Assembly: GCA_001600815.1 (NCBI GenBank)
Contig: BCKZ01000005.1
Location: forward strand, 681,727-745,726
Direction of reading: 5' to 3'
Source: Alloascoidea hylecoeti
Lineage: Eukaryota
DNA length: 64,000 nucleotides
Below the pieces are notes generated by a model. It did no database searches and was not told where the DNA came from. It worked only from the letters and a program-made list of their open reading frames with translations. The position numbers were made by a program, and so were the translations under genes. Numbering within the stretch: position 1 is the first letter of the stretch; each line of letters starts with the position of its first letter. Of this stretch, positions 1-64,000 are shown piece by piece.

Positions 1-1021
1 CTTTATGTCTGTCCATTATTATGTTTATTATATTCCTGTCAATATATGGATAAAACAACAACATCGTATGCAGCAATTATGGGATTAAGAACTGATTTGA
101 AAATGGTAGGTGAAGATTATTCTTGGACAGGAAGNNNNNNNNNNNNNNNNNNNNNNNNNNNNNNNNNNNNNNNNNNNNNNNNNNNNNNNNNNNNNNNNNN
201 NNNNNNNNNNNNNNNNNNNNNNNNNNNNNNNNNNNNNNNNNNNNNNNNNNNNNNNNNNNNNNNNNNNNNNNNNNNNNNNNNNNNNNNNNNNNNNNNNNNN
301 NNNNNNNNNNNNNNNNNNNNNNNNNNNNNNNNNNNNNNNNNNNNNNNNNNNNNNNNNNNNNNNNNNNNNNNNNNNNNNNNNNNNNNNNNNNNNNNNNNNN
401 NNNNNNNNNNNNNNNNNNNNNNNNNNNNNNNNNNNNNNNNNNNNNNNNNNNNNNNNNNNNNNNNNNNNNNNNNNNNNNNNNNNNNNNNNNNNNNNNNNNN
501 NNNNNNNNNNNNNNNNNNNNNNNNNNNNNNNNNNNNNNNNNNNNNNNNNNNNNNNNNNNNNNNNNNNNNNNNNNNNNNNNNNNNNNNNNNNNNNNNNNNN
601 NNNNNNNNNNNNNNNNNNNNNNNNNNNNNNNNNNNNNNNNNNNNNNNNNNNNNNNNNNNNNNNNNNNNNNNNNNNNNNNNNNNNNNNNNNNNNNNNNNNN
701 NNNNNNNNNNNNNNNNNNNNNNNNNNNNNNNNNNNNNNNNNNNNNNNNNNNNNNNNNNNNNNNNNNNNNNNNNNNNNNNNNNNNNNNNNNNNNNNNNNNN
801 NNNNNNNNNNNNNNNNNNNAGCTAAAATTGCAATGATTGTTGGAAATTGTGTTGCTACAGGTTGTATAATGGCGTTGTATTTTTTGAATTGGAAAGACAA
901 TAAGAGACGAGATAAAGAAGAAGAGAGATTAGTTAAGGAGTCTCATTTGGATGAAGTTGAGAATATTGAATTTGCAGATTTAACTGACTTTGAGAATCCA
1001 TACTTTAGATATATTCTTTGA
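1..1021 (+). CDS. Allantoate/ureidosuccinate permease family MFS transporter (DAL5-like). 5' end outside the window; middle lost in the N gap 135-819.
   Basis: Frame 1 reads LYVCPLLCLLYSCQYMDKTTTSYAAIMGLRTDLKMVGEDYSWTG. The C-terminus is ENIEFADLTDFENPYFRYIL*. Both are typical of the Dal5 family. The frames differ across the gap, so the gap length is only an estimate. Confidence 0.85.
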
Positions 1022-1410
1022 ATATCCATAGTATAGGAACTCGATATTAAACTTATTTACTGACTATGGAAATAGTTCGTAACTATAGTTATAGTTAAAT
1101 GATTAATTGCGATACTGTCTAATAAAAATATCTATACGTACACTAGCGCTCTAAGGAAGTATGCACATACCAATATATGCCATGATTAAGCAATCCAACT
1201 ATATAATAGAACTACTATAGCTATAAGTTACTATGATAATACAAAATTAATGAAGAATGAAATCATGACTATTATCTATAGCTTCTAGCGTGTCAAATTA
1301 ATTTTTACAAATCTTATTTTGAAACCGGATCAAAATCTATTCTATTTTGCCAACAAAATACTAGTAAAAACAGAATCTTCAACATTATATATAGCAAATT
1401 AATTTATAAA

Positions 1411-4400
1411 CTATCTTCTACTAGGGGGAATATATCTACCAGGTGTTTTCTTTGGTGAAGTATTTGCTGGTGGAGTGTCTTGTTTGATGGGAGGCGTCTG
1501 TCTTGTAGTCTCACTTCGTGTGCCACTATTTGATAAGCTACTACCTCTTCTATCAGATGAACTTGTAGTCCTTGGAAAATCCCTGGTTGACGCGCTTGAA
1601 CGTGAACCGCCTCTGGCCCATTTAGATACACCAGAAGAGGGGCTTGGAGCAGGAGCAGGAGTATGAGAACTATTGGATAATGGAGATCGTGTTTCGGCCT
1701 GTCGTCGAGGGGGTTGATACCTCTTCTTTTTCTCTTCAGATGCCACTCTTTCAAGTTCAGCAATTCTTTCAGCTTCTTTCTTTGCTTCCTCATCACGCTG
1801 TCTCTGGATTTCAGCTAGCTTAGCAAGACTTTCCTTCTTCTTTCTAGCAACTTCTTCAGATGCTTGCTTCTTACGTTCCTCCTCTTCCTTTGCTTTAAGT
1901 TCAACTTCACGTCTAGCCTTAAATTCTTTAATGAATTCCTCTCTTCTTTTCTGTATTTCGCTATCAATTTTCTGCTGTGCCTCCCTTCTTAAAGCTGTAA
2001 TAGATTCGTTATGTTCCTGCTCAATTTTCTCGACATACTGTTTGAAATCAGGAACAACACGAGCCAATCTCTTTCTGAGTTTTTGTCTTTCTTCAAAAGC
2101 ATGCTTAGCTTTAGCTCTAAGTTGTGTCGTTTTATTCTTATAAATCTCCAAGTTCTGTTCCTTCTGCTTAATTGCCTCTTGTTCCAATAATGGAATTTCT
2201 GATCTACGGAAAGCACGTTCCAAGTGATCAGTACGTTTACCTGTAATTCTTAATCTTTCATTTAATGTCTTCTTATCCTTTGCTAATTGCTCAATTTGCA
2301 TCTTCTTCAATTTATCCGAATCTAAATCTTCAATATTTTCCATATCAACTTTAATAATTCCTTTAGCATTAATATCATTTATCAACTTCTCAGCTTCTTT
2401 TTTTCTAATGGCTTGTCTTTCTCTCTTAATTCTATCCAATTCACTCTTCTTGGCGGCTTCAATAATTCTTTGTTGCTCAGCAGCTTGCTCTTGTTGAATC
2501 TTCAATGCATACGCTTTAGCAGCTTCTTCCTCCTTCTTCTTCTTAGCAATCTCTTCTTCTTTCTTTCTAGCATCTATTGCCGCACGACGTTTGGCAATTA
2601 CTTCTCTTTGAAGAGAAATACCATGAGATGCTTGAACTAATGCTTTAGAAAGTTGATCATTATAACTATCCTTATAGGAGATATGACGAACTGCAGCTAA
2701 TAAGGTATTACCAGTATTCTTTAAATGAGAGTTAATAATTTCAGAGGGAGTAGCTTGTAATGAAACAGTAGATTTGGAAGATGTGACATTTTTTTCCTGA
2801 AATGGATCGCTCGTAAATGTAATTGATCTATTATCATGATCAATGCGAAGTGATAATTCACCTTTCTTGCAAGCCTTAACAATAAAATGTTCAATTTCTA
2901 AAGTCGAAAGTTTAAATGGTTCAGGTAAAACAGCAAGATTAATAGCAAAGTCTAATTTAACAGTTTTATAAACTTGACCTAATTGTTGCAATAATCTAGT
3001 GAGAATGACTTCGGTAAGTGGCTTAAAGTATGGTTTTAAATCAGCATCATCAGCAATTTCTTTAAAGATTGGAATTGCTTTATCTCTTATACTTAAAGGA
3101 TGGAAATCAACCTCCAAGATTTTATAAAGTTTTTTAATTGCTGGTTTCACATAAGTAAGAACATTTGTAATTAAGGCTGATTCAATTAAAGAATCTCTTG
3201 TTGGTATAGAGCTTAAATTCATCAAACTTGAAAGTTTAGCATTCTTGTATTTTTGATCATCAGCACCTAATAAAATTGATCCACCATTGGTACCGTGTTG
3301 GGTTAAGTTTGGAATAGATAGGGCAGATAAGAGAACAAAAGAAGCAATTTTGCTCAAATTTTGCTCTGTAGCATTTGGAGAGTGACTAAACAATTGAAAA
3401 TAACGACTCCAAGCAGCAGCATGAAACAAATAATTATCAGATACCAAAAAGATACGAGCCAAGTTTTCATAATAATTGACCATCATTGATGGTTTTGCAA
3501 CACGTTTTGATACAGTTAATAAAGTATGAACATCCTCAACCGATCTGAAAGCTTCTTGCCATAATTCTAATTTAACAGAAAAATTCAATTGCGAAAATCG
3601 TGTACCTAAATATCTTTGTAGAGTATTTGGATCATTTAAATCAATTAAATTTAGGTTTGCTTGTTGACCGGCAGTTGAACGTTGTTGAGTGGCATTTTGA
3701 ACATGATTTCTTAATAATTCACATAAACGACGAAACTCAGTTTTTCTACCATATTTGAAACAAAAAGAAAATGCTTTTTGGGTGATTGCATGATAAGAAA
3801 CTTCCAACTTTGAATTATTTCTCAAAATATCCAATGTTGAACGATATGCTTCCCAAAGAAATCTAATCCATGGTGCGACAAGCTCACGGTTTGTACGATC
3901 CTGGGTTTGCTCGCTAGAAACAGCAGATAAAAGAATTTCTTCTGGTGTCATTTCCAAATCTTCATCATCACCCGCAATAGTTGCATTTGCCTCTTTTGTG
4001 GCTTGTTCAAGTCTTTCTTCGGAAACTTTAATGAAGTGGTGGAGCACGGTCTCAACGGATGATAAACCAGCAGCTTGAACATTCTTCTTGTATTGATGTA
4101 AACCATCTTTGACAGTTTTACCATTACGAAGCTTTACACTAAGATCAATGAAAGTCAAGGCAATTGGCTCTAGTTGAGCAGATGTATAATTTCGAGTCCT
4201 CTTGGACGTAATAAATTCATAAAGAGTTCTTAAGGCTTCAGCATCTTTTCCGATTCCGATGAGATCATCAGCACGCTAATAAATATGTTAGAATATCGAG
4301 CAGAAAATGAGGTTTAATGCAAATAAAGGGGTCATCACATTTGGGTGATAAATCAAACAATTTCAGATTGATTCTCCTGAGTCCCTGGTGATGATCCAAA

Positions 4401-4505
4401 AAACACATATGACAAAAAAGGACAGAGCCTCACTCCTCAAGATGAAATAATATAGTAGAGGCATACCCTTTTGGCGTTCTCGGGACGCATATGTGGAGCA
4501 GCCAT
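1411..4505 (-). CDS. TIF32: Translation initiation factor eIF3 subunit a. Exon 1 4467-4505, intron 4276-4466, exon 2 1411-4275.
   Basis: Spliced N-terminus MAAPHMRPENAKR|RADDLIGIGK (GTATGC...TTCTAAC...TAG). Contains PWIRFLWEAYR, RKTEFRRLCELLR and LELWQEAFRSVED, a PCI domain and a long coiled coil. Confidence 0.96.
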
Positions 4506-6365
4506 TATCAAAACTAATGATTATCTGTCTTTAACGAAGCAAAGAAAGTTGTGAAAAATTGAAATTTTTTGATGTTGTGATGTAGATTACTTGACACTGC
4601 GTAATATTCAGCACATACCACATAGAGCCAATCACAGGTTCATACATGCCATAATAGATTTATGCATATTCCATTTTTATAAATTAATGAATATTCTGAA
4701 AATGATAGTTGTTGGGAATACTATATATGGTTTTATTTTGATTTGAATAATATATGTATTATAAACATCAAAACTCAACTCTTATTGAAAGATAACATTA
4801 TTATATCTAAGCGGTACCCAGTGTGTATACGTAGATCAAATCTAAATCTTTCAAGTGTTGCAGAGGATACTTCGATTCTACTTAGGTATAAATACTCTAT
4901 CTCTTTCGAAGTCAAAACGTATTGGTGACCCATCTCAATGAATTCCATGTTGTTTGGAAGATATTGGACCCGGATTAAAATTAAGTAGGGTCAACAAATA
5001 TTTCAGGAAATGCAGGAACTATGTTTAAAGATCATTTAGACTAAATGAAACGCAAAAGGAGTGGTGGGTGAGTCTCTCAAAAAGAATTTCAAGGCTAACA
5101 TTAGATACGATGGTTTAGTATTTATTTAAGCTGACTTACCTGAATCTTTAGTATTCCTAGAGCTTCAAGTCGTTCCTACTATAAGTTATACCGATTCAAT
5201 ATAGTGTCATCAATTACAATCAAGTTAAAGTGTCGCCACAAGCAAAAACCATATGCAATATTGATAGTTTGGATATTAATTTCTCTGGATACATGACTAG
5301 TAGTAAAGCTAGTGGTACCTATATTGTAAAAGCAAACGTAATGAAAAAAAAATCTAATAAAAATTACAATGTCATTAGTATGATGTAACTCTCAAAAACA
5401 TGATAATACAATCTAATCATAGTGATATTAAGATAATTGAAAGTTGGTCAACCACCCTACTATGTAATACATATAATTATAGGACCTGTGAGCGTGTGAA
5501 TTTATTGAAGATTATGGATCTCTTTGGTGGCATATCTTCATTACGACATTAAATACTTATACGCCAGCACTCGTATAATTGACATCCGACTGCATAACTT
5601 GGTATTTCCAAGAGATCAGATATCTAGGCATGGAATTTCTAGGCAGGGTGCAACTAAACCGATTGAATAATATTGCTATTGAGTACTAAGGAGTCACTGA
5701 AGAGACTGACAAACAAAATTTGAAGTGGTTGACTGAATTTGTGGAAGAATATTCGATTTCTAAGGCTGTCACATACATGTAGAAGTTTTAGTGATGTACC
5801 TCCATGGATGATCGAATCGAAATATACCTAATATATCACCCATTTATGAAGTTGGTGGACAATTGGTATTATTTTATGTTTTAATATAACTAGTAGGGGG
5901 CATGATTAACTTTTAGCTTGATGAAATGACTGATCAAGAGTTATGAAATTTAGTATATTAAAATGGTTTCGAATCTATGACCAATTGCGATATTAATGGT
6001 AATTCTCCAGATTCTTTAACATTACTGAAATAAGTTACCTATATATATTTAACGATGATTATGAGATTAAGGAAATGTAAAGTAGTCACGATATGTTTAT
6101 TTTTAAAAATATAATTATTATAATTAATGGAAAAGTTTTCCTAATCCAAAGCCACAAGTACGATTTTCAAATGTCAATGTCAACTTTAATTAAGTAATAA
6201 ATTATGAGCTGAGCTATTCTATATGACATTTTAAACTAATAACGAATTGTTCAAATATGTTTCATACAACAAAATAAATGTGGTGAAGTGACTATATATT
6301 TAAGTTTGTGGTAATGGCTTTTGTATAACCACTTTTGGGTACGCATATAAATCTTTTAATAATTA

Positions 6366-7636
6366 TGTATATACCATAGTTATTAAAGACCGTTCTTCGT
6401 TTTTTTGTTGTTGTTTTCTTTGCATATTTGAAATTCCAACCTTGGGATTGATTCCAGCTATTATTGCAGAGGTGGTTAATAATCTGGGTGTTCATCAGCT
6501 TGTATTTAGACGTGAACTTAGATTAAGATATACTATAGCAAATGAATCAAGTGTAGTAGCTACTTCGAATTCTGGGGCTATTGATGGACGTTTAACTCCA
6601 CAAGATTCTTACAATTGGTATGGTATTGAAATTGAAGTTGGAAATCTTCTTCAAAAGGTTACTGTTCAAGTAGATACTGGCTCGTCAGATTTGTGGGCTA
6701 CTTCTAAAGAGGGTGTGGCTGGTACTTTTGACCCATCGCTATCTAGTACTTTTCAACACATTTCAGATGGATTCCATCTACAGTATGAAGATAAGTCTAC
6801 TGCAACAGCAAGTGGTTTAAAGATGATGTGTCTATTGGTGGACATACAGTTAAAGGTTTTACCTTGGGATTTTTGGTATTTCGTTTGATTGTATTTTTGC
6901 TGGCCATGGAAGTAATGAATATTTCGGTTACCGTAATTATCCACATGCTTCAGTTGACTCTGGGATTGCACAACCTGTTGCTTATTCTCTCTTTTTGAGC
7001 TCTACTAATTCCTCATCTGGAAGTCTTATCTTTGGTGGAGTTGATAGTAATTTATATACAGGAGATTTATACACTTTCCCGTTAGTTACATTTCCAGTTC
7101 CAATTTTGGCTACCTCCTTAGACAGCGTTAGTTTTGAAGGGAAAAGTGTTCTAATTAAACAAACTGCTTATTTAGATAGTGGTACTACTCTTACTTTTTT
7201 GCCAAATGCTGCTTTGTTGCCAATATTAGCAACTGTTAGATTAAAATACGTCTAAACAATATATCATAACAGAATGTGCTTTACCATCTGATCAAAGAAT
7301 TGTTGAATTTAACTTCGGATGTGTTACTATTGGAATCAAACTTTCTGAGCTTCTAATTCCAATAACATCATCAGATAGTGCGGATCCTAATAACCTTCAA
7401 TGCTATTTTGGACTTCAGCCAACAGATATTATAAGTAGTGGAACAATTCTACTGGGTTGATACCTTTTTAAAAACAGCCTATGTTGTTTTATGATATGGA
7501 CAGTCTATAGGTTTCGATTTCTCGGGCTAATCCTTCAGCAGTTGCAACCGATTCCGATAGTCAGGTTATTCCTTCAGGAACAAGTGTAGTTCTTGGAGCC
7601 AAAAAATGTCCTTCCAGTTCTTTATTTAATTTTTGA
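6366..7636 (+). pseudogene. Decayed secreted aspartic protease (pepsin/yapsin/SAP-like)
   Basis: Both catalytic motifs (VQVDTGSSDLW, AYLDSGTTLT) are present, plus AYSLFL, GSLIFGGVD and ILLG-DTFLKTAYVV. They lie in different frames. There is a stop after codon 4 (ATG TAT ATA CCA TAG) and several more frameshifts and stops. Confidence 0.88.
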
Positions 7637-10458
7637 TGCATAAATATTCGTATACAAGTATAATTTTAATATGGCAATGATAGTTTTTGATATTTCATGC
7701 ATCGATATCTATGGATTTACTATTCATAGGATGTAAATCTATTAATTGATTTGCTTTGATTTATTGTTTTCTTAATTTGTGACGTCTTATAAGGCCTTAT
7801 ATATAACTAAGCTTATATTCCATTAGATAGACGTAATTCAATCAAATGGGTATAAATCTAACTCCAAATCCGAATCTGATTCAAATTCTCTATTTGGAAA
7901 CTAGAAACAAAACACTGGGGTTAATTCTATTGATTATATTAAGAATATAAATAGAACAACCTCTATTACCGGAAACATGAATTATATCGTCATATATCAA
8001 AGGAATATTAAAAAGGAACCTTTGGATAAAATCCGGATAAATAAAGCAATAGTGCTTTATATAAATGTTTTGCAACTTCTTTATTACTTTGTTCAAATGT
8101 AGCTTCCACATATTTTATCACCTAAAAAGCTTTCTAGAATCCATTTTGCAATAGAAAGGCAGTTGACTTTTAGTACTGGTATCGCACATGTACAGTTCCA
8201 TAAACATAAGCAAGCAGTTAACCTGATTCATTATAAGTATATGTTGGCAGTCTCAACTAATGTTTGTAAAGCGATGACTTGAATTCATGGTATGTATGTT
8301 ACCCGGATTGTTGGAAGTCCTTACACCAACATTGTTTCGTATTAGATGATTTCCTTATGAACACTCAAGACTTTATACGGTATACACTTTTTTTTATAAA
8401 AGAAAACGATTATCGTTATAATTGAGGAATGTTAGCAGATTTATAAGTATATGAACTGAGCTTTCGAATTCTATCTTCTTTAGATGATATCATTTGTATT
8501 AGTTTTGAGTTAATTTACATTCGTTGGATTCTGAAATATAAAGACTAATTAACTCCCATTGCAAATCAATCACTGATTATTGTGTTGAGACATGACTAGG
8601 GAATATATTCTACGAAGAAATCCATAACTATCATAGATATGGTCACTAAATATTCACCTATTGGTTCACCAATTATTTTCTGGTGTCTTGGTTAAATAGG
8701 GTTCAAGAAAATCGGCAATTGCAAGGACCTGTGCTTATCTTCATGGTCCAGAAGTTGCAATTAATGGTTTGCCAATTTCTTGTAATTGATAATAACAAAT
8801 AATTTCAATATTAAAATAAGTTTTCATTGTCACAAAATAGAATGAGGTAACCGATAATTTGTAATTAGCATGGCTGAAATTAAGTAGAATGAATTTAAAT
8901 ACATTGGATTGACTAAGCCTTCTCTTGATTTCTCGTTTTAGGAGCCATTTTTAGATATAGCTTCTTTCAATAGGATTCGAAAATGAGCTCAAAATATTAC
9001 ATGTAGATTCAAGCTTTAAATTTTGTCGAATATTTATTTCGAAAATTCACTGTGACGAGGCCCCGCGTTGGGGCTGATAATGTTTCATTTTTGGTACGAA
9101 TAATACGTTTCCATATTAATCAAAATACTTGTTAAAGTGTTCTATAATTCCGAATGAGAGTTAACGGTCAAAGGGAGTGTGGGGCCCGTTTCAATTGCAA
9201 AGGTCTTAACGGAGGGGTTCATTAAAGACTTGACCCGATTATGGACTCCGCAAAGCTCTCAATTATAATAATACATGGTGATGAATTCGGTGGAATTGGA
9301 AATATTTTCGCAAAAGTATGATATCATTATTTACATGAGCTGTAGCTGGTGTTTTATAGGTCAATCGAATTCTCAATATTAGTGTTCGAGGGATTAATGT
9401 CAATATTTAAAATATATTTAAATGTGATCAACCAGGTTATTATTCCCTATGATTATAGTGGGTTAGTGGGTATTACTGGTATATGTAAACTATAAAACGT
9501 TAAGCGCTAAATATATGTTATGACATAAGATATGAACATGAAAATCCGTCATCATGCTCATACGAATAAATCACTACAAAATGGGTACTTCGCAAATATC
9601 GCTAGTCATTATGTAATAGGTAACACAATTCCTTATACCAAATATAATTATAATTATAACTATTATTTGAAACTACAAAATAGAAACAAAATTATTTGAT
9701 TTCATATGAAAAAAATAGAAAATAAAAAAAGAATTTTAAAGGCATAATCTCCATTCTTCAAAATAAAAATAACTCACACACAATATATCATTGTCACTGA
9801 CCGTTCGAAGACTTTGAGCAACAGCAGGGATGATTGAAAAAGCATCATATGAATGATCACGGTTTAAGAAATTGTCGTGAATGACTGTGCTAAACATCGA
9901 TCGAAGTACGAATAACACCGGTTGAACAAGAGGAACTCAAGGTTATTTCAACTATAAGTTTAAGTTTACTATACGGGTGAACTTAATGTTAATAACTATT
10001 AAAATAAACAGAAGGAGGTGCATTATATAATATTGTCTCTGAATATCCTTATTAATGCCACCAATGGTGGTATGCCTATTATAAGGAGGATATATAGCGT
10101 TTATTGGTGTTTCAAGTGGTAATGGTTCATGTATAGTGTTCATTTTGAATACTTGTCAAGAAGTCTTTCAGGATATATCACTATATATATAAATATATCA
10201 ATAGATATATCTAAACTACTGCAAATATATCATTTGATCAGAAGTTCAAGTTAGCCAAGAAAATTAAGTAATCGCGGCGGAATTATAATAGAATTAAACC
10301 CCTCTTAAACAGTATCAATTGAGAACGGTTTTAAAGTGAAATTAAAATTACATTGTTGACTAAGATTACTAAGATCTGGATCCTTTATAAACTATATATT
10401 TAACCGGTCTCCGCCTACCCCAGATTTTATCCTCCTTCCAATTCTATTTATACCAGCA

Positions 10459-11961
10459 ATGAAACAACAATACACCGTCGACCAGCATGATATTTCGAAC
10501 GTAACAAGCATCAAAATAAAAGATCTAAGTACTATTCCTTCAAAAAAGATAAATAAATCAGATTTAGAGTCTTATTTTAAAGACTTGGAAAGAAAGTCGA
10601 TATTTGATTTTTCTTCTCCTTATCCACCGAATTATAATGATTTATCACCAACTACAAAAACCTTTGCATTAAATCCAATAATTGAAAGATCTGAACAAGG
10701 AAATGAAATTTTACCACCTTATTCACAAACTTTATTTAAAACGGGTATACTTGATTTAAAAGTTGAATTAATAAGTCCTTTTGTACAAAGTAGTAATCGA
10801 AGTTGGAAAAAAGTTTATATTGAATTAAATAATACTCAACTAAATGTTTATTCAATTAAGAGTACTAATACAAATTGCAATAATAAATTAAAGGAATTAT
10901 TTAAAGATGATTATTATAGAAATCAACTTAAATCAGCTGAAAAAATTGAAAGACAAAAATTAAAGGAAAAAAGACGAGAAAGATTAAGATCAAATAGTCT
11001 TACATCATTTTCTTCAGATGTAGATTTAAGTTTTGATCAACAATCAATATCTTCATCTTCATCTATAAACACATCTTTCTATAATTCACCCGATCGCGAT
11101 TTATTTTTTCCTTTTCAAAATTCAAATTCATTATTTAAAGAGTCATTTAATTTCAAAGATCAATTAGATTCATCCTCATTAATCCCAACCCTCTCATTAA
11201 AAAAAGGAAAATTATTAAAATCATATACATTACAAATGTTAAATATTGGTATTGCAAAAGATTATAAAAAGAAACCTTATGTTTTAAGATTAAGAATTGA
11301 AAATGAACAAGTTTTATTACGATGTTTATCAATTAAAGATATGATCAATTGGTATGTGGATTTAAGTACTGGCGCTGATATTTCTTTACCACTAGAATTA
11401 CGACAATTTCCACAATTAAAAACTGTACCAACTGGATTTCAAACTTTTATAAGACAAAATTGGGAAACCAATCATGATAATGAAATAGCAACAAATTTGA
11501 GTGATTCAGGCTCATCAATAACATCACAACATTTATTTAGCGATAATGAATGTTTATCATCAAGCTCTTCATTAACAAGATCTTCTTCATATGAAAATGA
11601 TGTAAAACTTCCATTACCTCAACCAAATAGTACGTTCACTACTAATTGTGATCAAGAAACTTTAAATTATTTATATGAAAAGCAAGAAGAAGAATCATTA
11701 TTTTATTTTAGAAAATGTATGAAGTCTCTTGTATCAAAGGAAAAATGGAGAGGTAATACATTAATAATGACTGAAAGATTATCACCAAATTTAGATAATG
11801 ATAATAGTGAAACAATGATAAATTCAAGGAAAAGTAAAAGAAGTAGTATTTTATTACAACTGAAAAGCCCAACTTCAACTTCAAACTTATTTTCAAAACA
11901 ACAAATTGGGTCCTGTCGAGGATATCTCGTAGGAAATGAACATTTAATGAATGTCATATAA
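10459..11961 (+). CDS. Split PH-domain protein of the yeast YHR131C/YNL144C type
   Basis: Open 500-aa ORF with LPPYS..KTGILDLKVELISPF..NRSWKKVYIELNNTQLNVY and LKSYTLQ..IGIAKDYKKKPYVLRLRIENEQVLL. Confidence 0.8.
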   Translation: MKQQYTVDQHDISNVTSIKIKDLSTIPSKKINKSDLESYFKDLERKSIFDFSSPYPPNYNDLSPTTKTFALNPIIERSEQGNEILPPYSQTLFKTGILDLKVELISPFVQSSNRSWKKVYIELNNTQLNVYSIKSTNTNCNNKLKELFKDDYYRNQLKSAEKIERQKLKEKRRERLRSNSLTSFSSDVDLSFDQQSISSSSSINTSFYNSPDRDLFFPFQNSNSLFKESFNFKDQLDSSSLIPTLSLKKGKLLKSYTLQMLNIGIAKDYKKKPYVLRLRIENEQVLLRCLSIKDMINWYVDLSTGADISLPLELRQFPQLKTVPTGFQTFIRQNWETNHDNEIATNLSDSGSSITSQHLFSDNECLSSSSSLTRSSSYENDVKLPLPQPNSTFTTNCDQETLNYLYEKQEEESLFYFRKCMKSLVSKEKWRGNTLIMTERLSPNLDNDNSETMINSRKSKRSSILLQLKSPTSTSNLFSKQQIGSCRGYLVGNEHLMNVI

Positions 11962-14255
11962 TATAGATTTATATGGTTGAGTTCAATTTTCCATTATTTA
12001 TTCAATTTATTCTGATTCCAAATCTAGCTTAGATGTGTTATATATTTTATTTGTGCTTGATATTCAGTTAAATCCTTAATGTTCTTTTTTTGCACATCCA
12101 TAATTATAACCGGCGCTATAGCTGAAGACTTAATAATTAGATCATAATTAATTACTCATTAATAGAACTTTTTTAACCCTTAAATATCAGTTATGTGTTG
12201 TAATTTATACACCATATGTACGAATTATAGACTAGTGAATATGAAGTTGTGCCATAATCCCCGTAATTGCCGCTTATGTTGTGAATATGAATCACTATTA
12301 ATTAATTAATTAATAGATCGATCGACCAATATCATGTGAGTTATCACCAATTTAGGTGTAAATTAAGGTCAATATTTGATGTGAACTAAGATCAATTGGT
12401 TTGTGTAATTATTTCATTTCAAATAACGTTCATCAAATTTACCCATTTTAGTTTAAGGAACCCCAATCCAATTGCTAGTTGCAACTTTTTCAAAATCTTT
12501 ATTAGAAGAGAAGCGCCAGGAAGAATGTAGGTAAAAGTTGGCAACAATACAATTAGTCAATTGATACAAGACTATAGACTCTATAGTTATTGAACAAGTC
12601 GATATTCTAACACTTGCCCAAGAATTGATTATGCATACGTATACGGATTTAGAAAGAGTACTAATTAATGACATTCATAATATCCTTCAAATATACTATT
12701 GTAAGAATAAAATGATAGTAAATTTAATCTGAATTTCTGGTGCTTTGACACCAGTTGAACCCAGAATGTATTAAGATCAAGTGTATTTGGGACCTAAATT
12801 GGGAGTAGAACCATTCAAAGGGAAGCTATAGAGGAAAGTACTGATATTGGTAATCATAAGTCAGTGGTAAAAAGAATCAGTAGGAAATTAGATAATAGTA
12901 TACTATAGCTATAGCTATAATACCTAGAGATATTAGTAACCACTTACTATGGGATTAGATAGATATTACCGTGAACTTTAATATAAAAAAAGGGGCACAC
13001 GCTACTACATGGAGTGCTACAACAAAAATGAAAATACAATCAACATCTGGACAATAACCACGAACTTAACCAGAAATGAAGAATCCTCGAATGTCTATGT
13101 ATATAATCACGACTCTGTTTTGCCCTCAGCTCCAATATCAACTTGTTGTATATTAAAGATTTGTCTTGTATAGACCAAAAGTTTGGTATACTGAATTCTC
13201 TATTCAAAATGTATTAACTTGTTTAGAATAAGATATTCTGATCAAAACTATATAAACGATATATCCCGGAAGTTATGTTTGTTTTCACCCGAGGTTGAGT
13301 CGACATTATTTTTCTCAAACACGGGCGAATATATAGGTCAACAAGGCAAAGCACTAATGAAGTAACTCATTGACCAGTCTATATAATATTCTCTTCATCG
13401 TTTGTCAAAGTTTGGTATACTTCTTTAACTGCCGATGCTGATCATTTCTTCAATCCACAAGAGCTGAACAGGCAACTCGGTGTCACTCGCAATTTGACAT
13501 AATGACGTCGGACGTTTTCAACATAAAGTTGTTGCTTATACAACAGCATAACCTAATTAAATAGTATTTAAAACTAGCTACATTGGAAATTTTAACCACG
13601 GGGAAACCAACAACCCTAATTTGAAAAATCTATGTTTGTCATAGATTAATATTGCGCCACCATTTGTTAAATCAAAGGGCCATTCGAATAGAAAGCCTTG
13701 ACACAATACACATACGAATTCACATACGTATATTATATAGTTGTTCAACAATTACGTATATGTTTATGGAATTAGGAATTAATTGGCAAATTGAGATGCA
13801 AATTTCAATTACAATATAAGGACCGCTAGGTCAGCTACAGAGCTACATGGCGAGTACTGGGTTCCCTTGCAATTGAAATATAAATTGCAGTTGCCTTTTT
13901 GATGAGGCTCAATTGTAATTTACGAGATCTCAAGAGTCCTTCTTTAATGTAATGTCGGAGTCCTTTTTTTGACTCCTTTTATACCTATTGATCCAGATTC
14001 CATATAAAAGTATAAATTGCAGCAAGCAATACCCATTATTAGTGAACGGTCAGACGCTTGAGGTAATTATGCACGTAGGTAAAACTCAGTTTTCAACTTT
14101 CCGGACCACTAAGCCTAGTTTATGACTCTACGAGACTCTTTATATTCAGACAATAACCTATTCATTATCAGGGTAAAATTATTATTATTATTTCCGTTAT
14201 TTTTAGGGGTTGTGGATAAATATTAAACATTTAAACATGGTACACTGATTAAAAA

Positions 14256-14285
14256 CACGTGCGGCTGTAGAGTGAACGTGCGGCT
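14256..14285. promoter_or_regulatory. Paired Pho4-type E-boxes upstream of the SurE-like gene
   Basis: CACGTGCGG at 14256 and AACGTGCGG (reverse complement CCGCACGTT) at 14275, with TATAAA just downstream at about 14302. Confidence 0.6.
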
Positions 14286-14443
14286 TCAAAGTTAAAGCAA
14301 TATAAAGTCTCCGAAATGTCTCATTGCAGTCCACAAATAGATTTTTATTTATATAGGTTCTCTACCTTTTTTACATTTTCATCCTCTATTTCCTTCATTT
14401 CAGCATTTATCACAAAATAATATAAACCACTAGAAGTATTAAT

Positions 14444-15553
14444 ATGATAAAACTAATAGGTTTTCACACATCCACAATTTTATTAATATTGTTTAATGTG
14501 GTCAACGGTTTAAATATTCTCCTCACGAGTGAAGATAGTTGGGTATCATCAAATATAAGGCTTACGTATCAACAGCTTAAAGATGTTGGTCATAATGTTA
14601 TATTGGTTGCTCCAGCAAGAAGTTCTGTTCAAACTAAAGATTTTATTATCCCCTCATCACAATTTATGGAACATGAAGGAGAATTTGGATCTTTATCAAT
14701 TGGGGACCTAACAATAAATCATGACATAAAAGATGAAAATATTTGGTATACAGATACCTCAGTAGTTGGATCTGTTTTAATATCACTCGATTATTTAATA
14801 CCTGAAGTCTTTAAAAATATTACAATCGATTTGGTTGTTGTTGGACCAAAATCTGGTGCAACTGTTGGTCAATTTTCTCAAATTATATCACCGACTGTTC
14901 AAGCGATGAAAACTTCGATCATTAGAGGTATTCCATCTATTGCAATTTCAACTGCATCGAGAAAGAACTATTATTATAAAGATGTATCCACTTCAAGTGA
15001 TGGTTTCCAAAAATTCCCACCAAATCTTCATAGTCTAAAATTAATTGAGTTAATTGAAGCACTTTCAAAATTAAGAAAATCGGAGGATGAACCATTATTA
15101 CCAAAAGATATTGGGTTAAATGTGAATATACCACTGATTGGTAATTCATCAAGAGTTAATTGTATGGATCCAAAATTTATTATAACACGATCAAAAGGTG
15201 GTTATTCAGTCGATCCACATATTTTTTATAAAGAAGATAAATCAACATTTTATACCGAAGAAACTTTTTCAATTGAATTAGATGAATGTATTGGAATTTA
15301 TGAAAATACTTTAGATTCAGAACCATCATATTGTAAATATCCATCTGAAAGATCAATTGTTGATGAATGTTCAATTGCAATTACAACATTAAATATAAAT
15401 TCAGATTCTTCTTTTGATTTTTTAGATACAAGAAATGAATTAAAAGAACGTTTCATAAATTATGAAAAATTAAAGAATGAAATTACAAGGAATTATAACA
15501 TAAATTCAAATCATTTGAATGATAAAATTAAATTAGTGAATCAATGGAAATGA
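14444..15553 (+). CDS. Secreted SurE-family nucleotidase/acid-phosphatase-like protein with degenerate catalytic motifs
   Basis: Signal peptide followed by LNILLTSEDSW (family consensus NILLTNDDG), GHNVILVAPA, DLVVVGPKSG, GIPSIAIS and GLNVNIP. Confidence 0.8.
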   Translation: MIKLIGFHTSTILLILFNVVNGLNILLTSEDSWVSSNIRLTYQQLKDVGHNVILVAPARSSVQTKDFIIPSSQFMEHEGEFGSLSIGDLTINHDIKDENIWYTDTSVVGSVLISLDYLIPEVFKNITIDLVVVGPKSGATVGQFSQIISPTVQAMKTSIIRGIPSIAISTASRKNYYYKDVSTSSDGFQKFPPNLHSLKLIELIEALSKLRKSEDEPLLPKDIGLNVNIPLIGNSSRVNCMDPKFIITRSKGGYSVDPHIFYKEDKSTFYTEETFSIELDECIGIYENTLDSEPSYCKYPSERSIVDECSIAITTLNINSDSSFDFLDTRNELKERFINYEKLKNEITRNYNINSNHLNDKIKLVNQWK

Positions 15554-16228
15554 ATAGTACTTATATAATAATCGCGCCCTTTTTTTAATAAATTTATGTT
15601 TAATCGGTATATTCATAGTATATAATGGATTCGGACTCAATAATATTATAATTAGTATAATATAAAGAGGGTCCATTGCGCGCGTATAGATTTAGCTATT
15701 GATTTTATTAGTTAAGTAAGTATTTCTATTTTGAATTCAGATTTAGATCTTTGAATATATACTACATGTAGTCTACATTTTATACTATGTTTTGCCCTTG
15801 TGTTTCCACCCTATTTATGCAGCTAATTATTGTTTCCAAAAGGATTTTTAAAAATATTAATGTTAATTACACACCGGTATATCGTTAGAATATATACAGC
15901 TAATATTAATCAAAAAATTCCCACCTTTATTTATATTCCTCAAAAGCGGATAGCAAATTCCATTCAGAGCTGATGCTAAATATACGAGAGACCAATAACG
16001 AACAAGTACATTAATGGAAAGACGAAAATAACCCTGAAAAGAGAATGACATAGTATGTGAAAATAGTTGAAAGAAAATGGCTTTGCAACAAGAGATTGTC
16101 CGGGTGTTATGCTTAATAAGCGAGGCTTGGATGAATTAGTTAGGAGGCTTGTCCGGATAAAGTTTCCATTATATAATTGAGTTAATCCCCCATCTCTTTC
16201 TTAATCACATTATATTTATTAACAAAAA

Positions 16229-17488
16229 ATGACTGATAAGGAGGACTCCACCATTCCGGAGGAGAAGGTCCCTTTTATGAAGGATATTGAAAATGAGGCA
16301 GCTGCTGTAGCTGTCCAGCCAACAGAGGTTCCTACTACAACAAAAAAACGCAGATTTAGACATGCCATTACTATGGTATGGGTATTGATCACTTTATTTC
16401 TTTCTGTATCATATATAAATGGTAAGATTGCCAAAAATCATGACGACAAACTTCCAGAATTTAGTGCCGATCAGATTTTAGGTGAAGGATGGAAAGATTA
16501 TGAAGGAACTGTTAATGCTTTACCAATTGAACCGGTTGTACCTGTTACTGAACTCCCAGAAGAGTATCAAGAGGAACATCAATCATTAGATGTATCAACT
16601 CCTATTGAAACCGAAACCTTTGCCGCTGTTACAGCAATTCCAAAAGAGCATCGAAAAGAACATGACCAATCATCAGATGAAAAGGCAGATCATAAAGACG
16701 ATCTTCATCACAAAGGCAAAGGTAAAGGTCCTCATCACAAAGGAAAAGGTCCTGGAAAATCTTCAAGTGAACCAAAATTTGATCATAAAGATGATGATCA
16801 TCGTCCTCCTATGCATAAAGGTAAAGGTCCAGGTAGATTTCCAGATGAGTCGGAATTTGGTCATAAAGATGATGACCATCGTCCTCCTATGCCTAAGGGT
16901 CCTTTCCCACCTCCACCACCACCACCAGAGTTTGATCATGATGATGACCATCGTCCTCCTATNNNNNNNNNNCCTTTCCCACCACCACCACCACCACCAG
17001 AGTTTGAACATGATGATGACCATCGTCGTCCTATGCACAGAGGCCCAGGAAGGTTCCCAGATGAACCGGAATTTGATCATAAAGATGATGAACATCGTGA
17101 ACATCGTCCTATGCACAAAGGTAAAGGTCCCGGCCCCAAGAAACACCACGACCAAGATGATTCATTAGATGAGTTGAAGAATAAATTTGAAAGCATTAAG
17201 TCATGTTTAGAGAAGAAGGTTTCCGAAAAGGAGGAACTTCTTAAATCAATTGAAAAGATGGAAAATCCAACCGAAGAAGATTTGAAAGAATTTGAAAAAA
17301 AAGAAAATAAACTTGAAAAGAAAATCCATAAACTCTTTAGAAAGTTGTCAAAGGTTGAACATAAAATGAAACATTTCCTAGAAAATGAATCTCATAACAG
17401 AAAGCATATGGATGATAAGCATTCCAACAAAAAACATAGCTCTGGCTCTTTTTGGTCAAAGATCACAGAGCCTTTGTCTCTCTATTAG
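16229..17488 (+). CDS. Uncharacterised single-pass (type II) membrane protein with His/Asp/Pro-rich tandem repeats and a C-terminal coiled coil
   Basis: 419-aa ORF with an AAAAATG start context. KKRR precedes a hydrophobic segment, then repeats such as EFDHKDDDHRPPM. A 10-N gap at 16963-16972 lies inside the repeats. Confidence 0.8.
   Translation: MTDKEDSTIPEEKVPFMKDIENEAAAVAVQPTEVPTTTKKRRFRHAITMVWVLITLFLSVSYINGKIAKNHDDKLPEFSADQILGEGWKDYEGTVNALPIEPVVPVTELPEEYQEEHQSLDVSTPIETETFAAVTAIPKEHRKEHDQSSDEKADHKDDLHHKGKGKGPHHKGKGPGKSSSEPKFDHKDDDHRPPMHKGKGPGRFPDESEFGHKDDDHRPPMPKGPFPPPPPPPEFDHDDDHRPPXXXXPFPPPPPPPEFEHDDDHRRPMHRGPGRFPDEPEFDHKDDEHREHRPMHKGKGPGPKKHHDQDDSLDELKNKFESIKSCLEKKVSEKEELLKSIEKMENPTEEDLKEFEKKENKLEKKIHKLFRKLSKVEHKMKHFLENESHNRKHMDDKHSNKKHSSGSFWSKITEPLSLY
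16770..17135 (+). repeat. Coding minisatellite: about 5 copies of a TTTG-TCATAAAGATGATGA-CATCGTCCTCCTATG-type unit interleaved with (CCA)n
   Basis: Recurrent GATGATGACCATCGTCCTCCTATG and AAAGGTAAAGGTCC units visible in the sequence. Confidence 0.85.
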
Positions 17489-19486
17489 GCGATATCTTGT
17501 ATTTGATTTGTGATAATATAGATATATATATATATGGACAAATAGTGTGTTTTTGGATTGTTTTATGGGTATATTATTGGTTCTTAGGTAGCAATTTAAA
17601 TTGTTTTTCTTGTAATTAGATCTTATAATTATTATTTTATAATCTATGCTTACAGAATTTACTGTTATCAATTAATTGTATAATAGTATCTAAAGTTCAT
17701 CACTTTTTAGATTTTCTTTTCATCCAAAAATTTAGTATTTAAAATCAAACAATCTATCATGCTGAACCAAGATTGATGGAACTTAAAATTAAAAATTAAA
17801 AGTTAGCTGAATTCTTTTCTGCTGCTAGTTCCCTATTTTTACTTAAATAAATTTATTTGTACTAATAGTAGTGGGTCAAATAGCAAATATGTGTAACTAC
17901 GAACAATAAAATTCACTCTGAGGCGTTAATATTTATCCCTCAGCTTTGGAGATATCAAAGAGAACGGTGACCATTGATCTTATCACTAATCTTCCTTTAA
18001 TCTGATGAATTGTTTATTATTGTTGATGAATTTACTATAGCAGACAGTCAGGATGAAGGTGCATAAATTTTTTTCCGACACCCTATTTTGAAACTCACGC
18101 TCCAACTACCAACAAATCTAAATCATATTTCTAAGTACATTATCTGATAGTAAATAGACAAATAAAACTTATGATGCTTTTATTTTTTTATTTTGGTTTG
18201 CGTTGAGGAGAGACGTGACTTCCAAAGTTATGACCCTTTTCTTTCATTCGCATGGCATAATATGCAGAAAATATGCAGCATAATTACCCAATTAGGAAGT
18301 TAAACACCCTTACACCAGAACCAATCTTTGGCCTTGATAAAAGGCATTATGGTGTGTAAAGAATTGGACTCCATTTATCATATTTGATGGAACTGAGTTT
18401 TAAATATGCTTTCTAAACTTCTTAATTTTTTGAAGTTACCGGAATGATTACCAGCTGCTAATTTCAATGTTTTGTATAGTGTCATCTATTAAAGTAAATT
18501 GAGTTTCTCCTATAAATCTTGATTTTTTCTTATCATTAATTATGATGAATGATACAAAAATTCTTAACTTTAGTTATATCTTTAAGTAAGTTTAACATCT
18601 GAGAAAAGGCAAACAGACTTCATCAAGCTTACCTTCTCGATGAACTAGACTTAATATAAATAAGAAACTTGAATTATATCAATCTGAATTATTTTGTTTC
18701 CACTAACTTCATTACAAAACTGAACAAACAATCATTCACAAATCTGGATTTTATCTGCGCAGTATATCACTCATGTAAATTGTTGCGACCTATTTAGACA
18801 AAACAAAGAATAAATGGAAATGAGGTTGAAATTAACAGGTGGTTAATGGTATCTAAACTGAAGCAGAATTAACAAAATTTAGTGAAAGAAATTGTATCCC
18901 TTTTGTGAGACAACTATTATATTCAATCCCTAAATATAATTGAATAAGGTAAAGTAGAAAACCGAACAGTTTTAACTTCATTGATCACTTTACAATCGAT
19001 GATTTATATTAATTGACAGATAATCTGCTTTTTTTTCTCACTCCTATTACTAATTTTAATTTCTTTCCTTCTCCTTTTCAATAGATTTGAATTCTAATTC
19101 TGAATAATATTTATACTTATTGAGATCGTGGTAAGTATTCATAAAATTGATATTACTTTTGAATTTTTTATAATTAAAGATTAAACGTTAAATCCCAATC
19201 TCATGTAATAAATAACTGTTGTAGTTAAGTATGCAATAGGTCCAAACAGCAAACTTCGAATGGTGCTAATTATTATTCCAGGATCTCCTTATGTTTTGAG
19301 TATAGTCCAAAAGCTAAAGAGCCAGCAGAAATGGGTGTTCCTGAAAAGGCTATATCTCAATGCCATATCAATTGGAAAGATGTCGCTTATCAACTGGCAT
19401 CTAGTATCCCTACGATTATTTATCATGTATATCGTTTAGATTCTATTTATGTATAGTATATAGTATGCCTAATACCCATTCTTATT

Positions 19487-20730
19487 CTAGTTTCCATTGA
19501 TTTCTGCTAGCGCTTGTGTTAACTTCCTTAATAAAACATCATTTTCCTCTTTTGTTCCTACAGTAGCTCTAATACCACCACTACATCCAGGTTCGTTCCC
19601 TCTATATCTTATGACAACACCATCAACTTCAGCAAGTTTTGTATAAACTTTTTCAGCAGTAGAGGATGAAGGTTTTCCTTCTTTGTCAAGTATTTGGAAT
19701 AATAAGAAATTTGCATCCAATCCTCCAATTATTTTACCAATACCTTTAATTTTTGGAAGTTCATTCACTATCCTTTCTCTTTGTTGTATAATTTGTTTCG
19801 TATGTTTTCTCATTTTTTTGACACTTTCAGGTGATAAAGCTCTTTCAGCAATTAAAGAAGAAGGTGTTGAAATGTTATATGGAGCCTTCATGTTATTGAA
19901 TAATTGAGTAACTTCTACTGAACCATAAGAAATACCCAACCTAATAGCAGCAAGACCAAACGATTTTGATAATGTCTGTAAAACAACCAGATTTGGATAT
20001 TTATTCACATATGGTGCCATTGAACTACCAACTGGTGAAAAATCAATATACGCTTCATCAACAACAACAATACCATTCCACGTTGGATGATTTAAAATTG
20101 TTTCAATATCTTTGATATTAAGTAAACCGGCCGTTGGATTTCCGGGAGAGCAAAAATAAGCAACTTTAATTGATGAGTCTTCTATTAATGCCTTCGAAAC
20201 TTCTTTTGGTCTTAATGGGAAACCTTGAGCTTCCAAATCCAAATTAACTTTAACAATTTCAACATCATTAATTTTTGCAGAAACTGAATACATTCCATAA
20301 GTAGGGGGACAGGTCAATAATTTATCCTTTCCTGGAACACAAAAACATCTTATTAAAGCATCGATACATTCATCTGATCCAACACCTAAGAATAAATTTT
20401 CTGGTATCAAATTACTGATACTAGCATCTGCCTTATCTGCATTTCTTAAATCGCAAATCAATTGCTTTACATGACGTTGATGGGGATCGGGATACCTATG
20501 AAGTTCAGCATCAATTTCATCCTGTTCAATAGAAGCTAATGATGGACCATGAGCATTCTCATTGGCATCAAGTAGAATTCCTTCTTTATAGTCACTTTAA
20601 ATAGTTAGCTATTGGTACAAATTATCATATAATTATTTCAAATAGTCTATATTTACTCTCTAGCACATCTATAAGGAACCAATTCCAAGATGTTTGGTCT
20701 GGCCAAGGTTCTCAAGTTAAAAGCTCCCAT
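19487..20730 (-). CDS. HIS5: Histidinol-phosphate aminotransferase. Intron 20595-20656.
   Basis: Spliced N-terminus MGAFNLRTLARPNILELVPYRCARD|DYKEGILLDANEN. Contains GVGSDECID, CSPGNPT, VDEAYIDF and the PLP-lysine motif TLSKSFGLAAIRLG. Confidence 0.97.
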
Positions 20731-20788
20731 AATTATATCTTAATAAAGTGAATAATTCTAACCTTTTATAGAAGAAAACGAAACATTA

Positions 20789-20848
20789 TGACTCTTATAT
20801 GTCAAATCCCCAAGATGTACGGATGTTTACCTGTGTTACCCTGACTCA
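20789..20848. promoter_or_regulatory. Gcn4-type sites in the HIS5/NUP159 divergent promoter
   Basis: TGACTC at 20789 and TGACTCA at 20842, upstream of an amino-acid biosynthesis gene. Confidence 0.7.
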
Positions 20849-20921
20849 TTGAAAAGCCATCATATATTTCAATTCTATTCCACTTCTATCAAACTATAGG
20901 AGATCGTGTCTGTTTCTAAAA

Positions 20922-23900
20922 ATGTCCACCATCGATGATCTCAAAACATTGGAGACTGATGATTATGGATTTAAGGCTCTTGGATCTGCGATTCAACTAT
21001 TAGAAGTCTATGATGAACTTCCCCACAAATCTTTACGTTTGTTTGCTATATCGAACTTCAATGGAGTCTTCTTTGCCGTAGGAAAAGAAGGTATGTTAAT
21101 TATATAAATATGGATAAGGAGTTATAATACTAATATATCAATTTTTTAGGTTTACTTATCGGAAAGCTAGAATCTTTAAGAAATGCTTTAATTAATTCCG
21201 AAGCAAAAGTTACGGGAACTATCACAATCCCATCTCCTGGTGAAGCAGCAATTACTTTAATTGAACTGTCTTCTGATGAAACCAGACTATATGTGGCTAT
21301 ATCTTCTACGATCTACAGTTATGCAATAAAAGATATATTAGATGGATCTAATAATCCAACATCTTTCACACTTCCAGACTCTATCTTAGATATTCAATCA
21401 AACCCACAAAATGGTGATACTTTAGGTGTTGTGTTAAATAACCATTCTTTATTATTACTAGACTCATCAGATGGTTCTACCACTACACTCTTTAAATCTG
21501 GAGTATTGTGTTTATCTTGGTCACCAAAGGATAAACAATTAATTGTTGGTAATACAGAAGGAAATATAGTTCAATTGAAACCAAATGGTGATGTAGCTGC
21601 AACGATAACACCTCCTGAAGGATTGAAATCAAATGATCTACCCTTACAATTACTCTGGATCTCAGTAGATGAGATATTTACAACTTATGGCTCTACATTA
21701 GAAGATGAAAATCATGAATATAGAACATTTTTAATTATTAGAGATGAAACAACAAAAAATTGTACTTTTAATGAAACATTGGATATCTGTCCACCATTTG
21801 GTGTTAGGGAACGAGTTGGATGTTTTTATTCCTCAGTTTTAAATAATTGGAGTCCCCAATATCCAAAAATGATAATTTCTGCATCTGCCCCTTCATCAGA
21901 TATATCACTATACACACCAAATCAATTTTTCGATCTTACGCTTGAAACTGCAAAAGCATCATTACCTTTATTTGATGAACAGATCGAAACATCACCTCTT
22001 GGTTTAGCCATTGATATTTCTTCAACAGAAAATGCGATTGAGCCATGCTTGGGGGTAAATAGTTATGATCCATTACCAATTATTTGGGCATTAAATGATA
22101 AAGGTAGTATTTCAGGCTGGTATTTATTTTCAATTCATGAAATTAAATCCAAAAAAGTATCATTAAATCCATTGGTTGATGAACTGAATTCAAAAATCGA
22201 AGAATCCAGAAAAAATTCAAATTTTAATTCTGATGTGGTATCGAAACCAACACTGAAATTAGGATCACCAATAAATCAATCTCCATTATTATCATCGAAG
22301 GATGGAGATGAAAACAAGCAAGGTACATTTGGCTTTGGATCTTTTTCTGCTCAGTTACCATCCGATAAAAATGATTCTAAATTAAATGGTATCTCTAAGA
22401 AACCTTCTGGGATAGAGACCACTGAGAATAAACCTACTTTTGGGCAATCAACCTTTGGAAAGACTTCGGCGTTTGGACAAAATTCAGCTTTTGGACAGAC
22501 TTCAGCTTTCGGACAGACTTCAGCTTTTGGACAAACTTCAACCTTTGGACAGTCATCTTTTGGGAAATTGGCTTCAGCCTCTGGTCAGACTCCTACTTTT
22601 GGACAGGGTTTTGGACTTAGTTCATCTCAAGCTACACAAGGACAAAAATCATTACATTTAAATCCTTCTAATCCAACTTTCGGAAAAACTGCATTCAATT
22701 CATCACCTTTTGGCCAAAGCCCAAATAATCCACAAAGTAATAATAGTGTATCTCTATCATCAAATCATGTTTTTGGATCTGGAACAGGCTCAGGCTCAGG
22801 TTCCGGGTTGAGTGGGCTTCTTGAACGATCAAGAGGACCATCGTTTTTAGATGCTGCAACTACAAATGATAAAGATGATAAAAAGAATTCTTTTCCAACA
22901 AATTTTAAATCTGGACCTTTTCCAAAATTTGGTGAATTAATCAAAAAAGAAAATAATGTTACAAATGGAAAATTTAAAACTGGTCTTTTCTCACCTATTA
23001 ATGCAAATGATGATGCTGATGATTCAAATCCATTTAAATTCAAAATTCCTAGTAATCAGTTACATGATGATGATGATGTCTCAACGGACCAAAATTCATC
23101 TGATAATGAAGATGAGAGTGATGGCGTTGAAGAACTTTATGAAGGAAATCAATCAAAAACACTTCCAGCTTTTAAATTTAGTAAAACTTCACCATCATTA
23201 TCAAAACCAACCTCGTCAAATATTAATGATTATGATACCGAAGATGATCTATCAGATCCAAACTTAATTGGAAGTATAAATTTAAATAATAACCAAGGAG
23301 ATGAAGGGGCTGAGTTATCAGGAGTACTAGAAGAAACTGAAGAAGAAGAAGAAGACGAAGGTTATGCATACTCAGAAAATGCAGCATCATCAGAATTTGG
23401 TGTTGCTACTGAAGCAAGTAAATCTAATGAAAGTGTAGTATTTTATAATGAGGGAAAAAATTCACATCATGTGGATAATGATAATAGTGAAGATTATGAA
23501 GATTTGGAATCATTTAAAGGTTTTGATAAAGACACTTCTGGGCCTCCTCAAGTTAAGTTTGACCCCGAATCAGATGAAGAGTTTAAGATTACCCCAGAAT
23601 CTGGTGGTTCCTCTAAAGAAAATGAACTATTGGATGAAGTTCGTTTAGATAATGGAAAAGATGGGACTAATAAAAATGGGATTAAGGAGGAATCTGAGAA
23701 AGATTCCGAAAAAGGGAAGGATATAATTAAAAAAGAATCAAATGAGAAGGAACCCTTAGTCTCTAAAGATATCAAAAAAGAAACTGTACCAACAAAACCT
23801 CCAGTTGAAGTTCATGATAATCAAATTCAAACTACGGATGCCAATCACGAAGCTTCGATTCAAACAATCGATGCTGGTATTGAATTTGGAATGCAATCGT

Positions 23901-24790
23901 TTGAAGGAGAAGAAGTATATTTTGGATCATTTTTCATACCTCCATCACCTCCAACGTTTTGTCAATTGGGCAATATTGATTATCCTCCTCTTTCTCGAGA
24001 TCCAATTGTTAAAGAAATCGAAAAATTGATATATGGTGCGGATGCTGAATTTCAAATTGTTGATGAAAATGTTAAAAGGTTTACCGAATATATAGCAGGA
24101 CATAATGAAAAGGAACCAATCCATAATGAAAAAACATTAATGGCACTTGAACAATGGAGATTATCGGATGGATTAATTATATCTGGATTTCTTGATGATT
24201 TAAAAGAAGAATTGAGCAAAAATCATAAAGTTTTAAAAGTTCAAGATTCTTGGGTTGATAATATTAAAAGAGATTTTGAGGGAAATGAAAAGAAATTTCC
24301 ACAAGTTTATACGTTACTTGAAAGAAAAGCATATTCCAAAACTCATACACAGTTAGGAATAAAAACAAGACAATTACCACTTCAAGCAATACAGTTAAGA
24401 AAAAATATAAGATCTAATAAAGCAACAGTTGATGAAGAATTAAAACAAGTTGAATCAGAATTTGTTAAAATAAAATCAAGAATTGCAATTGAATCATCAA
24501 ATTCTCCACCATTAAAAGTTGTTCAAGATTCAATTGTTAAAGTTGCAAGAAGTGCCAGATTAAGATATAATAAAGTAGAAATATTGACAAAAGAAGTCGA
24601 TGAATTGATTAGATCAATGGAAGGAAAATTGACGTTATCATCTTCACCAGCTCGTGTTTCTGATCAACCCCCAGAGAATGATAGAGACCGTGCTTTAGCA
24701 AAAATCGCGGTTAAAGATCTTGATCAACGGTTAAGAGCTAGACATCGGTTAGCGAGCAGACTTCGACACCGAAATGGGTCTTTAGTTTAG
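20922..24790 (+). CDS. NUP159: FG nucleoporin Nup159/Nup214. Intron 21091-21149.
   Basis: N-terminal beta-propeller, SAFGQ/PTFGQ repeats, an acidic region, QT dynein-light-chain-type motifs (QIQTT, SIQTI) and a C-terminal coiled coil. Adjacent to HIS5, as in S. cerevisiae. Confidence 0.9.
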
Positions 24791-24866
24791 CCAACGAGTA
24801 GTTAAGTAAAGAATATCTGAATGTCATATAACTTTTATTCAATATGTATTTAAATATATTCATGTA

Positions 24867-25776
24867 TTATACTTTGTATTCCATACCATATCGGCGTAAT
24901 TTTAAAAAATGGGGGTCACCTTCTTTTTCAATAACCATATCACCTTTAAGTAACAATCTTACCAAAGGGGTGTCAGGATCACCAACATCAACATAACGAT
25001 CCTCATTACCTGTCATTGCATTTAATAAATTTTCCATTATTGAGAAGTTTTTCTTCTTTTCTTCACCGTGTTTACCACCTCCATAGCCATCAAAAATTTT
25101 AGTTTGAATGATACCAATCAATTCTTTTAAATACTTAATCTGTTGGGTAGAATTCTCCGTTAATTCTTTGTTTTTTTGGTCGATTACTTCAGTAATCTTC
25201 TCCAATGAATAAATCTCTTTGTCGGTAATTTCAGCGATACGATCATCTAATAAAGAATTAATAGTTTTCAATTCATCACTTAAATTTTTTTCAAATTCTA
25301 TTGATTTATCCATTTCATCATTATAATCTAGAAGTTCTTTTAATGCTCTTAAAGAGCTTTCTTTTTGTTCAAATAACATTGAAGCAGCTACTGATACTCC
25401 TAAAACCTGGTCTCTATCTAGATTGCTTGTAAGACGCGAAGATGATAATGCCAAACCAGTAGCACGGCACTTTAAGCTATCGAATTTATCCCCTTCTTCC
25501 AACAACTATAAATAATATGTTAATACAATGCTTCTTTTAAGTAGAAGTATAAAAACATACAGCTTCTGCTTTTTCATCCAAAGAAGCATCTAAAATATTA
25601 ATAAAATCTGCTATTTTGGTGTTTTGTTCTTCCAGCCGCGTTAAATAGGCACTGTCTGTTGGAGCCCGCGAATTGGCATCAGTAGCCTCTGGAATCGATT
25701 TCCAAGAAGAATCCCCGGCATCCAGGAAATATTTTAATCGTGATGATAACTCTTTTTCTGACATTTTTGTGTACAT
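24867..25776 (-). CDS. MCM22: Inner kinetochore CENP-K/Mcm22/Sim4 homologue. Intron 25506-25560; start at 25776 or 25764.
   Basis: Coiled coil followed by MENLLN..YVDV..LVRLLLKGDMVIEKEGDPHFLKLRRYG, resembling the CENP-K C-terminus. The GTATGT...TAG intron joins the two ORFs in frame. Neighbour of TTI2, as in S. cerevisiae. Confidence 0.7.
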
Positions 25777-25877
25777 TTTTTGTATTTTGTGTTTGTCTTC
25801 GTGTTTGTTCTGCACGTGTGATATATTTCACCATCGAAAATATCAAAAACATATATTTTATTAATTAAAGAGACAAA

Positions 25878-27667
25878 ATGACAGAATCAAGTGTAGAACA
25901 ATTTTATAATATTGTGCAACAAATAAAGGATACAAAAACACCCTGGAAACAAAACTTAGAATCGTATGAATATGTCTGTTTCTTCCTATTAAAGGATCAT
26001 GATAATTAACTCATAAGTTATAGATTTGGTTTAGAAACAGTGAACTTATTTGATATTGAAAATCAAATTGTTGATGATTTGAAAAATGTCTTGAAAGTAT
26101 CATTTGAGGATATTAATTCAAGGGGAAATAGAAACGTGAGTGAAACATTTATAACCTTCATCATGATTATTAATTCTTCATTCATTAACAATATTTAGAC
26201 TGTCCTGTTAAGCGTTGCAATTTTGATTGCTAACGGAAGATTAAATGAACAAATAACTACAATATTAGAAACAACATTAAACTCATTAGATGTATCTGAA
26301 ATAAAATGGACATGGTCAAAGAGTAAGATTATATTTTTTTACTAATGGGAACTCATGTGAAAACTAATTATATGATTTTAGGCATTGATCATGAATCAAC
26401 TAATTATAAAAGTGAAGAAGAGTTTAAAAGATTTAATGAATTCAAATTAAATATATTACATTTAATTGTTGATAATTATTCAAGTTATGATCTAAACATA
26501 GGTTTGTTAAAAAACATTATTATAAAATCATCAATATTTTCAATTTCCACAATACCATGGTCAAATAAATCATGTAAAGAAATAAGTGAAAAAATAATTC
26601 AAAAATGTTTAGATTTAAATTCCAATTTAATAAATGATGATTTTTATATTAATATTTTAAATAATGATTTAAAATCAAAAATCATTAAAATCGGGAAAAG
26701 TTCAAAAATAACATCACAAGGTCGTAAGAAAATTGATAATATATTTAATAATACAAAGTTAGGATATAAAGATGATTCAATATATTCATCAGATTCAAAA
26801 GATTCTTGGAAATTTCAATGTCCTGAAGTATTATCATCATTATACTGGATAATTAATAAATTATCATCAAAGGATATTAATAATAATTGGTTTATACTAA
26901 TACCATCAATTTTAAATATAATTGATGATTATGAATGTATTATAAAAGCATATGGTTGTTTAATTCTAAATCAATTACTTTCTAAAATTGACCCATTATT
27001 TTTAAAAAGAACTGGTTTAGGTCCAATATTTTGGGAAAGTTTAACAAATTGTACAGCATATTTACCAACTTTAACACCAGTTTCTGATTCAATATTTATA
27101 TTAAATAATTCTTTAACTACTTTGAATTCTTTAGTACCAATTTTAGAAACTGATAAATCAAAACAAATGTATTTATACGGTGAAACATTACAAAATTGTA
27201 TATTGCGTGGTATATCTCATTCAGGTGAAAATATAAAAATAATGAAAACATTATTAAATCATGTTCAAATTTCAATTCACAATTTACAAATTTATTCAGT
27301 TAAATATCTTTCACAATTGATTGAAATTTGTCGTTCGATAATAACAGATCCTTATAACATGGTAGATTGTTCATTAACTATACAATCATTAAAATTACTA
27401 AACATAACTATATGTAACTGCTGGCCTAGAATTAAATACTATCAATATGATATAATCTATACTACTGCAACTGCTTGGAAACAATTAGAAAGAGAGAAAA
27501 AATCAAACAATAACAATAATTATCACAAAGATTTAAACATAATTGAGAAAGAAATAAAGAATATTATTAACTTATTAAAAGATTGTTGTGAAAATGAAGA
27601 AGTTGAAGAAACGATAAAAATTGTTAAAGGTAACGATCGATATGAAAACTTCTGTTCAGGATTCTGA
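25878..27667 (+). CDS. TTI2: TTT-complex subunit Tti2. Introns 25964-26023, 26136-26198, 26323-26381.
   Basis: WFILIPSILNIIDDY..KAYGCLIL, LKRTGLG, YLPTLTP and CWPRI motifs. The three GT-AG introns restore a continuous frame from ATG 25878. Confidence 0.85.
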
Positions 27668-27854
27668 TATTCCAATATAATGCTACCTCCTAGAAAAACT
27701 CTAATATTACAACAAAAATATGAAAGGAAAATATTAAATAAATTATTACAATTATGATATATATAGATTTTATAATGTTAAGTTTGTATCACGTGAATCC
27801 ATATTTATATTAATATTTTCTCAACTTTATGATAAATATAGTGTGGTAAATATA

Positions 27855-30410
27855 ATGATAAGACTATTAAAACCTTCAATTAGGCCACTATTAAATAAAT
27901 CAATTCTTTGTAATCAAAGATCAATATCTTCAAATGCCATTTCAATATCTTCTGAAGTTTCTAAAGCATTAAAGAATAAAACTCCAGTTGTATCATTAGA
28001 AAGTACAATTATAACTCATGGTTTACCTTATCCAGAAAATTATGAAATGGCAGTGGAAGTTGAAAATTTAGTTAAATCTTTAGGTGCAATTCCAGCAACT
28101 ACAGCTTTTATAAATGGTATACCAAAAGTTGGTTTAAATGAAGAAGAATTATTAATTCTTTCAAAAGGAGGACAGGACAAAAATATTAAAGTTTCAAGAC
28201 GTGATATTCCATATATTATATCTAAAAAATTAAATGGAGGTACAACAATCGCAGGAACTATGATTTTATCTCATTTGGCAGGAATAAAAGTTTTTGGCAC
28301 TGGCGGTTTAGGTGGTGTTCATCGTGGTGGAGAATTATCATTAGATGTTAGTGCTGATTTAGATGAATTGGGTAGAACTCCTGTTTCTGTTATTTGTGCT
28401 GGTCCAAAAAGTATTTTGGATATTAAAAGAACGATGGAATATTTGGAAACAAAGGGAGTTCATGTTTCAACAATGGGTCCAAAGGGATCAAATATACCTG
28501 GCTTTTATTGTAGAGATTCTGGTGTTTCGGTAAGTTCATAATGATAATGAGATTGTCTTTCTTACTAACTTTTATTTTTTAGTCACCTTATAATTTTGAA
28601 ACTCCTGAAGAAGCTGCAAAAATAATCCGTAAGGCTAAATTCACCTATCATTCTAATTGATGAATATAAATACTAATTATATACTATAGTGGCTGGCAAT
28701 TCTCTCGATTTACAATCAGGTAATCTTTTTTGTATCCCACCTCCAGAATCAATTGCAATGGATTCGGATTTTATAAATAATATTATTGAGAAGGCAATAA
28801 TTGAATGTGAAGCTAAAGGAATTAAAGGAAAATATATTACTCCATTTTTATTGAGTGAAATTAGTGATTTGACTGGTGGTGCAAGTGTTAAAACTAATAT
28901 GGAATTTGTTTTAAATAATGTAACAGTTGCGACAAAAATTGCAATTGAATTAGCAAAATTGGAAGTGAGTAATTATAACTTTGATGAATAGTGATTATAT
29001 ATTATTATCTTCAATTATTAATAGTATAATTTTTATAAATACTGACCATAATTCTTATAGAATAAAGAAAGTCATTTCACAAGTACACTTTTAAAATCAT
29101 ATTCCAACAAAAATGCTGTCATTGATAACCACAATCATAAGGGATTATCTTCCACAAACATCAAACCCATTGATATCGGTAATGATAATGGTAATGATCA
29201 TACAGATTCACTCACAATTGGTTCATTAGCTCTAGACATTACTTGTAAGATTGATAACAAAACTTCAAACTATTTGGAAACATCAAATCCAGGTACAATA
29301 AGTAATAGCATTGGAGGAGTTGGTTATAATGTTTCATTAGCATCATCGTTAGTGGGTAAAAACTTAGACACAAAAAACCGTTTAATATCTGCAGTTGGAA
29401 ATGATATATCGGGACAAGAAATAATAAATGAATTAAAACAACAAAAATTTGATACTTCTGGTTTATTTATATCAGAAAATGAAGAAACTTCAAAATATAT
29501 TTCAATTAATAATAATAATGGTAAACTAATTATTGCATGTTCAAATATGAATATAATTGAAAATTTAAATGAAGAACATATCAAAAATCAAATAAAAAGA
29601 GCATCATCTTCATCATCTTCACCATTAAAATATATTTTATTTGATGGGAATTTAAATACAAATATAATTAATTTGTTAATTAATCTTTCATCTATTAATA
29701 AATTTAAATTAATATTTGAACCAACATCAATTGAAAAATCAAAAAAATTAGGTGATAAATCATTAAAATTAAATGTTTTCCCAAATAATCAAATGGATTT
29801 AATAACACCAAATATTCTTGAATTAAAATCAATTTATGAATCATTTATTGAAAATGAAAAATTTGATCATGAGAAATGGTTTGATATAATTGACTCATTA
29901 CAAATTAATTCAAATTTTATTGATAAGATTGATAGATTAACTAAAAAATTTCCAGATATTAAAAATATTATAAAAGATGGTATTATTCAACAATCTATTA
30001 AATTATTACCTTTCATACCTTGTTTAATTATAACAAATGGCTCTGGTGGTTTAATCATATTACAACTCGTATCAGATATTAATAAAGCAACATCATCATT
30101 ATCTAAGAATAATGATAATACAAAAGTATTTACTGTTTTTAATAAAGGTTCCATTTTATTAGATGATAAAAACTTGGGTGTTATTTTCCAATATTATCCA
30201 GCCGAAAAAGTTTTATCAGATTCAATTGTTAGTGTTAGCGGTGCAGGGGATTCATTATCAGGTGCTTTATTAGCGGAGTTATCAAAAGATGATTTATGGT
30301 TAGATACATGTGGAGAAAAAAGAAATGAAATTATTTCAAAAGCTCAAAAAGCTGCTGTTTTGGCATTAAAATCAAATGAAACTGTTAATTATGAAATTAC
30401 ATATTTGTAA
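27855..30410 (+). CDS. Fused pseudouridine-5'-phosphate glycosidase (PsuG/IndA) and PfkB pseudouridine kinase (PsuK). Introns 28530-28582, 28629-28689, 28965-29060.
   Basis: PsuG motifs VVSLESTIITHGLPYPEN, GTGGLGGVHRG and KYITPFLL. PfkB motifs GGVGYNV, ITPNILEL and VSVSGAGDSLSG. The N-terminus resembles a mitochondrial presequence. Confidence 0.93.
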
Positions 30411-30484
30411 CTAATCTTTACATATAGTTATACAAAAAGCAATACATTAAATTTGAATATGAATTCTATACTAGCATATCCTCT

Positions 30485-33400
30485 TTAGGTATAAACTCTA
30501 AAATTTGAAAAAGATCCTTCTTCTATCGCGTCTTTTAGATCTTCGCTATTATTAACAATCTTATCAGCATTATTACTCGTACTAGCAATATCTTGTATTT
30601 TTAAACCTAAATCAATCAAACCTCCTGTTAATTCATCGTCATTATTATTATAATTCTTCTTTTGCAATTGTTTCTTTAAAACTTCTGTACCTGAATCATT
30701 AACTTTACATAAATAAATATCAAAAGCAATTGATTTCCCACATATCAGATTTTTGATTGGATTAACTAATAAAGATAACTTCAATTCATTACTTTTTGTA
30801 ATTTTTTGATAATTAATTGGTAGTAATATAAAATTATTATGATTTAAATATTTTATTTTAAATTTTAAATCTTCAAATGATTCAAAGTTAGTCATATTAT
30901 TATTAAATAATTGTTCTAAATCATTGATTGTTAAACTTTCAATACAATCTTCCAATAAAATAGAATTATAATAACCAAATAATTCATTATCAGTTGAAAC
31001 AGGTTGTAATTGTGATTGTTCTTGTGGTTGACTATTATTATGAATTGAATTATCTTTTAATAAAGATTTCGTTTTTAAGGCCTCAGATACCGTCATCTCT
31101 GGAACTTTAACCAAAGGACTATAGTAAACTGTAACACTTCTATTTGGTTCCATATCTTCAGAGACTGATTTTAATGAAAATGCTTCCGATAACATATGAA
31201 TGAACGCTCTTTGTTCTCCCTTCATTGGTGGAAATCTTATGACTTGTTTAATACTATTATCATGAGTGATCTCGACAAAAGCTCTTAATTTTGATTCAAT
31301 TCCTAAACTCCATTCTTTATTTCTTATAAAATAGGAAAGTAATTGAAAGCTATATCTATTTGTAATATCAATTGCCGTTGTTGTTATCGCTGCTGAATTT
31401 GCTGATGCTGTTGAGTCAGATGTATTATCACCAATTTGCAATGCATTTAAAAGATTTCTATTCCTTGCAAGTCTTAAACATTCACCATTACATGGTAAAG
31501 TCTTAGTGTTTGTTGATGGTGATGTTGAACTATATCCACACACATAATTTTTAGATATATTCCCGCAATCACATGTAATGGTAACAATTGATTGACATGG
31601 TTTTGATTCATTACATTTAAATGGAGAATGACATAAATTTGAACACGGATGTCCACATTTTTTAATCTTCCCACATTTGAATGGACATTTCTTCAAACAT
31701 TCATTTGGTAAATGACATACTTTATTACAAGTATGTGAACCACAACTTGATAATAATTTCCCACAAATTTGTCCACATGAAACATTTTTCTGTGAACATG
31801 GAGCTTTGAATGTTTTTTTAGAACACATACATTTTTTGGAAACTAAAGTCCCACATGGTGGACATTTCACATCATCAGGATGACATAAATGACTAACTTG
31901 ATTATGACCACAACTTAAAGATCTTGTACATGGGTATTTGCATTGTGGTAAAATTGTACCACATCTAACAGGGGCAGGGACCATTGTTTTACCACACGAA
32001 CATATTAAATCCTCAGAAGATGATATAAGACATGGATTACAAGGACCACTATGACAAGTCATTTCACATCTATGAATACCACATTTTAATAATTTCCCAC
32101 ATGTTTTTGTACAAATATGAACAGCTTCAATTGTCATTTGAAGATCATTATTGTTATTAATAAATGTTTTAGATCTTTGTGCACGTTTCCTAGCTCGTTC
32201 TCGCTCTTTTGAAATAGGTTCAGATTCACAACATATTTTACCACATCTATGTCTTCGACAATTCAATAATGCATCACATTTATGGGTACATTCTGGCGTT
32301 AGGCCATCTTTTATAAATTTGCAAGGGACTAAATACGATGTATTTTGACAAGAACATTTTCTTTTCAAAATTTCATGGCATGGATCACAAGGACCATCAT
32401 GACATTTATGAGGACACTTATGGCCACATGGTAATGGTTTACCACAAACTTCATGACATGTTGGTACTGGCTCTGTACATTTTAATCTTTCTTTCTTTAA
32501 TAATATAGAGATTTTTGTTTTACCACATGGGCAAAATTTAATATTTTTGGGACTTCTTGGACATGAATGGATTGGTAATTTCGATTGATTCTTAGATATA
32601 TAATGACACCTGAGTTGACATTTATGAAGACCACAATCAAATAATTCATTACAAATTTCACCACATGAATAAGATCCTATCCATTCTTTTAAGCCTGTAG
32701 TTGTATTGGGATTTGTTATTAATTTAGGGTTCCTTTCGTAACACGCTATAATCTTTTTGTGTTTCCCACAATAACAAGTTTCTTCAGATTTTTCTAAACA
32801 TTTACCACATAACCCATCATGACATTGTTTACCACATAGATGTTTACCACATGGCATTAATTCATTACATAACTTATCGCATTGCCAACCTTTATATGGT
32901 GTTATTATACATGGCCACTGCTGTTTTGAAGCGCCACATTTACAGCTCAAAACAGGACCTAAAGCAGTACATTGAGCATGAGGACCAGGGTGACATTGTA
33001 ATGAACAACCGTGAACACAATCATCAAGTGGATGGTTGCAAGTTTGCCCACAACTATGTGGTGAAAAAACATTACCTGAAGGGTGTAAAACTTTACCACA
33101 CCAACATCTGTATTGTGAAGGTACCTCAACTGTATCTATATTACAAGAAGGACATCTCCACGAGTCTATGTTTGTATTTTTGTTTGACCCTGTATTTGAT
33201 GACGCTAAACTTTTCAAAGCCCATTGCTTAATACATTTTAAATGATATACTCGATAACATTTTTTACAATTCCAAACATGGGAATCAGAGTCAACTTCAC
33301 TTGTGCAGACCAAACAAGTATAAGTCCCATCGATAATTTCCTTTTTGATACTATCACCAAGAGTATCATAATCAGAAACATCACTATTTGAGTCCGAATC

Positions 33401-33517
33401 ATCATTATCTAAATACTCATCATTATGATTGTGTAAATGGGTTAACTGATCATGAACATTGATATCACTAACCAGATCTGACGTCTCGTGAACTTCACTG
33501 ACAATAAACTCGGGCAT
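30485..33517 (-). CDS. FAP1: NF-X1-type zinc-finger RING/R3H protein
   Basis: RING/PHD (CLVC...HLKCIKQWA...WRCPSC), multiple NF-X1 repeats, and an R3H domain (FPPMKGEQRAFIHMLSE). Confidence 0.93.
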   Translation of the reverse strand: MPEFIVSEVHETSDLVSDINVHDQLTHLHNHNDEYLDNDDSDSNSDVSDYDTLGDSIKKEIIDGTYTCLVCTSEVDSDSHVWNCKKCYRVYHLKCIKQWALKSLASSNTGSNKNTNIDSWRCPSCNIDTVEVPSQYRCWCGKVLHPSGNVFSPHSCGQTCNHPLDDCVHGCSLQCHPGPHAQCTALGPVLSCKCGASKQQWPCIITPYKGWQCDKLCNELMPCGKHLCGKQCHDGLCGKCLEKSEETCYCGKHKKIIACYERNPKLITNPNTTTGLKEWIGSYSCGEICNELFDCGLHKCQLRCHYISKNQSKLPIHSCPRSPKNIKFCPCGKTKISILLKKERLKCTEPVPTCHEVCGKPLPCGHKCPHKCHDGPCDPCHEILKRKCSCQNTSYLVPCKFIKDGLTPECTHKCDALLNCRRHRCGKICCESEPISKERERARKRAQRSKTFINNNNDLQMTIEAVHICTKTCGKLLKCGIHRCEMTCHSGPCNPCLISSSEDLICSCGKTMVPAPVRCGTILPQCKYPCTRSLSCGHNQVSHLCHPDDVKCPPCGTLVSKKCMCSKKTFKAPCSQKNVSCGQICGKLLSSCGSHTCNKVCHLPNECLKKCPFKCGKIKKCGHPCSNLCHSPFKCNESKPCQSIVTITCDCGNISKNYVCGYSSTSPSTNTKTLPCNGECLRLARNRNLLNALQIGDNTSDSTASANSAAITTTAIDITNRYSFQLLSYFIRNKEWSLGIESKLRAFVEITHDNSIKQVIRFPPMKGEQRAFIHMLSEAFSLKSVSEDMEPNRSVTVYYSPLVKVPEMTVSEALKTKSLLKDNSIHNNSQPQEQSQLQPVSTDNELFGYYNSILLEDCIESLTINDLEQLFNNNMTNFESFEDLKFKIKYLNHNNFILLPINYQKITKSNELKLSLLVNPIKNLICGKSIAFDIYLCKVNDSGTEVLKKQLQKKNYNNNDDELTGGLIDLGLKIQDIASTSNNADKIVNNSEDLKDAIEEGSFSNFRVYT

Positions 33518-33924
33518 ATACCGCTTTATTCGCTTATTTTAGTTTAATAGGTTTTAAGATAAAAGAAGGGGTACCTGTGTTTATATATATATTTTTAATA
33601 TTTTTTTTGTTTAAAGATTTGATTATACTTTTTTATTCTTACCAAAAAGAGATATTTGTTTGAGTAATACTCATCACATGACTGAGGCAGAAAAAGAAAC
33701 TGCTTTGGCACAGTACATATATGGTGAAATTGGCATATGAGTAGTAGTGATTTTCTATACTCATAACTATAGCTTATTTTGGTAAAATCAAATTTGAAAT
33801 GAAATCTTATGTTAAACTGTCACCCTAACATAAATTTAACCTTATAACAATACTTAGTAAACATGAGTTCAATTCTGTGCGTAGGACAAATTTATACAGC
33901 CAATAGATATACAAAATAAATGGT

Positions 33925-34633
33925 GATCATGATATTAGTTTCAGTTGAAATTTCTTTATAATTAAGCAACGTTTATTTTCAATTTTCAATAAATTATAAT
34001 GTTTTAACTATTTTTTCCTCAAATCTTTAATATAATCATAAATAATAGGATCAGCATCCCAAGTAAGAGCAGTCATCTTTTTGGAATCAGCATCAATTAT
34101 CCACAACTAATTCCAAATCCAAATAGTACAATCATTATCAACACAAATGATTTTATTATCAACTATAAATAATTCAATTGAATCTCCAAATCCTTCATAA
34201 TCTAGTATAATATTTATTAATTCATTTGACTGTACATCTCAAACTGTTATTTGGTTGTCGTAAATGGTAGCAAATAAGTTTTGATCCTTCACTGTCATGA
34301 CCCCTAGTTGATCATCTGGAAATCCTTGGATCATTTGACTAGTTTCAATATTCCAGGATTTTAATTCACTAAATATTCGACAATTATATATAATATCATT
34401 ATGAATGAAAATATAACACCAAAATCAGTCTCTGAATCATCATTATAGTATTTCCGATATTTTTGACCCTTAAATTTTGATTTCCATATATCATCATATT
34501 CAGCTGTTTGCTTTCATGATTTAGATACTTCTCTACAATCAAGTAAAGATTTTTGTGATAATTGTCTGAAGATTAAATTATTTATTTCATATGGGAAATA
34601 ATCAACAAAATCGATTCTAGTCTCAATATTCAT
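33925..34633 (-). pseudogene. F-box/WD40 pseudogene copy A, internally deleted, with a putative 5'-leader intron at 34657-34722
   Basis: F-box MNIETRIDFVDYFPYEINNLIFRQLSQKSLLDCREVSKS*KQTAEYDDIWKSKF with a TGG>TGA stop. It then jumps to late WD repeats (LKSWNIETSQMIQ). Homologous to copy B, including the 3' flank. Confidence 0.85.
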
Positions 34634-34914
34634 TGTTGATTGGTAAAAGAATTCCGCTTTTAATGTATAATGAGTAGTTAGCTAATCTTTTTACTCGTAG
34701 AAGTTACGTGAAGTGGGCTTACTTCTCTTTTTATAAAAAAAATTCCAGAGTCATCTTAACATCACTCTTTAGTCTTGACTCTTCAGTGTCTCCAAGTTGA
34801 CAACATTTTTGAAACCTTAACGTTAACGTCTTAATCGTAACCTTCCATGCTAGACTGGGATATACTAGTGCTGGCTTCTACGCATGTTCTCAGTTATACG
34901 GGATTTGATGAAGA

Positions 34915-35325
34915 TCTTCAATCACATTTTCAAAATTTAATTGTAATTGATTCTCAATATCACTTTTCTCATCATCTTTATCATCTTAAAGTTCTTCACC
35001 TGCAAAATGACCATAAACACTTAAATTCAACAAAATTTCTTTTTAAAAATAAATTTAAAAAAGGGGTCATAATCATTTTGATTATCTTGATTATTTTTAA
35101 TCGGATTAAAATTTGTTTGTAATGGTAATTGATCATTATTAATTGCTTTTTGTATTAAAAAACTTCTTCTAAAACTACCAGATACACGAATACTTGAAAT
35201 ACTATCTCTTTTAACATAATTTTCTAGATTTGAAAATGAATGAGTTCTTGATCTTTTTTTCTTCTTCTTTTGATTATTATTACTTGAAAATTCATCACTT
35301 CCAATTGTTGAAGAAGAACCATTAA
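34915..35325 (-). pseudogene. Fragment of a vacuolar amino-acid transporter of the AVT3/AVT4 type (cytosolic N-terminal region)
   Basis: RSRTHSFSN..SIRVSGSFRRSFL and NFVEF-SVYGHFAGEEL*DDKDD match the Avt3/4 motifs GGFRR.. and FLSLYGHFAGE. Frameshifted. Confidence 0.75.
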
Positions 35326-35327
35326 TA

Positions 35328-35453
35328 TATGTGTTTTTGCCTCATAATCTTTCAGTTCTGCATCCAATGGTGTTTTAAGTGATGGAATCTTGAATTTTTT
35401 CTTCGAAATACCATTAGATGCAGAACTGAAAGATTATGAAGCAAAAACACATA
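35328..35453. repeat. Inverted repeat with 48-bp arms (35328-35375 and 35406-35453, 45/48 identical) and a 30-bp spacer
   Basis: TATGTGTTTTTGCCTCATAATCTTTCAGTTCTGCATCCAATGGTGTTT matches the reverse complement of AAATACCATTAGATGCAGAACTGAAAGATTATGAAGCAAAAACACATA. Confidence 0.95.
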
Positions 35454-36388
35454 ATAAATGAATTTAAATATAAGGAACTACCAATTAATTATAAAGTTAT
35501 AAGAGATCATAAAAGCGGAGTTTTTTTAATATTCACACTAGAGGAAGAAGTGAAAGAAAAATTACAACATATTGCGAATTGGTTAGAGAAACCGGTCGAA
35601 GAAACCATCATTGCTGAAAATGAATCTCGAGATAAGACGAAAGATTATTATTTTTTATGGTATGAGGAATTTGAAAATGTAGACACCAAACGGGATATGG
35701 ATTTAAGGATAATATTCAGCTCTTTCCAAGAAACAGAACGGATTCAGCTTTCCAAGCTTCCTGAGGAACGTTATCATTCACAGGTACTGCGTTGTTCATC
35801 ATAGCAGTGTTATGAGGCGACTCATAGCAATAGCTTTAACCTTATAAACGGACGTGAATATATTATTAAGTGGATTGACCCGGTCCTTGCTGTTCGTAAC
35901 AACAAAATATTGATTAAGTTGAGTAAATTTTGTTCCTATTATTACAAAGATGAACTGAAAATCTTACTTGGTATTATCAAAAAACAAATTTAGAGAGCAT
36001 AGTGCCTAAGCTTCATGGAATAGGGTTTTGTACCTTAGTTGGTGATAATGATGAAAGCTTTAGTGCAAGATTATTCCTGTTACTAGATCACATTGATGGT
36101 AAGGAACCTGATTTTTCAGATGATAAAATACACGAAAAGGCAGTCAAATTTGAAAAAGTTACACGATGCCGACATAACTCATGGACGTGTACTTTTTTTG
36201 ATTTTGGTTTAAGTAGCACAGCTAAACGGAATAAAACAAGAACTACTGATATCCAAAGGAAAAGGGATGAGGAAAAATTAAACGAACTAAGGGAAAAAGC
36301 ATTATTAAGAACAAAAGAATCAGCAGCAGCAGCAATAACAGAAGAAAGGGAAGAAGCAATGGGAGAGAAAGGAGAAAAAAAAGGTTAA
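35406..36388 (+). pseudogene. Decayed atypical (Bud32/Kdo/RIO-like, fungal) protein-kinase-fold gene
   Basis: Across frameshifts: YIIKWID, YKDELKIL, IVPKLHG, FLLLDHIDG, LKKLHDADITHG-RVL and DFGLS. In-frame stop at 35802; catalytic-loop Asp/Asn missing. Confidence 0.7.
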
Positions 36389-36960
36389 ATCCATTACCAC
36401 AATCTTTTCTTATGGTTTCACTTTATTTTTTATTTTATGAATATTATATTATACCTTATATAAATTATAGGTTATAATCTATAAACTTAATGGCTGGTTT
36501 AATTGCAACTTCAAAAATCATTTTAAAACATAAAAAATATACCAAGTTCAAACTGATAAAAAGAACTTGAAATACCAAAGAAAAACACGAACTATTACTT
36601 TTGATATACCCAATAAACAATGAAAAGAAAATGATGATGAAAAATCAAATTTTAAAATGTAAGACTAAGAAGAAACTATTAGTTGACTAGACTTATTTTA
36701 TTAACTATTACGCCTGCCTTGATTGAGAGAATAACATTGAGTATCTATAGTAAAAGAACTATTGTTTATTCTAGTTTGGGGTTAACGTGTGTTAGTATAA
36801 AAAAGGCATCTACAGTTTCTTTCATTGGTTGAGAAGCGCTATTTCAGCCAGGTTCTTTTCCTTTTTCCTTTCTAATTATATTTACCTGGAGTACCGACAT
36901 AGTGACGACCTCGGAGAGGACCCTTTGGACTTTTTGTTTAAATTCGTGTTACTTGCGATC

Positions 36961-38125
36961 CCAAAGTTTCAAGATGAAAAATATAGGAAATACTATAATG
37001 ATGATTCAGAAACCGATTCATGGTACGCATTATATAAAGAACGTTAACGTTATCTTTTAGATTTAAATTAGAAAAATTATAAATATACAAGCCATAAATT
37101 AATTGGTCATTCTGACGAAAACAATTTATATTAAACTTTTTAAAAACTGGATTTTAACTGGTTCACTAAGAATTTGGGATAATGAAACTTTTCAGTGTTT
37201 AAGAGTATTAAGAGAACCAAATCTAAGAGGAAATTTATTAGGTATGTACCGTATGAAAATATTGGAATTAATAAATAATCTTAATAAAGAATCTCGTGTG
37301 GGTGCTGTTGGTATTGATATTAATGATAAATATTTGGTTTCTGGTTCATTTGATGATTCTTGTATAATTTGGAATTTACCAGATTTTAAACCAATATATC
37401 GTCTGATGATACCAACAGAAAATCGGTTTCCTTCAATCATAAAAGGTGTCGTCTTATACAATGATTATACTGTATGTTCTAGTGTTGATTATGTTGGGGT
37501 TTGGAAATCAAGTCTTGATAATTTAGAACATCAACTGCAGTTTCATTTTCAACTCCGTTTAGAGGGAGGGAAGGCATTACTGGTATTTGCGTTCATAATG
37601 GTATTATATATACTAGAGAAGATCATGCTATAAGATCTTGGAATATTGAAACTGGTCAAATAATCCAAGAATTTCAATACTATCAACTAGGACCCATTAT
37701 AGTAAAGGATCAGTACTTATTTGTTAGTGACTATGACAGACTAACAGTTCAAGATTTTCAATTAAATACATTAATAGATACTGTATCAAATGACATATCA
37801 AATGAAAGACCACCTCACCTCAATTATGTATGACAGATAATAAACTCATTTCTGCTAATAGTGCTTGTACTATTAAGATTTGAAATTTAAATAATCTGAA
37901 ATTATTCAAAGAATTTATAAATTTAGAACATGAAAAATTAAATTTAAGATCTTATTTAATTGGTGCTTATTCGAAAAGACAGGCTGCTTTTACTATGGAT
38001 GGTGATGTTTATGATTTTACTAAAAAAATTTAAGGAAAAAGTATTTAAAATATTTATAATCTATTGAAAATTGAAAATAAACATTTTTACTTAAAGAAAT
38101 TTCGATTGAACTAATCATTGTAACC
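36961..38125 (+). pseudogene. F-box/WD40 pseudogene copy B, with the F-box 5' part missing
   Basis: KFQDEKYRKYYNDDSETDSWYALYKER, KLIGHSD, FKNWILTGS-LRIWDNETFQCLRVL, KYLVSGSFDDSCIIWNL and IRSWNIETGQIIQEF, with many stops and frameshifts. Confidence 0.85.
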
Positions 38126-40043
38126 TCTATAATTAATCATTCATAATTATGATTAATTAGCAGTTGAGAACACGATCTTTAAAACTCACTCTATAATAGT
38201 ATGAGGTTATATCTCTTAACTAGTAGAAGTTATTAATAAATAAATGAATAGACATCAACAAATGCGTATACAATGCTACAATGCTACTATAAATACATAC
38301 ATAAAAGCAACAATATAACTTATGGATTTGTAAAAACTAAAGACTATACGAATAAAAGATGTCAGTACAGCCAGTTCAAGATTAACTTGACATACTCCTA
38401 AAATAATGGTATAATGTTCCGTAGATCAGAGATATGGGCAATTTGGCACCCCTGCAATTGCCAGTCAACCTTTGGGATAACTGGCTCGGATAGGCACTTT
38501 AATGAGATACGTACTATTAAATTTAAATGACATTTCAGATTTAGTATCAAGTGTTGGCGCCCTAAACGCCATAGTCACAAAGTCAACCAGATTATCAATG
38601 CACATTATATCCTGATCCACAAGGTCCTAATGTATTGAAAGAGACATAAACATTATTCCTTTCTTTTCTTCTGTGCCATCTGGAAGGCTTACAATAGTAA
38701 ATATGGTTAATTAATAACATTCCCTTAATGTTAGGAAAAGTTTGCTCTTATGTGACATTATTAAGAAATATTTATCGTCAATTGATTTCAAATTTATTTC
38801 TCGGCTTTAGCAATGATACACATTAATCAAGGTCATAATATCAATATTAATTAATGGATGGAGGTAGATTACTTTCCTATAAGTTATACGGTATAATTAC
38901 ATCAACTAGCTATAACGTTATAATTATTATATAAAGCTTCCAACCACACAAATCTGCCGCTTTCTCCGATATTTTCATATTTACCAATCACAAGAATTGT
39001 AATTGAATAATAACACACGCGATGTCTATCTATAAGCCACATCTGAAGTTTCAAATATGGAACGTTCCGGTCAGTAATATGCAATTGTACAACAATTGCA
39101 TTACTCATGTGAACCAATAGCGCTAGTTAGTAACCTCTATGTGTTTGACATACAAATAATAGTAAATAGTAGATATGAATGTATGATTTTGAGTTGTGAT
39201 GTAATTAAGCTAAAGTTATTGAAAGTTTTTAGGTACCGGTACTTGTGTATGTTATATACCTATAGTATAAATATATTATTGATTAATCATTTATATTTGA
39301 TTTAATTTTAATTTACTGATACAGAAATTAACAGAATAAAAGAAAGATGAACTTATTATAAAGTAATATATGTAACCACAGAGTTCCCAGTGATTGGTTT
39401 TACTACAGTGATGACACATTATTGATGAGATTTCTTGGTTGCAGGAATTTCGTTCTCTTTGCCCTTACATTTTAAGTCATCTCCTTTTAGTGTTTTAACA
39501 TTTAACAAATCGTTTTATCGTACGCCCCTCTTCCCGAGCACAATTTACATATAAAAATTTTAAAGGGACCGTTGAAAATTTTTAAGTAAACAATCGTTCA
39601 GATAATTATATCATCTATGTAACAAGTTTGGTGAACATGTGGTGCACCACGATATCTATTAAGAATAAAATAGACCATCAGATGCCACAACATGACTCTG
39701 AATCATTCATATAATTTTTAAGCTGTGCCCACAATGTATGACGCTAAACACGGTATTCATCTATTGATTAATTACTACATGTAGTATTTCACAAAAGTGC
39801 AGTTCTAAATGTAATATGCAGACACCTTCTGACACTTGAGAACGAGACTCTTCAGGTGAACAAACCATCTCCGGCTGTTGTACATCTATTAATTCATTTC
39901 GAAGAACCTCTCCAGCTGTTCAAGTATAAATATTAATTTGATTGAAGATATAAAAGAGTTGACAATTTCAACTTTTTTTTATCATCATCAATAACATCTT
40001 CATTATTTGATTATAAAACACATTTATTCACTACTTTTTAACA

Positions 40044-40439
40044 ATGAGTCTTACACTTACTTCATCAGTTGCACAAGCCGCCGTTAGAATTCCAACTATT
40101 TTAACATCAAGATTACTTTTCAGATATGCCTTACTTAGTGGAACATCGCTTGTTAATTACAATGGTAACTTTAGAAATTTATTACAAAGAAATACAGTTC
40201 GTGAATGTAATACTGCAGCAGTAAATCTTCCACAATTTCCATCAATGAAACAAAATATAGTTAGAAAACCATCTTCTAATAGTTCGTCGAATTCAAATTC
40301 TCGATCAAATGAATCTACTGAAGGTTCAAAAATGGCTCTTTCTACAGCTGCTTATTTGGTATATGCTTTAGGGATTGCTAATGCTTTATCTGATAAAAAA
40401 TCATCTGGAAGGAAGATTGATTACTTAAATTCAATCTAA
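40044..40439 (+). CDS. Uncharacterised 131-aa protein, possibly mitochondrial
   Basis: TATAAAAG at about 39949 and an AACAATG start context. Acid-free Arg/Ser/Leu-rich N-terminus and a C-terminal hydrophobic segment. No family recognised. Confidence 0.55.
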   Translation: MSLTLTSSVAQAAVRIPTILTSRLLFRYALLSGTSLVNYNGNFRNLLQRNTVRECNTAAVNLPQFPSMKQNIVRKPSSNSSSNSNSRSNESTEGSKMALSTAAYLVYALGIANALSDKKSSGRKIDYLNSI

Positions 40440-40721
40440 ATCTATTAGAGATAATACTTTTTTTTTCAATTTAATTTATAGCATATTTATTTTGGAATAT
40501 TAGATGTACATTTTTTAACTGTTTATTTTATTATTTTTACTATTTATTTACTTTATTATTGCAATTTGTATATTTAGAAGAAAAAAGGCTATTGCAAATG
40601 CAATATGAATTCATTTAGATTAATTTTATAGGGTTTTAATATATAATTAAAACTAATTGCTAATTAATATACTGTCGTAAATTGTAAAACTTTTTATATT
40701 AATATTATAATTTGTATCTTC

Positions 40722-41573
40722 CTATATGGTTGCAATGGGTTTGCCACGGCCAGGGATTGATAATAATTCCGGATAATCCTTATATAAACATTTTCTAGCA
40801 CCTCTCCAAATTTTCTCTAATCTAGCTCTTCTTGGTAAGAAGTTCTTCAATAAAAAAAGAAAATAAAATTATGTTAGTTCAAGCACAAATACATATAAAT
40901 GTAACACAATAAACTTACTGGAAAAACAAGAGTTACTTTTTTATCATCCTTAACCAGTATACCCATATAATAAATAACTTGCAAACCAATAAACCCTTCA
41001 TTTATAATAATATCAATGATTTTATTCATCGGAATAAACCGTATTTTGGAGAAACAATAATATGATGATGATGTTGTAACTTGAACACCAAATGATTGTA
41101 TAACCATCAATGAATCATCTATTAATATCGTTAGTCAAACAAGCCCAACAAATTATAAAAAAGAGAATAGTAATAAAAAACATACATCTGTATAATCTTT
41201 TTATTGAAAACCAAAGGACAAATAAAGACCAAAGAAAAATCCAGAAACACGATAAAGTTGAAACTTTTTGAAATATTGAATTAATGAATTTAATATTTAT
41301 ATAAATATTTGTGTTTGTGTTCAGTATCGTTAGTTGATTAATTAGATCTGATACTCTAGCAATATACCTTAAATATATAGTTAATATTGTAAATGATATC
41401 AATACCAGTTTAATTATATTAAATATTATTAATTTTATATCAAAACTCCATAATGAATTATAATGTGTTTGGTTTTTCAAACATTTTGAAGATGAAGTTC
41501 GTATTCGTCTATTTGTTATTGTGTATTTGATTGTATCACTGTTTAACTTTTCAATTATAAGAGTGTCTGGCAT
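40722..41573 (-). CDS. GPI15: GPI-GlcNAc transferase subunit PIG-H/Gpi15. Introns 41119-41185 and 40845-40918.
   Basis: Two transmembrane segments, then YDSLMVIQSFGVQV..RFIP..IIDIIINEGF..VIYYM..LVFP|NFLPRRARLEKIWRGARKCL. Confidence 0.9.
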
Positions 41574-42554
41574 TATTATTTGATCATTAAATTTGATAAT
41601 TAAATTTGATGTTTTATTCTGTTAAAATAAAATAAGTTTGGAAAGAAATGAAAACCAAAGGTCACGTGGTATTACTTTTAACAAACCAAACTTGTCTAGG
41701 ATCTGGAAAATATATAAAACTTTAGAATTATAGCTGTTATTATTATTTCGTGCTCGTTCTAATGATATAATATGGGGTGTAGACAAGAGTCTATCAAAGT
41801 GTGTCACATCCTTTACTTAAATCAATTGGAACTATGTATAATTAGATCTGATTACATCCACCAAAGACCCCAATAACATAAAAAAATAGAGTATTCTTTA
41901 AACCCATACCGGAATGAGCGAAAGATCTTTGATCGAACAAAAGCTGTTAAGTACTTATTTTCAAAATATGATATCAATCTCTTCGTTGATGACATAAAAA
42001 TGCCATAAACATGGCATATCTGAGAACAGGTGTAGATTATATCACATGATAGCAGAAGATTACCCTGATACACTAGTATTTAAATTCAAATATTGCACCA
42101 GTACTCGACCTACTGGTAATTTGCTTGATAAAATGACTTTACATTCATAATACCAAATGATGATCATGTTTAATTATTATATATATTCAATTATATCATA
42201 TTGTCATATTATTTTGAGTGAGGACTGTATTTTTTTCATTCCAATAGCGTTGCAAACAATAATTCCAACGTAATGGAGAAAGATCTATGCTTCTTAAATC
42301 TTTGATATAATTGCATATGAATATAAGTCTAAAAGGTTAAATTTCTGATGGTTTCTATTCCTACATTGCAACTACAACTTTATGTCCAATACTTTGCTTA
42401 TAATATGAGATGACTTTTTTTAACTGATGGAAATTAAAAATTAAAACTGTTGAATAATATATGCTTCAAAATTCTAATGTAACCCTAAAATTGATCCCAC
42501 GGCTGTAATAAAATAAGAACATAGTTTTGCAAAATTGTTCCTTATACCTTCTCC

Positions 42555-42770
42555 TGATAATATATGGAGATCAAAGTTTCGACATCAAAAATTCCGGAAA
42601 TACTTTATTTATGTCTCAGATACCCACTAAAGGTGTGACCTATAAAGAGCGTTATATTTTAGGGCTGAATTGGAAAAATGGTAGATATTACAGGTAATAA
42701 ATTAAGTGGCAAAACATTTTGTGTTAAATTTTTTAAAAACTGGGTTTTAACTGGTTCAACGGATTAATGT
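42555..42770 (+). pseudogene. F-box/WD40 pseudogene fragment, copy C
   Basis: DNIWRSKFRHQKFRKYF..YKERYILGLNWKNG..FCVKFFKNWVLTGSTD aligns by eye with copies A and B. Confidence 0.8.
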
Positions 42771-43022
42771 ATCTTATACCGGTAGCAAATTTTAATCTTA
42801 GATGGAGAATTTAATAAAGATACACATTGATTGCAAATTAATTGCAATTAATTGCAATCAACAAGTAAAGAATATAAAATAATTACACCTATAGCATTAG
42901 TGCTATAACCATTCATATGTATTACAAATAATATTGTTCATAAACTCCAATATACAGGAAATTCAAACTCAGCAAAACAAAAACAAAAACAAAATAAATA
43001 TAAAAATTTAGGCGTAATATCT

Positions 43023-45654
43023 TCATTCTCTTTCAAGCATTTGTCTTTCAATTTCTGCTCTTTTCTTTTTAATATCATCACCTGTGCCAACAATAGTTTC
43101 CCCTTCACGGAAATGATTAACATATTGTACTCTAGAACCTCTACCTCTTACACTTGTAGTACCATTAATTCTATCAATTTCTTTTTTATCTTGAATCTCT
43201 CTGTCTTCTTTTTTAGCTTGTTCAATAGATTCTTGTTCCTTTTTCATATCTTCTGAATATTTCTGTCTAACTTCTTCTAATTCTTTTTCAATATCTTCAA
43301 CAAGTTTCATTGGTCTCGCTAAAGATTTTTTAATTTCATTTATATTTGAACCAAGTTTTCTTTTTAAAGCTAATTCAATTAAATGAGGATTTTTCTTTTC
43401 TTCTAATAAAAATTTTGATTTAATTTGTCTTCTTGTTCTATATGGAAATAATTGGGAAATTAAATTAAAATCTGTACCCCACGAAGATAAAGCATCATAA
43501 AATCTAATTAATTCATCATTTTCCCATTTATAAGTTTTTTTATTCGATTTTTTACCATATGTTGCATTATTAATTGGATTTTCAAAAGGATTTTGTTTTT
43601 CTTTTTCTCTATTCATATCAATATTTTCATGTCTATTAATTAACAATGAATCAGCTTGAACAACTAATTGTCCATTTTCAAGTGTTAATTGTAATGTTGC
43701 TCCATTATTTGACATTTTTTCTTGTTCTTCAAGATCTAATAATTCTTTTTTTGCTTCTTCTTGTTTTAATTTTAAATCTTGTAAATCTTTATCATCATCT
43801 TCTGCCATTAATTCATTTAATTCTAATTCATCTTCTTTTACTTGATCAAATTCACCTTCATCATTACTATCGTTATCATTTCTACTAATTCGTTCTCTGA
43901 AACGATCTTTAATATTTTTTTTTTTTAATTTCATTTCTTCTTTTGCTAATTTAATTTTCTTTTGTGCAGCTAAAACATCATCAATTTTATCAGATGTTTC
44001 ACCAAATGGTAAACTTGATGAACATAAATCTGAAATTGTAATTGTTGATTCATCAATAATTGCATTTTTTAAAATATTAACATCTTTTGATATTAATTTT
44101 TTACTATTTGTTAATTGTTTTGAAATATTATTAATAACAATTTTTTCATTATTTCTCAATTCTTGTAATCTTTTTAATTTTTTTAATTTTAATTTTTCTT
44201 CAATTTTTTGAGCATCATCATCTTCTTCTTCTTCTTTTTGTTTTCCTTTTCCTTCTATTTTATTTGAATCATCTTCATTCTCATTTTCTTTTTCTACTTC
44301 TTCATCATTTTCAATATCTCCTTCAAGCACCTCAAATGGAATAAACACAATCTTTTGAGTTTCTGAATCCACCTTAGCAACCATATCAACAGGAACTCTA
44401 ACAAGAACTTCTTTTTCTTTTCCATCTTCTTGAATTTCATTTTTTTTGATTGTTTTAGTCCATGCCCAATTATATTTTGATTTTTTAAAACGTTTTGTTT
44501 TATCTGATGATGCTGATGATTGACTTATATCTGTTAAATCAACTTCTGAATTTATTGTTGAACTTCGTGTTATTCTTCGTCTATTATTATTATTATTAAT
44601 ACTTTTGAAAACTTCAATATTTTCTGAATTTTCTTCAGAATCTTTAGTGTTTTTATATTCTTTTTCAAGTGTATTTGAAGTTGTACTAGTAACCTTAGGT
44701 TTTTTAGTTTTTCGTTTGTCGTTAACAACTTTTTTGGTTTGTTTTTTGGGGGGTTGCCTTTGAAGGCATTTTGTGTCTTTAAGGGTGTTGATTTTTGATT
44801 CTGTTAATTCTTGGGAAACAGGTGACTTTGGAATAGAAGTTGGAGTTGAGCTAGGAGTTGGAATTTGAATCTGAGTAGGAGCAGGGATTGATATTTTTGT
44901 CCTTTTTTGTTTCTGTTTTTGAATTGGATTCCGTTTAAGATTAGAGAATGAAATCGAAGTCGAACTTGTTTTCTCTTTTGTATCTGAATTTGAAAAGGTA
45001 ATAGATTCTATTGTATCATTATCTATATCTATACTATCATCCTGGGTTTTAGATCGTGTTTCTTTTTCTATACCTATGTTTGATTTTAGAGGAGCATTAA
45101 TTGGAATTGAAATTGAGGAAGGTGGTGAAATCTTCGATCGTGTTTGTGATTGCGAGTGTGATTGGGGTTGTGATTGTGATTGCGGGCTTGAACTAATTGC
45201 AAAAGGATTTAGAAAATCACGAGTCTCATTGTCATCATTATCATTCTGTGTGTCCTTCGTAAAGTTCAAAGTCTGTGTTGAAGGAGGAGACTCTAATCCT
45301 AATTGTTTTTGATTTTCATTGTCTTTAGTACCTTTGATAGCACTAACAGCATGATTAGTTCCGTTGGTATCATCAAACTCATGTAATTGTCCTTTATCTA
45401 CATTTGTCTCTGACGGTATGACTTTATCTGAGTCTGTTTGTGATGCTGGTTCTGGAGTTTGAGTAGCCGTTGGCGTCTCAACTGGTGTGGATGCTGAAGA
45501 AACGGTCTTCTTTCGACGTGGGATTCTTTTCAAGACTTTTGGAGCAAAACGAATTCCTGATTTATCTATATTTATGGGTGTCAATATTAATATTAAAATC
45601 TAATTTTGTATGTATATATTTGTTTATTGGATACTTACTGACTATTGAACTCAT
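43023..45654 (-). CDS. BDP1: TFIIIB subunit B''. Exon 1 45639-45654, intron 45566-45638.
   Basis: Spliced N-terminus MSSIVNKSGIRFAPK. SANT domain WENDELIRFYDALSSWGTDFNLISQLFPYRTRRQIKSKF. Confidence 0.95.
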
Positions 45655-45908
45655 CTGTTAAAATAAATATAAATTAATGTTTTGTTGCTTCTGAAAAAAA
45701 AACTACTATGGAGTGCATCTATTTACCCGGCGTTTCAGAATCCACAAGCCTCCTAAGCGCATATTATTTTTTGAAAAATTAGCGAATACCTTCTCATCAT
45801 TGGCGAAATAAGTTTAATAATTGTACGAATATATTTACAAATAATATTGAATTTGATATAGTTTATAATCAATTAAATATAAATAAACTAACAATATAAT
45901 AAATTAAA

Positions 45909-47339
45909 TTAAATAGTTTGCAATTTATCTAAAATAGCTTTTGTAAATTCAGAAGTTGAAGCATTACCACCAAGATCTTTAGTTCTAATTTTTTGTTCAG
46001 CTAAAACAGCATAAGTTGCTTTTGAAATACGATCAGCATTTGAATCTAATCCTAAATGTCTTAATAACATTGAAGCACTTAAAATCATTGCAGTTGGATT
46101 TGCTTCATTTCTTCCTTTAATATCAAGACCAACGTGTCTACAACCTGGCTCGAAAACGGCATGTTCACGACCAATGTTAACACCTGGGACTAAACCTGGA
46201 CCACCAACTAAAGCAGTACCAATATTTGTTAAGATTGTACCGTATAAATTTGGAGTAACTAAAACATCAAATTGTTGAGGCCATGAAACGGCTTGCATTG
46301 AAGCATTATCAACAATCATATCATTAACTTCAATTTTTGGATAATCTTGACCAACTTCTTTAACAGTTTGTCTAAATAAACCATCAGCTAATTTCATAAT
46401 ATTTGCTTTATGAATAGCAGTTACTTTTTTTCTACCATTTTTTTCGGCAAAATCAAAAGCAAATCTTGCAATTCTTTCAGATTTATATTTAGTAATAATT
46501 TTTAAAGATTCAACAACACCTTTAACACTTTGATGTTCTAAACCAGAATATTCACCTTCAGTATTTTCTCTAATTAAAACCATATCAATATCATTTAATC
46601 TTGTTTTAACACCAGGAATATTTTTAATTAATACTAAACTTGCAAAAATATCCAATTGTTTACGTAAAGCAACATTAAAAGAAACATGACCAGATTTTTC
46701 AACAGGGGTATATAAAATACCTTTTAAACCAATTTTATTACGTTTTAAAGAAAGAATTGCTTCTTTAACTTGTTCTTCACCTTTGGCACCACCAACGAGA
46801 CCACTAACTTCAATTTGTTCAAAGTCAATTGGGACATTTTCAGATTTGAAGATGGTTTTGACAGAGTCAGTGATTTCAGCACCAATACCGTCACCTATAG
46901 ATATTAATGTTAGTATTAATATTTTCAATGTTTGAGTATTTTAGGATGTTTCAAGTTATATTTGGGTTTTTCGAAAGTCGGCACCGAAGAAGATTGAGAA
47001 ATGCAAAAGTCGGCATTAATATTCCGAGTATTTTATTTTCAACGAAAACCAACTAAACAAACAAACAAACAAACAAACAAACAAACAAAAACAAAGATAG
47101 GAAAAAGAATAAAAGAACATACCAGGAATCAAAGTAACATCAAAACGACCACCATATTTCTTTGGTTCGAATGTATCAGTTGCACTTAAAGTGGCAAGGG
47201 AACGACGGGCAATTGGTGATGAAATAGCACCGAGGGACTTTTTCCACAAAAAAAAGAAAAGTTAGTTTTAAATAATAGATAATTGATTAGTATTGATGAT
47301 GGACGGTACAAAACATACTCGGATGGAAGTTCTAAGCAT
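45909..47339 (-). CDS. IDH1: NAD-dependent isocitrate dehydrogenase regulatory subunit. Introns 47238-47318 and 46895-47122.
   Basis: Presequence MLRTSIR|SLGAISSPIARRSLAT, KKYGGRFDVTLIPG|DGIG, and the Idh1-type motif FEPGCRHVGLDIKG. Confidence 0.96.
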
Positions 47340-47717
47340 TATAAAAACAAATAAATAATGAATAAATAAATATCAATGTTGCAGATTTATAATTATAAAG
47401 AAAAGAGGAAAAGAAAAAGAAACTAAAGCTTATAACAATTTAAACAATCGAAATTTAAATTTAAAAATGACTTTTTTTTCTATGTATAATTTTAAATTTT
47501 TCACTTTTTTTTTGGTTTTTTTGCCTATTGTTTTCCGAAATGTCGAAATTGCTCTTTGCCGGTGGACATCCGTACACCCAAGGGCCCTTTTGGTCCGCGT
47601 TCACGCTAAACACGCTGATTGGCTGCTGGGTAGTTACTAATACATTACGTAACCACACACTTTTATCTTCTTTTTCATTCTGACAACATATCTAAACTAT
47701 TAACAAAACCTATTAAG

Positions 47718-48083
47718 ATGTCGACTAAACCAACTTTATATAAACAACTTTATAAAGAATTAACAAAACAGTTATCAATAGCTAATAAATTGCATAATGC
47801 ATCTGACTTAAAAAGATCTCAAGCACTTTTGAAATATAGAGGTTTAGAATCATCACCAACAACTACTCCTAAATTTTCAAAATCTTTTAAAAATGATTTA
47901 GAAATTTTAAAAAAATTTGAAAATCTTGAAGAATCTCATGTCAATGAAATATATCAATTTTTAAAACAGCAACGTATATATCAAACATTATTAGAAAGAT
48001 ATAATCCAGGTACTGATTTTAATCAACAAGATCATGTTAAGAGAACTGCAAATAGAGTTGGGTTACAAATCCCTGATTATTAA
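47718..48083 (+). CDS. FMC1: Mitochondrial ATP synthase assembly factor
   Basis: LYKQLYKEL and QRIYQTLLERYNPG..VKRTANRVGL. Adjacent to the glucoamylase, as FMC1 and SGA1 are in S. cerevisiae. Confidence 0.9.
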   Translation: MSTKPTLYKQLYKELTKQLSIANKLHNASDLKRSQALLKYRGLESSPTTTPKFSKSFKNDLEILKKFENLEESHVNEIYQFLKQQRIYQTLLERYNPGTDFNQQDHVKRTANRVGLQIPDY

Positions 48084-48192
48084 TTATTCATTATCTATCT
48101 ATAAAATGTTTAAAGAAACAAAAAAGGAATTCACTGTATAAACTATCAATCATAAAACATAATATATATATTTTTTAAGGGCATTCTATTCA

Positions 48193-49959
48193 TTAATAAG
48201 ACATTGCTTCAATCAATTTACTTCTTGATCTAACGGCATTCCAAAATGATCCATAACTCCATGTAAGATCCGCTGCTCCTTTCATGTAACCTGAATCTCT
48301 ATCAAATTGTTCACTCATACTACCATATGAATCATGATGTTCTCTTAATACATCTAAAAATGAATCTCCATATGCTAATAATCCTGAAATTGTATCATTA
48401 TATAGTAAAGAGTGTGCAGGAATTGACATGATACTATTATCCGGATTACAATTGTTTTCATTGCAATCGATAACATCAATAATAGATCCAAAAAATGGCC
48501 TTGTTAATTCATTAATTTCTAAATTATAATCATAATCTCTTGTTGCTAAATGATGAGCAATTAAATAAACAGATTGTGCAACCGTTGAAGTACATAAAAA
48601 CCAAGGATTACCAATTGAAGTTCCATATCCATTATAAATATCTTCAGCATATCTTCCAATACCAACACCAACTAAATTTGGTTTAACCCAACCATTATTA
48701 GCAAATGATTTTAATCTTTGAATATTAATTGGATATCTCCATCTCATATCATTAATAAAAGTATTTAATGAAGCAATAACTTCTGGAGAATATGGTTTAA
48801 AAATTGTATCATCTAATTCATCACCATCCCATTTAATTTCATTAATTGAATGAATAACTCCTAGAAATAAAGCAGCATCTAATCCATTTCTTTGTTTTAA
48901 ATCTAATGTTTCAACTAAATGAAATGTATCACTATCCCAAAATTTTAATAAGAATTTTTTAATAATATTTGATTCTTTTAAATACCATTCAGATGATTCA
49001 TTATCATTGTATATTTTTGCAATTTTTGAACCATCAATTAATGCTCTTAAATTTGCAATTTCTGTAAAAAAATGATAACCATTAATTTCTTCCCATAAAT
49101 CAAATCCAGGTTCTTGCCAATATAAAGCAGTATAATCTAAATCATTTTTAATAACAGACCAATAAATATCTTCAAAATCTCCATAAGTTTTTAAACCATT
49201 TGAAACCATCGATTCAATATATAAAATTATTGTTGCTGCCCTTAATGGTGGACCATCTCTTTGTGGTCTACCCCAATGATCAGTAAAAGGTTTCCCATTA
49301 ACCATGAATTTAGGCTCGCCTAGACCAGATAAGCCAGAATCATAATCACCAGATGGATTTTTAACATGTTGTAAAATACGAGACATATTAATATAGTTAT
49401 CAATTGTATTAATTAAATTATCACATTCATTATGATCAATATTATTCTGATTACGGTTACTGTTGCCACCACTACTTGCTAAATCATGTAATCGTAATAC
49501 AAGTGATTTAATTGTAATTGCAGCATCTCGGGTCCATTGATAATAATAATTTGGATAATGTTTAGAGGGACTTGCGATAACGGTACCGGGGAGACCATCG
49601 GGTACGTTGCTCCCAATGCCAGCAATGTTATCAAGAATGTTTCTGAATGATAAAGAACGTTGTCTTCGTAACCAACTATCAAATTCTTGTTGGGGTAATA
49701 GTGAAACCGGTGAGTGAATAATATCAGTTTTTTTATCATTATTTTTTGAATGTTGGGCTTGAGAATCAAATAATGTGGCAAAATATTTATCATCTGGTGT
49801 TAATGAAAGCAAACGCTGAGAATGTTTTGAGAATTGGTTTATGATATCAGTTGGAGAAAGACCTAATATTGGGAGAGGCATACTGGTGACTAAATTTGGT
49901 AGGAAAGACACCACCATAAATAACGTTAACACCAGAGTGTTTATAAAGCTGAATTTCAT
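48193..49959 (-). CDS. SGA1: Glucoamylase, glycoside hydrolase family 15 (Sga1-like), with signal peptide
   Basis: ASPS..PNYYYQWTRDAA, LGEPKF, WGRPQRDGP, FDLWEE, GRYAED, GNPWFL, SEQFDR and LTWSY. Confidence 0.93.
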   Translation of the reverse strand: MKFSFINTLVLTLFMVVSFLPNLVTSMPLPILGLSPTDIINQFSKHSQRLLSLTPDDKYFATLFDSQAQHSKNNDKKTDIIHSPVSLLPQQEFDSWLRRQRSLSFRNILDNIAGIGSNVPDGLPGTVIASPSKHYPNYYYQWTRDAAITIKSLVLRLHDLASSGGNSNRNQNNIDHNECDNLINTIDNYINMSRILQHVKNPSGDYDSGLSGLGEPKFMVNGKPFTDHWGRPQRDGPPLRAATIILYIESMVSNGLKTYGDFEDIYWSVIKNDLDYTALYWQEPGFDLWEEINGYHFFTEIANLRALIDGSKIAKIYNDNESSEWYLKESNIIKKFLLKFWDSDTFHLVETLDLKQRNGLDAALFLGVIHSINEIKWDGDELDDTIFKPYSPEVIASLNTFINDMRWRYPINIQRLKSFANNGWVKPNLVGVGIGRYAEDIYNGYGTSIGNPWFLCTSTVAQSVYLIAHHLATRDYDYNLEINELTRPFFGSIIDVIDCNENNCNPDNSIMSIPAHSLLYNDTISGLLAYGDSFLDVLREHHDSYGSMSEQFDRDSGYMKGAADLTWSYGSFWNAVRSRSKLIEAMSY

Positions 49960-51012
49960 TTTATAGCAAGTAGTAGTTGTATGAAAAATCCAGAATAGCT
50001 GAGAGTATGTATTTTAAAAAAGCCAAGTTAAGGAATGTCATGAAAAACGCTGGGGAAGGAGTAGTATTTATATTTGTACACAAACACAAACAAACACAAT
50101 TACAAATTACGACTATGCCTTTGAAAAAAAGTGACTCTTTTGGACTAGTTCACTCATCTGGTCACGCCCCACATTTACACACAATTAATAAAGGAGCAAA
50201 GCTTTTCGGGTGACGTGTTAGTGTTGATGGCACCCTGGAATAAGATTTATGGACACAAAGAAAACGGTCACTATAATTTTAAACCTGAGTTCATAATAAC
50301 CATAATTTTAATTATCGCCGGTTTGCATGTGAAGTTTTGGGAGGGTAACCTTGCATTTTTCCCCAGAAAAAGAGTTAAAAGATCCTTTATAAAACATCTT
50401 TTTGTTAAAGTACCGAGGAGTTAGTTGGATTATGTTATTTGGAGATCGTCGGTGTACTGAGTAAAGGGATCTAAAGAGTGATGTGTATTATATCTCTTCC
50501 TCATTTCATTTCATCTTATTTGCTGACCTGGAGTAAATGTAGTGATCTTCGAGCATTTGTGGAGAAATAGAGTAGGATGAATGATCTTTGCAGTTAACCT
50601 CGTCTTTTACATTCTGGTTCTCGAGAATATTTCCATGATCATCGATATCGATGTCATATACGTAATTTTCTCGCTAATAATAAATTCAACTAATTAATAA
50701 TAGCTAAAACATAGGCTGTATGTATGATGATACAACCGCATCATGTGATGAGTAAAAGGCTGTTAGACCGTGTCAATAATTACGTCTTCCACGTTGCCAA
50801 TATATAACACCCTAGGCACTATTGCTAATATCTCCTGTCAATTGGCTACTTTCATACCTGTTTTATTATTTATATTTACCCGTGAAAATTGATTTCTTCT
50901 TCTTCTATATCACCTCCTTTTTTCAAGATTCACAAAAGTAAGTCAATCCCCAATCATTTTTCAATATATAATGCTATTGATATTAACTATTTAACTAGAA
51001 TTGAAAAACAAT

Positions 51013-51984
51013 ATGGCTTCAAAAACTTATAATACTGATCCTTCTAATTATTACTTTAATCATTCAAACCTTAGAGTTAAAGATTTACAAAAATCTCTTG
51101 ATTTTTATATTAAAGTTCTTGGATTTGAAATTGTTAAACCAACTTTTTTATATAACCCTGAAGATGGAACGACTCTTACTTTAATTGCCTATAATAGTTC
51201 CAATTCTCTATATCATAATAAAGGTTTTACTGATAGACAAGGGGTTTTAGAGTTAGCTCATACTCCTGGTAAAGAAAATGATCCTGATTTTAAATATAAT
51301 AATGGGAATTCTGAACCGTATAGAGGTTTTGGGCATATCTGTTTATCAGTTGATAATATTAAAGTTGTTGAACATGATCTTTTAGAACAAGGTAATAAAT
51401 TTCAAAAAAAATTAAGTGATGGTAGACAAAAAGATATTGCATTTGTATTAGATCCTGATGGATATTGGATTGAATTAATTGAAAATGATAAAGTTCTCAA
51501 AATTGAAAACAAAACTGATAAATCATTTTATAGATTTAATCATACAATGATTCGTGTTAAAAATATTGAATCATCATTAAATTTTTATAAAAATTTATTA
51601 GGAATGAAAGTTTTTAATATAAGAAAATTTCCAAATGCAAAATTTGATTTATATTTCTTAGGTTATCCAGATGATAAAATTGAAAATTTTAAAGAGGGTG
51701 AAACATACACTCATTCAATTGAAGGTTTATTAGAATTAACTTATAATTATGGTAGTGAAAATGATGAAAATGTTAATTATCATAATGGTAATGATGAGCC
51801 AAAAGGTTTTGGTCATACTGCAATTGGTGTTGATAATGCTGAAGAATTATATAAAAAATTAAAAGATAATGGTGTTAAGTTTCCAATTGAATATAATGCT
51901 GCTCCTATTAAAGGTATTGCTTTTGCTGAAGATCCTGATGGATATTGGATTGAATTAATTCCAAGAGATTTTTATAAAAATTAA
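51013..51984 (+). CDS. GLO1: Glyoxalase I (two-domain lactoylglutathione lyase), with an upstream intron at 50938-50998
   Basis: Duplicated NH.(N/M).RVK, LEL.(H/Y), GFGH and DPDGYWIELI motifs. Confidence 0.96.
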   Translation: MASKTYNTDPSNYYFNHSNLRVKDLQKSLDFYIKVLGFEIVKPTFLYNPEDGTTLTLIAYNSSNSLYHNKGFTDRQGVLELAHTPGKENDPDFKYNNGNSEPYRGFGHICLSVDNIKVVEHDLLEQGNKFQKKLSDGRQKDIAFVLDPDGYWIELIENDKVLKIENKTDKSFYRFNHTMIRVKNIESSLNFYKNLLGMKVFNIRKFPNAKFDLYFLGYPDDKIENFKEGETYTHSIEGLLELTYNYGSENDENVNYHNGNDEPKGFGHTAIGVDNAEELYKKLKDNGVKFPIEYNAAPIKGIAFAEDPDGYWIELIPRDFYKN

Positions 51985-52337
51985 CTCTATAATGACATAA
52001 TGAAAATAATGAAATAATTGAATGAATCAAACAAACAAACAAACAAATAAATAAATCAAAAATCAAAAATCAAATAATTAATTATAAATTTAAAAAAAGT
52101 TCATCTAATTTCTAACTTTTAACTTTTAACTTTTAGCTTTATCAAATTGCCGTAAAAAAAGGAAACTCAATTAATTATAAAGTATATACAAAATTATTTC
52201 ATCACTTTTGAGAATTCCTATCATCTAACTAGATCCTTTCTTTTATTATCTAAATTTTAAAGTTGCAACAATTTCAATTGATAATGATTGATATTTATAT
52301 ATACAAATTAAATAATCATTCAACCAATTAATTTAAT

Positions 52338-54245
52338 TTAACTAGACCTATCATTAACTTTTGAAAATTGTATTTTAGTTAATGATTCTAATAAATTAGC
52401 TCTTAAATTTGATGCTTCAATTTTTAATTCTTTTGTAACATTTGGTGGATTATTATCTAATCCTAAATCAATTGATTTTTGATAAATTTGTTGAACTTTA
52501 ATAGATTGAGTTATTTTTAAATATGATTCAATTATAATATTAAATAATTCAATTGTTATTTCAATATTATTATTATTATTTTTATTTATAATTTTATGAT
52601 TTGTTTGTAATAATAATGTTTTTGTTATACCATTTAAATGATCTAATGACCAATTTTCAAAATCATTTAAATTTCCATGATTTTTAAATGATTTAAATAA
52701 AATTAAATAAAATTTTAATTTAATTGGTATATGAAATTTTTGAAATGATTTAACAATTTTAAAAAAAAAATTAAATGATTCTTTTGATGAAATTTTTAAA
52801 TTATTTCTTTTTAAACTATAATAATTTAAAAATGGATAATAAATATATTCATTTGGTAATATCATTATTAATGTTTCACCATTTGGTATGTTTATTGGAG
52901 GTGGTGATCCAATTTTTTGAGTAATTAAATCATTTTTATAACCTTTTAATCTTTTTAATCTTAAATCTTCTAAGATTTGATAAAGTTTTGTATTATGTTT
53001 TTCAATTGATCGGTTTTGAACTGCACCTTTATGATTTTGTTGAAATATTGAGGAAGAAGAAGATTTTATAATTGAATTTGAAATAGAATTTGAAATTGTT
53101 GATGGAAGTCCAGTTGATTCACTTAACATGATTGCATTTTTTTCTAATTTATAAAGTATTTGTTTTGCTAAATCAATTAAATCACATTTTAATAATGAAT
53201 CAATTAATTGAGATAATATATAAACATCAACAATTTTTCCTTCATTTATAAACATTTTATAAGTTTCAATTAAACTTTCTGGTCTTTTCAATTCACCATA
53301 ATATTTCATTAAAATATAATAAGTTATTCTATCAAATTTTAAATTTAATTGTTTCATTTCCATTAATATTAAAGAATATAATTTTTCACTTTTTAATCTT
53401 GTTGCTGTTTCAAGTAATATATTAAATGTTGCAATTGTTGGTTCCATAAATGGTTTATATTGTTGATAAGTTTCAAATATATTTGTTATTTGATGATCAA
53501 AATCATAATCATTAAAATTAAAATTAAAAGAATTTTCATAATCATTTAAATATGAATTGGATTTTGATTTTGAATTATAAAGTTCTGTATTTGTAATTGC
53601 AGTTAATAATGAATTATATTCAGGTGTTGAAATCATTAAATTTGATTCTTTTAAATCTTTTAAAATTGTTGAAATATATAATAAATTTTTTGATGACATT
53701 AAATAAGAAATTAAATCTTCTAAATGTAAAGGTTTTATAAAATTTGATTGTGGGAATGGTAAATTACAATATGATCTGAAAACTTTATCATATCGTCTAT
53801 TTGTTTTTAATTTTGGATATAATTCTTTTAAAAAATTTAAATATAATTCATTATTCGTATAAGTTGATGAAATGTCTTTTTTAATTGATGAAAGTCTTGA
53901 TGCTTTAACTTTACCGTATGATAGATTTCGTTTGCCATACCGTTTTTTAATTAATCGTTCGATTTTATTATCAAGTTCATTGCTTAAAGCTGATAATGTA
54001 ACTTTTTGTGCTTTACCATTTGGATCATCTTGATGATAATGTATATGTTCAGTGAAATATGATTTTAAGGCATCATTGACTGTTTTAAATTTATAGACAG
54101 GGACATTATCATTATCATCATCATTTGATAACCAATAGAATGACGAGATATTCATCAACGTCCTGACTTGAATTTTTGTACTGAATAATAGACTATATGA
54201 TAATCGAGGACAGATTGGAATAGCCCTCTTTATTCGTATGGACAT
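52338..54245 (-). CDS. Mitochondrial pentatricopeptide-repeat (PPR) protein; likely start MSIRIKR at 54245
   Basis: Consecutive ~35-aa repeats (PTIATFNILL, FDRITYYILM, VDVYILSQLI) and a basic presequence-like N-terminus. Confidence 0.8.
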   Translation of the reverse strand: MSIRIKRAIPICPRLSYSLLFSTKIQVRTLMNISSFYWLSNDDDNDNVPVYKFKTVNDALKSYFTEHIHYHQDDPNGKAQKVTLSALSNELDNKIERLIKKRYGKRNLSYGKVKASRLSSIKKDISSTYTNNELYLNFLKELYPKLKTNRRYDKVFRSYCNLPFPQSNFIKPLHLEDLISYLMSSKNLLYISTILKDLKESNLMISTPEYNSLLTAITNTELYNSKSKSNSYLNDYENSFNFNFNDYDFDHQITNIFETYQQYKPFMEPTIATFNILLETATRLKSEKLYSLILMEMKQLNLKFDRITYYILMKYYGELKRPESLIETYKMFINEGKIVDVYILSQLIDSLLKCDLIDLAKQILYKLEKNAIMLSESTGLPSTISNSISNSIIKSSSSSIFQQNHKGAVQNRSIEKHNTKLYQILEDLRLKRLKGYKNDLITQKIGSPPPINIPNGETLIMILPNEYIYYPFLNYYSLKRNNLKISSKESFNFFFKIVKSFQKFHIPIKLKFYLILFKSFKNHGNLNDFENWSLDHLNGITKTLLLQTNHKIINKNNNNNIEITIELFNIIIESYLKITQSIKVQQIYQKSIDLGLDNNPPNVTKELKIEASNLRANLLESLTKIQFSKVNDRSS

Positions 54246-54950
54246 ACATGCAATAGAAAGCGACCAAATTGATGAAGGTCGTGAAGTTAATTTTTTGGAT
54301 TTGAAAAGGTGGAGCGTACTTTTCAGAATAGATGGGTAATTTAGAGCACATACACTGTCGGGTAAACAACCATTTTTTGGACCACTCCTCTTAAGTATGC
54401 CATAGAATGTCTCCAGAAATTGCGTTAGGAGAAATTTCAATTAATTCTTCTTCTAGGACTGTAAATCAAATTCTGAGGGTGGTAAAACCTAATCCATCGG
54501 ACACGTATGAAGAATTTGCCTCAAAGTTCCACGTTAAGATAACAAAGCCCACCCTAATAACGTTAACGCTTCTTATCAGCATACCAAAGTCCGTCCTACG
54601 AACTCTTCTAAAGAAACATAGTTATGGAAGCAGGAATTGAGATCATGAGCTTTTCATATGGCATAAAAAGGAAGAAAAATCTATTTTTTAAATCTCTTTC
54701 AAAAAGCTTGAGCGAGAGAGTCGTTAATGACGCTACACTAATATAAACTCCAGTATTTAGGGAACATCATGAATCACTTTAAGAAAAGTTAAAGGCCTTG
54801 TAGAATATTCGGTACTAGTACTAGTGGCTGGTTATAATAATGCCATGTTTAATATTTACCTATTGTATATACCTTTTATCTTCTATTAAAACTTTAATTA
54901 TCTTCTATCTCCTATTTATATTTGCCTTTTATCTCTTATCCATCTTTTAT

Positions 54951-56087
54951 TCAATTACTTTTCTTGTAACCAACTTTTTCTTTTCTAACTAGTTGAAAAA
55001 GATAAACCGTATCCCGGTGGAAAGTTTCATACTCCGGGAAGTCTTTAATCTTCATCATATAACGATAAGTGTGTTAATACATAAAAGAATCCTAAAAACT
55101 TAAATGTTGTTTTACGTACCTCGATTATTGTAAAGTTTTTCCTTATTGCCTATATGATTGTTTTAAAAAAGACGTGGTTAGATACTAAATAACTTTTTTT
55201 TTCAATAAATTAACTACTTTGAAGAACTTTGAATCCGCCTATAAATCAATATTAATAATTTCAGTTATGTTAGTGATTGTAACAATTTTTTAAGATAATA
55301 ATAAGCATACCTTTCTTCGCTTCTTATAAGACATTAACACAAATGTATCCTTGTCACATAAATCCAATAGTGTTTTTTCTAGTAATGGGAAAGCAGACTC
55401 AAGATAAACGCAATCTGCTGCTAAAACAGTATCAATCTTTTCATCTTTAATGTATTTAGGAAGATCTTCCCCCCTATAAATATAATTGTATGATTTATTA
55501 GGCAAACATTTCTCTTTTTTATATTATTTTGGTAAAATTAATTACCAATTAAGGACCTCGGGAATAACTAAATCTTGTAATTGATTTAAATTGGTGTTTT
55601 TTTGCATTAACGAAAGCATATTTCTAAAAGATGTGTTAAATTTGTAGATGATAAATATAAAGATACTTGAAGATATTTACTGTTGATCGGTAACCCAGAT
55701 TTTCATATCTCTCGTCCCCTTTTCTCTCTCACTATACCCTAAAGCCAGCCTTTAAAATGGGATTAGCTATTGCTGATATATGATAAGGTATTAAAACGTA
55801 GCATACCCAGCCAGACCAGTCCCACTTCCCAACTCAACAACTCTCGATCTTTTACCAATCCCATATCTTATCAAATATCTTGAAAGTAAATCTCCAGCTG
55901 GCCACAAATGACCTCCACAACCCATTTTCCCACCATCCTCTGATACAGATAAACCGGGCTCTTTTAATAATCCTCCAAATGTGAGATCGGACTTCCCGCT
56001 TTTTGCTAGTTCTGGAACGGATACTAAATCTTCGCTAACAAGGGATAGAAATCCAATGGTTGAGTTGATTGATGAGGTTTCTGACAT
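54951..56087 (-). CDS. EFM6: Protein-lysine methyltransferase (METTL21/Efm6 type), 7 exons. Introns 55750-55806, 55624-55680, 55474-55545, 55239-55310, 55150-55217, 55050-55119.
   Basis: EDGGKMGCGGHLWPAG, VVELGSGTGLAGLA, VTDQ, LNWGE, LAADCVYLESAFPLL and YKKRRKADSKFFKAIRKNF. All six introns keep the frame. Confidence 0.92.
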
Positions 56088-56481
56088 TTTTTAATTTTTC
56101 TAATATTATTAATTTTTCAGTTTTCAGCCATGAAAAGTTTAAAATTTAAATAGTTTCTGGGGATCTAAAAACGGCATTTTACTTCCGAGAACTTTTAATA
56201 ATTATAACAGATTTTTGACACTTTTGACACCTACTAGAACTACGACTAATTAATGATTACATATCTTATGAAGTTGTTTAATTAGTATAGAAATATATGA
56301 TTAGACAGTTGTAAATACATGTATGTGTAAAGCTGGATACGGGAAGTTTCTTGCAAGGAATCTAAGGAAATTTAAAGGCTATCTTTCAAGGGTGATTAGA
56401 CTCTGACGTTATAATTATGAGAGGAGACTTTATATCGACACTTCCAATGATCGTCGTCTTCTTTATACTAGATGGTAATCC

Positions 56482-56626
56482 AACAATAATGCTAAAAATA
56501 ACAAGAAAAAAAGTACAATTTCATCTGTTAAAACATGTTTTTTTATTATTAAAAAGTTTTGTTGGTACAGGTGTATTATTTTTACTAAAAGCTTATTCAA
56601 ATGGTATTTCAAAAAAAAAAAAAAAA
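56482..56626 (+). pseudogene. AVT3/AVT4 transporter fragment (first transmembrane segment) followed by A16
   Basis: KSTISSVKTCF-LLLKSFVGTGVLFLLKAYSNG matches Avt3/4 LLLKSFVGTGVLFLP.A..NG, with one frameshift in a T run. A-run at 56611-56626. Confidence 0.8.
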
Positions 56627-56916
56627 TAATAATTCAAAATCTTGGACATTAGCTGTTCAAGAATCAATCTAATGTCATCCTAAGTTTTTTGTGAAAGGAT
56701 ATATTGCAATAGTTTAAATGGTTGTTGTTTACGTATTTATGTCAATAAATATTCTTGCTTTCCTCAATAGGAAACAGGAGGAAGCAAAAAAGAGGAAGCA
56801 AAAAAGAGATCATAATTATCATCAACACGTGACTGTGATATTTCAAAAGCATATAAAAAGAAAGAAAATATTTTCATCCTTTTTATTACCAGATTAATAA
56901 GTTAATAATTATAAAT

Positions 56917-58314
56917 ATGGGACTTTTACGAAAACATACTAAAAACACTAATAATAAAAGTAAGAAGCAAAAGACTTTGTTATTCAAAGCAAAGAAAAAA
57001 GGTCTTGCCGGTGCAGTAGCAAGAGAAGAATTAAAAAATCAACAGGATAAGATAAATGAAAGAAGACAGGAAAATTTATTAAAACAAAGAAAAATGATTC
57101 ACGATAAAATGAATGGTATTACAAAAAGGAACAAACTTCTTAGACAAAAGGAAAGAGAAAAAGAACAAGAAACTGCGGGTGATGATTCAATTATTGATGA
57201 AAGTATTAAAGAAATTGATAATAATTCAATTGATAAAGAAAAGAAACGTTCAGTTTCATCAAATTTTATACCTTTTAATAAAACAGATAAAATTTTATTA
57301 ATTGGAGAAGGTGATTTTTCATTTACAAAATCAATTATTAAAGATAAATTAATTAATAGTATTAATGTTGTTGCAACAAGTTTTGATAGTGAAGAAATTG
57401 TTAGGAAAAAGTATCCAATTACTGGTGATGAGTCTTTAGATTATTTGATGCAGAAAAATCAAAAAAATGAAAATGAAAATAACAAAGATGAAGAGGAAGA
57501 TAAAGAGGAAGAATATAATAACGATGAAAATGAAAATGAAAATGAAAATGAAAATGAAAATGAAAATGAAAATGAAAATGAAAGTCTTATTCAAGAATAT
57601 TCTACTACATCACCAATTAAAATTTTGTTTAATATTGACGCAACAAAACTTGATAAATACAAACAATTTAAATATAAAACAACTATAAGATCAGCCCCAA
57701 TATCATCAAACAAAGATTTTGAAATCAATTCACAATTTCAAGAAAAGGATCGTTTACCTCAATCATCATCAAATTCAAATTCTATTCCTGTTAATAAATC
57801 TAAATCTAAATCTAGAGAACAAATCATGAAATATGAAAAATTCAATTGTATTATATTTAATTTCCCACATACAGGTAAAGGTATAAAAGATCAAGATCGT
57901 AATATATTAGATAATCAAAATCTAATAATTAATTTTTTTAAATCATTAAAACCTTTACTTGATAATAACGAAGGAAAAGTAATAATAACATTATTTGAAG
58001 GTGAACCATATTCATTATGGTTAATTAAATCATTAGCCAAATCACAAGGTTTTATACTTGAAAGAAGTTCTAAATTTAATTGGGATTTATTTCCTTTTTA
58101 TCATCATAGAAGAACAAATAATATGAAAGATACAACTAAAAAAGCTGAGGAAAGAGATGCAAGAGTTTATGTTTTTAAACCATATGGATCAGGTAATAAT
58201 AAGAATAATAAAAGCAATAATAATAAAAATAATAATAAAAATAATAATAAAAATAATAAAAGAAAAAGATCCAAAATGGAAGAAGAAGAAGAAGAAGATG
58301 ATGATGATGAATAA
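56917..58314 (+). CDS. BMT5: 25S rRNA (uracil-N3) methyltransferase (DUF2431)
   Basis: ILLIGEGDFSF, ATSFDS, IDATKL, IIFNFPHTGKGIKDQDRNI and LFEGEPY. Contains a (GAAAAT)n coding microsatellite at about 57525-57583. Confidence 0.93.
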   Translation: MGLLRKHTKNTNNKSKKQKTLLFKAKKKGLAGAVAREELKNQQDKINERRQENLLKQRKMIHDKMNGITKRNKLLRQKEREKEQETAGDDSIIDESIKEIDNNSIDKEKKRSVSSNFIPFNKTDKILLIGEGDFSFTKSIIKDKLINSINVVATSFDSEEIVRKKYPITGDESLDYLMQKNQKNENENNKDEEEDKEEEYNNDENENENENENENENENENESLIQEYSTTSPIKILFNIDATKLDKYKQFKYKTTIRSAPISSNKDFEINSQFQEKDRLPQSSSNSNSIPVNKSKSKSREQIMKYEKFNCIIFNFPHTGKGIKDQDRNILDNQNLIINFFKSLKPLLDNNEGKVIITLFEGEPYSLWLIKSLAKSQGFILERSSKFNWDLFPFYHHRRTNNMKDTTKKAEERDARVYVFKPYGSGNNKNNKSNNNKNNNKNNNKNNKRKRSKMEEEEEEDDDDE

Positions 58315-58342
58315 ATATTAATATAGGCATAAAGTTTATAGA

Positions 58343-59863
58343 TTAGACAGGGAAAACCGTCATTAATTGATTAATAGTATATTCTGCAGTAAGATCAGCA
58401 GGATCTTTAAAAACATTTGGTCTTAATTGTAATTTATTTGCAAGATCAACTAATACTTTTTTCCCATAAATTTTCCCATTTGGTAGTAAAACTGGATCTT
58501 CATCAATATGAGATCTAAAATGTTGTGAATAAGGTAAATTATAAGATAAACAATTTAAATCAGGTGAACATATTGGACAATTTCTTGCCTTTGATTCGTA
58601 AACAGGTTCATTATCTTCATCATTTTCATTTTCATTATCATTTTCATTTTCATAATCAATATCAATTTTACCATCAATTTGAATATCAGATAAAGATTTA
58701 TTAATTGTTGGTTGTTTACAAGATTTTGTTTTTAGAGCAGTTACACCAGCAGATAAAGCAACTAAAAGTAAAGGATCTTTTGGTAATTTATAAACATCTT
58801 TTAATGTTTCAACAAATAAAGTAGCTAAATCTTTATATCTTTCATCAGTAAAATAACTTTTATATTTTGTAAAATTTGTTAATAATAAAGGATAATTATC
58901 AGATTCTTTCATTGAATCAGAAGATAATTCATTAATTGATGATGGATTAAAAACCAATAATGCACTACAAAATTTTAAAATTTCCCATTTTGTTGTATAA
59001 AATTTAATTAAATAATTTTGATAATAATCTTTTGCTTCTTTAATTTTTTCAATTTCAATTAATTCAACAAATTGTTGTACTCTAATTTCAAATTCTAATG
59101 AATTATTATTTGTTATTGAAATTTTTTTTAAAAATAATTTATTATCTAAACACCATTTTAAACATAATTTTGTTGATTTTTGTAAAATTAATGAATCTTT
59201 TATATTTAAACATTTTTCCATAATTTCATAATCAATAAAAGGTGATAAATTTTCATTATCAATTAATAATTTTGCAGATTTAATTGAACCATTTCTTAAT
59301 AAATAATCAATTATCATTCTACTTAATCTTGATCTATTCCATGAATCAAATTGATTTTGTTTTAATTTATTATTATCATTTGAATTTAAATTATTATCAA
59401 TTGTTGGATTTAAATTTAAATTTATATTGAAATTAATTTTATCATCAATTTCATTTAAATTATCATCTAATTTTCTTCTTTTAAAATCCATATGAAGTTC
59501 ACCAAATGTTAAATCATTTAAAGAATTTGAATCAATTAACTCAATTGTTTTTAAATATTTAAATCTTTTATCAATTGTATTAATTGATTCTTTACTTTCT
59601 TTTGATAAATTTAATAAATTATTTTTTAAATTTTTTGCAATATTTATAAGATTTGAAATTTTTAAAAGGTTTTCATTATATTCTTGTTGATTATTTGATT
59701 CTGATAATGATTTTGTTAATTGTTTTAAATCAATATTTAAATGATGTGTTTCTTTTTCAATGATTTTTTGAGATGATTTGAATTGTCTTTTTAATTGTTC
59801 AAATGGAACACGAATTAAGGGTTCTTCCAATTGAAGTTGATATTCATTTGTTAATTTTGACAT
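58343..59863 (-). CDS. FYV10: GID/CTLH E3 ligase subunit Fyv10/Gid9/MAEA
   Basis: LEEPLIRVPFEQLKRQFKSSQKIIEKE, LisH (MIIDYLLRNG), CTLH/CRA and CPICS..LPYSQH. Start MSKLT at 59863. Confidence 0.92.
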   Translation of the reverse strand: MSKLTNEYQLQLEEPLIRVPFEQLKRQFKSSQKIIEKETHHLNIDLKQLTKSLSESNNQQEYNENLLKISNLINIAKNLKNNLLNLSKESKESINTIDKRFKYLKTIELIDSNSLNDLTFGELHMDFKRRKLDDNLNEIDDKINFNINLNLNPTIDNNLNSNDNNKLKQNQFDSWNRSRLSRMIIDYLLRNGSIKSAKLLIDNENLSPFIDYEIMEKCLNIKDSLILQKSTKLCLKWCLDNKLFLKKISITNNNSLEFEIRVQQFVELIEIEKIKEAKDYYQNYLIKFYTTKWEILKFCSALLVFNPSSINELSSDSMKESDNYPLLLTNFTKYKSYFTDERYKDLATLFVETLKDVYKLPKDPLLLVALSAGVTALKTKSCKQPTINKSLSDIQIDGKIDIDYENENDNENENDEDNEPVYESKARNCPICSPDLNCLSYNLPYSQHFRSHIDEDPVLLPNGKIYGKKVLVDLANKLQLRPNVFKDPADLTAEYTINQLMTVFPV

Positions 59864-60094
59864 TATATATTGATTGATAAGAAAGGAGAAGGAAAAACGG
59901 GAGTTTGTGGAGTGGCAATTTAAATGGAAATGAAATGTGAATGTTAACATCCTTTAATCTTTGTTAAAATAAATATGGAAAATGAAAACGAACATGAAAA
60001 TGAAAAAATGAAAAAAAAAAAATTAAAAAATTTTGAAACCTCCAATTTTTATATTTCAAAATAAAACTTTCAAAATTATATAAAAATTAAAATA

Positions 60095-61192
60095 ATGAAT
60101 ATATCATCATCTCAAGAATGGTCTTTTGGCTCTGAATATGTTCTTGGATTAATTCCTTCATCTCAAGGAATTGTTGTTACTCTTAGTGATTCTTCAATTC
60201 ATATAATCCCCAAACAATCATCATCTTCAATTAAATATATAACAAATGCTCATAAAAACTCTTCAATAACAGGGGTAAAATCCGTAGATGGAAATTCTGA
60301 CTCGAATGTCATTGCAACTTCAGGACAAGATGGTGTTAAACTATGGGATTTACGAAATGAATCAAAGAACCCAATTTGGTCCGCACAACCATTAAACAAA
60401 TCAGCAATAACTTCAATTGATATAAATTCAACTACAAATCCTAATAAAATTGCAGTTGGTACAGAACTAACCGGATCAGATGCTGGAGTTTTCATATGGG
60501 ATTATAGATTTAATACAGCCCCAATTATATCATATACAGATTCTCATAATGATGATATAACAGATATAAAATTCCATCCTTTAAATTCTAAAATATTAAT
60601 ATCTGGGTCAACAGATGGTTATATTAATATTTATGATACCTCAATAAATGAAGAAGAAGATGCTTTATTTCAAACAATTAATCATTCATCGATTCATTCA
60701 TGTGGTTTTACATCAAATAAAAGAATATATGCTTTATCACATATTGAAACATTATCAATTTATGAATTAAATGATAACGATTTTGGAAAAGAAGAAGATC
60801 TAGAAGTTATTACTCCGATTGAATTTGGAGATCTACGACCATTATTAAATTGTGATTATACAATTGATTTAATACCAAATTATATAGCGATTGGTAATAA
60901 TAATAATGATAATAATAATAATAATTGTAGATTAGTTTCATTCGAAACCAATGAAACCAATAATGAAACAATTGAAACAAATAAAACAATTTCATTAATT
61001 GGAGGACATGGAGAAGAAGTTATTAGAAGTATTTATAAAAATAAAAATGGAAAGGAGATTTTTACAGGAGGAGAAGATGGAATTGTTAAGATTTGGAATA
61101 TTGATAATGAAGTTAAACATAAACATAAAAATAAAAATAAGAAGAATAAAAGTAAGAAAAGTGGCCATGGTGTTCGATATAAGCCATATTAA
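60095..61192 (+). CDS. WD40 protein of the WDR89/YNL035C type
   Basis: AVGTELTGSDAGVFIWD, YTDSHNDDITDIKFHP, SGSTDGYINIYD, LSHIET and GGHGEEVIR. Confidence 0.88.
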   Translation: MNISSSQEWSFGSEYVLGLIPSSQGIVVTLSDSSIHIIPKQSSSSIKYITNAHKNSSITGVKSVDGNSDSNVIATSGQDGVKLWDLRNESKNPIWSAQPLNKSAITSIDINSTTNPNKIAVGTELTGSDAGVFIWDYRFNTAPIISYTDSHNDDITDIKFHPLNSKILISGSTDGYINIYDTSINEEEDALFQTINHSSIHSCGFTSNKRIYALSHIETLSIYELNDNDFGKEEDLEVITPIEFGDLRPLLNCDYTIDLIPNYIAIGNNNNDNNNNNCRLVSFETNETNNETIETNKTISLIGGHGEEVIRSIYKNKNGKEIFTGGEDGIVKIWNIDNEVKHKHKNKNKKNKSKKSGHGVRYKPY

Positions 61193-61300
61193 TAGCAATA
61201 TGTTACTATGGTAGCGCCTTTAATATAAATAGTTGTGTCTTAACGTTATACGTCAATTTCAATTTCGATAATTAGTACTTCTACTTATAAATAATTCTAC

Positions 61301-63183
61301 ATGAGATCAAAAACTTATCAACCAGGAACAGCTTTAACTGTAGGAAATCACTCAGTTATTGTTGATAGATATATATCAGAAGGTAATTATGCTCCTCATT
61401 TTAAATATTAACATTATATTCCAAATTCTTACAATATCTGATAGGTGGATTTTCTCAAGTTTATTTGGTGAAAATCAATCCTCCATACAATGGTACAAAC
61501 ATCGCATGTTTAAAACGATCAATCACATCAGATAAATCAACTTCAAATCTTCTAAAAGCTGAAGTTGATACAATGGTAAGTTTACATATTTATAAATCAT
61601 TACAATCAATTTAACCAAGAAACTAATCATTGATTCAAGAAACGATTAAATATTAATCGGTAAAACTGATAGAGTAAAAAAGATAAAGTAAATAGTATAT
61701 TAAATAGGAATAAGAAAAAGTAGAGAGTTAAATCCAATGGATTTAACTGTCTTATATATGTAACTATATAGGCTAAATAATAATAAGGAGGTGGCAATAA
61801 TATTAAGGGGCTTGCTGTAGTATATGAATGACCACGTAACCCCTGCATATCTAATATGCAAGGCATGTAGTTTAATATAAATCTGAAACATATGTAGATC
61901 ATTTGATGATTGATCTGCACTGCATATCGGATATGTAAGCATGAAATAAGTTAATTAAAATTGAAATAACAACATTAAAAGGTTCACAATATATCGTTGA
62001 ATATATAGATTCAAATACCAATAATATATTAATGGAATATTCACATAATAATTTAATCAATTTAATTAATTTTAAAATTAAAAATGATTCATTTATAAAA
62101 GAAGATGATATTTTAACAATTTCATTAAATATTTCAATAGCATTATCACAATTACATTATTTAAAACCACCATTAATTCATCGAGATTTAAAAATTGAAA
62201 ATGTATTAATTCATCATCATAATAATGAAGATAAAAATCATGAATATAAATTATGTGATTTTGGATCAACTTCAACAATAATCAAATCTCCAAGAAATTC
62301 TCAAGATTATAAAATTTTACAAGATAATATTTTAAAAACAACAACAAAAGAATATAGAAGTCCAGAAATGATTGATTTATTTAAAGGTTTTGAAATTAAT
62401 GAAAAATGTGATATTTGGGCATTAGGTTGTTTTATTTATAAATTATGTTATTTTAAAACTCCTTTTGAAAATTTAGGTGAATATGGGATATTAAATTCAA
62501 TATTTCAATTTCCAAATTTTGACAAAAGTAAAGGAAATGGTAGAAATTATTCAAATAAATTAAAAAATTTAATAGTTAATTTATTAAATAGAAATCCAGA
62601 TGAGAGACCTAATATTTATCAAGTTATTAAAGAGATTTGTTCAATGAAAAATATACCTGTTCCAATAAAGAATATTTATTCATCTCAGTTATCAACACAA
62701 ATAGAAACAGAAACAGAAATACCAAAACAAACACAAACACAAACACAAACACAAATTACAATTAAAATTCAAGATAATTCTAAATCTTTAACAAATATCT
62801 ATAATTATAATAATCAAAATAAACGAACATTTAAAATGAATCATAAAAATCAAAGTACAACAACTTTAACCAATATTGATGATGATTCATCAATATCATA
62901 TATGAAAATGAGTTCATATAAATTAAAAAGAATTCAAAATAATATTCAAACTCGTATTGATAAATTAAACATAATTAATAATAATAATAATAATAATCAT
63001 AATAATAATAATAATAATAATCTTACTAATATTAAAGGTTATAAAACATTTAATAAAAATCAATCAGAACCAATTTTATCACTAAATTTAAAAAATGATA
63101 TTGATCATGGCTTGAAAAATAGAGAACCACCACCAAGACCTAAAAAACCAATTCGTTTAAAAACATTTCCAATTATTAGGTAA
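61301..63183 (+). CDS. Ark1/Prk1-family Ser/Thr kinase. Introns 61383-61444 and 61576-61639; exon 3 interrupted by a 324-bp insertion, so possibly a pseudogene.
   Basis: YQPGTALTVGNHSVIVDRYISEG|GFSQVYLV, ACLKR, PPLIHRDLKIENVL, KLCDFGS, YRSPEMIDL, DIWALG and a C-terminal PPPRPKKP. Confidence 0.88.
61651..61974. mobile_element. Solo LTR-like insertion with a 5-bp target-site duplication (TTAAA)
   Basis: Flanked by TTAAA at 61646-61650 and 61975-61979. Ends in CAACA (TGTTG on the minus strand); the other end is TATTA. Removing it and one TSD restores AAA CGA TTA AAA GGT (KRLKG). Confidence 0.8.
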
Positions 63184-63302
63184 GAATCACAAAAAGTTTA
63201 ACAATTAAAAATATATAAGGACAATATAATGAGTTTGATATAAAAATGTATATGAGAATAAAAATGTATATATACGAAAAAAAAAAATTAAAAGTATATC
63301 AT

Positions 63303-64000
63303 CTAATGACCACCAAGAGTAACACCATCATGTTCAGTTATATAATCTTCATGATTTTCATCTTCAGGAACATCAACCAAAGTGATTTGCCCATCAGCAA
63401 CGTTATAAACAGCACCATAAACTTTCAAATCACCTCTTCTAATTGCTTCGAGAACAGATTCATGTCTCAGTACATTATGAACTTGACTAACGACATTTAA
63501 TTCAACCAATTTTTTACATTTTAAAGCAGGATCTTCAATTGCATCAATTATTGATTTATTTCGAGCTTTAACATCTTTGATGTTCCTTATCCAATGGTCC
63601 ATAACACCACCGATTCTTCTTGTTGCTAAAGCAGCCCAAACACCACCACAATCAGTGTGTCCACATATAACAATCTTACTAACTTTTAAAACATCAACAG
63701 CAAATTGAACAACAGATAAAGAAGATAAATCACCAAATGGAACTAAATTAGCAATGTTTCGATGAACAAAGACTTCACCAGGGTTTAAGTCTAAACATTG
63801 ATCACCAGCTCTTGAATCTGAACAACCAATCCATAAAGTATGTGGAGACTGACCATGAGAAATAGTTGGAAATAATTGTGGATATTTTTCATTTGTTGCA
63901 TCGGCCCATTCATGATTATGTTGAATTAAATCATTTATTGAACATTTATGATTTAATTTAAAAAGTTGTTTTGAACCAGCACTTTCATTTGTTGAGGACA
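63303..64000 (-). CDS. NCE103: Beta-class carbonic anhydrase, 5' end beyond the window
   Basis: GQSPHTLWIGCSDSRAG, GEVFVHRNIAN, IVICGHTDCGG and LVELNV. Confidence 0.95.
   Translation of the reverse strand, partial: SSTNESAGSKQLFKLNHKCSINDLIQHNHEWADATNEKYPQLFPTISHGQSPHTLWIGCSDSRAGDQCLDLNPGEVFVHRNIANLVPFGDLSSLSVVQFAVDVLKVSKIVICGHTDCGGVWAALATRRIGGVMDHWIRNIKDVKARNKSIIDAIEDPALKCKKLVELNVVSQVHNVLRHESVLEAIRRGDLKVYGAVYNVADGQITLVDVPEDENHEDYITEHDGVTLGGH

What the first reader, a model, noticed from the sequence alone, without database searches (positions are those of the whole stretch)
33925..38125. Island of inverted F-box/WD40 paralogues enclosing an atypical kinase: relic of a possible F-box plus kinase selfish or effector module
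Seen: between FAP1 and the GPI15 region lie F-box/WD40 copy A (-) and copy B (+), pointing outward. They share KYYNDDSETD, SWNIET.Q.IQ and about 60 bp of 3' flank (ATTGAAAATTGAAAATAAAC...AAAGAAATTTC), but are clearly diverged. Between them are a kinase-fold gene, the start of a second inverted kinase-like copy and a host-gene fragment. The F-box proteins are compact and lack the long N-termini of Cdc4/Met30. All parts are broken. Known: F-box proteins direct SCF degradation, often of phosphorylated substrates; fungal Spok drivers carry a kinase-like domain; F-box antidotes are reported in nematode toxin-antidote elements. Inference (speculative): a lineage-specific, multi-copy, fast-turnover kinase plus F-box system acting in toxin-antidote, drive or defence. 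I know of no such system described in budding yeasts.
Basis: partly seen in the sequence, partly recalled or inferred. Interest (0 to 1): 0.78.

Follow-up and report, generated by a model that had tools for sequence, protein, structure and literature searches.

The report
Dead yeast nuclease-kinase among F-box relics
The stretch is a pile of unrelated dead gene copies, not an F-box-plus-kinase module, but its "kinase" is the broken back half of a multi-copy yeast gene that joins a DNA-cutting domain to a kinase, built like fungal spore-killer genes and apparently moving around the genome with scraps of neighbouring genes.

Summary
The broken parts are real; the module is not supported. F-box copies A and B are not an inverted pair (monophyly rejected, p-AU 0.00014). 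They are two of at least 168 loci of a beta-TrCP/Pof11-like family that this scan already reported elsewhere in this genome. The "second kinase" is a 48-nt fold-back. Excluding the window, 5 of 58 kinase-family loci have an F-box piece within 1 kb (1.4-2.7 expected; p 0.012-0.14); no pair is intact on both sides.

New: the kinase is the C-terminal half of a ~650-aa protein with a PD-(D/E)XK restriction-nuclease fold plus a RIO/Bud32-like kinase, the Spok / Crinkler REase-kinase layout. The family has 59 loci here, at least 8 full-length, and relatives in Debaryomyces, Scheffersomyces and Priceomyces. Young copies diversify just before the nuclease core (pN/pS 1.8) while the kinase is constrained (0.5). 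Copies carry pieces of host genes (PDS5, SMC4, RIM13, Lon, and here an amino-acid transporter), as mobile WHO10 endonuclease genes do. Best reading: a self-protecting selfish nuclease gene whose dead copy landed in a gene graveyard. Toxicity, drive and expression are untested. My paper searches found no description in budding yeasts.

The parts
33934..34638 (-). F-box/WD40 pseudogene A: F-box and linker (residues 1-70) joined to the last WD40 repeats (268-433) by an internal deletion, with stops; plus 3' flank. Sister of the intact copies at G000:C5:624k and C3:560k, not of copy B
   Evidence: tree 100/100 with those two copies, 83% identity, 74% to B
34914..35328 (-). Captured internal piece of an AVT-type amino-acid transporter gene; the intact source (G000:C11:227958-228376) lies about 600 nt from N-terminal relics of the same nuclease-kinase subfamily
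   Evidence: 92% over 419 nt; Pfam Aa_trans on the source; relics at C11:228961-229528
35328..35375 (-). 48-nt fold-back copy of 35406-35453 (hairpin at the truncation point); not a second gene
   Evidence: 94% complementary, 30-nt loop; closer to its neighbour than to intact copies; Rfam gives only sub-threshold miRNA-hairpin matches
35368..36658 (+). Pseudogene of the nuclease-kinase family (subfamily K0): codons 280-647 plus about 270 nt of family 3' flank. Nuclease catalytic core absent, kinase catalytic loop deleted, 12 indels and 1 in-frame stop
   Evidence: 78-85% DNA identity to five near-identical copies elsewhere; lesions
36962..38115 (+). F-box/WD40 pseudogene B, 5'-truncated (no F-box), frameshifted, plus 3' flank
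   Evidence: best match 78% to G000:C4:431k
42544..42764 (+). Third F-box/WD40 fragment (residues ~47-123), beyond GPI15
30485..33538 (-). Left flank: intact FAP1-like gene
   Evidence: 1017-aa open frame; Pfam zf-NF-X1 and R3H
40874..41134 (-). Right flank: GPI15 / PIG-H coding piece
   Evidence: Pfam PIG-H E 4e-23

Best explanation
The island is a graveyard made by three independent arrivals in one intergenic space: two dead copies of an expanded beta-TrCP/Pof11-like F-box family, and one dead piece of a nuclease-kinase gene. That piece came with a scrap of the transporter gene beside which an earlier copy sat (independence shown by tree and source locus; order of events inferred). The living form of the middle gene is one ~650-aa protein: helical N-terminus, disordered linker, PD-(D/E)XK nuclease of the type I/IIG restriction-enzyme kind, RIO/Bud32-like kinase and, in 4 of 5 subfamilies, a basic tail like a nuclear signal (folds predicted; activities not shown). 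Most likely mechanism, inferred by analogy with Spok: the nuclease damages DNA, the kinase of the same protein holds it in check, and cells or spores that receive the protein without a matching gene are harmed. New copies at new sites would then be favoured, and so would changes in the specificity region before the nuclease core. Copies move as DNA segments without fixed ends, dragging flanking gene pieces. The F-box genes are bystanders. Odds: graveyard without a cis module about 85%; nuclease plus kinase architecture about 95%; selfish rather than host-serving about 60%; Spok-type poison-antidote specifically about 40%.
For: Independence: A+B monophyly rejected, p-AU 0.00014; co-location weak and without intact pairs; Ty3 relics lie near F-box copies at a similar rate, 1 of 13 within 5 kb. 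Architecture: model pLDDT 84, pTM 0.78; kinase half matches Rio2, Z 13.9, rmsd 4.2, 176 aligned; N-half matches BpuSI (Z 11.0, rmsd 3.0, 145 aligned), DrdV (10.6) and HsdR 3h1t (9.0). Vibrio vulnificus HsdR is also the best HHPred hit reported for SPOK3 (PMC6660238). E174, E240, K242, G281, D285, K459, E487, H564, D566, N571 and D584 are kept in at least 90% of 31 aligned proteins. Atlas feature neighbours of the Debaryomyces relative include SPOK2_N and Crinkler clusters at 0.93. Birth and death: 59 loci, at least 8 full-length; the collapsed K0 contig is 8-9 times as deep as single-copy flank in all four runs (rough). Selection among young copies: 172 replacement: 26 silent in residues ~110-225 (pN/pS 1.79, p 0.002) against 43:22 in the kinase (0.48, p 0.005); contrast with nuclease core plus kinase p 1e-4. 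Carried fragments: 17 of 22 PDS5 pieces in the genome lie within 750 nt of a family member, all antisense; also RIM13, Lon and SMC4 pieces.
Against: No activity, toxicity, spore killing or expression was tested. No sequence-level match to a Spok or Crinkler family: Pfam gives only weak kinase hits, the Spok cysteine cluster is absent in 5 of 5 subfamilies, and the Atlas hit of this genome's own protein is only 0.85 with a low recognition value. The fast-evolving region was chosen after seeing subfamilies K0 and K2; in the other three alone it is 55:12 (ratio about 1.3, my sum, not significant). Gene conversion or assembly duplicates could inflate counts, since contigs C12, C26 and C31 share 98-100% blocks. 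The island is the same in all samples laid, so no presence/absence was seen. A residual excess of F-box neighbours within 1 kb (p 0.012 under the most liberal null) is unexplained.
Confidence: 0.5

Rival explanations
1. WHO-like element: a site-specific nuclease that once homed into the 3' part of PDS5, carrying a replacement 3' end, and later spread to other sites with gene fragments as fossils of earlier hosts, as WHO10 did in Torulaspora globosa. The variable region would then be the DNA-recognition surface.
For: Four subfamilies only ~37-40% alike sit tail-to-tail with PDS5 3' pieces or its terminator; most pieces are 77-94% identical to today's PDS5. PDS5 pieces on the 5' side of K0 and K3 start at codons 1166-1167, and two 3'-side pieces start at 1156, all at the WPGKLQLPGD motif that ends the Pfam PDS5 domain. 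C11 shows a tandem unit. The K1 copy lies between the 3' half of RIM13 and a RIM13 upstream piece. The description of WHO10 insertions matches (PMC7282813 section 12).
Against: No family gene remains at PDS5, only its 3' flank. The shared start rests on two or three independent junctions. The nuclease is PD-(D/E)XK, not LAGLIDADG, and this reading leaves the conserved kinase unexplained. No common end motif or target duplication was found; one junction has a 4-nt overlap. Not exclusive of the best explanation.
Confidence: 0.2
2. One reading: kinase and F-box genes form a linked toxin-antidote or effector module, the F-box sending the kinase (or its substrate) to SCF degradation.
For: Six of 59 family loci (window included) have an F-box piece within 1 kb, five with a same-strand F-box piece. 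Both families turn over fast. F-box antidotes exist in Caenorhabditis (PMC12680543; search listing only).
Against: No intact-intact pair; 8 of 168 F-box loci near a kinase piece; non-homologous spacers; different kinase subfamilies and unrelated F-box clades in the pairs. The excess vanishes when coding DNA is excluded from the null; ORFs cover 45% of the window.
Confidence: 0.08
3. Host-serving family: the nuclease-kinase genes are defence, self/non-self or inter-microbe weapons of the Crinkler type, diversified against viruses, plasmids or competitors.
For: REase+kinase is about one-sixth of Crinkler C-termini (review PMC5289972). A Crinkler cluster is among the Atlas neighbours. Diversifying selection fits an arms race.
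Against: No Crinkler header family is hit by Pfam. Most copies are dead and scattered, with captured flanks rather than in a regulated cluster. The basic tail points to the producer's own nucleus (inference).
Confidence: 0.15
4. Neutral clutter: a rearrangement-prone genome duplicates many genes at random, and the family is not selfish.
For: The genome holds other expanded, decaying families (F-box here; a LAMMER-like kinase pair noted in e1-7784248, unchecked). Ends are random with microhomology.
Against: Long-term constraint between subfamilies (dN/dS 0.21-0.43 where computable, dS near saturation), conserved catalytic residues across yeast genera, and a localised replacement excess.
Confidence: 0.07

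Closest known systems
Spok spore killers of Podospora and relatives (PMC6660238; PMC9972908)
   Same: One protein with an N-terminal domain, an HsdR-like PD-(D/E)XK nuclease and a eukaryote-like atypical kinase; multi-copy, variable location, pseudogenes.
   Different: No C-x3-C-x13-C-x5-H-x7-H cluster; Q-x3-Q/H/M in place of QxxxY; no sequence hit to Spok shown; budding yeast host, whereas the paper's section on close homologues names only Sordariomycetes and one Eurotiomycete; killing untested.
Crinkler/CR proteins with REase+kinase C-termini, e.g. CRN8 (Zhang et al. 2016, seen only through review PMC5289972)
   Same: REase followed by kinase; toxicity expected from the REase and control from the kinase.
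   Different: No Crinkler header detected; no sign of export; found in yeasts of unknown lifestyle.
WHO elements, especially WHO10 of Torulaspora globosa (PMC7282813; bioRxiv 10.64898/2026.08.13.744650)
   Same: Nuclease gene flanked by 3' fragments of one host gene at many unlinked sites, plus fragments of other genes; mix of live and dead copies.
   Different: Different nuclease class, extra kinase, antisense orientation to the host fragment, no live copy at the putative home gene, cutting not shown.
beta-TrCP / FBXW1-11 / Pof11-type F-box/WD40 receptors
   Same: F-box plus WD40; outside this genome the best hits of the least-derived copy are ~30-36% identical fungal proteins, some named FBXW1/11 or Pof11.
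   Different: Expanded to at least 168 loci with short N-termini; already reported by this scan from other pieces of the genome.

Membership tests
Spok | PD-(D/E)XK nuclease domain of HsdR type | tested here: met
   BpuSI Z 11.0, DrdV 10.6, HsdR 3h1t 9.0; E-x-K and G-x-L-x-D conserved. Met in intact paralogues; the core is deleted in the window copy.
Spok | C-terminal eukaryote-like atypical kinase with catalytic Asp | tested here: met
   HGDIR..N and DFG invariant in 8 of 8 own copies aligned; Rio2 Z 13.9
Spok | Cysteine cluster C-x3-C-x13-C-x5-H-x7-H before the kinase | tested here: not met
   absent in the reference copy of 5 of 5 subfamilies, also under a looser pattern
Spok | Detectable homology to Spok proteins | tested here: inconclusive
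   no Pfam Spok hit in the 2025 copy; Atlas feature hits to SPOK2_N clusters 0.85 (own protein) and 0.93 (Debaryomyces relative); no direct comparison with a Spok sequence
Spok | Spore killing, with resistance from the same protein | not testable with these tools
   needs crosses or heterologous expression
Crinkler REase+kinase | REase domain followed by kinase | tested here: met
Crinkler REase+kinase | N-terminal Crinkler header (ubiquitin-like) | tested here: inconclusive
   no Pfam Crinkler hit in 4 own and 23 related proteins; the N-terminus is predicted helical but was not searched alone
WHO elements | LAGLIDADG/intein plus zinc finger endonuclease | tested here: not met
   fold is PD-(D/E)XK plus kinase
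WHO elements | Nuclease gene paired with 3' fragments of a fixed host gene starting near one site | tested here: inconclusive
   PDS5 pieces start at codons 1156 and 1166-1167 in two subfamilies, but only 2-3 independent junctions; other pieces start elsewhere
WHO elements | Cleavage of element-free host alleles | not testable with these tools
   needs an assay
Linked F-box toxin-antidote element (Caenorhabditis type) | Intact toxin and intact F-box antidote tightly linked | tested here: not met
   0 intact-intact pairs; flanks of all 59 family loci read, about 3 kb each side where contig and gaps allowed
Classical transposon (TIR, LTR, Helitron) | Shared element ends or target-site duplications | tested here: not met
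   5' and 3' ends differ between near-identical copies
beta-TrCP/Pof11-like F-box receptors | F-box plus WD40 propeller, closest to FBXW1/11 orthologues | tested here: met
   (intact paralogues; the window copies are dead)

The most novel reading that the evidence does not exclude
Budding yeasts harbour an undescribed family of self-protecting nuclease-kinase selfish genes. They act either as Spok-type spore killers or as mobile site-directed nucleases that began at PDS5. In this genome the family is still multiplying, switching specificity through a hypervariable helical region, and shuffling pieces of cohesin/condensin and other host genes as it moves. The F-box expansion could, at most, be an unlinked host answer.
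Probability: 0.4. Interest if true: 0.85.

Novelty: new variant of a known kind. Interest (0 to 1): 0.6.

Why it matters
The island alone is ordinary debris. The family behind it matters. Spok-type drivers are known from filamentous fungi, and how the kinase blocks the nuclease and how specificity changes are open questions (PMC6660238 discussion, PMC9972908). Here are several subfamilies of near-identical copies whose differences concentrate in one region, with named relatives in Debaryomyces hansenii. That makes both questions testable in yeast genetics. It would also be a second, unrelated case of a nuclease gene moving with host-gene fragments as WHO10 does, whose integration route is unexplained.

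Tried and rejected
- Inverted segmental duplication of one F-box gene: rejected.
- Second kinase copy: rejected.
- Giant ORFs (1,000-3,400 aa) reported around some copies are runs of N.
- LTR or TIR ends: the ~310-nt segment seen before some copies and after others looked like an LTR but is the 3' end of PDS5.
- Word-indexed protein searches found nothing for one copy and one close hit for the profile; the exhaustive profile search gave the relatives.
- Two metagenome scans for loci of distant relatives returned none, so gene neighbourhoods in other yeasts were not seen.
- No RNA holder was listed; this says nothing about expression.
- Foldseek on the whole model returned only kinases; the N-half needed its own model. 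Its top Foldseek rows were mitoribosomal proteins, which I recall share the nuclease fold.
- No tRNA in the window; only sub-threshold hairpin matches in Rfam.
- The first co-location count used 135 F-box loci and missed two close neighbours; it was replaced by direct reading of flanks and 168 loci. Both lists are lower bounds.
- No complex prediction was run.
- Zhang et al. 2016 could not be read, so its taxon lists and supplements may already include yeast members.
Full report
OBSERVATION. The window is G000:C5:681727-745726 of a 24.8-Mb, 136-contig AT-rich genome; its gene content suggests a budding yeast (inference). Between FAP1 (Pfam zf-NF-X1, R3H) and GPI15 (PIG-H) lie F-box/WD40 relic A (-, 34638-33999), a 415-nt transporter fragment, a 48-nt fold-back, a kinase-family relic (+, 35368-36658) and F-box/WD40 relic B (+, 36962-38115). 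A third F-box scrap sits at 42544-42764. A has lost residues 71-267 and B residues 1-52, including the F-box. Four pieces of the island are present with 0-1 differing letters in public contigs from up to three samples, so the decay is biological. Translations used the standard code. The intact nuclease-kinase copies hold 1-7 CTG codons each, so a CUG reassignment would change little.

F-BOX FAMILY. Five searches of the genome plus the local search merge into 168 loci, a lower bound; 31 were counted as intact from open frames of about 415 aa or more. The least-derived copy has a longer N-terminus, and its best outside hits are fungal proteins at 30-36%, some named FBXW1/11 or Pof11. In a tree of 27 3' regions, A groups with two other copies at 100/100 (83% identity) and is 74% identical to B; holding A and B together is rejected (p-AU 0.00014). 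Earlier notes of this scan describe the same family on other pieces; I checked its size and affinity, not their claims about the binding face.

THE KINASE IS HALF OF A NUCLEASE-KINASE. The relic is 78-85% identical to five copies elsewhere. Three protein searches give 62 pieces at 59 loci, at least 8 of them full-length frames of 627-660 aa, in subfamilies 27-39% alike. An exhaustive profile search and look-ups of 20 hits found named full-length relatives in Debaryomyces hansenii (2 proteins), Scheffersomyces amazonensis (5), S. coipomensis (3) and Priceomyces carsonii (1); the rest were unnamed. This genome's copies form their own clade, SH-aLRT 98. The predicted structure (pLDDT 84, pTM 0.78) has a C-terminal kinase closest to Rio2/Rio1 (Z 13.9, 13.4). 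Its N-half is closest to the nuclease domains of BpuSI (Z 11.0), DrdV (10.6) and HsdR (9.0). Catalytic positions of both domains are kept across 31 proteins. This is the layout of Spok (passages and section 19 of PMC6660238) and of Crinkler REase+kinase proteins (passages of review PMC5289972). The Atlas places the Debaryomyces relative near unnamed kinase clusters (0.97) and SPOK2_N and Crinkler clusters (0.93). The Spok cysteine cluster is missing, so I do not file it as a Spok. The window copy starts at codon 280, lacks the nuclease core and the HGD loop, and carries 12 indels and a stop.

IS THERE A MODULE? I read the flanks of all 59 loci. Excluding the window, 5 of 58 have an F-box piece within 1 kb and 7 of 58 within 5 kb. 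Expected are 1.4 and 3.3 for the whole genome (p 0.012, 0.045), or 2.7 and 6.6 if half the genome takes insertions (p 0.14, 0.49). Only 8 of 168 F-box loci have a family piece within 2 kb. One of 31 intact F-box frames has a fragment within 5 kb, one nearly intact kinase copy has an F-box fragment at 0.8 kb, and no pair is intact on both sides. Spacers share nothing beyond gene ends, the family's own 3' flank and short (under 50 nt) matches. Ty3 reverse-transcriptase relics lie within 5 kb of F-box copies in 1 of 13 cases (earlier list). Some loci are probably assembly duplicates, so counts are not fully independent. Shared use of insertion-tolerant intergenic space explains the picture.

HOW THE COPIES MOVE. 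The transporter fragment is 92% identical to an intact gene on C11 that has N-terminal relics of the same subfamily beside it, which names the likely source. Near-identical copies share no ends. Of 22 PDS5 fragments in the genome (25 rows less the gene itself and two rows of flanking SMC4 sequence), 17 lie within 750 nt of a family member, all antisense. Two lie about 4.9 kb away, and three have none listed within 6 kb, their flanks unread. Fragments on the 5' side of subfamilies K0 and K3 start at PDS5 codons 1166-1167, two on the 3' side at 1156, at the end of the conserved domain. PDS5 itself keeps only the family's 3' flank. Other subfamilies carry RIM13/calpain and Lon pieces. Two K0 copies carry 3' parts of SMC4 (name recognised from the sequence, not from a library), one in permuted order with a 4-nt overlap. 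This resembles WHO10 insertions (PMC7282813, passages and section 12; abstract of the 2026 WHO preprint). Read depth suggests 8-9 near-identical K0 copies (the tool warns that depth is no copy number).

SELECTION. Between subfamilies dN/dS is 0.21-0.43 where computable, with dS near saturation. Among 16 young copies compared with five references, residues ~110-225 show 172 replacement to 26 silent changes (pN/pS 1.79, p 0.002), the nuclease core 33:14 (0.60) and the kinase 43:22 (0.48, p 0.005). Without five disrupted copies the figures are 129:18 (1.96, p 0.003) and 18:10. The region was defined after seeing K0 and K2; the other three subfamilies alone give about 1.3.

MECHANISM AND VERDICT. 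Shown: dead island, independent origins, two-domain fold by prediction, family size, carried fragments, uneven divergence. Inferred: a nuclear DNA-damaging toxin restrained by its own kinase, spreading as a selfish gene (Spok-like, about 40%); a WHO-like mobile nuclease (about 20%); a host weapon (about 15%). For Spok1, DNA damage in E. coli and yeast is published (passages of PMC9972908).

LITERATURE. Searches for the Debaryomyces gene names, Spok with Saccharomycotina, yeast restriction-endonuclease/atypical-kinase killers, Crinkler with Saccharomycotina and F-box expansions showed no description of this family in budding yeasts; I saw listings only for those. The original Crinkler survey was not available. 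The scan's own notes returned nothing on it.

Noticed in passing
G000:C12:30731-36218 (L141, L142): Intact PDS5 is followed by the nuclease-kinase 3' flank and then a 96-98% copy of the SMC4 5' part; another SMC4 5' piece is at C15:653494. SMC4 is split over several places in the assembly.
   Followed up: partly
L062:3038-8693 (G000:C12:339-344.7k): Insert of SMC4 middle piece + PDS5 piece + nuclease-kinase + SMC4 3' part in circularly permuted order with a 4-nt overlap at its ends; fits integration of a DNA circle.
   Followed up: partly
G000:C36:70378-73936 (L096): Intact K1 copy between a 98% copy of the RIM13 3' half and an 82-nt piece of RIM13 upstream DNA; the intact RIM13 is 42 kb away.
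   Followed up: partly
G000:C13:124572-126618, C40:29316-31078, C11:229089-229528: Other family relics also hold inverted or fold-back duplications, as the window copy does.
   Followed up: no
G000:C4:146831-148770 and C4:186039-187978: Two 97%-identical inverted copies 37 kb apart, both split at the same two places; a public protein (P0001) reads through the second split, so it may be an allele or a sequencing slip.
   Followed up: no
G000:C12:371739-375493: 3.9-kb, 94% partial duplicate of PDS5 about 5 kb from an intact K0 copy.
   Followed up: partly
G000:C12 / C26:184-191k / C31: Blocks of 98-100% identity in permuted order next to N gaps: recent rearrangement or scaffolding error.
   Followed up: no
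window:34780-34901: Several other contigs match up to 34901 and then diverge, and short matches occur near other F-box copies: perhaps a small repeat or shared promoter motif.
   Followed up: partly
L073:1-2430 (G000:C25:243-245.4k): Three copies, one inverted, of a ~680-nt unit encoding an acidic, Tyr/Asp-rich ~200-aa frame beside a family copy.
   Followed up: no
P0016, P0152 and Scheffersomyces hits: D. hansenii has two relatives with near-consecutive locus names and Scheffersomyces species several divergent ones, so the family is multi-copy in other yeasts too.
   Followed up: partly
window:1-1000: Very low G+C (0.10) at the window start; the window holds 695 N in all, so this may be a gap.
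   Followed up: no
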